Shown here: piece by piece, positions 1-64,000 of the stretch | How positions within the stretch are numbered: the first letter of the stretch is position 1 | Layout of the letters: every line of letters begins with the position of its first letter | From: Trichosphaerium sp. ATCC 40318 | Taxonomy: Eukaryota; Protista; Tubulinea | NCBI GenBank assembly: GCA_038496445.1 | Contig: JALMLS010000391.1 | Location: 1-64,000 of the forward strand | Direction of reading: 5' to 3' | DNA length: 64,000 nucleotides | The notes under the pieces: model-generated | Seen by the model: the letters and a program-made list of their open reading frames with translations, nothing else | The model's database searches: none | Told to the model about the DNA's origin: nothing | Position numbers and translations under genes: made by a program

Positions 1-33
1 GCCAAATTCGGTATAATCAGGAAGAGTGGCCAT
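1..33 (-). CDS. MRI1: 5' end of a second methylthioribose-1-phosphate isomerase copy (runs off the window)
   Basis: Exact reverse complement of 23070-23102 ([11 protein letters not shown]), the start of the MRI1 gene. Confidence 0.75.
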   Translation of the reverse strand, partial: MATLPDYTEFG

Positions 34-115
34 AGTAAATGAAAAATTTTCACTTAGACGATTACAGACTTAATTGTCAAATAATCTTAAATTTGCGCTT
101 TGCTACACTATAACA

Positions 116-1625
116 ATGGAGGAGCATACGTCTTGGTTGACTGGAAAGTCGTTTCTAGTGACAGGTGGTGCTGGTTTTCTAGGTAGACATCTAATACCTT
201 TGGTGCGTTTGTATAGTATTTACGAGCGTTCGATAATTAATTAACGACTTTTGCTAGTTGCTTGATGCTGGGCATCTGTAAGCGGTACAATACTATAATA
301 TCGTATTATAAAGCCACCATTGGTGTAACTCGTTGTAGTTTACTCCCGTACTGCAACCGCTTGTAAAACGCTCCCACAAGCTGTACGTTTAGTCAATGGT
401 TCTATTCTAGACTATAATACACTCCTCAAAGTGCGTGTAACAATGTAAACTACTTTACTTCGCTTTTTGCCAACGTGGTTTTGCAAAGGCTTGTGCTGAT
501 GTTGACGGCATATTTCACTTGGCAGGAGCTGTTGTACATTCTAGATTTGGCAGATCACATTCCACAGTATACAGGACAAATGTTGATGGCACCTTAGTGG
601 TGATGCGTGTAGCTGCAAAGGTTGGGTAAGGGCGAGAAAGAAATTTAAAAGATTGTGCTTACAATTTAACTGTAAAGATGTCGCGTTGTATATGCATCTA
701 CGTCTGGTGTAGTAGGATGCTTTTATGATCCCACAAAGATCGCGACAGATTCTAGTAAATACTGCGAAAGCACAGTTCGCAATTGGCCGTACGTAATGTA
801 GTAGTAGAAACTGTTTTTTGTTCAGAAGAAAATTTGAACGATGGACTTTGTTAATGATTTGTAGTTATTACCATTCGAAAGTAGTAGCGGAGATGGATGC
901 ATTGAATTATGCTGAAAAGAATAAAGTACATTTGGTTGTACTAAGACCTTCTCAAATATTAGGACCTGGTGATCTTGATGTGAGATCAACAGGCTATATT
1001 TATAAATTCCTTTGCAGGAAAGTTCCTGTAATTCCTCCTGGTACAACATACTCTAATCACTAAAATTAGCATTCTCTCACTTCCTCTCTTAGGTGGAACA
1101 AACATAATAGATGTTCGCGATGCTGCAGAGGCGTTTAGGTACGTCACGTGATATTGAAATAAATCACGTGCTTTTTATTTTTCTGACTGATTAACCCTCC
1201 TAGAAACGCTATGGTTGTTGGTAAACCGCTTAAAACGTATCTAATATCTGGGGCAAATCACTCACTTCGTAACGTCTTTACTATGATATCTCGAGTTTCG
1301 AACATCAAACCACCTCGGTTTGTTATTCCAAGGCGTGTTCCTGCTGCTAGTGCGCTTAGCACTGCAGTACCGAGGGTGTACAGTAAGCGAATATTAAAGG
1401 ATGTAACACCGCTGATATTCATACTTTAGGTAATCCTTCACTTGGCGATAAAGATCCTGTTCGATTAGAGATGGCATGTCATTTCTGGTATGTGAAAAGT
1501 TCAGAGGCTGAAAAAGATCTTGGTTTAAGACCACGGAATACACAAGAGACGATACGAGATACAGTTGATTGTTACAAAACCAAACACATTTATGGCCCAA
1601 CGGTGTTCCAATGGCAAAGTTGTGA
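116..1625 (+). CDS. NAD-dependent epimerase/dehydratase (HpnA/dihydroflavonol reductase-like extended SDR), copy A, multi-exon, apparent frameshifts
   Basis: Motifs FLVTGGAGFLG, DGIFHLAG, NVDGT, YASTSG, YYHSK and LRPSQILGPGD. A missing G at ~1570 relative to copy B removes the C-terminal AKL frame. Confidence 0.85.
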
Positions 1626-1803
1626 GTGTACCTATCGCAATAAAAAAATAACCCTTGTACGATATCAGCTTGGCTTTTTTTTCTCTGATCTTGTTGTGGA
1701 ATAAAACTAGAATTTGCACGTGCAACGAGTGACGAAGCTTGACCTGTCATTGTGTAGCACAATAATCACTCTCTAAACTTAAAACAGTGACAGTAAACTA
1801 TCA

Positions 1804-3114
1804 ATGGCATTAAACGTCATGCATCTACCGCCTGAGATGCTCCAGCGCATACTGGGCTATGACATGGTATTCATGACTTCTTTAACAACTTGTACACTAT
1901 TTCATGATGTAATCATCAGTGCACCGTACTTCAAGGTGCGCAAGTTATATCATAACGCGAACAGCAGATTTATGCGATTTTAAGTAACGTTAAGTTTAAT
2001 ACGCCTCAATACCTGTCTGATAGTTCTTCTGTACTTCAACAGCTCGATTGAAGCGTTTAATAAAGATTATAAACATGGTTTACAAAAGTTTGACGCTATG
2101 GGCTTTGGAATAGACTCACCAATGCTTACTGAGTTTTTGATACGCGTGGGAAAGAACTTAGACCAAGACCAATTTGTGGCATGCCTAATGAACCATGTGC
2201 GTTTCTTTTTTGGAAGTCAGCTTTTTGCCTAAAACGGTTGATGATGTCCTTCAATTATGTTCTCAATATGGCACTCCATGAGTGGCACTGAACTGTTTTA
2301 AATGACAGCACCTTTTTGCAATGGAATCGTAGTTGCTCATTGGTAGAAAACGTGTTGTCATGACATATTATTGTTATTGCTTTTTTCTTATTATTTTAGA
2401 GTCTGTGCTTGGCTTGATTTTATCACGTATTGACTTTAAAGATCGAAGTATAGTACAAGCTATAACAAGCGTGTGTAAAATCATAAAATTACCAGAATAC
2501 GCTCATGAGATTCAGGTGTAAGTACTTTCAAGATGAAATCTAAAGGTTTTTTTTTCTTGTTTTCTTGACATAATGTCATTGTCATATTCATTTCTTTAGG
2601 TTTTTTCAGCAGCTTAGCGAAGAATACTTTTATCAAAACCCTAATATATATCCAGATACTGATACTGTATTCGATTTCTTATATAGTGTGGTACATTTAC
2701 CTTCCTAAATTCCTTTTTTCGCAAAAAAGAATCTTTGCAGACAATTTTTTTTTGAAGAAACTTCTTATCTTAGGTTTTTACTCAACAAGCTAATCAATAC
2801 AACATTGTCTACATACAATTATTAGCTGATTTCAAATACTAGGTTTCGCTTAATACAAGCTTACACAATATAAATATTGGCAAAAAGTATCAACTAACAA
2901 AACAACAATTTTTTCAGGCAGCATAGTACACAAACTAGATATGAAAGTCACATAAAAAACTAACCACCAATCACTTTCTTCACATCTAATTTTTAAACAA
3001 GGTCCTGAGCTAAGGTTTAAATACTTACAGGGTTTGTAGGGTCCACACAAACGCCTTCCTGAAGGATTTACAGATAAGCTGTATGATGAGGTCAAAAAAA
3101 AGTATTATTTATGA
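1804..3114 (+). CDS. F-box + Sec7-domain protein (FBXO8-like architecture), copy A
   Basis: N-terminal LPPEMLQRILGY (F-box-like), then Sec7 elements: EAFNKDYKHGL, IDFKDRSIVQAI, IKLPEYAHEIQ, YFYQNP, FLYSV|VSLNTSLHN and LPEGFTDKLYDEVK. Confidence 0.7.
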
Positions 3115-4129
3115 GCCAAGTATATCATGGTCAGGTATCTTGACTATATCATACAACAATAACAAATACAGTACTTCACAGTTTTTATGCTGTTGTGATG
3201 TAAGAAGAGGTAATATAGAAGTATCCACTAATTCCCTAATATATCTTGTTTGTATTAAACTAAAGGACATGGTTGTTGAGGTAGCAATCTTTTTTGAACT
3301 TTTTCTCAGACACACTGAGTGCGTAAAAAGTATGACTTATCAATGATAATAGGTAGGTAAAAAGACTATTATATTGAAGTGTAAGGATAACGAGAAAAAG
3401 ATAGTTTTGATAAAGAAGAGAAAGAAAAAAAGACTTTCTAAGATTACACTTATGTTTAATACTTTGGTATCGTGTGCTGATTGTTTTAAAAGTATTAAAG
3501 AATGTTGTATTTGATAGTGTCTCTTACTTGATAGGATAGTATGAAAGCCAGTGAATATCCATGTGATTTACATTTGTGAGAGTTTGGGAACCTGCCAACA
3601 CCTTTTTATGCCAATCAGTTATGAGTCTTGGCATATGGATTGACAATAAGATACAAGCATCTCAGGTGTTTCACAACCCCTTGAAGTATTGAACAAACAA
3701 CAACAAAACATGACGAGTATTGCACAAATAATATTGTGACTTTTTTTAACTAACATGACGTCATTTATTACTCTTACATGTTAACACTTTTGCCACTATT
3801 AGTTTTGAATATTGTACTCCAGCAAGTTGCACGAGATTGATCACAGAAGTTTCTGACAAGTTACCAATGAAATTAAAGCCATGTCAAATGGTAAGGCCTA
3901 TTTTTGAATCCAAAGTGATGTTGTGCGATATTAGCCAATATTTTAGATGTACGACTGAGTGCATGGTAAACAATGAAACATATTGTAGGATACATTATAA
4001 CTTCAACATGAGTTTCATAGATGCGTTGCCTATACGAAGACCATGGTCTAGCTAACGGTGTACCAAATCAATCATTAAGTGTCAATTACGGAATGAATTG
4101 CCAAAAAAAAATTCAAAGAACTGCCATTT

Positions 4130-4230
4130 CATCTAATAAACCACCAAAGGCCGGTGAGGTCATGAAGAACCCTATACTTTGCGCGACATTTCGCTCTCTA
4201 GCAAAGGACGGCAAAGACGGCTTCTATAGG
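4130..4230 (+). pseudogene. Isolated gamma-glutamyltranspeptidase exon fragment
   Basis: Encodes PPKAGEVMKNPILCATFRSLAKDGKDGFYR followed by a GTGAGT donor. No other GGT exons were found nearby. Confidence 0.6.
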
Positions 4231-4449
4231 GTGAGTTGCTACCAGTACTGCGGCTTTTTTTTTTGTGTTTTTGCAAATACACAATGTTGTTTTATTCATT
4301 GAAGAGTACTAGCTCAGTGATGTCAATTATGCGTTTTTACTCACGATGAGCACTAAACGTAAAAGCTCCCCTATCGCAAAAAAACAAGAGGTACCACTTG
4401 TCACGTGTTTATTTAACCTCAAACTTGAACGTAGACGAAAACTCATGTA

Positions 4450-4764
4450 TTGGATCTTCCATTAGAGCTACTACTTGATATTATTGATTTAGATAATGAA
4501 ATTTACATAAAATGGCCTCTTATATCAAAATATACAGCAACAAGCACAAGGTTTGATAATAACTTGAACAAACATGGAAAATGGACAAAACACCCAGTAC
4601 CAAAATGGAGGCGGCGATGTAAAGAAAATGAAGAACACATTGTGTGGTTTAACGGTGGTCAAGTGTATTTTAATTTTGACTATCAAATAGCCATTCTTGT
4701 AAAAATTGACTATCAAATAGCCAATGTAAAAAAAAAAACCAAAGCCAGTAACAATAATAATTAA
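4450..4764 (+). pseudogene. F-box-like ORF fragment
   Basis: LDLPLELLLDII motif. The C-terminus is built from a 30-bp tandem duplication (ttgactatcaaatagcca twice) and an A-run. Confidence 0.35.
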
Positions 4765-4927
4765 CGTTCTCTGCAACAAGAGTCCGAGTTACATATGCCA
4801 TTGTACGTCCTCCGTTCATTTGTTACTTTTAAGCTTAATGCTAGGTAAAATTTACTTACTGCTTGTGAGGTGCGAGCAATGACTTATTAGTCGTTAAAAG
4901 TCGCCAAATCGATAACTATCAACAAAT

Positions 4928-7900
4928 ATGGCAGAGGAAACGCGTACTCCTGTTTTCTTCAATGAGCTTCACTATGAAGATATGCTTTCAGATCAATTTG
5001 AAGGTAACTAAACCGACTACAATTGATAAATCACGTGACAAATCTTTTTTCCAAAAAGGTTTCGAAATCGCCGCTCCAGGTGGTACAAACTTGAAGGGAT
5101 GGTCAGTTTCGCTTTATGGAGGTACGTTACCAAAATACCGTTAAATCACAACGGAGAAAAAAGATCCTCAGCTTTCTCTTGTGTTACTCCGTCCGTATCT
5201 AGCATATTCTTATCACGTGCGCGTCTAGGTGCCGATGGTAAGGTTTATAAGACGGTAGAACTGAAAGGACTTGTACCTGATTTACAAGTACGTTGAGTGT
5301 AATGACACGAGGCTAGATTGTTCTCTTTCCTAATCAAAACCAAGAACGGTTTCGGAGTACTCTTTTTTTTTGTAAAAGGCATCCACGACGGTACGACCAC
5401 GTTTTTTCCATCACCAACGCTAATGTTTACCACAAGGATCATCTAATGGCGATGGTATGGCTCTCGTAGATAAGAGTGGTAAAGTCCGACAATTTTTGAG
5501 CTACGAAGGCGCTTTTGAGGCTACTGATGGTAAATTACTTCTTGTGAAAGATTTGGTAAAATTTTTTAGGTCCTGCAAAAGGAATGACCAGTGACAAGAT
5601 ACCTGTCGCCGAATTCGAGTGGTCTCACCATGAGAACTCTCTTCAACTCCAAGGCAAAGGTAGTTGCTACGAAGATTTCGAATGGAAAGGTCCAGTAGAC
5701 TCTACTCCAGGCGAAGTTAACGGTGAACAAGTATTCGGTAAGGTTTTACTAAGACCTATTTCGTGTTTTGCTTATTTTTAAATTGTAGAGGGCGTTCCAA
5801 TCTCCGCTCCAGAACCTGGTCACGTGACTCTTGAAACTTTCACTGGCATTAATCGTGAATCGCATCATACCACTGATTATGTTAATAAGAGTATGCTCAT
5901 ACTAAGACGTGCTAATACTTTCCAACTTGGGTTCAAAACAAATCTTGGTACGAAATTAGCATTTAACTTGTTTTTACGCTTCTTTTTTTGACTCTTAGCC
6001 ACTGTTTTATTAATGCTGGATACATAGAACCTAGTGCGCTTACTATTGTACTGACTGTATTCCCTGAGACTAGCGAACAAGTCAAAATCAAGGCATGATG
6101 TCACATTCGTTTTATTACTAATTCTCGAAAAGGTGTTAGATGCAAAACCAGAAGAGTTGAGTAAGACAGAGTGGCAGCTTTTGTGAAAGAAAAGTCAGAT
6201 GATGGCTTCTTAGCAATGGTCAGGTATACAAAACGACAGACGTAAAATCAAGTTACTCTAACACAATTTTTCTCTGTCAGTATTCCCGCCAATGCAAAAA
6301 TCGGACAATACTCACTCTCTGTAACAAACGGAGATGTAACAGACGAATCAACTCATCCCGTTATCGTTCTATTCAATCCATGGAGTGAAGATGATGGTGT
6401 ATATATGGAAGATGACTCTTGGAGAACTGAATACGTTCTAAACCAGGAAGGAGTTGTTTGGGTACCCATCTCTTAAAAACACAGTTTCTGAAGTTGCTTT
6501 GCTAACACGTTTCTCAAAGCAAGGAAGTGAATGGGTTAAAGTACCTCAAAGATGGCTTTATGCACAGTTCGAGGAGTTGAGTGTTTTAGCATGCTTGAAG
6601 CTTGTTGAAATGATACCTCTTGAGAATCGTGGAGATCCTGTTTTATTCTCGAGAAAATTAAGTGCTCTTGTTAATGTTCAAGATGAGGGTGGAGTACTTG
6701 TAGGAAACTGGAGTGGTACGTCATCTACCTAATGGGTTAGAAACGCTAAATTTTCGTTAGGTAATTATGCTGATGGCACTAAACCAAAGGCGTGGGTAAG
6801 TTCACATCCTATTTTGGAACAGTTTTATGTAAGTGGCCAAGGTGTTAAGTATGGTAAGTCTTTTACTATTATCTTTTTGAGTTTATCATGTATTGATCAT
6901 TATATGTAGGTCAATGCTGGGTATTTGGTATGTTTAGTATGTAAGTGTTTCTAAGTATACTTACATTGTTTCAAGCTGCCGTATTGTGTTCGGTCTGTAG
7001 GTGCCTTGGTATTCCATGTCGTCCAATTACAAACTTTAACTCAGGTTCCCAAAACATTTCTGTAGTATTTTCGCTTACTCCTTGTTTTTTTAGCGCATGA
7101 CACCTCTTTTGATAGAGGTATCGAGTATTATTTTTATCGTGATGGCGATGGAAAGCTTGTTCAAGACAGTTCTGTCACATCTGACTCAATTTGGTACTAA
7201 GCTACAACTTGTTTAAAGGTTTTTTGTATCTGATTATTTCTTTAGGAACTTTCATGTGTGGAATGATGTCTGGTACAATATCGTTGTTGACAAAGTACTT
7301 GAGTTTATTAATAATGTATAGGATGCGCAGACCTGATTTACCTTCCGGATATGGTGGATGGCAAGCACTAGATTCGACACCACAGGTATGCCTGGTTGAA
7401 ACCAAAGAAGTTTTCAAACACATTCGTTTAGGAAAAGAGTGAAGGTATTTTCCAGACAGGACCTTGTCCTATTACCGCTATCAAAGCAGGGGAAAAGGAT
7501 AAATCTATCAAATACGATTTGGACTTTATATACGCTGAAGTAAACGCAGATGTAAAGTATGGTCATATCATTTAGTTTTTCTTAGAATTGTATCTGACTC
7601 AATTTAAGGCACTTCGCAAAGGGAGAGAGTGGTGAGTATGAACTCATAAAGGTAGAGACTACCAAGGTACGTTTTTATTACATCTGTTGCGGAGGTATGT
7701 AAATATATATGTAGGTTGGTCAATCTCTGTGGACTAAATCTGTTGGATCTTTTTTGAAAACTTTTGCAACATCTCAGTATAAGTACAAAGAAGGCTCGGC
7801 TGCAGAACGTGCAGTGCACCTTGATGAAAACAATGGTACGTATTTTAATCTCATATGTTACCGGTTATAATTACTAATATCTTAATTTCTGTAGAAGCTT

Positions 7901-8785
7901 TCACTGTTACGTTTGATGTCGATCACAACAAGGTTAGATAAAAAATACGAATAAAACAAGAAAAATAGTTGACTTCTCAAACAGGTTGCTGGTGAAGACT
8001 TCGTTGTCAAGATGAAACTCAAGCGTATTAAGACTGAAGGAGCTGTTGATACAAATGTAAAGTACGTCCTCAAAACTCAATAGCAGAGCGAGGCAGAAAA
8101 AAAGCATTCTGAACTAATTTTCCATCCTTTAGTGTCACCTTCAGCGCTTACGCTGTTTACTACACTGGAAAGCCTAGAAGTAGTTTCAAATCAGAAAATA
8201 CTAACCTTACTATCCCTGCTGATGGTTCCGAAGTTGATTTCTCTGTGCCTATTACTGTGAATGACTACTTGGCTCTTCTAGATGATGACCATCAAATGAA
8301 GTTTAACGTTTATGTTCTTTCGGAAGATAAGAAAGAAACAGCACTACAATCTCTTGATTTTGACCTTGATAACCCTGTGATCAATATCGAACTAGAAGGT
8401 GTATCAGATTTGACAATAAACGAAGGTAAACACAAAAACCAAGTACGCTCAGATTGTTAACAAAAGAAAATTCTAGGTGACAACATAAATGTTAATGTTT
8501 CAATGAAAAATACACTTCCTGTTGCACTCACAGGTGCCACATTTATTGTCGAATGTCCTGGATTATTGAAGCGTAAGAAAGTCACTATTTCAGATGTATC
8601 CCCAGGCGCTGATGCAAAAGCAACGGTAGCTGTTAAGGGTAAGAATCAATTGAGCTTTTTTTTAAAGTTGGTTCTAAAGTATCTTTTTTCTAGCGACAAG
8701 GAAAGGAAAGCTTGATTTGAATGTCACGTTTGATGCTAAAGAACTTGCTCCTGTTCATGGAGACGTTGATGTAACCGTGAATTAG
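4928..8785 (+). CDS. Animal-type protein-glutamine gamma-glutamyltransferase (transglutaminase) with an N-terminal bacterial-type lamin-tail-like domain; many short exons
   Basis: Catalytic motifs YGQCWVFAAV (Cys), [10 protein letters not shown] (His) and [11 protein letters not shown] (Asp). Also [21 protein letters not shown], the N-sandwich HHTTDY..LRR and C-terminal barrel NTLPVALT. Confidence 0.93.
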
Positions 8786-9760
8786 TTTGAGTACAACTCA
8801 TTGGTAAAGAAACAACTTTTCAAATAAAGAGTTATTTTCAGAAACACGTGTAATCTCCAACTAAAGTTTATAGCGTTTGTTTACTATAATGTGTTTTGAC
8901 AAAGATGTTGTTGGTTAAGGTCTGCTAGACAATGAAAAACATTGAAGTTAGTTTCAGAAATCAGTGATTTAGCTGTTTTTGGTTGTTTACAAAGATCTAA
9001 CTAATGCGTAGTAGCTTGTAACAACTGTTTGGTGCGTAAACGGTTTAGACCCAAAGTGAAACCATAGCAAACATGGAAAAATGCGGATTGAGATGAAGGA
9101 ATTAGTTTAGGTTCTTGGTTTTTTTTGCATTTTTAGTTAAACTCTTTTTCCCACAGTCGTTCAACGTCTCTGTATTGCTTTTTGAGCGTAGAAAACGTTG
9201 TTCGATATTGTCTCACGTTAAGTGCCTCAGTTTTTTAGGTAGTAACCGGAAAAATGCGCAAAATAAGTGAGTTTGTTTATTCACAGGTTGAAAATAAAAA
9301 CCAAGAATTTTTGACTTGTAGCGACTCCAGACCGAAACAGCCAGTGTTAATAGGGACTGTCACAAATACTGTTTAGTTAAACCTTTATGTATACCCAATC
9401 CAGATCTTTATTGCCACCGATGATAACCCAACGTAAGGGCAGCATCGCTTTTGAGACAGTTTCGAAAATTATGACATTTTTAATTTAATTTATTATTTAC
9501 GGATTACGAGAATCATTGAGACGTTTTTACTCACCTCAGAACCGTCCTAACTTTAAATTGCTACTTTGAACATTTAGCCAGTATTCTATACTTAGAGTAC
9601 GTAAAAAAATTTTTGCGATTCGTTCTTGCTGTGCCGAGGAAAAGTACCGCAAAGCAATTTTTTTACAACAAACTTTTCAAAAATGTCGGAATTTCTGAAT
9701 GTGTTAGGTAAGTTCATTGTATTCAACGTTGCACTACTCTATGTTATTCTAAATACCTAA

Positions 9761-11727
9761 ATGGTATGCAAAAGAGTAACTACATGCCTTTGTAAGTTTT
9801 CCCGGGCAAGGTTACTGTGTCTTATTATAACTGGTACGATTGTAATTCTTAAAGCTACAAAACGTGTAATAGCGAAAATACAAGCGTCAGTATGGTTAAC
9901 AAAAGGCTAGGAGCGATATTCATTATATTCCAATTTATACTGGTTGAGGGACGCAGTGCCACTTCCTATGAGCCCAATGCAAGCACAGGTACGTATTTTG
10001 TAGTTTTAATATCGCTGTGAAACAATAATCTCCCTAAAACGCACTTACACGCTATTTTAGCGCAAATACTTGAAAGAGGACTAGAAAGAACGCCCATAAT
10101 TAAAAATATCCTTCATTTCATGCGGTTCATCTCAAGACCACTATACGACAGTACGTCATGATATTATCTGTCAGAATAAAATAATTAAACAAATTCTATT
10201 TAACCACTAACATGGTTTCAGGTCAAAGTTATGATGACTGGCACAAATTCTCGTATAATCCCACTAACCTACCCGAAACTTGTACAAAAAATGGGTGGGC
10301 AGTGCGCAAAGACAGTGTCAAGTTGTACGATGCCTTCTTATTCAGTCACGTGAGTGTCACGTGATGATATTCTTTTTGCAACACAACAAAAAAGCAATTG
10401 CTGACTCTGGTGTATTAAAGGAACTTGATATCTTGGAGATTCGGCTTAAGGAACTATATGACATAGTTGATTTTTTCGTAATTACTGAATCCAAACAGAC
10501 ATTTTCTAAGCAAGGTGACGTTGACTACTTTAATTTTTTTCGAAAATTGCTTATTTGGGTTTTTTGTAAAAATGTTTAACAATAATTATTAGGCCAGAAA
10601 AACTTGTTTTTTAACCTTACTAAATCTACGCGGTTTAAAAAATATATGCCAAAGATAATTCATCACATTACAGAACCGGGTGGTAAGTTACAAATACAGA
10701 CTTAAACCAAGTTTATTCCCAAAATAGGAACTTTGTTTCTTGCCGAAGCCAAGTCCAGAAATTCCCAACAACAAGGATTAATGGAGGTACAAATCACCTC
10801 AATATGTGGTATACTCATACCTAACTAGGCTGGTATTAAACCAGGTGACATCGTTTTTTTAAGTGACGTTGATGAGATACCAAGAAAGTCTGCATTAAAA
10901 TTATTTAAAACATGCTCTCAGTACGTTTACTCCTGCAAGTGCTTACCTATAAATACCTAACAATCTATTAGGTTTCCTAGCATAGTATACTTCTCTTTGC
11001 GACATTATATGTATAGTTTTGTTTACCCTTTGGAGTATCATGTAACAGGTAAGAAAAGATTGATTGTTTGTTCGCCGTTTTCTTTGTACTTAGTTGTTTG
11101 GTGTAGGAAAGGTTATCACCTATACATCAGGTGAGAATTACATGGGTCGTGTTAAAAAAGGTAATGGAAATATGTTACTTAATGCGGGGTGGCATTGTAG
11201 CTTCTGTTTTAGGTGCGTACTAGTTAGCTATCTTTTTCCTCTCGTTTTTCTTTTCACTTCTTTTTTTGACAATATTCTAGATACTTAGATGATATCACAC
11301 ATAAACTACAGTCGTATTCACATAGAGAAAGATACAGAAAGTATCATGAGAATCTCAACTTACTCCAGAAGAAGATACAGAATGGGAACTTTATTTATGA
11401 CTCAGTACGCCTTTTTTTTTTTTTTGTGATTTCAACACATCCATGATAAGCATGTGACTCAAGTACTCATCTTTTTTCTTTAGTGGCCAGAAGCCTTCAG
11501 TTTTAAAAACATTTGGAGCCTTTGGCCGCCTTTTAGAAAGCACATTAGTGATGATGTGCCTATCGCTGTTAACAAAGACAAGAAAAACTTCGGATTCCTT
11601 AATACAAAGGTACACGACTTTCACGAACACGTGTTTTTGTTAACAACTGACGCAGGAATGCATACGTGAACGTCATAATCCTATCACTTACTGGGATGAA
11701 ATGTATCCTCGACCATATAAAAAGTAA
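9761..11727 (+). CDS. GT17 beta-1,4-mannosyl-glycoprotein 4-beta-N-acetylglucosaminyltransferase (MGAT3-like), type II membrane protein
   Basis: ELDILEIRLKELYDIVDFFVITES, LSDVDEIP and AGWHCSFCF, with an N-terminal hydrophobic anchor. The start codon is approximate. Confidence 0.85.
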
Positions 11728-12340
11728 GAAATAAACAAGATTGTATGATTTGTAACCATCTATCTCCTTTTCATTATCAATACCATAAACAGGAGAACCG
11801 CTAGTATTGATGTATCACACTGTGGGGGTGGTATAAAGTGAGTTGAGTTCAAACAGACGGTGGAATTACATTTAAAGGCCAAATTCGGTTTCAATAAAGT
11901 GTGTAATAGTAAAGAATGGAATTGTACTGACAGGAAATACTTGTTATGTTTTGGATCTATGGTTTTTGGGATAATACAGAGGCTACTCAATACCAGCTTA
12001 CTAAAAATGGAAGAAACGCTGAATTTCGCGTTTTCTTCATTATTTCTGGTTTAGGTAGATACAACATTTTGTCGCCCGTATCTCGGTTAGAAACAAGTTC
12101 AGCAATACTTACGGAAACAGAATGAGTTGGAAAGAAAAGCCGAAACCTTACGTGTGGTGCTAATTACTTTCCGCCTTTTGTCACTTTTGTGCTTGAATAC
12201 ACTGGTACATGATAGTTCTGCATTGTGTTGTATGGTGATGCCAACATAACTTAATACAAGCATAAAACATACGACTACCTTGTTAAACACTGTATTGAAT
12301 CAAATTTACAAATAAAGTACATAGTGTAACTCCCGTTTTA

Positions 12341-14854
12341 TCAACAACGTTCAAACATCTTCTTTAATGAACTGGAAGTAGCAATTTCATAAATCGTGCC
12401 TACAAACACAATTAAAAACAAAAAGAACTTTAGACCAAAAAGTTCTTTTCGAAACAAAAAAAAAACCAACATACCATCAGTAGCCCATCGTTTTGGAGGC
12501 ACAAAATTCTCTTTAAGAAGTGGGAAGAAAATATTACGTATTGCATTTTTGTATTTCTACGCGTGTATAAGTAAGCAGTTGAGTTTCTTTTGTTTTAACA
12601 TACCTTGGAGTCATTCTCGTCTTGAGGTAAATGTACCTTGTAGTACTCAGCAAATTCTCTGGCACAAGTATCATAATACTCCTTCTCATTTTCCCAATCA
12701 ACCTGTACAAATAAATTAATCACGTGATTAGAGAAAGAACCAAAAACGAAAATGTCAAAAAGCGTACACCAATACCAAGACGTAGTACAAAGTTAGACAG
12801 AGCTGCAACAGAAGGAATATAACCTTGAAGAATCAAAGGTAAACTCTTTAAATTGCCTTCCTCGTCAATATCAATATTCCAACCAAGTTCTAGCATCTCC
12901 CGTCTATCAATAAGCATGCTTTTTACATACTAGTAATCACAATTAGTTAACAACACGTGCTTGAACATCTGCAAAGAAGGTGGACGTACATCAGAAATAT
13001 CATGGAGATCATCTCCTGTAAGTTCTCCTTCATGCTGAGTCATAGAAGGATCAGCAGTGATAGCAGTTTTACATAGTTCATAAATGGATAAGCTATGAGA
13101 CAACTCTATACGCTAAACAAAATTAAATTAACCAAGTTGAAGGACATAAACAAGAATGTACAGTGAAACGTCCAAAACACTGTAAAGCAGTTTGATAAAC
13201 AAGTTCGTGAACTATATTATCTGCATTACACATGTAAATCTTTCCTCCTTGTTGAACAACAACAAACTCGTCATCTTTATCAGGAACAATACTAATAAAG
13301 AATTAACAAGCAACCAGAATTACTCTCAGGCAGTAAGTGTTAATGCACATACCCAACAAAGTGGTGGTTGCAAAATACATCTGTAAGTTTTTTATGACCT
13401 TGCTTTTTGACGTCCTGAATACTCTTTAGTTAGTCCATCGATACTGTAAAGCTGTATACCTCTAGCAACTCTTGTACACAAGGTACCTCAACTTTTTTAT
13501 CTTGAAGTTGTCTTTTTGGTACACTTGAATCAGATTTCTTTGTTGTTTTGCGCTTCTTCTTTGCAGGCCCGTCCGGCGTAAAGTCATCATCATCTGCACC
13601 GCTTTGATAGTCAAGCATACTAAAGGCTAGATGTGAGTATGAATAACCCGAAATCTATACTAACGATAGTTGGCGCTTCTTAGAGGAAGCTGGAAAAGGC
13701 GATGCTGTATCATTGGATACATGTTTAGCCGGTGATGTTCGTTGAATCGGTACTGAGTTACGTGGAGAATTGAACGGTAAAGCTGATTTTTGTGGTGAAG
13801 TCACTGGACTTCTGTGTCCAGCTGTGGCAGGTATTACCTAGTGATAGGATTAAAGCACTGCGGAATTATTAAATAAATCAAAGAATCACATACGGAAGGA
13901 TTAAATGGCCTCGAAACGTCAGCATTTTTGAGCTTCTCTATAATCGCATTTCTGATCTAAGAAGTTGTTATTTCTTTCAAAAGAAGATACTATCGTACGA
14001 TATCAATGATTCCTTGTTCATGAAGAAATCGAACCTTCAAAAAATTTGAATTAGAAAAGCAAAAAATGTTTACTTTACATTTACATACCTCTTCTTTAGC
14101 CGGGTGGACATTTACATCCAAGTGGCTTGGTTCAAGTTGTAGACTTATGTATACGAATGGATGTGATCCACGCGAAATGTAACTTGAGTATGCTGCGTCC
14201 ACGGCACGTTTCAGAGGTTTACATGATACCAAACGATCTTGTTGAAGATAAAAGTCAGTACATTTAACCCTTAACTGATTTTTGAACTTCTTGTGGCGTA
14301 CGATTTATAAAAAGAACGAAGCAACTCTTCTTCGATGAGTATTCAGGCTTTGATAATCTGGCATCAACAGAAAACTTAAGTTTTTCATCTTCGATTGCAA
14401 TCGTCAATATTGATTTTGATAGAGCGTGCCCAAACAATGTTGCAATATTATCAACTACTGTAAGACCTTTTCTTGTATGAATATCAGCTTTATTAGTACC
14501 ACTCTAAATAAAATAACATAAATATTAGCAATCCTTTGGGCACAACATGGTGGGAAACCAAAAATACTTTTTTTCTGAATTGATTTTTACCTTTTTTAGA
14601 GTGAACCCAACACCAGTGTTATGTAGTGCATATCGTTGTATTACATCAAAAACCTTTTTATATTGCGTCGTTTCATTCATACCACGCCGTCTTGATGTTG
14701 CATTATAAAACAGATCTTCAACCTGTTTCACATAAACACGTGACCATCAAAAATAATAAAACAAAAAAGATTTGAGCATACCTGAATCATTGTGCCTATT
14801 TTACCATGTGTCGGGGTTGGTTTAGTAGTCATCTTTCCATCTTGGTATACTGCC
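12341..14854 (-). CDS. MLH1: DNA mismatch repair protein MLH1, 5'-truncated (GHKL ATPase N-terminus absent)
   Basis: [43 protein letters not shown] and the C-terminal FERC-stop signature. The first visible exon corresponds to about residue 127 of human MLH1. Confidence 0.9.
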
Positions 14855-15039
14855 CTTTAATATTACGTTAGCGTTATGGGGTTTCATGCGCCACAGACAA
14901 TACAATCCCAATCAGACAAACAACGGTTTTTTTGAATTGAAAAATTGAGTTTTGTAGTAAATGAAAAAAAATGTTTAGGAAGTGTTGGTGTGGTGGAAAC
15001 TTACCTTAAACCAATGTATCCTTAATGTACAATGTGTAC

Positions 15040-15309
15040 ACAACCAATGCCTAATTGGTGCCTGTAAATTTAAGGCTGGCAATGCATAAAAAAACTAGGG
15101 CAGGCATTGCCTAAAAAAAACAAGGCATTGCAATAATTAAGGCATTGCCCAACAAAGCCTTATTTCAATGCCTGATTTTTGCCTTTTTTGCCATTGCCTT
15201 TGCAAAATCAGGCATTGCCATTTTTGCATGCCTGATTTTTGCCATCAATGCCTGATTTTAAAAAAATGCCTTCATATTTAAGGCAAAGCCTTGTTTAGTT
15301 TCAGCCCTG
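15040..15309 (-). mobile_element. Ac/hAT-like transposon terminus with subterminal AGGCATTG/CAATGCCT repeats
   Basis: Minus-strand end CAGGGCTGAAA, compared with the maize Ac TIR C/TAGGGATGAAA. More than 10 short repeats occur in both orientations. No matching second end or TSD was found. Confidence 0.6.
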
Positions 15310-15710
15310 TTCACTGGCGTTCATACTATCAAGTAAGAGACACTATCAAATACAACATTCTTTAATACTTTTAAAACAATCAGCACACGATACCAAAGTA
15401 TTAAACATAAGTGTAATCTTAGAAAGTCTTTTTTTCTTTCTCTTCTTTATCAAAACTATCTTTTTCGTTATCCTTACACTTCAATATAATAGTCTTTTTA
15501 CCTACCTATTATCATTGATAAGTCATACTTTTTACACATTCAGTTTTTCTGAGAAAAAGTTCAAAAAAGATTGCTACCTCAACAACCATGTCCTTCAGTT
15601 TACAAACAAGATATATTAGGGAATTAGTGGATACTTCTATATTAACTCTTCTTACATCACAATAGCATAAAAACTGTGAAGTACTGTACTTGTTATTGTT
15701 GTATGATATT
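15310..15710 (-). repeat. Third partial copy of the duplicated segment (matches ~3150-3555 inverted and ~19543-19947 direct)
   Basis: High-identity match (aagtaagagacactatcaaatacaac...) starting immediately after the hAT-like end. Confidence 0.9.
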
Positions 15711-16438
15711 TCTTTCTTGCCCTGAGTAAAAAATGGATATATCCGTTTTTTTGAAAATTGAAATTTAACAACACCAATTGCAAAAAAATGGATGAAAGGT
15801 ACCCTGATGTATAAACACATGCTGTTAGGCAGTGCTGACCTACAATTCAGTTGTGCACATAGTCATGATAGGAAAAATTTTTTATTTGCAATGTTTTTTT
15901 GTATGAAACAACATAAAACATGGAGCAGCACACAGAGGCACATTACAGCTTTTACAATAATATTGTGTTTCTTTAGCCTTTTTTTTGGTTAATTTACACA
16001 CAATGCACAATCTACGAGTGTTTTTGGAAGGAAAGTGGCGTTGTGCAGTTAGACGAGAATCAGGTAAACTTGTAGTAGTTTTATATTTTTTTTTTTCAAA
16101 CTGACTATTGGTGTGCTGTCTTCATCAGTATCAGACTCCGCAAATCTACACTGATTAATTGATCAACTAGTAAAGATGTGTACCTTTGTAGTAATTCATC
16201 AACTAGTGTTGTTTTAAAATCAGACAACTTGGTAGTATTCCGACGGCAACTTTTGTATAAAATGAATGAATTGATGATGGCAGCATCAATTATCCAAGCA
16301 TACAAGCGCTTCCACCATTTAACACTTGGCCTGTAAACACTTACTTGCATGTATTGATCAAAAACATCTACTCCATTCATGTAGTTGTTGTAAGCATGGA
16401 TACAATCAAGTTTAAGTTTTTGTCGTGTGCCTCCAATA

Positions 16439-18395
16439 CAGGTCTAAAATTCTCGAGCTGTTTTTATGGTAGATACCATGAATTTGTGGTATAATTATAC
16501 CATTGATTCCAATTTTATACCACAAATTCCAGTATAATATACCATAAATCAAAGGATTTATACCATGAAACAGCCAAATTATACCATAAATATACAGTAG
16601 AAAGTGCGAATTTATACCATATTTTTTCACCTGAAAAAATGCATTATATGGTATAATTCTACCATAAAACATGGTATAAAACACAGTATAATACCATAAA
16701 GCCTGGTATATTATACCTTAAAACTTGGTAGATTATACCACAAAACCGGGTGTATTATACTGTGTAAAAACTGTTCTAAAAATAAAAACACATTTATTAA
16801 TACATCTTTTTTTTGTTTACATCCGTGACTTTTAGTTTTGCCCATGTTCTTTTTTGCAGTGATCAAATAACCTTAAAAGAACAGATCGTACTTGCTGTAA
16901 GTGCATTGAATGGATATAGCATGAAACCTAAAAGAAGAGTTAGCGCCGGCTTGGTTTCTTGTACACAAAATAAATAGTCGTACAAAAATTGTTGTTTTAT
17001 GGCAGCGCTGAGAGTAACAAATGACCTGCACGGTGAAGCCAAACCAAGACTAAAACAAAGAAATGAAAATAGCTACCAACTTCATCGGAAACGAGTTCTA
17101 GCGGAATAGTACCTGGTTGGGCGGCTAACATGTTTTGTTTTTTTTATATCACCTATTAAGCCTGTAAAACCTATGGCAAACAGCTTTAAAACAACTACTT
17201 TCTAGCGTACCTTGTGTTGTGTGGGCAATAAACTGGTCAAAACTTAGTTTTATGCCCTGGCTTAGCCAATTAGTTTACAATATCACTCGTAAGGTCAACG
17301 CATGGGTGCAGAGCCTAAATGCTATCTGTTCCGGCAAATGCGGGCGTTTGGTAGGAAAAAAACCAAAAAAATCAAAAAAAATCCAAAAAAACCCAAAAAC
17401 TCGAAAAATGGGTAGGCTCTGAAACAACTTTGCCTTATATCACTAATCGCGTGGTTTAACACACATTGGGGCATATATCAAGAATGTCAAAAAAAAATAA
17501 ATAATTTTGCTCTTGATTTGGTAAATGAGGCTGTATGGCGTTGATTGAGTGTAAAAATGCGTATGGAGGGGAGAAAAAAATGAGAGCCGGAGAAAAAAAC
17601 CTCCAATTGGAGGTTTTTTGCGAATGGGCATTTTTCGAGCGCTAAACGCGTTTTTGGTGTGTATACCACTGTAGCGTTCTAACATGGGGTACGCGGAGTG
17701 GTTTCTTCCTCAAATACCATTAATCGGAGAAAGTTGGCCAATTTATCCCTAAAACGCCCGTAATTGGGGCGCGTTACCAGATTTCTCTCTTAAAACTGTT
17801 TTTCACACATTTATATGCCAATTATGTTCAATAACGGCTACTGTCAAAGCATTGTGTGGTATGGCGTTTGTGTAGGTCCATATGCTATTAAATCAAGTGC
17901 AGACCAAGTGAGCTTTGACTAACTTATACTTATACAGTATAATACCACGGTATAATACCACATTTTATGGTATAATTATATGGTATAATGCACGGTATAC
18001 AATACTGTAAAATACAGTATAATACCATGGTATAATACTGTGTTTTATGGTATAATTATATGGTATAATGCATGGTATAATATACTGTAAAATGTGGTAT
18101 AATACCATGGTATAATACTGTGTTTTATGGTATAATTATATGGTATAATGCGTGGTATAATATACTTTAAAATGCAGTATAATACCATGGTATAGTACCA
18201 TGTTTTATGGTATAATTATATTCTATAAATTGAGATATGGTATAAACATGGTATAATGGCTGTTATACCATTTGTCCAAAAAACATGGTATTATACCATA
18301 TTTTATGGTATAATTATATGGTATAATTATGGATTATACTGAGCTTGTACCATAAAAGGTGATTATACCATAAAATATGATAATTTTCAGACCTG
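16439..18395. mobile_element. 1957-bp non-autonomous TIR DNA transposon with TA target-site duplication, nested in the piggyBac
   Basis: Ends read TA|CAGGTCTAAAATT ... AATTTTCAGACCTG|TA, with GGTAT/ATACC arrays at both ends. Removing the element plus one TA restores the transposase frame EEVIGGTRQKLKLDCIHAYNNYM. Confidence 0.88.
17935..18225. repeat. 80-bp tandem repeat (~3.6 copies) inside the nested element
   Basis: Units start at 17935, 18015, 18095 and 18175 (..gtataataccatggtataatactgtgttttatggtataattatatggtataatg..). Confidence 0.9.
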
Positions 18396-19978
18396 TAACT
18401 TCTTCAAACTCGTATGATGCTGTTGTTAAAAAATAAAATGCGCGCTTGTCATAAAGACCAAGACCAACCATGAATGTTACATTATCTAATGGTTCAGCAC
18501 TGTATAGAATAACTTCTCTTGCTTTTGCTTTGGCTTCTTTGCCTTTTTCTTTGGTACGATAAATCTCTTTTGGTACACCATAATTTTTCCTCCATGTACC
18601 TGTGCAATATTGTCCAATTTGATAGGCAGCTACTGCTAAACTAGGACGCATATACAGATTATCCATAAAAATTTCATGACCGTGTTGTTTAAGCTGTGAA
18701 ATAAGGTGATATGCTTTGTTTGCTGTTGGAGTCAACCCTTGAATAGACACATGTGGTTCTTTGTTTAACAAAAAATTAACAAGGTACTTGGATTCAGAGT
18801 CTACCACACATTTAATGTCAAAGCTGGAAGATACCTTTTTATGTTTGGTTCTTTTAATCAGCTTTGTTCTCCCTGCATATCCTGGAGTGGCTTCGTCTAA
18901 TGCCAGTTTTTCATGTGGTAGATAGTTGTTGATGCATTGATGTCAAAATGTATCAACAAGAGTTCTAAACTTTTGGTATAGATCAGCGTCACTAGTCCTT
19001 TGGTAGGTAAATGTAAGCAAGTGCAGGGTCTTCATACCAGTTTGGAATCATGATCTGTCTTAATTTTGGCATATTGTAACAAATGTTTGTTTGCCATGCT
19101 TTTCTAGGACCCATCTATGTGCACCAAGTATTATAGATGTTGCCAACCACCTCATTATGTTTCAGTGTCAAGTCTAGTTGTACATCTAAAATATTGGCTA
19201 ATATCACAAAACTCCAAAGTTAGGCCTTACCATTGACATGGCTTTAATTTCATTGGTAACTTGTCAGAAACTTCTGTGATAAATCTCGTGCAACTTGCTG
19301 GCGTACAATATTCAAAACTAACAGTGGCAAAAGTGTAACACAAAGAGTAATAAATGACGTCATGTTAGTTAAAAAAAGTCACAATATTATTTGTGCAATA
19401 CTTGTCATGTTTTGTTGTTGTTTTTTGTTCATTTGAACTTTTTATTCTTCTTAAATCTCCATATGCCAAGACTCATAACTGATTGGCATAAAAAGGTGTT
19501 GGCAGGTTCCCAAACTCTCACAAATGTAAATCACATGGATATTCACTGGTTTCAAACTATCCTATCAAGTAAGAGACACTATCAAATACAACATTCTTTA
19601 ATACTTTTAAAACAATCAGCACACAATACCAAAGTATTAAACATAAGTGTAATCTTAGAAAGTCTTTTTTTCTTTCTCTTCTTTATCAAAACTATCTTTT
19701 TCTCGTTATCCTTACACTTCAATATAATAGTCTTTTTACCTACCTATTATCATTGATAAGTCATACTTTTTACGCACTCAGTGTGTCTGAGAAAAAGTTC
19801 AAAAAAGATTGCTACCTCAACAACCATGTCCTTTAGTTTAATACAAACAAGATATATTAGGGAATTAGTGGATACTTCTATATTACCTCTTCTTACATCA
19901 CAACAGCATAAAAACTGTGAGTACTGTCTGTTGTTGGTGTATGATATAGTCAAGATACCTGACCATGATATACTTGGC

Positions 19979-21297
19979 TCATAAATAATACTTTTTTTTT
20001 TGACCTCATCATACAGCTTATCTGTAAATCCTTCAGGAAGGCGTTTGTGTGGACCCTACAAACCCTGTAAGTATTTAAACCTTAGATCAGGACCTTGTTT
20101 AAAAATTAGATGTGAAGAAAGTGATTGGTGGTTAGTTTTTTATGTGACTTTCATATCTAGTTTGTGTACTATGCTGCCGAAAAAATTGTTGTTTTGTCAG
20201 TTGATACTTTTTGCCAATATTTATATTGTGTAAGCTTGTATTAAGCGAAACCTAGTATTTGAAATCAGCTAATAATTGTATGTAGACAATGTTGTATTGA
20301 TTAGCTTGTTGAGTAAAAACCTAAGATAAGAAGTTTCTTCAAAAAAAAATTGTCTGCGAAGATTCTTTTTTGCTATAAAAAGGAATTTAGGAAGGTAAAT
20401 GTACCACACTATATAAGAAATCGAATACAGTATCAGTATCTGGATATATATTAGGGTTTTGATGAAAGTATTCTTCGCTAAGCTGCTGAAAAAACCTAAA
20501 GAAATGAATATGACAATGACATTATGTCAAGAACACAAGAAAAAAAAACCTTTAGATTTCATCTTGAAAGTACTTACACCTGAATCTCATGAGCGTATTC
20601 TGGTAATTTTATGATTTTACACACGCTTGTTATAGCTTGTACTATACTTCGATCTTTAAAGTCAATACGTGATAAAATCAAGCCAAGCACAGACCTCTAA
20701 AATAATAAGAAAAAAGCAATAACAATAATATGTCATGACAACACGTTTTCTACCAATGAGCAACTGCGATTCCATTGCAAAAGGGTGCTGTCATTTAAAA
20801 AGTTCAGTGCCACTCATGGAGTGCCATATTGAGAACATAATTGAAGGACATCATCAACCGTTTTAGGCAAAAAGCTGACTTCCAAAAAAAAAAGAAACGC
20901 ACATGGTTCATTAGGCATGCCACAATTGGTCTTGGTCTAATTTCTTTCCCACGCGTATCAAAAACTCAGCAAGCATTGGTGAGTCTATTCCAAAGCCCAT
21001 AGCGTCAAACTTTTGTAAACCATGTTTATAATCTTTATTAAACGCTTCAATCGAGCTGTTGAACTACAGAAAGAACTATCAGACAGGTATTGAGGTGTAT
21101 TAAACTTAACGTTACTTAAAATCGCATAAATCTGCTGTTCGCGTTATGATATAACTGCACGCACCCTTGAAGTACGGTGCGCTGATGATTACATCATGAA
21201 ATAGTGTACAAGTTGTTAAAGAAGTCATGAATACCATGTCATAGCCCAGTATGCGCTGGAGCATCTCAGGCGGTAGATGCATGACGTTTAATGCCAT
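19979..21297 (-). CDS. F-box + Sec7-domain protein, copy B
   Basis: Inverted copy of 1804-3114. The 3' end is uncertain because of an A-run length difference. Confidence 0.7.
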
Positions 21298-21476
21298 TGA
21301 TAGTTTACTGTCACTGTTTTAAGTTTAGAGAGTGATTATTGTGCTACACAATGACGGGTCAAGCTTCGTCACTCGTTGCACGTGCAAATTCTAGTTTTAT
21401 TCCACAACAAGATCAGAAGAAAAAAAAGCCAAGCTGATATCGTACAAGGGTTATTTTTTTATTGCGATAGGTACAC

Positions 21477-22987
21477 TCACAACTTTGCCATTGGAACACC
21501 GTTGGGCCATAAATGTGTTTGGTTTTGTAACCAATCAACTGTATCTCGTATCGTCTCTTGTGTATTCCGTGGTCTTAAACCAAGATCTTTTTCAGCCTCT
21601 GAACTTTTCACATACCAGAAATGACATGCCATCTCTAATCGAACAGGATCTTTATCGCCAAGTGAAGGATTACCTAAAGTATGAATATCAGCGGTGTTAC
21701 ATCCTTTAATATTCGCTTACTGTACACCCTTGGTACTGCAGTGCTAAGCGCACTAGCAGCAGCCAAAAGAACACGCCTTGGAATAACAAACCGAGGTGGT
21801 TTGATGTTCGAAACTCGAGATATCATTGCAAAGACGTTACGAAGTGAGTGATTTGCCCCAGAGATTAGATACGTTTTAAGCGGTTTACCAACAACCATAG
21901 CGTTTCTAGGAGGGTTAATCAGTCAGAATAATAAAAAGTCACGTGATTTATTTCAATATCACGTGACGTACCTAAAAGCCTCTGCAGCATCGCGAACATC
22001 TATTATGTTTGTTCCACCTAAGAGAGGAAGTGAGAGAATGCTAATTTTAGTGATTAGAAGTATGTTGTACCAGGAGGAATTACAGGAACTTTCCTGCAAA
22101 GGAATTTATAAATATAGCCTGTTGATCTCACATCAAGATCACCAGGTCCTAATATTTGAGAAGGTCTTAGTACAACCAAATGTACTTTATTCTTTTCAGC
22201 ATAATTCAATGCATCCATCTCTGCCACTACTTTCGAATGGTAATAACTACAGTAATTAGCAAAGTTCGTTCAAATTTTTTTATGAACAAAAATAGTGTCT
22301 ACTGCTGCATTACGTACGGCCAATTACGAACTGTGCTTTCGCAGTATTTACTAGAATCTGTCGCGATCTTTGTAGGATCATAAAAGCATCCTACTACACC
22401 AGACGTAGATGCATATACAACGCGACATCTATACAGTAAAATTGTAAGAGCACAGTCTTTTAAATTTCCTTCTCGCCCTTACCCAACCTTTGCAGCTACA
22501 CGCATCACCACTAAGGTGCCATCAACATTTGTCCTGTATACTGTGGAATGTGATTTGCCAAATCTAGAATGTACAACAGCTCCTGCCAAGTGAAATATGC
22601 CGTCAACATCAGCACAAGCCTTTGCAAAACCACGTTGGCAAAAAGCGAAATAAAGTAGTTTACGCACTTTGAGGAGTGTATTATAGTCTAGAATAGAACC
22701 ATTGACTAAACGTACAGCTTGTGGGAGCGTTTTACAAGCGGTTGCAGTACGGGAGTAAACTACAACGAGTTACACCAATGGTGGCTTTATAATACGCGAT
22801 ATTATAGTATTGTACCGCTTACAGAGGCCCCAGCATCAAGCAACTAGCAAAAGTCGTTAATTAATTATCGAACGCTCGTAAATACTATACAAACGCATAC
22901 CAAAGGTATTAGATGTCTACCTAGAAAACCAGCACCACCTGTCACTAGAAACGACTTTCCAGTCAACCAAGACGTATGCTCCTCCAT
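21477..22987 (-). CDS. NAD-dependent epimerase/dehydratase (HpnA/DFR-like), copy B, ending in PTS1 (AKL)
   Basis: Same motifs as copy A; ends ...DTVDWLQNQTHLWPNGVPMAKL*. Confidence 0.87.
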
Positions 22988-23069
22988 TGTTATAGTGTAG
23001 CAAAGCGCAAATTTAAGATTATTTGACAATTAAGTCTGTAATCGTCTAAGTGAAAATTTTTCATTTACT
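22988..23069. promoter_or_regulatory. 82-bp bidirectional promoter region between the epimerase and MRI1 start codons (duplicated at 34-115)
   Basis: Divergent ATGs 82 bp apart. Confidence 0.55.
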
Positions 23070-24697
23070 ATGGCCACTCTTCCTGATTATACCGAATTTG
23101 GCATTAAAGTTGAACAAGGAGTACTCAAGGTAGCTATTTAACGTATTTAAGTAAAAAAGATCCTAAAACTGTTTAAAGGTTCTAGATCAAACCAAATTAC
23201 CTAATGAAGAGAACTGGTTGGTTGTTAAGACCATTGAGGACATGTGGAACAATATTAAGCGCTTGAGTGTCAGGTAATTGAGAAAACTACGAAATCCTCT
23301 TTAACATCGTACAATAGAGGCGCACCAATGATTGGATGTTGTGCCGCTATGATTCTAGCTCACGAAGCTGTGCGCATGCACCCAAAAGAGGCAGACATTG
23401 AAAAGCACGCTGCTTACTTAAAGACATCACGCCCAACTGCTGTAAACCTCATGTACGCTTGTGATTTGGTTTCTCAAGTAGGTTGCGAGAAAAAAGACTT
23501 CTCTGCGGCTAATATCGTAAAAATCGCATACGACATCAAAGATAAAGAGCAAGAGATGTGCTCCAAGTAAGTTAATTGTTAAAAAACACTTGTAAAACGA
23601 AGAAAAAAAAGAAAGAAAGCTAACGCTCTTAGGATGGCAAAGTTCGGCGCTTCATTGGTTAAAGAAGGTTTGTACATGGTTTAAATGACAGTTTTTGCTA
23701 AAACACTATCAAAATAGGCGATAACATCTTGACACATTGTAACACTGGCTCACTTGCTACTATTGGTGTTGGTACGACTAAAAACGGTTTAAAATGTTGG
23801 TCACGTGGTGGCTACACGTCTATAAAATTTATTCGTATAGTGTGCCCACGTAGAGTGTTAGTATTGTTTCAAGTGGTGTAGGAACAAAGGGAAACTTTAG
23901 TGAACAAAACTGAATCCCTTTTTATTTTTCTTACTTTTTTGCGAACTTTTTTTAGGAACTACCGACCCTATTTAATTTTTTTTTGGGTTTGTGGTTTGAT
24001 TAATTGTGTTAGGTACTGCCCTTGGTGTAATCCGTGAGTGTCACAAACAAGGGAAAAATATCCACGTGTACGTAGATGAAACACGTCCTTTGCTTCAAGG
24101 CGGTCGTTTGACAACATACGAATTGGAGGTAACAAATCTATAAGAAAAATTGATTTATTGACACCTCCATTAGAAAGAAGGCATTCCTTACACGCTCATC
24201 GCTGATAACATGGCCGGTATGCTCATGTCTCAAGGAAAGATTGACCGCATTTTTGTTGGTGCTGATAGAGTTGCTATCAACGGAGATTTCGCAAACAAAA
24301 TCGGTAAATATTTCTTTTGAATCTTCCAAAATACTTACCCTTTAATAGGCACATACTCTGTTGCTGTATTGGCAAACTACCATAAAGTACCTTTCCATCC
24401 AGTAGCTCCTGTATCTACTATCGATTTTAAATGCCAAACTGGTGCTGATATCCCAATCGAGATGAGAAAACCAGAAGAGGTATCGTCGTCTCAAGAATTA
24501 TTTTCTTTTTTCAAACTAAAATTTAAATACAGGTTCGTGGAGCATTTGGTACAACATGGGCACCTACACAAGCCAAGACATTTAACCCTGCATTTGATGT
24601 AACACCAATGGCACTTGTTGAGAGTATCATTTTGGACTCTGGTATTCATACCAAGGAGATGATTGCAAATGGAAGTCTCAAAAAACTAGCTGAATAA
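23070..24697 (+). CDS. MRI1: Methylthioribose-1-phosphate isomerase
   Basis: [72 protein letters not shown] and FNPAFDVTP. Confidence 0.95.
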
Positions 24698-24757
24698 ATC
24701 GGTTTTTTTGTTTCAAGCTAAAACAATGTGTTCCTTTTATTCTCTTTTCTTCTTCTT

Positions 24758-27372
24758 TCAAGACAACTTAAGACGTTCATTCATTTGTACTAAAACTGGC
24801 CAATCTGGATGATTTGTTCCGTGGTGCAACTTCACAAGATGAATAGCATACTCGGTGTGCCTGTAATCCCAAGAAAATTAGCACCAAATAAAAAAATCTA
24901 TCCAAAAACTACTTACGTTTTCGCTTCATCTCTCATTCCTGAGTTGAAAGCTAGTTGTGCTGTACGTACGGACACGTCAACCTAAAGCAAGAAAAGGTCT
25001 TTAGTAAAACCACTAAGCCTGGTAAAATAGATAGCGTACAAGTTCGACTGCGTTTTTATCAAAAATTTCAGAAAGTAATTCACGTGATTGTCGGCATGCT
25101 CCATAAGCTTTTTTCCAATTACTCTTACATGCATACTCATATGCTAATAAGTTATAAGTATCTGCACACCTAGTTATAGTACATACCTAAGGCATCTAAC
25201 AATTTAGCATGAGTCATTGGTTGTAGCTTTGCATGCTTCTCTTGAAGAAAGGCATTCGCTGAACTACAAATATTTGGTATTTCTTCATTGTTATTCTTTA
25301 AGTTCTACAAGGAATTAGTTAATATTGTATTGTCTTTGTATGTACATACGTCTATGAGTTTTTGAGCATACGTCTCTGATACTTCATCTACAATTATAGA
25401 TTGTTCAGATGCTGTGCACGCAGTGCAAGCACATCCGAAGCAATACTTTTCTTTCAAAATCGTCCTTAAGTTTATGTTAAGTTAATTTAGGAATAAATAC
25501 CATACTGTCGCTCTTGCTTAGTGTGACGTCCGTGTCGAGGTCCATAACAGTGGTATACTTCGTCGCCTTTTTGAATAGCCACAGTAGATCGTATAGAGAG
25601 TAGAGTGCCGTTGTAAGTGATAGTAGTATTAGGGTCGCAACTGTGATTTATCATAGCAGTATTGACATACAATCCCGTACCAATACGTTCTTGTACAACT
25701 TCTAATTAATCATTTTAGATCATATTCATTGAAAACAGATTGTCACATACCAGTGACACTTTGTTTATTATCATATAAGCTCTCCCAAGGTCTTGTATCT
25801 CTAGATGTTACAATAGCCTATTAAAAAGGTGTAAGCTGTCATACCGAACTAAAATTGCTGTACGTTTACTGAGAGCGCACAGAGGACAGTTACAACTTTC
25901 TATAGATTACAAGTTAAAAAGGTCAACAACGTAATGGTGGTGTAACTCACTGTAACATCAAATCGTCCTGGGAAAGCTTGAGAGAGCAAACTGGCGTTAA
26001 CTATGTGCTTTGCAAGTTCGGCATTTGTAATATCATTTATATGAGACTCTAAAGGAGATACAACGCTCTCATAGCCCTAAACAACTTGTCAACTAAATAT
26101 ATTGATTCTTCACAAACCTCTTTAAGCATTATCTGCGATGCCAGTACTAGGCTATGTGGAGCTTCCTTATTGAAAATAGTACAAGACACTATTTCTTCAA
26201 ACTGTTTATGTCTTTTGGTCCATTGATCGTAGCAATCAGTAGTGCAAAAACATACTGTACACGACAGTTGATGAGGAATAAAATCATCACTAAGAACATA
26301 AATAAAAAGAGATGATAGGGATGTATGTACTTCTGAAGCAAGTCCGTCCCGCAGTTATGACATGTTCTGTACATTGCTGAATTTAGTGGAACCCATGAAA
26401 TAGGTTGTTCTTTTATTATTTGCTCGCTTGCACGAACGAATGTTTTGGCTTGAATACCTCTATTCTTGTTCTCTACACTTGTGACATGCACTGTACATAG
26501 TTAAAATGATATTTTTGTGCAACACAATAAAGAAGGGGGTGGTACCTTTGTCGTTCATTTCAATTGTGATACTGTCTCTATCAAAACTGGTTGCTGTTTT
26601 TGGTGTTTTGAACGATATGGTGGATTTTAGTATGTCTTTTGTTACTGGTAATTTCCTTCCTTTATTCTTACACAGAGTCTCAAGAGATTCCCATGCTTTT
26701 TCAGCAATTTCTTTTTCTCCTGTAACAGCAATGAGAAAAAAACAAGAAAAAAATGCTCTAAACCAAAATTAAAGGATACCGTACCAAGTGCAACATGTGC
26801 CTTTATTTTTCTTACTGACAATGCCAAGCGAGTCCTTAAAGGACAAAAGGGAGATGCCAATGCCCTATCACATGCAATAACGCACCTGGCCATAAATTTA
26901 AGCTGAAACCTAGTTGCTACTAATCAATGTAATGAACTCTTTCTAACACTTCATTGACGCACCAAACAGCAGATCTGTTACCGTACAATGTTGGTTCTAT
27001 ATCTTTTGGAGCGTAACAGAGCGCCTAGAGAGTGTAACTAACCATGGTAACAACGTTTGACGACCTTGTTGTAATAATTCAGCGCTTTTGAAAACTGCCT
27101 TGATTTGTACTGTTTATTGCCTTGAGTTTTAAACTCTAAAGCGACTAAAGGCAGTTTGATAAGCAATTGTTCTAAATGAATCTGTACATACTGTTTTCTG
27201 ATTTAGACTCCATTGTAGCGTATTTCGACGCCAAATCAACGCATTTTACGCTCTCAGCGAGTGAATTAATCTTCTCATTTCTATTTTCTTTCGTCGATTG
27301 CGTAAGCGCCTTCAACACAGTCTCTACAGCATAATGACGGGCTTTTTCTGTTTCTTCCTGAGAAAACGACAT
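24758..27372 (-). CDS. TPR + SET/MYND lysine methyltransferase (SMYD4-like)
   Basis: TPR motif EFKTQGNKQY, MYND-like CHNC, SET motif GTGLY..AMINHSCDPN..HCYGP and post-SET YCFGCACTAC. Confidence 0.85.
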
Positions 27373-27502
27373 ATGGGAGTTTTTATTTATAAAGTGAGCC
27401 ACTACTGCCGGGGTAGTGATGTATTGCGTGTCACTAGAGTTCAAAGAATCGAGTTTGACTTTTTATCCGTTTCATTGTGTACTGTACAGCACCCGCTTTA
27501 TC

Positions 27503-28899
27503 GTATGAACGCCGCCCCGCCACCAGTAACGACAGACTCGTTCCATTCTCGTGTACAGGTCCAAGCCATACCAAAACCGCTTAGTCCAGCTTTTCCACGC
27601 CCACAGCGCTTTGCAGAGATAACCTTGATAGGTTCTGCAGGTACGTTTATTCAAATTAGCGTGTCGACACTAACAAGGTGTCAGAATGCCCTTTTTCACA
27701 AAGCACGGCGATGGCGCTCTTTCTTACACATCATCAACGATTTAGTTTTCTACAAATACGCCTTCGTGACCAAGCGAATAGATATACACATAACTACAAA
27801 CCAGAATGGTACGAAACTAGTTGGCGCCAATTTGGTAACATTCCTTTCAATCTAAATTGCGATAAAACCTTCGTCAACCGCACCTCTACGCATGGCAGTA
27901 ACGTTGACAGCGCTAAACGATTTTTTATTGACCACAACGCGATTTTGCGTTTTACAAAACCGTTTAATGAAAACATAGGTTATTCTCCATAGCTCCCACA
28001 GGCGAACTACCAGTCCTTATTCACGATAATATAACTCTCTGTGGTACCACTGCTTGTAACATGCATATAGAACAGTTATGCTTCAAAGACGTGCAACAAG
28101 AGCACCCTTACAACCCAGCAAGCCATCGTGCGTAAAAAACTTGTCACTCAAAAAAAAGAAAGAAAACTCACCTCAAAATAGAACAGTGGATCCAATTTTG
28201 TCAATCTCAGGTATTGTCTTTTTACTCGCTTCATTCCTATTCTTGACGTTATATGTTATACCTCCTAAGACATGTTATTTATTTAGATAGTACCTTTATT
28301 CTTTAAAATCCTTCAGTGTCGTACAGATCCTAAACTATCACAACTGAAGGAACAGTTATTGTATAATTTAAAAGTAGCAAACTGTTTTTTTGCTTCAAAA
28401 AAACAAGAAAGTAAAAGTAATACACCGTACCTACTTGGTACATGGATATCTATGGTATGTGTAGATTATATAAGCTTAGTATCGTTCATGCAAATCACCA
28501 TGACTGTCTGTGCTAACGTGATTTTTTGTTTAGGCTGATATTTTTTGGCTTCCATTTTATTACAGAATAATATACGTCCTTGGTGAATTAAGAGACTTTA
28601 AGATACCTCATACTGATGAATATGAATTTTTGACATACTGGTTTAATAATGTTATACATGCAACATGCTTTAAGTGGTCATTATTTGGAGGTACATGCGC
28701 AACTTGATGATTCGCAAAACTGATAAAACTAACTTTCTTGTTTTTTCGTATAGATGAAAAAGATTACAGAGCACTTCTTATAAAAGCTTATAAACCTATT
28801 GCTGATGGAACATATAAAATTGACGATATGTTAAAGACTAGGGTTCATATTAGTACAAAACAAGTTGTACCTGCAGTATGCCCGTCTTATTTTTTGTGA
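27503..28899 (+). CDS. Glutathione S-transferase-fold protein (DHAR/CLIC/omega-like); two apparent frameshifts
   Basis: CPFSQ and KPEWY in the N-domain; YLLGTWISMADIF..PFYYRI..LGELRDFKIP in the C-domain. Frame breaks near 27678 and at the T-run at ~28540. Confidence 0.55.
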
Positions 28900-29260
28900 A
28901 AAGAACAAAACAATGTACAACAAAAAAAATAGTATGAAAAAACTTTAGAAAGAAAACAACACTCTTCCTTGTATTAAATAAATTTTTGAAGATATTTTAC
29001 TCTCTAATAATGCTTTTTGTTATGATAAATGAACAAACCAAGGAATACCAATGTAGCGGTTGAAAAAACTGTACAAACAAACTTTGGTTTTGCCAGTCAA
29101 AATCAACTAAAAAAAAAGAGTTTACAGTTTTCATATTCACGATCAGTCGCTTCTTCAATCACTAATTAAACTTAAAGCTATGCACAGCATATACAGTTAT
29201 TATTAAGGTAAACTTTTAGGATCAAGTGACATGTGTAACCAATAACTGAAAATTTTTTCT

Positions 29261-29992
29261 TTATTTTTTTCCTTTGTGTTTTTTTGCTACAACATCAAAG
29301 TATAAATCTTTCTCATTATCTAATAAGTACTTTCCTACATCTTCACTAAACCAATCAAGTTTTACCATTTCATCAACAATACTCTTCTTTTCATCCACGC
29401 TTGTAGAAGCATGCATAGAAGATAGCTTAGCTCTTATCTTTGTTGAAGATAGTTCTGACAGCTCTTCCTCTACAAATATTATTCGATGCCTGTCTTCAGG
29501 TGGTGTATCAGGTCCAGGCTCTTTAGGATTTCCAAACTCACTCTTCAACCTCTCTGTATCTCCTTTTCTTGCAATCATAACAAAATTAAACTTTTTGTTC
29601 AGTCTTGCCTTGTGAGGCTTTGAACGATCACCTCCTGTTACTATAACCTTTGTTACTACTCCGTGCTCCTTATACACTTCACGTTGATGGAATTTGAGGC
29701 ATGCGTTTGCGCTACCAAAGGTTTTTTTGAGAGGAATAATCCAAGGGTCATTTTGGGTCAACAGTCTACACATTTCTAGTCTGTGGTCTCCTTTCATTGC
29801 CTGGCCCTTTAATTTACTTTTTACGTATCCATCTGGTGCTGTAGCAAGGTAGCCGAATAGAACGCATCCAGTTCCAAAGTGTTCTTCCAAAGCCTTTCTT
29901 GCTGTCTTTAATGTCTGTAAATGAGTTGTGTGAACAGGATTAAACGCTCCGCCAATAGATAATATGAATTTACGCTTTGTTGCTTCGCACAT
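29261..29992 (-). CDS. Intronless HIGH-family nucleotidyltransferase (NMNAT/NadD-like)
   Basis: GGAFNPVHTTH, HRLEMC, GGD and SSTKIR in an uninterrupted 243-aa ORF. Confidence 0.8.
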   Translation of the reverse strand: MCEATKRKFILSIGGAFNPVHTTHLQTLKTARKALEEHFGTGCVLFGYLATAPDGYVKSKLKGQAMKGDHRLEMCRLLTQNDPWIIPLKKTFGSANACLKFHQREVYKEHGVVTKVIVTGGDRSKPHKARLNKKFNFVMIARKGDTERLKSEFGNPKEPGPDTPPEDRHRIIFVEEELSELSSTKIRAKLSSMHASTSVDEKKSIVDEMVKLDWFSEDVGKYLLDNEKDLYFDVVAKKHKGKK

Positions 29993-30454
29993 TGTAGATA
30001 TTTACTTGAACTGAACTTAAAACTGTAATAGTGGTGATGTGGCACTTGAGATTCTATTAAAAAGTGTCGAAAAGTTCAATGAAACAGAAATCGTCACGAC
30101 TGACACCTTTTTTACGGGTCAAACTTGGGACCACCAAATCAATCCCACAACGTTTGTCGTAACCATGGCCTGGCTCTAATTACGTATGTAGTTGTTGAAA
30201 AACATGACCTAGTACCTATTCAAGGTGCATGAACGGCTCCCACTCAAGGTCAGTAAGAAATCACGTGAAGTTGTGCACTACTTTGTTTGAAAATCACAGG
30301 TTAGATTTTATGACTGGACTTGTGGGGTGATCAATCATCAGCTACAAACTTTAACAGTGCAATAAACTAGGTCCTTTACGGAGGATTCACTTTATAGTAG
30401 TACAGATTATTATTTGGTTACTTTTACAATTATGTTTACGAAATACAGGAGTTC

Positions 30455-31092
30455 TTAAGAAGTTGGAGTTGGGGTAAATTCTCTTACTCTCAATAGCTCT
30501 GGTGGTTCTTCCAACAGCAATCTCGGTAATTGATAGGATCCGTTGATGTGCATTGTAGGTATAACAGCTAGTATTGAGCGAATTGAAGGTAGTACTGTTC
30601 CAGATGGACGAGGTACAGGTTGAAGGTATGTCCCCGGTTTTGGACCTCCGTATATTTTGTCTCTTCTCTTCTTAAACGAAGGGACGTGTACGCCAAACGT
30701 GACATTATGGGGAGTGTTATCATGGAGTTTTCTAAGGGAATCACATGTTGTGCTTGTCACGTATGTTTCATAACCAATTCGTGTATTTTGACGACCAGAA
30801 GAAGGTTTCTTCGCTGTAAGTCTTGGTAGCTCTTTTCTCCTTCTTGTTTTAGTAGTTGCCTAAATAGATAGTTAATTTAACCCAACTAGTTCAGAAGGTA
30901 CTTTCAATAAGCGGAGTAGGTTTTCAACAAATTGTAAGGTTGTACAATTGGAAAATATTGATGAGCTTGCGGACGTTTAGGTACCTTTGTTTTAAAGACT
31001 GGTTTGTTTAGAATTTGCGATTTTGACCTTTTCGCAGATAGACCAACTAGTGTTGCTACAGCAAATACTTCGCTTGTATGAAGGGATTGCAT
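30455..31092 (-). CDS. Hypothetical basic/Pro-rich protein (two exons)
   Basis: Open frame at 30455-30860 behind a canonical acceptor, with a plausible ATG exon. No recognisable domain. Confidence 0.35.
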
Positions 31093-31825
31093 TATAAAGA
31101 GATGATGTTAAAGTTGTTGGGAGTGTAGTTTTTTGTAGGAGTGTTCATTTTCTATTTAGTTTTTTTTTGTACAGATTGAACCTGTATGTCCGTGTGGAAC
31201 TACTGTTCGTGTTAACTGGTTTGGTTTGCGTCTATGCTATCTTCCTATTGAATACAGTAACGGCTATTTATGACAATACTCCATCAATCATGATCACACC
31301 ACAACATTACGAGCGTGGCTATTACTTGGAGTTATTTGAAACGTTTTGTGAAAGCCCGCGGAGAAAGCAAAAAACGCTTGTCACACGTGATATGTTAAAC
31401 CATATTTAACAATTTTGGACTGTTATACTCCGCTTTAGGGTTGAAAGTTAATACCCTCTCTTTAGTGTTATTTTAGTCCCTTTTTGATGTTGGATGTGTT
31501 CCGCAAAAGGTCAGTCTTTTTTTTGAAGATCATATACTGTCTTCTAATGTTTAAACAGCTGTACTGAAATATACGGAAAAGAAGGCTGTACGGAGTTTGT
31601 AATGACTTTGTGTGAACCAGCACACATTATTTCTCTCGAGGTCAAAGATTTTTTGGCTGAATAGAAGAAGCTTCTCACAGGAACTTTCGTAATAGCAAAA
31701 GGTTGAACGGTAGCGAAAACACAAGTTACTATCACGTGATTCAGAAAACAATGGTAGCTGATGTAAACGACTGTACAGAGGTTCTTCATTGACTCAAGTA
31801 AGCTAGTAGTGTTGCACGTTTACCA

Positions 31826-34250
31826 ATGAAAAAAACAAAAATAAGCTCATACCGTTCAACTAGTTAGTTACAGTACGGTATTGTACACTGTAGTACTTAT
31901 TAAAATGTTAGGAGGAAAAGGTAAACAATTACAAAACAGTAACACGGTTTTTTTAGTAAAAAAGGGTTTATTTTTCACTTTAAATAACAATAAGGAGGTC
32001 GTCCTCCAACACCTTTTTTTGGATATTTTTTAGTACTCCATATCCATGTCGTACGCTTCATCTGATTCACATTCTGAATCTGAATCTTCACCTATTTTTT
32101 ATTCATTAGCTTTATTGCAATTTATTCTGAAATATTATGTGTACCATCAAAGTATCCACCCTCCCAATCAGCACATTCCATTTGTGCTTCATACTTTACT
32201 TTTTTCGCAATTCTTTTTGTATTTTTATTCGATTTCATATCCTCAAGCTGTTCTTTGCCCTTTTTAATTAATTCAACTACAGCTCCTTTATCATCCTGTA
32301 ATACATAAAGTCAGTAAATTATGTTTTATAATGTTGTGAGAAGATAATAAGAAAAAAAAAGAACATGTTTTTTAGTCAACTGTTTACAATTGAAAGAACG
32401 GCATGTTTGTACCTTATCTTTTACACGTTCTAGCAATGTAATAACGGCCTGTTTTTGCTCTATTGCTTTGTCTTTCTGTCCTTTTTCAAGCAATTCAGCA
32501 ATCAGTTTATTCTGAAAGTAGCAAGTGTTAATTACACAAAATCTTGAATAACACTCATAAGCGTACCAGCATTGCAGCTTCTTTGATTGCAACAGCTACC
32601 AATACTTCGCCATCCATATCTGTAAGTTTTTTTCGGTCCGTTGATGGTGTAAGTTGAAGGTGACCAGTCACAGTTTTAGTTGTATATTGTTGTTCCTATT
32701 AACAGACCTGTGAGCATGGCGACTTTTTACAAAAGAAAATGTTGACTATTGGCGTTATGTGTACCTTTCCTGATGCTAGTACTTCGTACGATAGCTTCCA
32801 AGATATCACCATAAACGACTCTTCACCTTTAGGACATTCAGTCTCACATTCTACAAGAATACGTGTTGTATCATTCGCCATTAAATCACCAAGTTGAATA
32901 GCTGGAATCATACAAAGTAAGTAAAAGTCAATGATGAACACGTGAAGATTGTCACGTGATGTGAGTTAGAAAAGCCGTACCTGATGGTTTATCGTCTTTT
33001 CCCCATACTTTAGTTATTTGAGTTCCTTTGGCAGCTGTGAGGTTCAACACAGCGCTGATACCTTTAAGCTCAAGTAATCCATGAATTGCTTTCGAAATTC
33101 CTTGTTGGATAGATATTGGTGAGCTTAAGAACATGTAGTGACCGCCACCGTGTGCAGCAATAGCCTATGACATTTTAGCTCGGGAATTATAAACTAGGTA
33201 CACATTACCATCATCATTTTCTCATCAAAATCGCTTCCAATACCAAACGCAGAAGTCTTCAAAAATAATTAGAAAAAAAAACATTTGAAGCAAAAAAGCC
33301 TTACTGTGACGCCTTGGTCTGCCATCTTTACAACTATTTCAGATACCTTATCTATACTTTTAATACCTTCATTTGCAAGGCCATCAGAAAACAAGAAAAT
33401 ACGCTTAATGGCTCCATTTTTGGTCTTGTGTTTTTGAAGTAAATCAAATCCACGTTGTAGCTATTTTAAAAAAACGTTAGCGCTTGACTTCTTTCACGTG
33501 ATTCCGAAAAAAAGAACGTACTCCTCCAGAGAGGTTAGTACAGCCTTCTGTTTGTATATCTTTCACATCTTGTTTGAGGTATTCTTTGTCTGATAAATCA
33601 TCATCTGTACAAAAAAATTAAGTAAGTTTCGCAACCTATTTTTATCTTACGTTCAACGATTGTTGTTACTTTAGATCCATAGGCGACAATTGTCAATTTA
33701 TCCTGTGTAACGCTGTTAGTGATATAGTATAGATGCGCTTGAGGCATACTTTACCGGGTTCCAGATGTTTTATCACTTTTTTCAACGCTTTCTTTGCGAA
33801 ATGTAGTTTACTACCGTCCATTGATCCAGAACGATCCAAAACAACCGCCAGTTCCTTTGGCAAGTCAGTTTCAGACACCAATTCGGTCTACGTTATATTT
33901 TAAACCGTACAATGGGCGCTCTGACTGCTGAGTTCTCGTTTTTTGACGTAATAACCTTCAAAGCGCAGTTCCATGTTGAGGTACGTTTTGCTTTTATAAA
34001 CGCGCATGCAGGTGCCGCAACGACACTGACGGGTTCTGTTGGGGTTGCAGGATTGTTAGGAGTTGCTGCCATGATGTATAGTATGAGATTTTAATGGTTT
34101 TGAGTTCGCGAACCAAAACCAACAACCAACTATTTTTCAATGAACGTAAAAAAAGTAAAATTATTAGCTAAACAATGCCATAACAAGAAAACGCTAAGTC
34201 ATTGGTAAGCTTATAATGCACTCAACTTTTACATTCAATGACTACATGTA
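31826..34250. repeat. Direct duplication copy 1 (partner ~47388-49760)
   Basis: Exons are near-identical and introns diverged; boundaries are approximate. Confidence 0.92.
32030..34072 (-). CDS. von Willebrand factor A domain protein, copy 1
   Basis: RAPI|ELAVVLDRSGSM (MIDAS), TNLSGG, IFLFSDGLANEG, SAFGIGSDFDE, and an acidic tail ending DMDMEY. Confidence 0.88.
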
Positions 34251-34622
34251 ACATGTAGTCTTTCTTCAGCTTGTGGATCATGATGCATTGATATTCTTAC
34301 AGCCACTTCATCTTATGCAATCAATGCAAGTGTTTTTCATTTTGCTGTATGTCTGACACTTGACATCCAAATATTGTTGTATCCTACAACATGATGTATA
34401 ACATCAGCAATAGTAATGTCTACTAACCGATTAAACTTGTTTTTGATAGTCACGTGCGCTAGGATTTTTCAAGAAAAGTCAGTGTTGAGCACCAACTTCA
34501 AAGGCGTTCCGTTGACCAAAATCTCATACGGTTTTAACCACGTCACTTCGAAATCACTGAATCTCTCTTAGTAGTCCACAGTATGTTGTCATAGCCGCAA
34601 TTGAAGTTTGTAATTAGCCACA

Positions 34623-37106
34623 ATGGACATTCTAGAATACTTTATTGCAACATTCGCCCTCCTCTTATTCGCGTGGCTTGTGCTTGCTCTAACGTATTGC
34701 TGCAGACGTACAAAACCCTTTCACGGTTATAAAGTAGGCGCTCCTATATCTGTAGGGATAGGTACTATCCCTCTTGATTTGATTTCACTACTGAAAAACT
34801 TAGACCTTGGAACAACTCAGTGTTGTGCGTCGTTTTGGTCTAAGAAGAATAATTGGATAAAGACAATACCGTTAGACAATGGTAACAAGTTAATGCCTTC
34901 AGTTGTTTATCTTGATCCAGACACAGGCTCGTTTGAAGTGTGATATAAGTCCTACACCCAAAATTATGAGTAACTTCACAGTAGGTTGGCAAGAGTGCTT
35001 TGAAAAAGCAAAGATCTCTACCCAGAAGCGTTGTGAGTAACGCAAAAAGGTTAATAGGCCGGGAATATTCTTCAGCAGAGTGTGAAATGGTAAGGAGACA
35101 AAAAAGTTGTTAGGATTTTTTGTAACTAGTCTTTCTTAGGTTAGAAGAAATGCAAGCTATTCTATTATCAAGGGTGTAGAAGATAAACCTGAAATCAGTG
35201 TACATCTAGTTGCTTATCTTTTTCTTCTGACACGTGATTATAGTTACCGTACAAAGGCGGATATAAAACATTTTTGCCAAAAAAGATAAGTAGCGTGCTG
35301 TTAGCAGGCATTAAACGATCGATAGGTATCACCCCATTCTTTGCCTCGGATATAACCTAGTAATGTTCATTTATTTAGAGACCTACCTTGGTAGACCTAT
35401 TGACTCTGCAGGTACACTGCTAAAAAGCTAAGATATTCTAACAACAATCTATAGTTATAACTGTTCCTGCTCATTTCGGTGAGGTGAGTGGTACTATTGT
35501 AAACAACAGATTCATCATTGAGTAAGGTCCAACGACGAGCAACAAAAGAAGCTGCTTCTATGGCTGGACTTAGCGTTGCAAGAATAATAGCTGAGTACGT
35601 TTTCAAGCATTTTTGTTTGTTGTTGAGCGTTTGATGCAGGCCTACAGCTGCAGCGATAGCGTACGGATTTACTTTTGCTGGAGTAAGAACGATATTGGTT
35701 TTTGATTGGGGAGGAGGAACGCTTGATGTTTCATTACTAAAGTTAGATAACGGAGAATGTCGTGTTGTTGCAACTGCTGGGAAATCACATCTTGGTGGAG
35801 CAGATATAGATATCAATGTACGTTGCAATATATCTTAGTATACACGTAATCTCAGATAATTATGAATACGATTAGGTACTTCACTTTGTTATTGATAAGA
35901 TATCTACAGACTGTGGTGTAAATATCAGAAAATACCCGGAAATCATGGTAGAAGTACGGACATTCATGTTCACAATAGTTCTGACCATCAAGGTAACGAG
36001 GAGTTGCGAACAAGCCAAAGTGACACTGTCAAAGGAAGACACTGCTCTCATTTCTGTAACAAACATACCTAACATTGGCACACATCAGATTACATTAACA
36101 AGGTGAGTTATACGATCCTATGATTGACTTTGAATTAAATTGCTTTAGAGATCTTTTTAATACTTTAAACGAGGATATCTGGAGCCAAGCAATGGAACCT
36201 GTACAAAAAACGTGAGCTATAAAATTAGTACTGATATCGCCACAAGATAGGTGAAGCTCTCAATTCTTCAGGTGTTGTTGAAAGCGAAGTTACAGAGGTT
36301 GTACTCGTAGGAGGATCATCGAGAATTCCAAAAATAAGGGAGCTTCTCACGTCCCGTTTTGGAAAGGTGGTTGATATTCAATTTAATCACCTGTTTGATT
36401 TATTTCAACCTTAGGAACTATGTACAGTTGTTGATGCAGATAAAGGCGTTGCTTGGGGTGCTGGTATTCAAGCAGCAATGCTATCTGGTGTCAGTAGTGA
36501 ATTACTTTGTGATTTTTTACTGTTTGATATCACTGCTTCTGATATTGGTATTCTTAACTCTAACAACGAGATGGTATGTATGGCTCTATCCCTTGTCTAA
36601 ATACACCTAATACAATATTGGGTTAGGTCACTCTGATTCCGCGTAACACCCAACTGCCAGCACGAGGAGAAAAGGTGTTTTCAACATACGAAGATGACCA
36701 AAAATATGTTACAGTTAAAGTGTATGAAGGAAACAACAAAACAGCTCTGTGAGTCTTTTCCTTTTACCTCTATCTATGTTTTTGCGTTTACTATATTAAC
36801 AGAGAAAACGGGTATATTGGACACTGGACGCTACCAATTGCAGATGCTAAAGGAGCAAAGAAAGGCGAAAGAAAAGTGAAAATTGTTATCGAACTTGATA
36901 TAAATGGACTACTTCGTGTAAGTCATGAAACACTTGGTGTACCACCTAGATTTATGTCAACTATTGCTTGGATATCGTTTGGTATTTACATAGCAGGTAA
37001 GAGTTAGACCAGTCACAACAATAGTCACAAAGTACTTTTCATAGGAGTAATATGCTCAGTCTGCTACTGGGGTTTTTTGCAATTCCAGAAGAACCCAGGT
37101 GGATAG
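34623..37106 (+). CDS. Atypical Hsp70 with N- and C-terminal hydrophobic segments and no lid domain
   Basis: [68 protein letters not shown] and VYEG; ends [11 protein letters not shown] + TM segment. Confidence 0.88.
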
Positions 37107-37307
37107 AAGCTAGCTCGGATACGTGAACCCCCTTAAAATTATGCGAAAATTACAGAAGCATATCACGCTGTTCTTCAACAAGAAACATTAAAATAAAGAA
37201 ACAAAGTCGAATTCAAAAGTGTATTTTATGAAGTATTGCAAAGAATATTTTTCACAAAAACAGTTTTGTTGTTATATCTCATGTAGTTTTTCTTTAATGA
37301 GTTTCTC

Positions 37308-39377
37308 TTATTCAGATTTTTTAAGACTGAATATTGCAGAAATAGCTTTTGCAAGCCTCATAATATGATCATCGTCGTTATAAACATGACAAGAAACCCT
37401 AACACACTGCCTCATTTTTTCTCCAACATGTGTTTTGCTTACTGGTACTTCTATGTTATATTTGTCACGTAGAGTATCGTGAATATCAATATCTACTTTA
37501 TCATCTTCTGGAAGAAGAACAAGAGCCATAGCACCGCATAATGTTTTATCAACAAGAACTTCTGTGTTCCAATACTAGTGTTAAAAAAAAATCCAAGTCA
37601 GCCTCAATGAACACGTGGTATAATACTGAAAACTCAACAGTAGGAATAATACTTTCACTAGTTCGTTATTTTGTTGTAAAATAGAAAAACAATAGAGAAA
37701 GGGGCCTTTGAAAAGGCAAAACGTTAAAGTTTTGTTGATAAAAAAGTAATAACTTTGCTTACGTCTGAAAGAAAGTTTCCTTTTTGCACTGCCATGTCAT
37801 GATTTCTATTAAAAACAGACTTGATATCACCACCACCAATCCATTGCATATATTTATGAGCCAAACGCATTGTAATCATTGGTGTATAGTCCTTAAAATG
37901 ATATTAAAAAAAAGCAATCTTAATAATTTTGTTGTTGTGAAGCAACGATACTAAATGTAGATGTTGGTGCAACTTCCAAGAAAAAAAAGAATTGAATATT
38001 AAAACGTCATCCACAAGTGGAACAAAGTAAGAAAGTATTTCATGTAAGAATGACGGAAATCCTTACCATTGTGCCTTGCCTAAAAAAAATAAGTTAAAAT
38101 CCATGCAATGATTACTATTTAAAAGTTTACCATATAAACTCAGCATGAAACCCTTTATCAGAACCCCATGTTGTTACAACAGGATGAACAGTCATCTGTA
38201 ACTTTGGATTCACATACAACAATGCAGCTCCACGATTATTACACTAGTAAGACAAAGAAATCAAAAAGATGGAAAAAAAAAACTTGCAAACAAAAAACGA
38301 TTAATGACACGTGTCATTTTTCCACTAGTTGCTTACCAACCACTTGTGCCCATTTGTAACATAATAGTCTGCATTAATCTCATCCAAAGAAAGAGGTATT
38401 TGACCAAGAGAATGTGCTCCATCAATTAGCACTTTAGCATTGTATTTATGACATAAAGACACTATCCTTGACACAGGCATGATGACAGCTGTTGGGCTTA
38501 TAATATGAGATACAACGACAAGATCAACTTTCGATTTCTTCAAGCAGGCTTCAAGTTGCGCTATTACTTTATCACCATAATTACTACCAGCAGGAAGAGG
38601 TGGAAGAGTAAGCTCTGTAACTTTTCCTTTACAAGCTGTTTTTGCAGCTGTTTTTACAGCCCCGTATGTGAGATTAAACACAACGACATGGCTCTCTGGT
38701 GTCCACGGGAAAGAGGAAAGAACAGCAGCAATACCATACTCCTATGTAGAAGGTTCTTTAGGGACAAGCGACACTTTTTTGAAAGGTAGAATAAAAAGAC
38801 GTACAACGTTAGGAATGAAGCCCATGTGTTCTGGTTTTGACCCAACGGCGTTTGCCATGTAGCGTAGGCTTTTTACAAGTTGTGAGAACAACGTCTAAAT
38901 AACAACAAGTTAACTAGCTAAATTTCTAACAAATACGCTACCACGAACTCGTTTAGAGCGTATTTCGTACATTGTAAAAGAAATATACTGGCTGTTTCTC
39001 TATTTCGAAATGCCAAGCGTGACAAGCGTCTAAAATGTCTTTTGGAGTAGCTCCTATAATAAACACGCCAAATGAGCAACAAATAACAAAAAACCGTTGT
39101 ACCATAACTGCCGTGTGCCAAAAACGCTATTTTATCATCTAATAAGAACTCCTACAAGTATTAACGTCCAAAAACGCTTGCTAACGTGCTTTCATCGCTT
39201 CTTTACCAAAAGCTGGCGGTTTACTTTCAGAAAGCTTCTGTAATAATTTAACTTCGAAATCTGGAGCGTCTGGCGCCTGAAAAACGCGTTAGTAACATTG
39301 TAGTAATAAACTTATTGTACCTCATATTCTGTGTCTGTCAAACGCATTTGAGCCTCTACTTTTTCGTATTTCGACAT
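37308..39377 (-). CDS. PLP-dependent class V aminotransferase (Egt2/L-cysteine desulfhydrase/isopenicillin N epimerase-like)
   Basis: FLAHGSYG, YGAVK, SHIISPTA, IDGAHSLGQ, NGHKWL and VRVSCHVYN. Confidence 0.88.
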
Positions 39378-39626
39378 GTAGTGGCTTCTTGCTCAGGTTT
39401 GGCTATTTGTAACGTTGTGCGAATACTACTTGTGACTTTTTGCTGAAATCTTAGAGGTGCGTTTTACTCACCTCAGTGGAGTCATTCGTCGTCCCTTCAT
39501 CACTACACATAGTACTCGCATCACTTGGCATAGCTCCAACCATTGACGGAAGTTGTAACTGAGGACTCCGTTTTGCCATTTTTTTTTTGAGTATAATTTC
39601 TTCTGTCAGTAAACAAAGCACTAATA

Positions 39627-42394
39627 ATGGCGTCCATTGCAGAGCTAGAACGTAGGTTACATAGGCTATTAGCTGACCTTGAAGATATCGACACAAGTCT
39701 TGAACAGTTGGAGAGGGAGAGATCAGCACCTCGTACACTAGAGGAAATAGAAGGGCTCGAAGAGGAGGAAAACAGACTTCTGCGCGAGCAGCATGATAAA
39801 CGTATGCGTTTACTAGCGCTAAAACAAACTCTCAGGCGTAAAGAACTAGAAGAAACCAAAAGGAGAGGTAAACAATAACCTAGGATCATTTTCATTCCGC
39901 AATAACTAAACTCCTTTTTTATTAGGTAGATACGAAGCTGGTAGCTTCATACTATCCAGAAGTATAAAACTATCCTCAACACGTCTCCGAAAAAATACAA
40001 TTTCGCAAAGAGACGATCCTGAAGATGAGCAAGAAAAGGAGGTTCAACGGTGGCAAATTGACGCTCACGAGATTATTATTCACAAAAACGATGTTTTGGG
40101 TAAAGGATCGTTTGGTACGCTCACACTACGCCATCCATTTACTTTAAAAACACTTTCCTTTTGTATCTTGTAACCAAATAAGCCATTTTTATTGAATATT
40201 GTTACCAGGAGCCGTATACAGGGGTAAATGCAGAGGAAAAGAGGTTGCTGTAAAGATTTTGAATAATGGTACGCTTGAAATCGCGGAAGATCTCACAAAT
40301 CGCTTATTCAAACCTTTCAGATGTATCTGATACAGTCATTGAAGACTTCAAAAATGAAGTAGCTGTTATGGCGTACGTACTAAACAAGAAAAAAGCTGTT
40401 TTCTTTAATTGAACCAACAACGACACTTTTTGCGTGATTACGCTTTATAACTCCTAAACTGATCATGTATTAGCAAACTACGCCACGAAAACTTGTTATT
40501 GGTAATACAGAAAAAAATAACTCAAACCTCCTCATTCTTACGTATTCTACTAGCTCATGGGTGTATGCACACAAGGAGGCAAACTACAAATCGTTACAGA
40601 GCTAATGCCACTCGGAAGCGTTCACTTTTTGCTTCGTGAGAAAGTTAGGCTTTCTATGAAGCGTAAAATGATGATTGCTATCGATACAACGCTTGGCATG
40701 TTCTGGCTTCATAGAGAAGGTACGTAAAATGTCATTTCTTACAGTTTTATGGGAATTGTTCTCAAAACGTTCAGGAATCCTTCATCTTGATTTGAAACCA
40801 GCAAATCTCCTCGTAAATGACGCTTGGGTCATTAAAGTTGCTGATTTTGGTATTAGCCAAATGAAAGCTAACCTGGACTCTATTGGTGGTACATTAAATT
40901 ACATGGTACGCTCATTTTGAAGTGCATTGACAGGCATATTTTTAGTTGTTTTTATTAAATCTGTTTTTAGTCTCCTGAGATCTTGCTTGGAGGTGATGTT
41001 GATGAGAATGCTGATATTTATTCCTTTGGTATGGTTCTTTGGGAGCTTGTTTCAGAACGTGTTCCGTGGCGTCAGGAACTATCTGTACTTGAAGGTAACT
41101 TTTTTTTGCATTTTCGATTAACTTTTGTTGATTCCTTTTTTTAGACTACAAAATGACTGTTGGTCATGCAGGAAAGAGACTACCAATTCCACCAGATTGT
41201 CCTCCAAGACTAAAAGACCTAATTGAGAGATGTTGGGCACAAGACCCAGAAAACAGACCAAGTATGAAATCATTCTTTTCATTAAGTAGTTTAATACTCT
41301 CCTTGTTTTTTGACGCTTATGTTTGTGGTTTTGTACTAATTGCTGTACACTAGCTTTTAAAGAGATTGATGAGAGTAAGATATTCCATCATATCATCATT
41401 GAGGAGATTATACAAGACGGTATGGGTCTTAAATTATGGAAAGAGAGTTTTATGGGTAATTACTCTGTACCTTGGACTCAGTTTGTCCGTGGATTCTGTA
41501 AAAAATGTTGTATTGATGCACCAGATGAGTTGTTTAAAGACAAGAGACCTGATTTGAAGCTCATGTGTCTTAAATCTATGCTAGGTACGTTGTAATTCCT
41601 TTTTCTTTTGTTTTTGTGGTTTTGCTTTTGTTGAACAAACCGTGTTCTTTTCTCGTGTTTTTAAAGCACGCTTAACACGTTCTTCTTGCTTTTGAGATCA
41701 AAAGAAGGATTTGGAGTTGAACTAATTGTTTCCTCTTTCTAGCTGACAACCCAGAGTCTGTTGTCACTATTGAAGACTTTGCCGACTTTTTAGTATGGTT
41801 TGGACCACTTACAGTCGGATATGATATTATTGATCGCGTTTACAGCCTAGCATCCAAAAAGTACGCATTTTGAGAATCACAACGCTATAGCAGTGCTAAT
41901 GGCATTGTGCTTAGGGGATTTTTTGGCAAATTATCGGCAGAAGGAGCTGAAAAAGTTTTAACTAGTGCAAAGCCTCAATCTTATCTTATTCGCTTCTCCT
42001 CAACTCCAGGCGACTTTGTAGTATCATGCAAGACAAAGAAAGATAGATATGTACACTACAAGATTAATCATCAACCAAATGGACCATATGTATTCAGTGG
42101 AAAGCCTTACAGTACAATAGACTCTATTCTAGCGGTATGAAAGCGAATCGTCTTGTTTTTTTTTATCTAATTCCTTGTTTGTTTAAATAGGACTTTAAAA
42201 AGCGGTTAGCTTTGAAGAACGCAGCCCCAGGGTCTAAATATGAGACTCTATTAAACCATACAGGCCTAGAACGTGAAGTAATCATAGGTTACATTGATCC
42301 AAACAACACAAAGATACTCAAGAGTAAGAAAAAGAATCGTTCTAAGCCTAAAAAAGGACATAAAAAGATGCGTCTTGCTACAGGTGGAGTTTAA
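39627..42394 (+). CDS. Tyrosine kinase-like kinase with C-terminal SH2 domain (Dictyostelium Shk-type) and N-terminal coiled coil
   Basis: LGKGSFG, VAVK, HLDLKPANLL, VADFG, GTLNYMSPE; SH2 GFFGKLS..YLIRFSSTPGDFVVS..HYKI. Confidence 0.92.
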
Positions 42395-42918
42395 TAGATA
42401 CTCTCTTTTTTTTCATAACTTCGTAAAAGTATTAAACAAAATCATCTCTAGAGTCGTAGACTTTAGTGTTTGGGTGTTTAATTGTGCCTTGTAGAAAGGA
42501 AACATTATTGTAACCCTATTATTAAAATAAAAAGACTACTATTTAAGTTGTTGTTGTGAAGGAAGTGTCTTTACCGGCCTTTATGCGTAGCTGTAAGCTT
42601 GGACTTCGTTATAGTTGTGGCTAACTTGAAAACCTTTTGTGAGCCTCTTCGTTCTTTTGGAAGTAGCACCTCTTAAAAAAAACAAGGATAAAGAAGCTAT
42701 TGGCGCGAGTGTTTATGGGCTTGCACAGCGGTATCGTAGTTTTACCTGAGCTACTCTTTTTGGATTCTGTTCCCTGTGACGGTTTATAACACGTGATAAG
42801 ATCTGAGGGTACAAAAGAACAACAAAAACCTGTTATGGTACTATGGCGGAGAAAATAACATAAAAGACTATCTACGAAGTTGAGAACAAACCCTGGCCAT
42901 ACTACCGTTTCATCGAAC

Positions 42919-43839
42919 ATGAAGCATTGTATACTGGTTGTAATCGCTGTATTTGGCATAGCGTACCAACAATGTCCTCCAAACACATGCAGTAATTCTG
43001 GTGACTGTGGTCCGTACTGTCGCGCGTGCGTTGATTTGTAGTGGCAAATTGTCGTTATATTTTGAAATTTTATTTTCTGTCTAGATGCGTCTCTGGTTAT
43101 TGTACCAATTGCCCTACACAGCAAAAAATGTGCCAAATATCACAGGAGGACATAGAATGCTATGACCCCAAACTAAACAATTGCTGTCCGTCACCAGGCC
43201 CACAACAACTAGGAGCGTTATGTTCTAAGAACCAAACAGGGTGTTGTTATATAAGCAGTGCAGAAGTACGTAAATTGTGGCCACGTGCAAAGGCGGTGTT
43301 CGAAAAATATTTTTTGAGTTGCTAAAATTACGTCGCAGTCATGAACGTGCGTGTGCATTGTGTCCTGGAGGCGAAAGATTCTAGAAATCCCAAAAAGTAT
43401 CAAATCCTGGTCCTCAAAAAATTGATTTGTTTCTTCCAGAAAAAACCCTTCAACTTGCCTATTCCCAAGCTAAACCTGCTTTGTGCGTAACTCATTTCTC
43501 TTCTAGCAATGCTATGACCCCGACACTGAGTCTTGTTGTCTGAATGGTGGAGCAGCAAGTAAAATCTGCAAAGGTGCAAACATGAGTTGTTGTCCAGGAG
43601 GCAACAACGTTTGCTACAATCCCAAAACAGAGCAATGTTGTGGTGACAAGAAATGTCCTAAGTCTCCGTGGGCTTGTTATAACTACGATTATTGCTACAA
43701 CACGAAGACTCAGGGTATTTGTGGGTCACCTGGCGGCTACCAAAACGCGTATGATCTAAAAACACAATACTGCTGCAACGCAGAATACGCCATCGTCTGT
43801 AACCTCAACCAAACATGTGCAACAGGTATTTGCACCTAA
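42919..43839 (+). CDS. Secreted cysteine-rich protein with CYxPxxxxCC (galaxin-like) repeats
   Basis: Signal peptide MKHCILVVIAVFGIAYQ, followed by repeats CYDPKLNNCC, CYDPDTESCC, CYNPKTEQCC and YDLKTQYCC. Confidence 0.78.
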
Positions 43840-44099
43840 CAATACAAGTATTCCTTACATTGAAGTAAAACGTAGCTTGTTTTATTTGGCTAACTTAAAT
43901 GATCTCGAGAGAACGATTGATTGAATACATTGTAGCACTTCCATTCAGGTATCTTTTCAATCGCACTGGTTGTACTTTGTGGGGTTCTAGAAATTACCAG
44001 TGCACAAGGGCATCCGTTGATCCTTCGTTTTCACAAAATTGGACGATTCGCTGCTCCAAAAAAACTAATGCTAGCGTTTTATTGACTTAAAGTCAAATG

Positions 44100-44370
44100 T
44101 CATTTTTTTCATTCCAAAAGATATGAAAGCGGACTTCTCTAAGAATATTTTCAGTGGTTCACAATTGCGTTCAAGCTAATCTTGTACATTGTTCCCTCTT
44201 TTTTTTCATTTTTATGACCTTGACTTAAAACCTCCAAGTGCTCTTCTCCTAATGTTTGCTGATACCATAATAATAGATTTATAACATTGGGGCTCCGTAA
44301 TTGAAAGAAGGGCTCCTTTTAAAACCATGTGGGGCCAAGAGTTTCATGTCAAACTTCGATGGCTTTTTTT
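44100..44370 (-). pseudogene. Degenerate kinesin-light-chain-type TPR fragment
   Basis: AIEV*HETLGP and YQQTLGEEHLEVL, with in-frame stops. Confidence 0.3.
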
Positions 44371-44809
44371 GTCATCATAAGTGTTTAAAAAGCATGCCTA
44401 CGCTAGAAAACCGCTTGTCCTTTGGTTTAGCAAGCGCTAGAAAAAAAAGTATTAGCTATTGTCCAGTCACGTCATCAGTCTGGCGTTTTTAGTGATAACA
44501 AGGCTGTAGCGTAAACTTTGGGAAAGCGAAACTATTCCTTCAACAATTTCTCAGTGCACATTGATGTGTATACAGAGATTCCGGCGGGAGATTAGGCGCT
44601 AGAACGACGTACTGTAGTATAATGAAAGCATGTCGTTAGTAGCATGACTTGTACGTGTATGTTTCACCGGACTGTTTGGGAAAAGGGACTAAGGGATGCA
44701 TTGTGTACTTGAAAAGGCCAAATTTAAAAAAAACTACAGCGCACTTCACACACAACAACTAACGTTGCCTCTCTGCCTTTTAATACTATAAAGCTATATA
44801 TATCCACCC

Positions 44810-45457
44810 ATGTCAAAGATAGGACGTAATACATCACTCGAAACGACACACCACGTGGCAGAAAACACAGGAAACTATTTACAAGATGAAAAAAGAAACA
44901 AAACTAGAAGAAAAAAATCTGTTGTTGTAGCTACTTCTTTCCCAAACTATTACACCCTCCGAAAAAGAATATCCCTGGACGGTTCTTTTATTACTAGTAC
45001 GTATTAATAATCTTTTATGCCATATTGTGAGCGACATACAAAAAAATAAAGCAAAACTTTTTAGTCTCGAACAAAATAAAAGTGTGAATAAAAAACAACT
45101 TTCAAACTTTGTTTTATTTGTGGATGATTAACGATTGTTATAGAATCGCCTGGTATAGTTTTCACGTGGCATCTCGAACACAGCGCATTCCCACGCACAT
45201 GCTCAAAAGGTCAAAATATTACAAACATACGGGGATGGGCTAGGTATAGCCTAGACCGCGGGACAATAGAACCCAATATTAATGTATACTATCCAAACCG
45301 AACACTTGGACCTATTTCTGTTTACACATTCGAACCTATTGTTTGTAAGGTTATTAATATGACTCCTCCTAACTTTGTTAAAAGTCCTATTGATGAGAGA
45401 CCTCCATCTAGGAAAGAGTTTCATTTGAATCCACAAACCAATTCCAAAAAAAAATAA
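44810..45457 (+). CDS. Possible small two-exon hypothetical protein
   Basis: ATG exon with a GTACGT donor at ~44997, and an open frame at ~45210-45457 (GWARYSLDRGTIEPNINVYYP...). No homology recognised. Confidence 0.25.
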
Positions 45458-45882
45458 AAAAAAAACAACACAAACATTTTTACGCCTTCACCTCCCTTTG
45501 GTTCCTCGTCACAAAAAAAATCTACTTCGCGCTTTCTGGTAACTAACTGACAGTTAAAACGAGATGAGAATACTATAACGGTTTATAAATTGTAGTAAAG
45601 CAGCTTTTTGTGTCGTTGCTTCGAAATCTCTGATGGTGATTTAAGATTAAACAAAATATGTCAAAAAAAAATTGTGAAACAAAAGTTGGTAATAAATCAA
45701 GAAGAAAGACTATTAACACATCAATTCCAAGAAGTGGCAGATCTTTCAAAGACTCAAAAAAACTTGTACATTCATAAAAAAGGTGGTTTATTTAATTGCA
45801 TAAGCGTGACCATCATCAGTAAGGGTTAACGTCATTTCTACACAGTTTTTTTTTGACTAGCAATAGACTACTTTAGCCATTC

Positions 45883-46932
45883 TTAAGTTGCGTTCGTATC
45901 ACTAAGATCAACACTATATGCATCCTTGAGATATTTCATACAAGAAGTTGTTATACCTTTACAACCTGAGAGATTAATAGTATGTATACAAGTCAACACA
46001 GAAATCCCTACATCTGTGATTTTGGGACACTGACTAAGGTTTAGTATCTTAACATTACAGATTGGAATGAGCCAATCATCTTCCGCCTCTGTGTCAGAAA
46101 GATTAATACTATATGCCCCTTTGATATGTTCCATACATGCTGCATTGATATGGTTACAACTAGTTAAACTAATCGTATGAACACCTGATAGTGACTTCAA
46201 TCCTTCCTCATTAATGGATGAACGTGACAAGTCTATTGTATGTACTCCAGATAAAGCTGATATTCCCTTTGCTGTGAAACGAGTGTTACCCATCAAATTT
46301 ATTGTATGTACTCCAGATAATGCATACAAGACATCATCAGTGACTGTTTTAGAATAGCTAAAGAAACTAAAATATGGTAAAGAAAGTTTGGGTATCCCAG
46401 CAAGTGCTTTAAAAGCTGATTTTGTAATTCCTTTGAGTCCAAATAAATGAACATACTTGAGGTGCTTCACAAGTTGTATTACTCCTTTATCTGTCACACG
46501 TGGGCACAATGATAAGACTAGGTTCTTGACACCGATAATGGACTTCAATCCTTCATCTGTGATATGCTCGTTCTTGCAGAGTGCAAGATCATGAACTCCA
46601 GAAAGAAAGGCAAGATCATTGTCTTTTGCTTCTTTGAACCTCAAAAGATCTATCTTTGTGTTTTTAAGAAGCGGACTTGCAGAGAGAAGACGACAATCGT
46701 GTGTAGACTTGACTGAGATGTATATGTATCCAACATGATGCCGAACGATACTTGATAAGCGTTTACAGCTTCCAGAAACAGAAAATCGATCAGAACGCTC
46801 CACAAACTCTAGTAAATACGCAATTATCTCTATTGGGATGTCTAAAAGCTCTGATATGTATGATTCATGCTTACACCCTGTTGAAAAGGTTAACAGCTTC
46901 ATTCTTTTAGCAATGGTACCTTTAGCTTCCAT
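45883..46932 (-). CDS. Intronless F-box/leucine-rich-repeat protein
   Basis: F-box LDIPIEIIAYLLEF...CKRL, then repeated LSGVHTI(N/D)LS..ITD units in a 349-aa ORF. Confidence 0.9.
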   Translation of the reverse strand: MEAKGTIAKRMKLLTFSTGCKHESYISELLDIPIEIIAYLLEFVERSDRFSVSGSCKRLSSIVRHHVGYIYISVKSTHDCRLLSASPLLKNTKIDLLRFKEAKDNDLAFLSGVHDLALCKNEHITDEGLKSIIGVKNLVLSLCPRVTDKGVIQLVKHLKYVHLFGLKGITKSAFKALAGIPKLSLPYFSFFSYSKTVTDDVLYALSGVHTINLMGNTRFTAKGISALSGVHTIDLSRSSINEEGLKSLSGVHTISLTSCNHINAACMEHIKGAYSINLSDTEAEDDWLIPICNVKILNLSQCPKITDVGISVLTCIHTINLSGCKGITTSCMKYLKDAYSVDLSDTNAT

Positions 46933-47387
46933 ATTATCAATTGCGCCGTGTTTCTATGTTTAAGCTAAGTATGCACTTCCATTTCAAAGTGGCCTTATCT
47001 GCCCTGATAAGTCAACCCATACAAAAATAACAAAAGTATACAAGTCAGTCAGTCAGATGCTTTATTGGTGAGTTGGCAGTTGTATTATTTGAACTTTTGG
47101 CTAATAGCCTGATACATGTGCTACGGTCTCAAACCCGTGACCCACGGCAGCTGATATGTCAACGACTTTACCGAGTTTTCATTGAATACCAATTTATTTG
47201 GTTTTCCACTAACAGTTCAAGGCAAGGAATCATCGCACGTTCACTTAGCTGGCGTCGTAAAGTCTTTCCCGCATTGGAAGCATCCAGTGCAACTCCATCC
47301 AGTGTAAGCCCTTGATAGGCACGTAAAGTACATCTAGCTCAGAACTAGCAACCGGTTCATGGAATACAGACAAATAAAAGTAAGGTG

Positions 47388-49760
47388 ATGAAAAACCAAA
47401 AATAAGCAATCATACGTTCAAGTACTAAGAGGTAAACAATTACAAAACAGTAACACGTTTTTTTAGTACAAATGTAAGGGTTTATTTTTCACTTTAAATA
47501 ACAATAAGGAGGTCGTCAAGACCTTTTTTTGGATATTTTTAGTACTCCATATCCATGTCATACGCTTCATCTGATTCACATTCTGAATCTGAATCTTCAC
47601 CTATTTTATTTATTAGCTTTATTGTAGTGTATTTAAAATATTATGTGTACCATCAAAGTATCCACCCTCGCAATCATCACATTCCATTTGTGCTTCATAC
47701 TTTACTTTTTTCGCAATTCTTTTTGTATTTTTATTCGATTTCATGTCCTCTAGCTGTTCTTTGCCCTTTTTAATTAATTCATCTACAGCTCCCTTATCGT
47801 CCTGTAACATAACGTCAGTAAATAACGTTTGCAAGAAAAGAATAAGAAAAAAAAACAGTTTTGTGTTTACAATTGAAAGAACAGTGTTAGTACCTTATCT
47901 TTTATGCGTTCTAGCAATGTAATAACGGCCTGTTTTTGCTCTATTGCTTTGTCTTTCTGTCCTTTTTCAAGCAATTCAGCAACCAGTTTATTCTGAGAGT
48001 GAACGTTAATTACACAATCTTGATTTCTTAACAACATTTCATTAACATACCAGCATTGCAGCTTCTTTGATTGCGACAGCTACCAATACTTCACCATCCA
48101 TATCTGTAAGTTTTTTTCGGTCCGTTGATGGTGTAAGTTGAAGGTTACCAGTCACAGTTTTAGTTGTATATTGTTGTTCCTATTAACAGACCTGTGAGCA
48201 TGGCGACTTTTTACAAAAGAAAATGTTGACTATTGGGAGTTATGTGTACCTTTCCTGATTCTAGTACTTCGTACGATAGCTTCCAAGATATCACTATAAA
48301 CGACTCTTCACCTTTAGGACATTCAGTCTCACATTCTACAAGAATACGTGTTGTATCATTCGCCAACAAATCACCAATTTGAATAGCTTTAAGCATACAA
48401 AGTAAGTAAAAAGTCAATGACAGAAACATGAGTATCACGTGATGTGAGTTAGAAAAGTCGTACCTGATGGTTTATCGTCTTTTCCCCATACTTTAGTTAT
48501 TTGAGTTCCTTTGGCAGCTGTGAGGTTCAAAACAGCGCTGATACCTTTAAGCTCAAGTAATCCATGAATTGCTTTCGAAATTCCTTGTTGGATAGATATT
48601 GGTGAGCTTAAGAACATGTAGTGACCGCCACCGTGTGCAGCAATAGCCTATGGCATTTTAGTTCGGGAATTATAAACTAGGTGTGCATTACCATCATCAT
48701 CTTCTCATCAAAATCGCTTCCAATACCAAACGCAGAAGTCTTCAAAAATAATTAGAATAAAAAAACATTTGAAGCAAAAATAGCCTTACTGTGACGCCTT
48801 GGTCTGCCATCTTTGCGACTATTTCAGATACCTTGTCTACACTTTTAATACCTACATTTGCAAGGCCATCAGAAAACAAGAAAATACGCTTAATGGCTCC
48901 ATTTTTGGTCTTGTGTTTTTGAAGTAAATCAAATCCACGTTGTAGCTATTACTGGTTTAGCACAAGATTTCTTTCACGTGATTCCGAAAAAAAACACTTA
49001 CACCGCCAGAGAGGTTAGTACAGCCTTCTGTTTGTATAGCTTTTACATCTCGTTTGAGGTATTCTTTGTCCGATAAGCCATCATCTTTACAAAAACAATA
49101 AGTTAAGTCATTGTAATCATCCTATTTTTATCTTACGTTCAACGATTGTTGTTACTTTAGATCCATAGGCGACAATTGTTAATTTATCCTATGTAACGCT
49201 GTTAGTGATATAGTATAGATGCGCTTGAGGCATACTTTACCGGGTTCCAGATGTTTTATCACTTTTTTCAACGCTTTCTTTGCGAAATGTAGTTTACTAC
49301 CCCTCATTGATCCAGAACGATCCAAAACAACCGCCAGTTCCTTTGACAAGTCAGTTTCAGACACCTTTTCGGCTACGTTATATTTTAAACCGTACAATGG
49401 GCGCTCTGACTTCTGAGTTCTCGTTTTTTGACGTAATAACCTTCAAAGCGCAGTTCCATGTTGAGGTACGCTTTGCTTTTATAAACGCGCAAGCAGGTGT
49501 CGCAACGACACTGACGGGTTCTGTTGGGGTTGCAGGATTGTTAGGAGTGGTTGCCATGATGTATAGTATGAGATTGTGATGGTTTTGGGTTTCACGAACA
49601 ACAAGATACCAAAACCAAACGTCAGCGAACCAAAACCAATCACCGTTTTCAATGAACGTAAAAAAGTTTAGCTAAACTTGTATTGTATTAGCTAAACAAA
49701 GCTACTACAAACAAACGCTAAGTTATTATTGATGAGTACATTCTTTTTACATGACTACTT
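47388..49760. repeat. Direct duplication copy 2
   Basis: Matches ~31826-34250. Confidence 0.92.
47539..49557 (-). CDS. von Willebrand factor A domain protein, copy 2
   Basis: Same exon structure and motifs as copy 1 (DRSGSMRGSKL). Confidence 0.88.
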
Positions 49761-49794
49761 CTATGACGTAGCTGTGCAGTGCCACTTGCACAGT

Positions 49795-50714
49795 TTACAC
49801 ATAATAATCAAATACAATTGGTTTTCTTACAGTTGTTCCGAAAGCCTTTGAAGCCCCATTAATAAAGTTTATTCCATCAATTTCTTTATGTCCATATCCC
49901 TCGTGAACATGACCAAACATGTGAACAACAGGCTTCACCACTTTTATGACACGTGTTCTCAAATACCTTCGAAAAAAAAAGTAAGTTGTCAAGCTCGTGT
50001 AAAAAGAAATGTTTGACCTAAGCTCAGCACGTGAACGTCAGAAAAAGAAAAGTTATGGCGTACTTTGATCCCCAATTTCTCCCATCATGTGCTATATCAA
50101 GGATATCGAAGGGCGGCATATGCGTGATGAGGATGTCTGTCTTTGCTGGGATTCTTGAAAACTTTGTTTCTAGCTTATCACGTTTACAACTAAAAGCCAT
50201 CCCTCTTGACGACTGCCAAGGTGTTCCATAGAAGTTGATACCCTCAATAGTCCTTATACTGTAACTCGTTACCAATAAGAAGGTATCCAGAACAATCTTG
50301 CCTGTCTTCTAGGTACACACAGTTTGTGAGAAGGCTCGAACGTATTTCTCTTTTAGATAGATCGTTAAATAAGTATTCATGATTTCTAGGTGATTACAAA
50401 GAGTTAGAAGGCGTCTCAGCGGTTAGCCAGATAACGTATGTACCCTGCTATCACAATTTTGTGCTTGTGTGGAAGTGCACCTTTGAATAACATTAATTGT
50501 AACCCTACAACGAATACTTACCTAGCCAGGTGTTGAAATCTTGTATTGGACCTCGTCTACTGCATTTTTGAACGAAATCACCTGAATGTATTAAAATATC
50601 GCCATCAGGAACTTTGAGACGCTCATGCAAGCCGTGTGTATCGCTAATATGAACAATACGCAATTTTTTGCCTGTCTTTTTCTTCTCTTCACTTTGTAGT
50701 ATTGTAATCTCCAT
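49795..50714 (-). CDS. Metallophosphoesterase (MPPED1/2-like)
   Basis: ISDTHG, IHSGDF, IAGNHE, LITHMPP and FGHVHEGYG. Confidence 0.9.
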
Positions 50715-50986
50715 ACTTTATATCACTCAAGGCTATATTGCTTACCTGTAACAGTTTTAACACTTTACAAACAGTGAGCATTCAGTTAATAAGCGTCTCA
50801 CTGAAAGTCCTTTGTTTCGAGACAACTCAACTGCAACTGCTTTGAAAAGCCGCGCAATTGATTTCTTCAGCCTCGTGGGGACCTCGGAAACATTATGTAG
50901 AATGGGTAGTATTTTTACGCGGAATAAAAGTCAAGAAGAATAAACAGAATGATTGATTCTTTCGATTGATCATTATTTTACAAACA

Positions 50987-51419
50987 TGATAACTGACGTA
51001 ATACGTAGTATATTATCTGGTATGGAATGTGGTATTTGGATACTACTAGGTGCAAGACAACTTATGCTTGCATTCTTTATGATATTATACTCATTGCCAG
51101 CGCCTACCGTACGAGTTTTTTTTGTTTTTGTATCATCTCTTTCAACCATCTCGACACTGTCTTATTGACTTTTTAGGCTCCTTGGTATATCGTTCAACAG
51201 AGAAGAGAAAGTAGAGAGTATATATTGGAGTCTAGTATCAATCTTGCTACTATTATGTGTGTTTATTATGCATATTTCTTAGCAACAAATGTTTACTTGC
51301 AGTATTGTAAATGTTTATCAATCAAGCGTATTCTACAAGATGGACAAAATGCACTGAGAGCTTTCTTACCTTCAAAAAAAGTAAAGATGATGGTAATACC
51401 TTTATCGAGACGTTCCTAG
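50987..51419 (+). CDS. Possible small membrane protein
   Basis: Two hydrophobic frames joined by a GTACGA..TAG intron. No homology recognised. Confidence 0.3.
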
Positions 51420-51642
51420 GGATGTAGGCCTGTCTTTACATGTAATTACAATATCAATCAACACTATTAATAAAAAGTGAAATTGTCACATTCTCTTGTC
51501 TGTGTAATCACATGGCACTTTCTTCCGAGTGCTCACCATGGGGGTGAAGAACTAATACATCACAACTTTCAATTTCGACATTATCAATCAACAGTTTTGT
51601 TATAACTTGACTGCCGTAGACAATTACAAGTTTTTTATGTTT

Positions 51643-52362
51643 CTACAAGAGTCTACATATTTGTTTTGGTTTTTGTGTTATCTTGTTGTTTGTAGGTGTA
51701 ACAGCACTTATGGTTTCGTCAAAAACTGTTTTAAGCCCGACCTGTGTGAAAGACGAACATTCAAGGTATTTCACTGCTCCAATACTTTGTGCCATTGTAG
51801 TTCCTTGTTCAAATGATATTGGTGCTTGTTTCTTTTCAGCAAGCTTATTTATAGTTGTTTCTTTGTCTCTGAGATCTATCTTAGTGCCAACTAATATGAT
51901 TGGGATATCGGGACAATGATGAGCCACCTCTGGAAGCCACTAGATGAGGACGTAAGTAACAAACATAGAAAAAAAAAGCTGTTTCATGAAAACTAAAGTT
52001 TCACGTGCCTTTTCTCGTACGTTTTCAAAAGATGACGGAGCAACAACTGAGAAACATATTAAGAACACTTCCGTATCAGGGTACGATAAAGGTCTTAATT
52101 TGTCATAGTCTGCTTGACCAGCAGTATCCCATATTCCGAGATTGACTGGATGACCGTTAACCATAACTTTGGCAGAGTAACTATTAAACACCTGAAGCCA
52201 CGTAAGGAACAATTTATACATCAAGATTGGTGAGCGCTGTTATGCTGACGTACGTACTGTCGGTATATTGTCAACAGGCATCGTGTTGGTGGTAAAGGCT
52301 ATGAGCATACAAGTTTTTCCAACAGCGTTATCTCCAACGATTACAGATTTTATCGCTCTCAT
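51643..52362 (-). CDS. Rac-family small GTPase, atypical (G12N, F28M, Y32N, D38N by Rac1 numbering)
   Basis: [31 protein letters not shown], Rho insert present, CaaX CRLL; three exons. Confidence 0.93.
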
Positions 52363-52762
52363 TGTTTTATATTCTTAGGTGTATTGTTGCTTTGATAATA
52401 AAATAACAAATGTTTGTACTTGACATATTTTTAGGCTAAAAACGTGCTTTAGCCTAAGTCAAACTACAGTTCAGCTTCACTGAAGCATAACTACGTTCAT
52501 CCACAGGTAATGTTATGCTGAAGATTAGAATTACTGTGTTAGTGAAAATTACTATAGTTACACTCAAAGAATCGCTTATTGAAGGATACTGTATTCATTT
52601 TTTTAGTGGATAAACAAGGCAAAAAAAATTAGCAGCAGATGCATCACACGTCATTGATATTTTGTGAAGTATTTTCTAATTTACAAGTTGTGTTTGGTGG
52701 GAGGTGTTGTTGACAAAGAAAAATGAAAAAAATCGTGTCCGTCATAGCTATGGATATGTGAT

Positions 52763-55555
52763 TCATTTTGACGCCATTTTCTTTCGTATCCACTCTGGCC
52801 ACAGCCTAATGGTTTCTGTAACATTACCCTAAAGAAGTTACAACCCGTTAATAATCAACAATAAATGGATTTTTCAAAAAAAACACGTGATAGAACCGTA
52901 GGTGGAGGCGAGATACGCGAAAAATTGGTTTTCATTCAAAAACAGAGTAGGGTGGTAATCGCATAAAATAAAATGTTTTTCTCAAACACAGAGTACAAAC
53001 ACTTGTTTTTCCACGTGAGTTTTGTGTTCTTAACAAAAATATATCACGTACTTTTGGTTTAGGTGCTTGATCATATAATTCATGAAGGTTGATATTAGAG
53101 AATTTGCCGGCTTCTGCTTCGCTCATTTTAATGTTTAGAGCGACACTGAAGAAGTACCTAAAACAACATGAGAATATATAACTTTATCAAAAATAAAGTG
53201 AGAGCATACTCTTTAAGTAAAAACTCGAGTTGACTTTGAATATCTTCATTGCCTAGATTATAGTTTCTACCACTTCCTTCAAGCTCAGATTGTAGACGCT
53301 TTATAGTGTTTTCCTTTATCTCAAGCTCCATGCGTTTCTCATCTTCAACACGTCCAAGCTAATCAAGATTAAAAAGTCGAAGAAACAATAAGACAAGGCA
53401 AACCAAGAAAAAAAAACCAAAAAAAAATCACTTACTTCAGTTGTCAAAAAGACGTTATGAGATTGATGAGCATTACTCGCTTCCTTATACATTTCAACAT
53501 TCCTCTCAAGATCCTGAATCCTTTCTAGTGTAGCCACATTATCTTCACCATCATTAAGTTTCTTAGAAGAAGACTTCTTCGTTTTCTTTCCTTTTGGTTT
53601 TTTCTCGCTATCCAATCTCTTAATATGCTCCTCAAGCTTCTTTGCTATTCCCTCATGCCTTTCACGTGCTTGACGAAGCTTCATATTAAGATCTTGTAAT
53701 TGCTGTGTCTTATTCTCAGACTCCTTACGTAGTCTTGCAAAGTCTCTACTAACAATCTTATTATGACCTTCAAGAATCTCATTATTTGAAATAAGTTCTT
53801 TCATCTTCTTATCAAAAGCTTGTTGTGTTGTATTTATATGTTCTTGCTTTATACGAAGCTCACCAGTAAGATTTTTAACACGCTCAATAAGTATTTTCCT
53901 CTCAGAGTCATTGTTTGCGTTCGTTTTTAATAAAGCAGTACGCTCTCCAATTGCTGCATCAGCTTCACATCTTACGTTTTCGTATGCTGTTTTAAGAGAC
54001 TTTACAGCTTGTATTAACTGCTCGTTCTTTCCTTCCTACAGCAAAGAATAAGTTACATCATATTCGCACTTATAAATACTAGTAGAAAAGTGAAGCACAA
54101 CGTACTTTGATAGTTATAACTGTATCAACTTGTTTCACTTTTTCAGTCATTTCTTTGATTTGCTCAACTAAGTTCTATATAATTTTCAGCTTATAAGCAC
54201 AACGAGAGGTATATAGATAGTCTCTTCAAGGTTTTGGCAACAGAAGAGGTTCAACTACAAAAAAGAAAAAAACAAAATTTCGAAGGAAATAAGCCTTGGT
54301 GCTTGAAGAACTTACTGCTCTTGTCATTTCATGTCCTTCAATGACTTCCTTAAGTGTCCCAAGCTCTAAATCTTTCGCTATAAGTTCCATAGCTAGCGCT
54401 TCTAACTTTTCACGATGCTCTCGCTCACGCTCACTGCTACGACTGGACCTTGTCTTTTTTCCAGCTAACAACCTTTGAAGTCGAAGAAGTTCCTGCTGTT
54501 GGTTCTCAACTTGTCCTTCGAACATATCACTCTTTGTAGTAGCAGTACGTAATAGCTCTCTGTTCTTTTGAACGAATTAAACCAAAAAACTTAAAAGTGT
54601 CGTAGACGGAAAAAAGGAAATGACTTTTTTGACAACCTTCAAATATTACAATCTTGGACGTACTCTTTTTAATTCAGCATTATTTGCTTTGGCCTGAGAT
54701 GATACCTTATCAGCAATAGCTTGCGCTGTTCTATATTTTTCCATCGTCTCGTGTAGTCGTCTAAGTCATAGGAACTGAGAAACAAGCCATGACTTTTGTT
54801 GTACAAAAAAAAAAAGAAACATACTCTTTACTCAGTTGAAGCTCCTCTTGTTGAGTTTCAATCTGACGTTTCAGATTCTTTATTTCCTCCTAAAAACCCA
54901 TATAAATGAATAAACAAAAAAAACACGTGATAAAACCGAGAAAAATGGAAAAAAAAAGATACCTTCTTCTCATTGCTATTTTTCATCATTTGAAACATTT
55001 CATCATTTCTTTTAGCTACTTCACCATTGGCAAGCTCAAGATTCTTGTTCAATAATACAATGCGTGTTGATTTAGTATCTAATAGATTTGATGCATATTT
55101 AAGCTTCTCCATAGCTCTGTAGGGTTAAATTAGAGCCAACTTGTGCTAGTTTTTCCAAAAAGATGAAGTGTCAACGGCAAAAGTTATAGTGTCGCACGTT
55201 AAATACTTCTCACGTAGTTCTGCTTGTTCTGTAGGTTGTAATTCTGCCTTTTCAGTCAGAACCTATGAATTCTGAGCGAAATAAAAACAGAAGTAGAATT
55301 TATGGCGCACGCGTTCGAATTGAAGTAGCTCTTTAATACTCCCTTGAAGTTCTGACACTTCTGGGTCCTTTTTAGCTTGTGGTGCAGTCTCGTCGCTACA
55401 AAAGGTTAAATTACCAACCCTTGATACGTGTCAGCGTACCCGCTTTCCGCTGTAGACAATTTAGCCTCCAAAGCCGCCAACTCTTGTTGTTTTAACAGCA
55501 GGCGATTTTGTAGGCGCTCTTGCTCCATTAGAGCTACGTTTACGGTGTATGCCAT
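52763..55555 (-). CDS. Long coiled-coil protein with a C-terminal KYFFS...LY...WPEWI globular motif
   Basis: Multi-exon E/K/L/Q-rich heptad frames with consistent splice sites. Confidence 0.65.
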
Positions 55556-55697
55556 CGCAACAACCACTCAAATTTACAGGCAAGCGTTCAGTACAAATAC
55601 GTTTACAAAAAGCACAAAAGTTTTTTTTTACACAAAGTCAAAACGCTAGTCAATTAACAGTACGTAAAAAACAAACATCGCCCCACTAGTGCAAAAA

Positions 55698-55771
55698 AGG
55701 CTCAACTGGGAGTCGAACCCAGGACCTCCCGCTTACTAGGCGGGCGCAATAACCAACTATGCTATTGAGCC
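55698..55771 (-). tRNA. tRNA-Thr(AGU)
   Basis: Cloverleaf: GGCTCAA/TTGAGCC acceptor stem, CCCGC-CTAGTAA-GCGGG anticodon arm, GGTTCGACTCC T-arm, followed by an oligo-T Pol III terminator. Confidence 0.95.
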
Positions 55772-55993
55772 GTGACTTGTTTGCTTCAAATAGTGCAAGC
55801 CGCGGCCCTAATCGACTCAGTCTGTCTTGCATACAAGCCATTTTTAGTTTTTTCAATAATGCACGCTTTAAACAACACGTGTAGTTCGTTTTCTCACCAG
55901 TGTTTGCAAACAAAGCAAAACAATTGACAAATTAAATTAAAAATTTATTTTTGAGTTGCTAGGGCAACTTTGCATTTATGCGTTTAGTCCAAT

Positions 55994-57182
55994 TTAAAAG
56001 TTAATTGGAACACCGAAACCACATTCAGTCTCAATGGCAAGGTTGTTAGCATTAGGTCCACGGACAATTCTGAAGAAACCATCTTCACCCCAAGGAGATC
56101 CCCAGCTGTTACGAACTAAATAAAACCGTCAGTACAATTCCTCTCAAAACATTGCAAAAAAACAAGCCCAAAAAAAGCAAGCAGTGGCTGTCATCAAAGC
56201 CCATGAGTTGCACTTGGCTACTGCCACTTGTTTGAGGGTTTTTTGGTTCAAAATAAAAACGTACCAATCCAGAAGTTGGTTCCCTTTTCTACACCCCATC
56301 CAATAACACTTACGATATGGTTTATTTGTGGGAACAATTCGTATTCCTCAAAGATACCACCTGTGTATTTCTCTAGTTCGTCAGTGGCCATAATACCGCA
56401 TGAGATTGGTCCACGAGCAGCAATTTCTGCCATCATGTTGTGTTCACCAACAACCCTTCCGTAATCGCCGACTTTGTAAAGAGTGTAGTTTCTGAGTTGA
56501 TAACATGTACCGTCGTGGCCGCAAGTACCGCATTGGTTGAATTTATCGCATTGTTGATTTTTGGCTTGGTAGTTGTTACAAGTCTCATCTGGGATACCGT
56601 GCTCGTGGGCGTAGTGGTATCTACAACGTTTATAAGCGATTTTGAGCATAGTAAAGATAGAAAAGCGTAATTTCTGTTTAAAACGCGTACACAGGGATGT
56701 CGTCACCTCCTTGGCAACTTCCAGCATCAGCACAGTCAAGAACGTGTTGTACGCTCAAGTAAGCGCTTGGCCAAGCACCACCACGTTTGATATTGATTCT
56801 GTCAGCTAGAGCAGATGTGGAGCCCATAGCCCAGCATGAACCGCAGTATTGTGGGATGTGTTGATTACGTGTGGTTGATAAAAAGTTCTTTCCTTTGACG
56901 TTTCTCCAGTCCAACTCTGTTGGCAAATCCTCAGGCTAAATTACGCGTAAGTTGTATTTCCGAAAACGAGTAAAATCGTTATCGTGTACCTTGAGGTATG
57001 TATGAGGAAGAGGCTCAGTGATGTGTTCAACTAATACAAAAGTAGGTAAGAAAAGTGCACATAGTTTTCAAGTTTGTCGTACATTTAGTGCTAGCTCTGA
57101 AAGCAGTGTCACGAATGACCTCGTTTTTGCGTGCAGCAGCAGTAATAGCTACGAGAGCAATAAAAAGAAGGATGAGCTTCAT
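55994..57182 (-). CDS. CTSZ: Cathepsin Z/X (papain family C1A)
   Basis: Signal peptide, [19 protein letters not shown] (HIP mini-loop), [10 protein letters not shown] and RNSWG. Confidence 0.93.
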
Positions 57183-57472
57183 TGTTGTTTATGTTTTGAA
57201 AATATGACTGATAAATCTCCGGGAAAGTCCTTGTTAGTCAAGAATTCTTGTAGTTGAAGCGTAACTCCTATTCTGTGTAAGACAGTTCTACGGACTTATG
57301 TGCAATGAACAAACCTTAAAATTGATAGTATTTATGTACAATTATTGATTTTACAACCAAATAAGTTTCCCACCAAAAAAGTGCTTGCTAATAACGTCTA
57401 CGCGATAAAAAGGGGTACGAGTGTTTTTTTCTCAGTTCTTCTGTCACAAAAACATACAAACCGAAATGTTGG

Positions 57473-58240
57473 TTACATGTGTTTAACAACGCCTAAATTA
57501 GCGTGGCAGTTTGGACAGGTATGTATAGTATCTTTGCAACCATCTACACAGAAAGGAATCAAGCAGCAAGGCCATAAACCAACCTACAAACATAAGCAAA
57601 AAAAAAACAATAAAAGGCAATTAATTCAAACGCGTACAAAGAACATAACGGCAACAAGTATCCACATGAAAATACCTCCTTCTTTTCGTGTGGATGTAAT
57701 GATAGAAGCTTGACACTTTGGACAAGTCATACCACAAGGGCTAAAAAGAGGTTTGTTAATCTTTCGCAAAAAAGGGTAAAAGGGCAGGCTAAAAACCCTT
57801 ATTTAGTTCGTTACGTACGAATGTCCCAAGTTTGTGCTCATTACGACAGTATGTTGTACTGGTTGGACAACTGCGGGTTGAACTGGTTGTGCTTGGTACG
57901 GTTGCGGTTGGTACGGTTGTGATGAGCCCATACCTGGCTGCGGTTGCGGTGGTGCATACCCATCTAGGAAAAAAAATTACGCGCTTTCCTCCTTTTTAAC
58001 TACGCACCTTGTTGATATGGGGTTTGGTACCCTGGCTGTTGTGGATTATAACTTTGTTGATCATAACCTGGTTGTGGATTGTAACCTGGTTGAGAGTATG
58101 GTTGTGGCTGTTGTTGGTTACTGTACCAACGTTAATAGGGGTTTTGATACGTTTAAACGATGTGGAAATAAACAACAAACTAGAATCCGTTGTACAACTA
58201 TCACGTACTTAATAAGTGGTTGTTCTGGGTTTTGATTCAT
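57473..58240 (-). CDS. LITAF-domain protein with a Pro/Gln/Tyr-rich N-terminus
   Basis: TCPKCQ, a hydrophobic segment, PCCLIPFC and HTCPNC. Confidence 0.9.
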
Positions 58241-58642
58241 GGTGGATGTGTTGTAATGTATTAGAAACAATAAAAAGTGGCACTACATTCTCTTAACACC
58301 TAAAAAAGTAGGAAGAACGCATTCTCTCAGAACAGCAACACAAAGAATACAAGACGTTAGCAAAGGAATGGCGACTGTGTCGCACAATGTTGTGTTCTAG
58401 AACGTGACTAATAAATTGCGCTAGTCTTTCGGGTACACTTGTAAACTGCCAACAAAGTGACCGCCATATTTTTTTTTTTTTGATTGTTTTATTACTTCGT
58501 TATACGATTAATATTCGCAATACAAAGTATGTATGTATACAGAGCACATATCGTAGAAACACCTCTTTAGGTATTTTCTTTTGTACGTTCAGGTTGTGTT
58601 TTGGAATTCTTACAAAGAACAGTTTTGTCGCACTGTTTGTTT

Positions 58643-60683
58643 TTAAACGACTACAGACCAGTCCTCGTGTTCTTGTTCTCCGTATTGAATATCCATTAGA
58701 GTATTCAAGCACCTTGTGGTTAATTCACCAGCACCCTTTTCAGCATTGATAGGGATCTCATAGTCCTAAGAGAGATTTAATTTAAGAAAACAATCAACTT
58801 GAAAGAAAAGACAAGTTTGTGACTTTTGTGGTGTGCTTGTAAAAATGACGTACAGTGCCTTTGTAGAATATTTTGTTTACAGGAGTTACAATAGCTGCAG
58901 TACCAGCTCCAAATATTTCATTGACCTTTTGATAATTGTAAGAGAAAAGTAGGAAAATTCGTTAAAAAAAAACCAAAGAATAACAACTACATACTCTGTT
59001 TTCCTTTAGAGCTTCCACTACTTGGGTCATTGTAAATGTTTTTTCGGATACTTTAAATTCTCCCCAACTCTTTGCCAACTCAATAATGGATTTTCTGGTA
59101 ACACCTAGAATCAAATAAGTCAAACAACCAAAATCGTGGAAAAAAAAAGATTGAATCGAATTCCATGATTTGAAAACAATGCCCGGTATCCACATACCAG
59201 GAAGGATAGTGCCATCCAAAGGTGCTGTGATAAGTTCTTTCTCTCCTGCGGGTATATTAGATTTTAAACCTTCACTAGTCATTCTACACTCACCTTCTGG
59301 GTTTGTCCAAAGCATAAATAAGTTCATTGTACCAACCTCTGTTACTTCATCATTGAGCAACCACAAGATTTGTCCGTAACCCTTTGCAATTGCATTCTCA
59401 GCAGGAAGGATTCCAGGGCCGTAGTTACTAAATACAAACATAAACAAGACATTGTATGAAATGTAAAAAAAAATACAAAAAAGATCAGGACTTGTTTACA
59501 CTCACCCGCCGATTTTGTAGTTTCCAGTACCACCTGGGAAAGCTCTGACATTGACCTAAAGTATCACATAAGCTAACGGCCTGTTAAAGTATTGACTTAC
59601 TGGATCAGCATATAAAGCGACTGGCTTGAAGCCTGTGGCGTAGTATGGTCCTTATCAACAATGAATACTAGCGTAAATGAATAATAGAACGTACCAACAG
59701 GGGATAGAAGACACATAAGACGTGTATCATCAGCACGCTTAACCATAACACTAGGCTAAGGAAACAGTCAAAAAAAGCGTTGTACAGTGAAATATGAGTT
59801 TCACAAATGCGTACTGTTGTTGCCAAGGCCATAGGTCTTATGTAGAGGGAGTAACCACGCTCTGTAGGAATGAATGACTCATCCAAACGAATCAAAGTTT
59901 TGATACACTCCAAAAACTCTGTAGGTGGGAGTGCCTAAGGAGTGGATGCGTCAGAATATCAAAGAAATTGCGTGAGTCCAAAAAACAGAGAAAAACAAAA
60001 GCGAAAAGTTTTTGGAGTAATTTCTTGGCCTTTTTAACGTACAGGCATAGCTAGTCTCTCCATGGAAGTAGACATACGAATCATGTTTTCTAGAGGGCTG
60101 TAGAGGTTTATTAGACGTTATTTTGTCGTTTTTTGTAGTTTATCGTACCGAAACATTCTAACGTTTCCTTTTGAGTCCTTGTATGCTTTCATTCCTTCGA
60201 AACACTGCGAATTCGTCAGTACAAAATCGATTAAAGAGTAAAACGCACTTGGAGGGCGTAGTGAAGTCCAACAGCTGCTGGGGAGATTGAAATATTGCCA
60301 TAAGGTTCTATAGCGCGTTAAAACGTTAAATGCTTGTTCCCTCCGTACCAATTACAGGCTTCGCCCAACCTGAGTTAGTGTTCCAATCAACCTGAGGGGA
60401 GCATAATTAGTTGGATTGTTGGGTTGTTTCAGACAATGTTTGCCGTACGGAGAGCATATGGTCAGTAAAGGTTTTACCGAACACTAGGTCTTTGTTTGCT
60501 AGCTTTGGTTTTGGAGTTTGCGTTTTGTTGATAATAATATCTGATGCCTAGCGGTACGTGTAAGCGGGCGTATTTTTCGCGTATACGCGCCTTGAAACCC
60601 TCAGTAGCGACTGAACGTTTTTGAGTCGTAGCAGTTGATCTGTAAGTAAGGCGAGTACCTTGCCGTGTAATTGTGCGGAGCAT
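58643..60683 (-). CDS. BCAT: Branched-chain amino acid aminotransferase (mitochondrial presequence-like N-terminus)
   Basis: FTDHML, CFEGMKAY, LYIRP, YKIGGNYGP, TEVGTMN, ILPGVTRKS and EIFGAGTAA. Confidence 0.93.
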
Positions 60684-60885
60684 GTTTGTCACTTGAACTC
60701 TGAATGTTTTCGTTTAACGCAAAAAACAGCAAAAACGAAACTTCGCGACTTTGTGTCAAACAACACGCGAGAATTCTCCTCAAAATAATCAAATTGCGAT
60801 AATAACAACGGTAAACGCTTATGGAGATCACTGTTTATTCATATGCTAGTCGATTCATTGCCAACAAAAAAATAAGTCATTGAAA

Positions 60886-63838
60886 TTACTCACGTGCATT
60901 CTTATTGACTTTGGTATACACGTCAGGGAATGCTCTTTCGTTGTTATTTTGCTTACGCAACTTTTTGTAAAGAGTATGGTCGAACATTTCTTGAAATTCT
61001 TCCAAACTCATGTATGTATCTGCATACAATGCCTGGAAACCTTCTTTATCGCGTACGAACTTTTCAACAATTTTATGAGTGTTCATGGCGTGAAAATTCT
61101 ATTTTTCAGTTAGCTAGCTAGTGAAATAAAATCACTCGAAAGCGTACAGGTGCACTTGGAACACCATAGACACCAACGTCTACAAACATTTCTTCACCAC
61201 TAGAAGCGGGATTTACCTAATTTTATGTTAATGGTGCTTGGTTTAAGTATTGTCAAGCAATCAAAGAAATTGACTAGTTCTTTACTCATACGAAAAAAAA
61301 GAATGTGTTGCGTACAAAACCGCGAAGTTCTGATTTAAAAACTCTACATGGGCAAAGCCATAAAGGATAAACACGCCAAACATCATCCATGAGTTCGAGT
61401 CCTTGATCAAGTGTCGAGATCGGAATGATCATATCCTTTTTTATCATCAACAACTCACTTTTCAAACTGCAATTTGTTTTTTCTTAATTTCTTACCTGTA
61501 TCACGTGGTTATCTTCATAAAGTTTTGTAAGGGCCTTAGTTCTTGTCATCTTGAGCAAGTTGATTTTTGGAGGGACCATCCAACCAAAGAATAAACGGAA
61601 TAAAATATGATTACCAAATGGAATAATATCCTAGTTTTTTCTCATTGTCAGATTTTTAACAAAGTGTCAAAAAAACCTTCGAACCTCTAATTCCCAAAAT
61701 AGACTTCTGGTATGTCGGTGGTAATAATCACGAAGTGGTAGGTATTCTTCGTATTGTCCTGTTTTCAAAAACTCTAAAAAATCAAATGAGATTACCGCTA
61801 CTCTAATGCGTTTCAATTTGAGCGTACCTGCTACGTGAGTGTAAAACCATGGCTTGTACCATAATCCAATACTATTAACGGGACCATTTGGTTCGTCAAC
61901 ATAGTTTGAAATCATCAATACAGCTTCATTTGGTGAGTACGCGAGCATTTCAACAAAGTCATTGTCAGTGTTATTGCTAGCCTGGGAAAATTGTTGTAAG
62001 TTCATTTGGTGACAATGTTAGGGTAAAACGTGATTGTCAATACAAAAATCACGTGCGAAACCCAGAAATACGCGAGTTATTCCGGAATAAATGTCTTTTT
62101 ATTATTTTTATGTTGTACCTTTGCGAATGCGTCAATGTAGGCTTTTTTGTCGTGGAATGGGGTGTATTTAATGTGGACGTATTTTTTACACGGTACAATC
62201 ATAAGCTCTACGCTTGCAATAAAGCCTAGGGCGCATGTAAGATTAAATCGTCTCGTTTTTGATAAAAAAACAGTTTCCAAAAGTTTGAGAAATTTTTTAG
62301 CTGATGTTCATTTTAAAGTGTACCTAAAGTTCCGTGGGACCACGGCAATGCGTAGAATAGCTCAGGGTTCTCTTTTTTGGATGCAAAAACTAAAATCCCG
62401 GATTATAAAGCAAGCCTTCTTTTGTCACATGTTTTTTTTTAAAAGTACCAGTAGAGCCATCTGCTAGGATAACTTCGTATCTGTGGCATATGTGTTGAAA
62501 CAAACCGTATTTATGAGAAGATGTTTCTATACCAAACCCCATCAATAACCCACCAACAGTCAAGTCATCAAGTTCAGGTGTTACAGGAAGCGTCCAACTA
62601 AAGTTAAAGCGGAAAATTAGTTTGGGTTTTTGGGCACGTTAAAAAATCTTGAATGTGATAGTGCACATGTTCCATCGGGAATAAAAATCCCGAGGAAGCT
62701 CAACGTGAGTTTAAAGGTATTGAATTAGCTTCGTCTTTTAAAATTTGTTGTAATAGCATAACGGGATTATAACTCTCCCGAACGACAGCTTGCTTTTCAT
62801 TTTTTTTAAATATCAGTTCAAAATACTTTTTCTAAAACGTACCCACGCGGGATTAGATAAGCGGATATTTGGCCCATGTTAACTAGGATAAATAATCAAT
62901 ATAAAGTAGATGATAATAAGCACTTAGTGTAGTGCACAGCGCCATTGCTTTTGTGAAAAAAACGCTTCAATGACAAACGCACAAAAGGAACCAAAAATGA
63001 AAAAAGACTAAAATGGGTACCTTGTGGCTCAACGCGTACGCGTTGATTTGTCTCATCGAGGTGTACAATTGAATTCAGTGGGATATTAATCTTGTTGAGC
63101 TTCTTTTTATAAACAGCAAACCGTGGGCTCTATAGTTTATTAAAACGTAAAAAGTTAAGATGTTTTTTTGACGTTTTATTTCGAAATGAGGAAGTGCGAA
63201 AAGTTTGTTGAAATGGGATGCTCTAAAACGTACCATTGACTCCCAACCACGGTTGGTACACATCTTCTTGTCTTGTTTTGATTTATTCCATTGCTTCACT
63301 TGATCGCAAACGCCTTGAACTCGCTTACTAAGTACTCTTTTAGTACCAAACATGCTAGAGGTTATTCGTACTAGTGTTCTGCTTCATTACTGATAGCGTA
63401 GCGTCGAAAAGAGTGAGTTAAAAACCACAAACAGTCGAAAAAAGACGATAACGGCAATAGAATAAAACACGTTATTATCCATCTAAAGAGCAATAAGGTG
63501 GTGTAAGTTGCGAGTTGGAAAAGACTTTTCAACAAAAAATCAAAAAAAAGAGACTACCGCAGATTGATGGGCTTTTGAAGGGTCAATCTGAGCAGTTTTA
63601 AACGCCTATGACGAAACAAGATGACGTTTGTTGGAGTTAACAGCGGATGAATCAAACCCAACTGTTTTTTTTTGTACCGAGTTGTTAAACTTCGGTGGTA
63701 GGCGTACCTGTACTTGGTGACCATTATATAAACTAGGAGATCCGTTCTAAAGACTAGATAAAGTACTAAGCCCAGTGCGAGAGTAATCACCCAGAACGGA
63801 TGGTATACGGCTGAAAACGCATCAACGAGTTGTTCCAT
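60886..63838 (-). CDS. DHCR24: Delta(24)-sterol reductase (FAD-binding)
   Basis: [64 protein letters not shown] and GFQALYAD. Confidence 0.93.
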
Positions 63839-64000
63839 GTTGTTCGGATCTTGTTTTGTTTCTAGTACTGCAACGCAAATCCAGAATAAGACTGACTTAT
63901 GGAGATGTTAAGTTAGCTCGTTTTTGACACCCAAACTAGCGTATTTTCTACGGACAATGGCGCGTCGGTGCGACATCGAGTGTGATAGCGCCACAAAACT

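Follow-up and report, generated by a model that had tools for sequence, protein, structure and literature searches.

Near the start of a 64,000-nucleotide window from Trichosphaerium sp. ATCC 40318 (the whole stretch analysed, contig JALMLS010000391.1, positions 1 to 64,000), a single gene on the + strand, to which all of the features described below belong, joins a lamin-tail-domain (LTD)-type module to a transglutaminase. We assembled its exon chain from GT/GC..AG splice sites and RNA joints. The whole coding region (4928..8785) consists of 25 exons and encodes 844 a.a., counting a G present in the transcripts after position 6172. The start codon at 4928 is the earliest ATG downstream of an in-frame stop, and the stop codon occupies 8783-8785. 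Exons 1-6 (4928-5003, 5059-5121, 5229-5287, 5345-5390, 5437-5529 and 5570-5737) encode residues 1-168, the extended lamin-tail-type module, and are separated by introns of 55, 107, 57, 46 and 40 nt, all GT..AG. Intron 6 (5738..5788; 51 nt, GT..AG, phase 1) falls precisely where the module ends and the linker/transglutaminase part begins. Across it, exon 6 continues in frame into exon 7 (5789..5947), which encodes a short linker and the start of the transglutaminase N-terminal beta-sandwich, and which by itself matches Pfam Transglut_N (E = 8.3e-5).

Intron 8 (6093..6132; 40 nt) is of the GC..AG type; its RNA joint, 6089>6130, has four ambiguous letters, and the frame is preserved by the cut at 6093..6132 only. 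At 6172..6173 the window is one G short relative to the transcripts of three studies, which breaks the reading frame of the window letters beyond the module. The transcripts themselves keep the frame, and the gene was translated both with and without the G. An 18-nt micro-exon (6910..6927), located between the ends of the joint 6855>6975 in runs X1, X2, X4 and X5, encodes GQCWVF, and exons 16 (7246-7272) and 17 (7322-7385) encode NFHVWNDVW and WQALDSTPQ. We take these three motifs, which are retained in the spliced product, to be the catalytic Cys, His and Asp triad of papain-fold transglutaminases. The C-terminal Ig-like barrel domain(s) are encoded by exons 23-25 (8133..8785), as judged from a Transglut_C match and RNA joints.

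The spliced product differs by one residue from the database protein P0151 (844 a.a.) and also matches P0001, the MMETSP0405 protein from Trichosphaerium sp. ATCC 40318. In P0151, all three transglutaminase domains scored above the Pfam cut-offs in the expected N-core-C order: PF00868 Transglut_N at 188-289 (2.2e-13), PF01841 Transglut_core at 418-519 (2.2e-13) and PF00927 Transglut_C at 759-843 (3e-8). The enzyme part is thus an animal-type papain-fold transglutaminase with a Cys-His-Asp triad, and its cross-linking is presumably Ca2+ dependent.

An earlier note, made from the DNA letters, had read this locus as a bacterial LTD-like module fused in frame to an animal-type transglutaminase, and had pointed to RNA across 5738-5789 as the place to check the fusion. 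Contigs that lack the introns, from runs X1, X2 and X4 of three studies, contain the joint 5737|5789, and both the coordinates and the reading proved correct. One of these contigs, X1 record 1 (1237 nt), extends from 4875 to 6701 and includes the 5'UTR and all of the module exons, followed by the transglutaminase. The 263 nt between its pieces 4875-5000 and 5569-5736 correspond exactly to the last part of exon 1 and the whole of exons 2-5. Since these lengths match the predicted exons, the contig represents one transcript and not two genes, confirming that the module and the transglutaminase are encoded on one spliced transcript.

The N-terminal module and its bacterial relatives

The conserved module spans residues 8-170 (~165 a.a.) and is composed of a divergent LTD core (approximately residues 8-107) and a subfamily-specific extension (108-170). 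Pfam searches with exons 1-6 one by one gave no match even at E 10, and PF00932 did not match P0151:1-185 or P0001:1-185 at E<=10. The amoebozoan orthologues scored 12.8-16.2 bits against PF00932, below its gathering score of 34.3 bits, and some bacterial copies exceeded the cut-off (P0002, 74.8 bits; P0134, 39.4 bits). At E<=0.01, PF00932 was matched by 38 of the 48 module sequences, and no second family was recurrent. When the 48-sequence module profile was aligned by hhalign with a canonical LTD (P0126:200-320), the probability was 98.6% (E = 1.4e-15, columns 5-107). By profile comparison, the module is a divergent member of the lamin-tail-domain superfamily, and the LTD relationship suggested in the earlier note is borne out.

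The AF2 model of the module is all-beta (pLDDT 92.7), with the extension forming ~60 residues and three or four added strands beyond the Pfam LTD core. Lamin B1 (7dtg) superposed on the model with a Z of 6.0 (2.5 A, 87 residues), a score that many unrelated Ig-like sandwiches reach alike, and a Foldseek search against the PDB gave no significant match, its lamin matches having E values of 0.06-0.4. Sequence searches of the PDB with exon 6, residues 1-185 or the 48-sequence profile detected no relative, and an Atlas feature search with exon 6 returned unnamed clusters and DUF4876 only. For clusters of bacterial endonucleases, the ESM Atlas models superposed on residues 4-181 with TM 0.82-0.89.

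In the AF2 model, the first beta-strand begins at residue 9-10, directly past the initiator Met, and in all seven fusion proteins described below the first strand lies within 10 residues of the start, so close that a signal peptide is lacking in each of them. In the bacterial proteins, the first module copy begins mostly at residue 11-45 or later. Together with the six spliceosomal introns in or next to the module, the missing signal peptide indicates that the module has long been domesticated, in agreement with the earlier proposal.

Searched exhaustively with HMMER, exon 6 by itself yielded 234 matches at E<=1e-3, of which those characterised were bacterial proteins with several domains, and a word search with residues 1-185 yielded 188 matches with 39-52% identity. 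The bacterial carriers are hundreds of secreted proteins from at least seven phyla, often with two to five module copies. Among the 118 bacterial matches listed, ~80, or about two thirds, contained a nuclease Pfam domain (ExeM/NucH, endonuclease I), and the non-nuclease contexts included Calx-beta, RTX, T9SS, PEP-CTERM and dockerin proteins. The bacterial modules are 43-51% identical over 86-95% of the 185 a.a., and one carrier, P0004, is a true ExeM/NucH member (NF033681, E = 1.8e-175); the resemblance to the N-terminal module of ExeM/NucH-type nucleases, stated in the earlier note, is supported. An NCBIfam search with P0001 and with its residues 1-185 returned no match, NF033681 included. 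What the amoebozoan protein has in common with ExeM/NucH is only the accessory N-terminal module; the EEP-type nuclease region is absent. The nearest bacterial module, P0134, adjoins an EEP nuclease gene.

Between amoebae and bacteria, 18 columns are invariant and 33 nearly invariant, including E13, H15, Y16, E25 and E28, and the acidic positions 13, 17, 22, 25, 28, 127 and 148 are retained. A strongly acidic character (mean net charge -17, pI about 4.06) sets the bacterial modules apart from those of amoebozoans, which are close to neutral (mean -3.9), so that the ligand may have changed.

Distribution and descent of the fusion

The earlier note had implied that the fusion was new, which does not hold. 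The same architecture is present in the characterised transglutaminase of Physarum polycephalum (P0281, Q5KSV5; module at residues 2-169, E = 7e-35), with which the Trichosphaerium protein is colinear from residue 1, and in five further proteins (P0222, P0111, P0276, P0277 and P0279), namely one Arcella-like and four other transcriptome proteins. Judging from the enzyme tree alone, five of the seven fusion proteins are probably amoebozoan. The Trichosphaerium module is 36-53% identical to the other eukaryotic modules, which excludes the other six fusion proteins as Trichosphaerium contaminants. The linker between the module and the enzyme is short in Trichosphaerium and consists of ~45 Pro-rich residues in Physarum and P0277.

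In an unrooted tree of the module, the seven amoebozoan modules fell on one side of a branch with a support of 99/98, and the bacteria on the other. In the enzyme tree, nine amoebozoan enzyme parts were separated from the animal ones (100/100), and the sub-pairs agreed between the two trees. The two best matches of the module were eukaryotic orthologues (202 and 191 bits), and the top bacterial match reached 172 bits. Within Amoebozoa, the fusion is widespread, its best hits are eukaryotic and its phylogeny is vertical, the very outcome that the earlier note had named as contrary to its own reading.

With its single N-terminal module, its colinearity with Q5KSV5 and both of its parts in amoebozoan clades, the protein is a Physarum-type LTD-bearing transglutaminase. 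The gene is an orthologue or paralogue in a family of enzymes that has been known since 2002, when the Physarum cDNA was published, and does not represent a new system. As the modules and the enzyme parts are each monophyletic, one ancient acquisition and fusion followed by vertical inheritance is indicated, and it is highly probable that this amoebozoan enzyme obtained its module once from a bacterium, with an early fusion and vertical descent thereafter. The module would have been joined to the enzyme before the Physarum-like, Arcella-like and Trichosphaerium lineages split, and would afterwards have gained introns and been passed on vertically. Since the module tree is unrooted, and its amoebozoan clade is not placed among the sampled bacteria, it does not by itself show which way the module was transferred; we infer a transfer from bacterium to amoeba from the distribution of the module. 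The horizontal acquisition proposed in the earlier note holds in that an ancient bacterial origin is the most parsimonious, but it was not lineage-specific, since both parts are monophyletic in amoebozoans.

We weighed this single ancient acquisition against other origins. If Trichosphaerium alone had recently acquired the module horizontally and fused it to the enzyme, creating a novel LTD-transglutaminase architecture, this would suit an organism in which unusually many foreign genes have been reported (PMC10521059), and the identity of the module to its best bacterial relatives (up to 51%) is close to that with the eukaryotic modules (36-53%). Such a recent event is nevertheless very improbable, given the colinear architecture in the Physarum transglutaminase and five other proteins, the monophyly of the modules (99/98) and of the enzyme parts with congruent substructure, and the six introns in or next to the module. 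The module could also be of vertical eukaryotic origin, either descending from an ancestral LTD of the lamin type that survived in Amoebozoa alone, or with a transfer from amoebae to bacteria. Eukaryotic lamins do carry LTDs, and the unrooted tree places the amoebozoan clade as sister to the sampled bacterial modules, not inside them. We consider such an origin distinctly unlikely, since the module has in common with bacteria both its 43-51% identity and a 60-a.a. extension (108-170) outside the 109-position Pfam LTD model, and since it matches this model, which derives largely from canonical domains, weakly. In addition, among the 265 module-carrying proteins fetched, those eukaryotic by source are transglutaminases of the Physarum-type family only, whereas the bacterial holders occur in at least seven phyla, in many architectures and in multi-copy arrays.

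There is next to no chance that the gene is an artefact, whether through a chimeric assembly, contamination by bacteria or the misreading of two neighbouring genes as one. The 1-nt frameshift at 6172 does reveal that the assembly is not error-free, and the runs (X1 and the others) are presumed to be RNA. However, the joint between the module and the enzyme is crossed by intron-less contigs from three independent studies, one of which spans 4875-6701, independent transcriptome proteins carry the identical fusion, and the GC content around the gene is uniform.

Possible role of the module

For the Physarum enzyme, the literature includes a 101-kDa protein (Mottahedeh and Marsh 1998), a cDNA (Wada et al. 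2002, Eur J Biochem 269:3451) and damage-induced substrates (Wada et al. 2007), all as cited in PMC10419021, and a Ca2+-dependent transamidating activity has been reported according to the references in the same article. In the literature searched, with Wada et al. 2002 outside its scope, the Physarum N-terminal extension is nowhere called an LTD.

The earlier note had proposed a module that would target the enzyme or bind Ca2+ or membranes. Our tentative reading is that the module may serve as a non-catalytic, Ca2+-stabilised binding domain that tethers the enzyme to a polymeric target. Carried on a flexible linker of variable length, the metal (Ca2+)-stabilised module would attach to the cell cortex or membrane, the cell coat or a polyanion, and would localise the cross-linking by the cytosolic enzyme upon Ca2+ influx, as in the wound plugging of Physarum; animal TG1, whose extension at the N-terminus anchors it to the membrane, would offer an analogy. 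The length-variable linkers and the lack of signal peptides were counted in favor of such a tether. It is possible, but on the whole rather unlikely, that the extended LTD was domesticated in eukaryotes once, at the base of Amoebozoa, as a Ca2+-switched anchor that places transglutaminase cross-linking, for example at sites of wound sealing in giant multinucleate cells or of cell-coat building.

The module might instead be directed to nucleic acids, taking the transglutaminase to DNA/chromatin or to the extracellular DNA of slime or coat, with no tether to the cortex or membrane. Nuclease domains occur in about two thirds of the bacterial partners listed, the gene beside P0134 encodes an EEP nuclease, and ExeM without its LTD was slower on naked plasmid DNA in a membrane-free assay (PMC6085458). 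On the other hand, the LTD of Shewanella oneidensis ExeM was dispensable for DNA degradation in vivo (PMC6085458), the acidity of the bacterial modules is unfavorable for binding DNA unless a metal bridges the two, and the module also stands beside the Calx-beta, RTX, T9SS, PEP-CTERM and dockerin non-nucleases. A nucleic-acid target thus seems unlikely.

Apart from its role, the extension at the N-terminus of Physarum-type transglutaminases now has a place in the bacterial 'extended LTD' subfamily, an assignment that the Pfam LTD model misses. The family provides a clean case of an apparent ancient domain acquisition from a bacterium by an amoebozoan, with introns gained and invariant residues kept. 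An assayable eukaryotic enzyme with a role in damage-induced cross-linking also offers a route to the ligand of the module and, if the Ca2+-switched anchor were true, the Physarum-type family would give the first experimental access to the binding partner of this very widespread bacterial module.

Comparison with known systems

The likeness of the module to the nuclear lamin tail domain (PF00932; PDB 7dtg, 1ivt and 3gef) is one of superfamily, detected by profile comparison over residues 8-107. Nuclear lamins are intermediate-filament proteins, whereas the amoebozoan module sits in a different context and its Pfam match is sub-threshold. The best match among solved structures was the DUF4876 protein BT_1938 of Bacteroides thetaiotaomicron (4q1z), with a Z of 8.3 over 145 residues (model residues 1-161, spanning both the core and the extension); at 8% identity and an rmsd of 3.8 A, however, a Z of 8 possibly reflects a mere common arrangement. 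ExeM/NucH and endonuclease-I-type nucleases (P0004; P0016, MDN5923584.1; Shewanella oneidensis ExeM) contain the equivalent ~165-a.a. module including the extension. Unlike these bacterial nucleases, the amoebozoan protein lacks both a nuclease domain and a signal peptide, bears a single module with a much less acidic surface, and pairs it with a cytosolic-type cross-linking enzyme.

The Physarum transglutaminase likewise consists of one extended LTD module, a linker and Transglut_N/core/C, and lacks a signal peptide. Apart from the longer Physarum linker, the two proteins differ in sequence: the enzyme part, aligned along 99% of its length, shows 36% identity, and the module only 39%. In animals, the membrane-anchoring region of TG1 and the activation peptide of factor XIII-A are N-terminal appendages that steer location or activation, and they are likewise placed ahead of the beta-sandwich in a papain-fold transglutaminase. 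These animal extensions are short, unstructured or lipidated and unrelated in sequence, whereas the amoebozoan one is a folded bacterial-type domain.

Module and transglutaminase on one spliced mRNA

The region is eukaryotic, and the GC content is 33−41% across the whole window. The gene lies on the + strand and is built from many short exons (25 in total, ending at 8785), with an in-frame stop preceding the ATG at 4928. Exons 1−6 (4928−5003, 5059−5121, 5229−5287, 5345−5390, 5437−5529 and 5570−5737) provide, after splicing, the 168 codons of the N-terminal module, and the five introns between them (55, 107, 57, 46 and 40 nt) are all of the GT..AG type. Removal of intron 6 (5738−5788; 51 nt, phase 1) joins the module in frame to the exon at 5789−5947, which taken alone already matches Pfam Transglut_N. 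Further downstream, intron 8 (6093−6132; GC..AG, 40 nt), whose joints are seen in RNA, is alone among the gene's 24 introns in having a non-GT donor, and an 18-nt micro-exon (6910−6927) encodes the active-site GQCWVF.

Contigs without introns from four sequencing runs in three studies were mapped onto window positions 4700−8900. Contigs of the runs X1, X2 and X4 cross the joint 5737|5789, and one X1 contig (record 1, 1237 nt) spans from the 5'UTR at 4875 to 6701. The 263 nt between its pieces 4875−5000 and 5569−5736 correspond exactly to the remaining part of exon 1 and the predicted exons 2−5. Module and transglutaminase are therefore carried by one mRNA, confirming the in-frame fusion proposed in the earlier note. 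These contigs rule out both contamination and two separate genes.

At 6172−6173, the X1, X2 and X4 contigs, from three studies, have one extra G (GGG against GG in the window), and the window is therefore frameshifted there. As written, the transglutaminase loses its frame after residue ~253; once the extra G after 6172 is counted, the product is 844 a.a. with a single terminal stop. The missing G is probably a homopolymer assembly error, but a real allele could also explain it.

With exon 6 (55 a.a.) as query, an exhaustive HMMER search recovered P0001 at 100% identity, an MMETSP0405 entry from Trichosphaerium sp. ATCC 40318 (Amoebozoa). Its cluster-mate P0151 (844 a.a.) differs from the spliced model by one residue and contains Transglut_N, Transglut_core and Transglut_C, all over the Pfam thresholds, together with the Cys, His and Asp motifs; the catalytic apparatus is complete.

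Three further features were observed at this locus. P0001 stops early, at the contig end, and retains intron 22 (8062−8132) in frame, as extra residues between ...DTNV and SVTFSAY; this intron is removed in P0151 and in the mapped spliced contigs, and the P0001 reading is an occasional intron retention. At 6685−7271, X2 and X4 contigs match the catalytic-core exons only and continue on both sides for 255 nt of sequence that departs from the window; a transglutaminase paralogue is their most likely source, and P0266 (MMETSP, 574 a.a., 57% identical) may be one. Finally, an exact 18-nt direct repeat, TTGACTATCAAATAGCCA, occurs at 4676−4693 and 4706−4723 (30 nt apart, start to start), ~200−250 nt upstream of the ATG and just upstream of the spliced X1 contig start (4875), and may be a promoter element.

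A divergent, nuclease-type lamin-tail domain

The window protein gave no match to the Pfam LTD (lamin-tail) model, PF00932, and its module orthologues reach just 12.8−16.2 bits against it. Nevertheless, PF00932 is matched by 38 of 48 module sequences (E ≤ 0.01), with no other family recurring, and some bacterial copies exceed its gathering score. The module profile matched a canonical LTD with 98.6% probability (E 1.4e-15, columns 5−107), supporting the LTD assignment. AlphaFold predicted a confident all-beta domain (pLDDT 92.7, pTM 0.86). A Foldseek search of the PDB with this model found no significant match; in VIA-align it aligned with the lamin B1 Ig-like domain (Z 6.0, 2.5 Å, 87 residues) and with DUF4876 (4q1z; Z 8.3, 145 residues), with many Ig-like sandwiches ranking alongside. 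Atlas models of bacterial endonuclease clusters fit residues 4−181 at TM 0.82−0.89. We conclude that residues 8−107 are a divergent LTD and that residues 108−170 (exon 6) form an extension particular to the nuclease-type extended LTD subfamily.

Exon 6 alone matched 234 proteins (E ≤ 1e-3; exhaustive HMMER search), and residues 1−185 gave 188 matches inside the length band, with 39−52% identity over 74−95% of the query. The module holders examined are secreted proteins of bacteria with several domains each: P0004 belongs to the ExeM/NucH endonucleases (NF033681, E 1.8e-175), in agreement with the bacterial affinity originally proposed, and others carry Endonuclease_1, Exo_endo_phos, Big_5, T9SS, RTX, PEP-CTERM or dockerin domains. 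Among the matches listed for residues 1−185, ~80 of 118 bacterial proteins have a nuclease Pfam domain, and the named bacterial holders listed represent at least seven phyla; most bacterial holders have at least two module copies. In the 48-sequence alignment, the module (~165 a.a.) has 54% mean column identity; 18 columns are invariant, and 33 nearly so, in amoebae and bacteria alike. Directly after the gene for P0134, the closest bacterial module (metagenomic contig L002:26−4452), lies an EEP nuclease gene with RTX repeats; here the module-bearing protein and the nuclease are encoded side by side and are not fused.

A module shared with Physarum

The nearest relatives of the enzyme part include the Physarum polycephalum transglutaminase (P0281, Q5KSV5) and the N-terminally incomplete Arcella intermedia P0280. 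A local phmmer search located the module at residues 2−169 of P0281 (E 7e-35) and at the very N-terminus of P0222, P0111, P0276, P0277 and P0279. The fusion, which the earlier note had considered undescribed, is accordingly neither new nor specific to Trichosphaerium; the gene adds a member to the Physarum-type family of transglutaminases. In an unrooted ML tree, the seven transglutaminase-linked modules split from 41 bacterial modules at 99/98; in the tree of the enzyme parts, nine amoebozoan proteins group together against the animal enzymes with 100% support. Both trees share the sub-pairs Physarum + P0279 and P0222 + P0111, and the P0277 enzyme part is nearly identical to that of Arcella. 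One acquisition and one fusion predating the split of these lineages, followed by vertical descent, fit these trees. The module tree has no root, and its amoebozoan clade does not fall inside the bacteria; the tree is therefore silent on the direction of transfer. From the distribution across taxa, we infer a bacterial origin: its bacterial holders cover many phyla and architectures, with many multi-copy arrays, and its eukaryotic holders, among the 265 proteins fetched for it, are this transglutaminase family only.

Our literature search found no paper linking LTD with transglutaminase, and the Trichosphaerium genome paper mentions neither (PMC10521059). Therefore, the assignment of the Physarum-type N-terminal extension as a nuclease-type extended LTD may still be unpublished.

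Possible role of the module

As the earlier note had it for the window protein, no signal peptide was found in any of the seven module-transglutaminase proteins. The module is folded and kept under constraint, and the linker to the enzyme ranges from a few residues to ~45 Pro-rich residues; this is the layout of an independent domain on a tether. It might direct the transglutaminase to nucleic acid, the main rival reading, which we consider unlikely. Bacterial modules are strongly acidic (mean net charge −17, pI ~4.06), the amoebozoan modules are far less so (mean −3.9), and the conserved acidic positions 13, 17, 22, 25, 28, 127 and 148 are retained. Judged from these sequence properties, a metal site is a better match than direct binding to DNA. 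Without its LTD, ExeM degraded DNA more slowly in vitro and unchanged in vivo; according to the authors, LTDs have no elucidated role as yet, and a membrane-targeting one has been proposed (PMC6085458). On the tether layout, the fit to a metal site and the ExeM data, we therefore favor, tentatively, a putative Ca2+-dependent tethering domain. Such tethering would localize transglutaminase cross-linking, as in the damage response involving cross-linking described for Physarum.

Follow-up and report, generated by a model that had tools for sequence, protein, structure and literature searches.

To our knowledge, every textbook Hsp70 is a soluble protein which is brought to membranes by adaptors. 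In systems such as Sec63-BiP, Tim44-mtHsp70 or the membrane J-proteins (DNAJB12), a separate membrane protein recruits the soluble chaperone. BiP (HSPA5, Kar2), an Hsp70 of the eukaryotic type, bears a hydrophobic targeting segment at its N-terminus; it is soluble in the lumen, possesses a lid and terminates with KDEL or HDEL. Engineered lidless DnaK and Hsp70 constructs, comprising approximately residues 1-507, keep allostery and release their clients faster. A hydrophobic leader at the N-terminus is also carried by HSPA13 (STCH). This atypical, C-terminally truncated and ER-membrane-associated Hsp70 is eumetazoan and lacks the substrate-binding domain (PMC9691929).

Here, we present the computational analysis of an Hsp70 gene in a 64-kb stretch of DNA, which is termed the window in the following. 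The encoded protein shows about 38% identity to cytosolic Hsp70/Hsc70 proteins (HSPA8, HSPA1A, Ssa) and has the same ATPase motifs, linker and beta domain. In contrast to these canonical Hsp70s, it lacks the alpha-helical lid, the disordered tail and the EEVD ending, and it carries a hydrophobic helix at each end. Furthermore, it contains a two-residue insertion, the sequence KGAKKGER in place of PPAPRGVP, and IIAEP instead of IINEP. HSPA13, likewise atypical and C-terminally truncated, is the nearest named oddity, from whose description the window protein is set apart by a full beta domain and an added C-terminal helix. The soluble core equals the lidless laboratory constructs in domain content, whereas its truncation occurs in nature, is conserved and precedes a predicted membrane helix. 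A functional analogy to the adaptor systems is possible, as these also place Hsp70 activity at a membrane, but the window Hsp70 would bear its own anchors. With tail-anchored proteins it shares a single hydrophobic helix followed by a short C-terminal remainder; unlike the strict tail-anchored class, the window protein and its environmental relative P0003 also have an N-terminal hydrophobic helix.

A literature search of partial coverage found no description of an integral-membrane, tail-anchored, membrane-anchored or lidless natural Hsp70. An initial annotation of the window had named no described equivalent, and this holds in so far as literature and database searches found none that has been described; the protein is, however, not unique and has relatives in environmental sequence.

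Gene structure, transcription and domain content

The gene model was built from three-frame translation and motif-guided splicing (Table 1). All introns are of the GT-AG type with lengths of 39-58 nt and, together with a G+C content of about 37%, they identify the window DNA as eukaryotic. An in-frame stop is located just 5′ of the ATG at 34623, which is the earliest in-frame ATG past this stop, and a start at the next one would remove the beginning of the ATPase domain.

Table 1. Positions of the Hsp70 gene, its exons and the features of the encoded protein within the window
Feature	Position	Strand	Basis or remark
Coding region, whole	34623..37106	+	17 exons, 574 codons + stop; manual splice model
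Exons 1-4	34623-34761, 34804-34937, 34985-35089, 35140-35199	+	
Exons 5-8	35244-35325, 35379-35411, 35455-35483, 35527-35594	+	
Exons 9-12	35640-35817, 35876-35953, 35993-36102, 36149-36200	+	
Exons 13-17	36247-36366, 36415-36573, 36627-36748, 36803-36996, 37045-37106	+	
N-terminal hydrophobic helix, aa 6-27, 22 residues	34638..34703	+	Hydropathy; RNA over 3′ half
Basic juxtamembrane stretch, aa 28-37	34704..34733	+	Charge count
Nucleotide-binding (ATPase) domain, aa 43-428, introns within	34749..36510	+	Pfam HSP70 profile 6-400
Hydrophobic interdomain linker DFLLFDI, aa 429-435	36511..36531	+	Alignment
Beta substrate-binding domain, aa 436-530, introns within	36532..36923	+	Pfam profile 400-485, alignment
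Family-specific KGAKKGER in beta domain	36849-36872	+	Alignment
Nine-residue tether HETLGVPPR	36924..36950	+	Alignment with relatives
C-terminal hydrophobic helix, part 1, aa 540-555	36951..36996	+	Kyte-Doolittle 1.95; RNA junction
C-terminal hydrophobic helix, part 2, to aa 566	37045..37079	+	Hydropathy, RNA contig
Eight-residue tail QFQKNPGG + stop	37080..37106	+	RNA contig continues to 37179
Stop codon	37104-37106	+	Inside RNA contig
ATTAAA, candidate polyadenylation signal	37187..37192	+	Putative, from sequence

Transcription of the gene is documented by X1, the sole public run that contains this DNA, whose contigs skip introns and which thus behaves like RNA. Spliced contigs back 7 of the 16 junctions (introns 1, 10, 11, 12, 13, 15 and 16): introns 1, 11, 12, 13, 15 and 16 are skipped exactly, all with GT..AG ends, and the donor of intron 10 was set at 35953/35954 by a loose contig end. 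A single contig joins exons 15, 16 and 17, passes the stop codon and reaches position 37179 in the 3′ UTR, so that the mRNA contains the C-terminal helix and the protein end as modelled; the junction 36996/37045, by which the helix is split, is present in an RNA contig. From position 34675 onwards, another contig covers the first helix in its 3′ half and continues into exon 2. The RNA depth is 4-6 in this one run, with no cover over exons 3-9 and the initial 52 nt of exon 1. The first and the last intron, the stop codon and the 3′ UTR are thus confirmed at the transcript level, and all peptides quoted in the initial annotation occur in one spliced frame.

Several alternative splice sites were considered. 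The sequence GTAAGT following ...LLR was ruled out as a donor because an RNA contig reads across it, and RNA contigs likewise ruled out the naive donors of exons 10 and 12, the ends of which are 35953 and 36200. Intron 10 (35954-35992, 39 nt) is in frame and stop-free and would add 13 residues if retained; it is removed in an RNA contig. For exon 4, in a region without RNA cover, the end at 35199 was chosen from intron length and alignment.

The gene is flanked on both sides by genes on the minus strand. A gene for a vWA-domain protein (32300-34072) is divergent, with the two start codons about 550 nt apart (34072 and 34623). On the other side, a convergent gene for a class-V aminotransferase extends over 37308-38681 (Pfam Aminotran_5, E 1e-13 for one exon), and the two coding ends are separated by approximately 200 nt. 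This convergent neighbour, beginning at 37308, leaves no space for lid exons downstream. The sequence CACGTG occurs 48 times in the 64 kb compared with about 7 copies expected from base composition; one copy is located at 34451 in the shared upstream region of the vWA and Hsp70 genes and another at 35231 in intron 4 of the Hsp70 gene.

The Pfam HSP70 profile (PF00012), run exon by exon, matches colinearly over the exons from profile position 6 to 485 of 599, the best exon scoring 66.6 bits. Beyond position 485, the lid part of the profile is unmatched in any exon. Alignment with cytosolic and ER Hsp70s revealed the phosphate-1 (DLGTT), phosphate-2 (DxGGGTxD) and adenosine (GGxxRIP) motifs, the latter in the form LVGGSSRIP. 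The same alignment shows that the residues which are catalytic in Hsp70 (Asp, Lys, Glu, Asp and Thr) have their counterparts here; we take this set to correspond to D10, K71, E175, D199 and T204 of human Hsp70. The linker aligns with DVLLIDV and DLLLLDV and resembles the canonical pattern D(V/L)LL(L/I)DV. The beta substrate-binding domain appears complete, with Pfam positions 400-485 matched over exons 14-16 and an alignment continuing through ...INGLLRVS. Judged by its ATPase motifs, catalytic residues, linker and beta domain, the window protein is an Hsp70.

In detail, the protein of 574 aa starts with MDILE, which is followed by the first hydrophobic stretch of 22 residues. The ATPase domain opens with GIDLGTT, and the beta domain ends in ...INGLLRVS. 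A second hydrophobic stretch of 27 residues (aa 540-566), cut by the last intron, precedes the end of the chain at ...KNPGG, 44 residues past the beta domain. The soluble part contains eight cysteines, and sequons are found at N130, N362 and N486. The endings EEVD, KDEL and HDEL are absent from the window protein; the earlier statement that helical lid, EEVD and KDEL are lacking thus agrees with the end of the Pfam match at 485/599 and with the terminal ...KNPGG. The initial annotation also had the beta domain run directly into the C-terminal helix. The helix is indeed located there, but the nine residues HETLGVPPR intervene between ...LLRVS and FMSTIAW.

Environmental relatives and phylogenetic placement

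Exon 16, which spans the last part of the beta domain, the tether and one half of the C-terminal helix, served as query in an exhaustive HMMER search of 1.84 billion representatives. Four proteins passed the threshold of E 0.001, three of which are real relatives (P0002, P0003 and the P0004 cluster). The top match, P0001, is a tandem-repeat protein and was rejected as false. There was no self match, and hence the spliced window protein is absent from the protein collections searched. The relatives originate from ENA, JGI and Logan assemblies and are unnamed environmental eukaryotic proteins: P0003 comprises 800 aa and is encoded next to ISWI/SNF2 genes on a eukaryotic contig of 169 kb, P0002 comes from a Logan assembly and is fragmentary, and nine sequences from several metagenomes make up the P0004 cluster. 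The ISWI neighbour of P0003 shows about 66% identity to its counterparts in plants, animals, fungi and protists equally, and it points to no particular taxon. A conserved gene neighbourhood is absent, with the vWA gene upstream in the window and ISWI/SNF2 upstream of P0003.

All three relatives share the motifs K-G/S-x-K-x-GER, D/N-G-x-L-R/K-V and DT-x-x-V/L-P, and the tether HETLGVPPR is conserved among them as DT(L/I)xVP(P/T). Directly after the beta domain, each of them continues with a hydrophobic stretch of about 25 residues, the sequence of which is not conserved. Hydrophobicity that is kept while the sequence drifts is a pattern typical of membrane anchors. The number of residues following this helix is 8 in the window protein and ranges from 0 to approximately 48 in the relatives. 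The upper value stems from P0002 (L003 609-1406), which as called reads through an in-frame intron within the beta domain; its putative tail of 48 residues, ending in ...GTDEL, may be unspliced sequence.

P0003 is the one unambiguously full-length relative. Its N-terminus resembles that of the window protein in that a hydrophobic helix is followed by the basic cluster RRSFLFHRKGEKAP and then by IGIDLGTS, and the charge asymmetry around the helix is the same. The nearest solved structures are Hsc70 and Hsp70-1A, with matches that stop near chain residue 489. For the P0004 lineage, a 7-exon model of 583 aa was built from contig L005. The most plausible N-terminus of this model reads MWPWSRRKEEKPAKAP-AIGIDLGTT, starts at MWPWSRRK and lacks a hydrophobic helix; the RR...KAP pattern ahead of IGIDLGT occurs in the window protein, P0003 and this model alike. 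Some family members may thus lack the double anchor, unless the 5′ exon of L005 is incomplete. About 300 nt upstream of the apparent start, a stop-free hydrophobic piece in the same frame (L005 483-581, Kyte-Doolittle about 2.0) might be a missed first-helix exon or merely a T-rich stretch; a frame-keeping GT-AG join for this piece was sought and none was found. Between close variants of the L005 lineage, pN/pS is 0.10-0.14, a value based on small counts.

Further searches did not extend the family and yielded no named member. A word search with residues 330-800 of P0003 was dominated by canonical Hsp70s and gave no additional family member, one with residues 660-800 returned P0003 alone, the tail alignment, when scanned against metagenomes, recovered no more than the L005 lineage, and the ESM Atlas queried with the P0003 tail yielded generic Hsp70 fragments only. 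The family is small, conserved and rare in public data. The architecture put forward in the initial annotation, i.e. N-terminal anchor, full nucleotide-binding domain and linker, beta substrate-binding domain, C-terminal helix and no lid, is backed by RNA in the window and reappears in other eukaryotes, with the tail in all three environmental relatives and the double helix in P0003.

A phylogenetic tree was calculated with IQ-TREE (LG+C20 PMSF) from 36 rows, namely 3 family members, 11 cytosolic and 6 ER Hsp70s and 16 loci from bacterial genome records; HSPA13, HSPA14, Hsp110/Grp170 and mitochondrial Hsp70 are outside this sample. The three family members form one clade (support 100/99) on the eukaryotic side of a 100/100 split against 15 bacterial DnaKs. 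The family, the cytosolic clade (93/78) and the ER clade (97/95) form an unresolved three-way split, in which the sampled ER clade excludes the family, subject to a long-branch caveat. All three family branches are long, and the window protein scores about 355 bits against canonical Hsp70s compared with 213 bits against P0003, so that the monophyly might be overstated through long-branch attraction. The shared insertion and tail motifs independently support a common origin. That the family constitutes an old third lineage of eukaryote-type Hsp70s, next to the cytosolic and ER-lumenal lineages and integral to the membrane, is conceivable but doubtful. In this case, the ATPase domain and the lidless clamp would face the cytosol at a distance of a few residues from the bilayer, the membrane surface would replace the lid, and the protein would act as a built-in holdase or ratchet on polypeptides that move into or out of the membrane.

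The remaining locus from a bacterial genome record belongs to Endozoicomonas sp. ALC020 (NZ_CP184830.1, 3961921-3964329; L010). It encodes a BiP-like Hsp70 of the eukaryotic type with a hydrophobic leader and a C-terminal KDEL, nests within the ER clade (97/95) apart from bacterial DnaK, and was apparently acquired from a eukaryotic host.

Proposed membrane topology and competing explanations

The maxima of Kyte-Doolittle 19-mers are 2.29 for the N-terminal and 1.95 for the C-terminal helix, and the summed Hessa values amount to about -3 and about +1 kcal/mol, respectively; on this simple Hessa sum, the C-terminal helix is only moderately hydrophobic. Among approximately 115 canonical Hsp70s fetched, a C-terminus of comparable hydrophobicity is found in only two entries, which seem to be mispredicted or truncated; with 1.6, they have the highest canonical C-terminal values, versus 2.8-2.95 in the relatives. 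By hydropathy, the window protein, P0003, P0002 and P0004 have one putative transmembrane helix near the C-terminus which is tail-anchor-like. The side chains flanking the first helix carry a net charge of -2 on the N-terminal side, partly offset by the free amino terminus, and of +4 in the 15 residues past the helix.

From these features, we infer membrane insertion and orientation. A long hydrophobic core combined with the positive-inside rule points to a reverse signal anchor with the N-terminus out and the body in the cytosol. As only eight residues follow the second helix, the ribosome tunnel would still enclose it when translation terminates, which suggests a tail-anchor-like insertion and again a cytosolic body. 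The cytosol-facing, twice-pinned topology thus fits the sequence and would follow above all from the charge asymmetry. We assign a probability of roughly 60% to the reading that the window harbors an expressed gene of a small, conserved Hsp70 branch in which the lid is replaced by a tail-anchor-like helix and the chaperone faces the cytosol on a double anchor.

The main rival, which we regard as unlikely, is a lumenal type I layout, in which a cleaved signal peptide or a type II anchor would place the body in the ER lumen and the C-terminal helix would act as stop-transfer, leaving eight residues in the cytosol. Type I proteins classically combine an N-terminal hydrophobic segment with a C-terminal helix, and the tree leaves a cytosolic or an ER origin of the family undecided. 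HSPA13, moreover, is an Hsp70 of the ER (PMC9691929). However, an n-region without positive charge, a core of 22 residues and the +4 thereafter favour N-out, C-in, and the missing KDEL/HDEL, the cysteines of the soluble part and the position outside the sampled ER clade (97/95) speak against a lumenal protein as well. Less probable still is the same cytosol-facing double anchor on the outer membrane of mitochondria or another organelle, where the protein would serve as a built-in import receptor and holdase; an outer-mitochondrial location is a variant of the main reading. Signal anchors with a basic flank and tail anchors with moderately hydrophobic helices are typical of the mitochondrial outer membrane, and the second helix of the window protein is only moderately hydrophobic. 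The very hydrophobic first helix (Kyte-Doolittle 2.29, Hessa about -3) would, in contrast, usually lead to SRP/ER targeting.

Two further explanations dispense with membrane-spanning helices or with a functional gene. The terminal segments could be amphipathic anchors at a surface, or pseudo-substrates which occupy the clamp of the same molecule. Lidless Hsp70 constructs are able to capture the tail of the same chain, which gives this idea a certain basis, but it is very improbable in view of two segments of 22-27 residues with few or no charges, the second with aromatic residues at both ends, and of a hydrophobicity that is kept in four lineages despite sequence drift. A gene-model artefact or a decaying pseudogene, to which the low RNA depth might point, is largely refuted by a frame that is intact across 17 exons, by the spliced RNA, by the retained catalytic residues and by the conservation of the tail in other lineages.

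Proposed mode of action and significance

In the favoured cytosol-facing arrangement, insertion of the first helix would expose the five N-terminal residues to the lumenal or outer side and keep the basic flank in the cytosol, where the ATPase domain, the linker and the beta clamp would remain. After termination of translation, the last helix would insert and bring the final eight residues to the far side. The chaperone would thereby be held at the cytosolic side of an endomembrane, most probably one derived from the ER, with tethers of about 15 and about 9 residues. As the catalytic residues and the linker are intact, ATPase activity and an ordinary ATP-driven Hsp70 cycle are probable. Client exchange is faster in lidless DnaK, and the loss of the lid may lead to fast exchange here too. 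The clamp would act near the bilayer on unfolded or hydrophobic segments; the clients might be, speculatively, membrane or secretory proteins prior to their insertion, translocation or extraction. We hold the picture of a membrane-proximal holdase at an ER-derived membrane with moderate confidence regarding the topology and with low confidence regarding the clients. The translocation or membrane-remodelling motor suggested in the initial annotation is speculation.

As judged from its sequence features, the family looks like an apparently undescribed membrane-integral branch, which is both an architectural variant and a small subfamily of the well-studied Hsp70s. Its rarity in public data and the non-model nature of the organisms set practical limits to its study. 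If the proposed reading is true, an integral-membrane, lidless Hsp70 in several eukaryotic lineages would represent a new mode of deploying Hsp70. The family would then provide a natural experiment on the roles of the lid and of clamp geometry relative to the bilayer in client handling, as well as a defined target for studies concerning membrane-protein biogenesis and quality control in little-studied protists.
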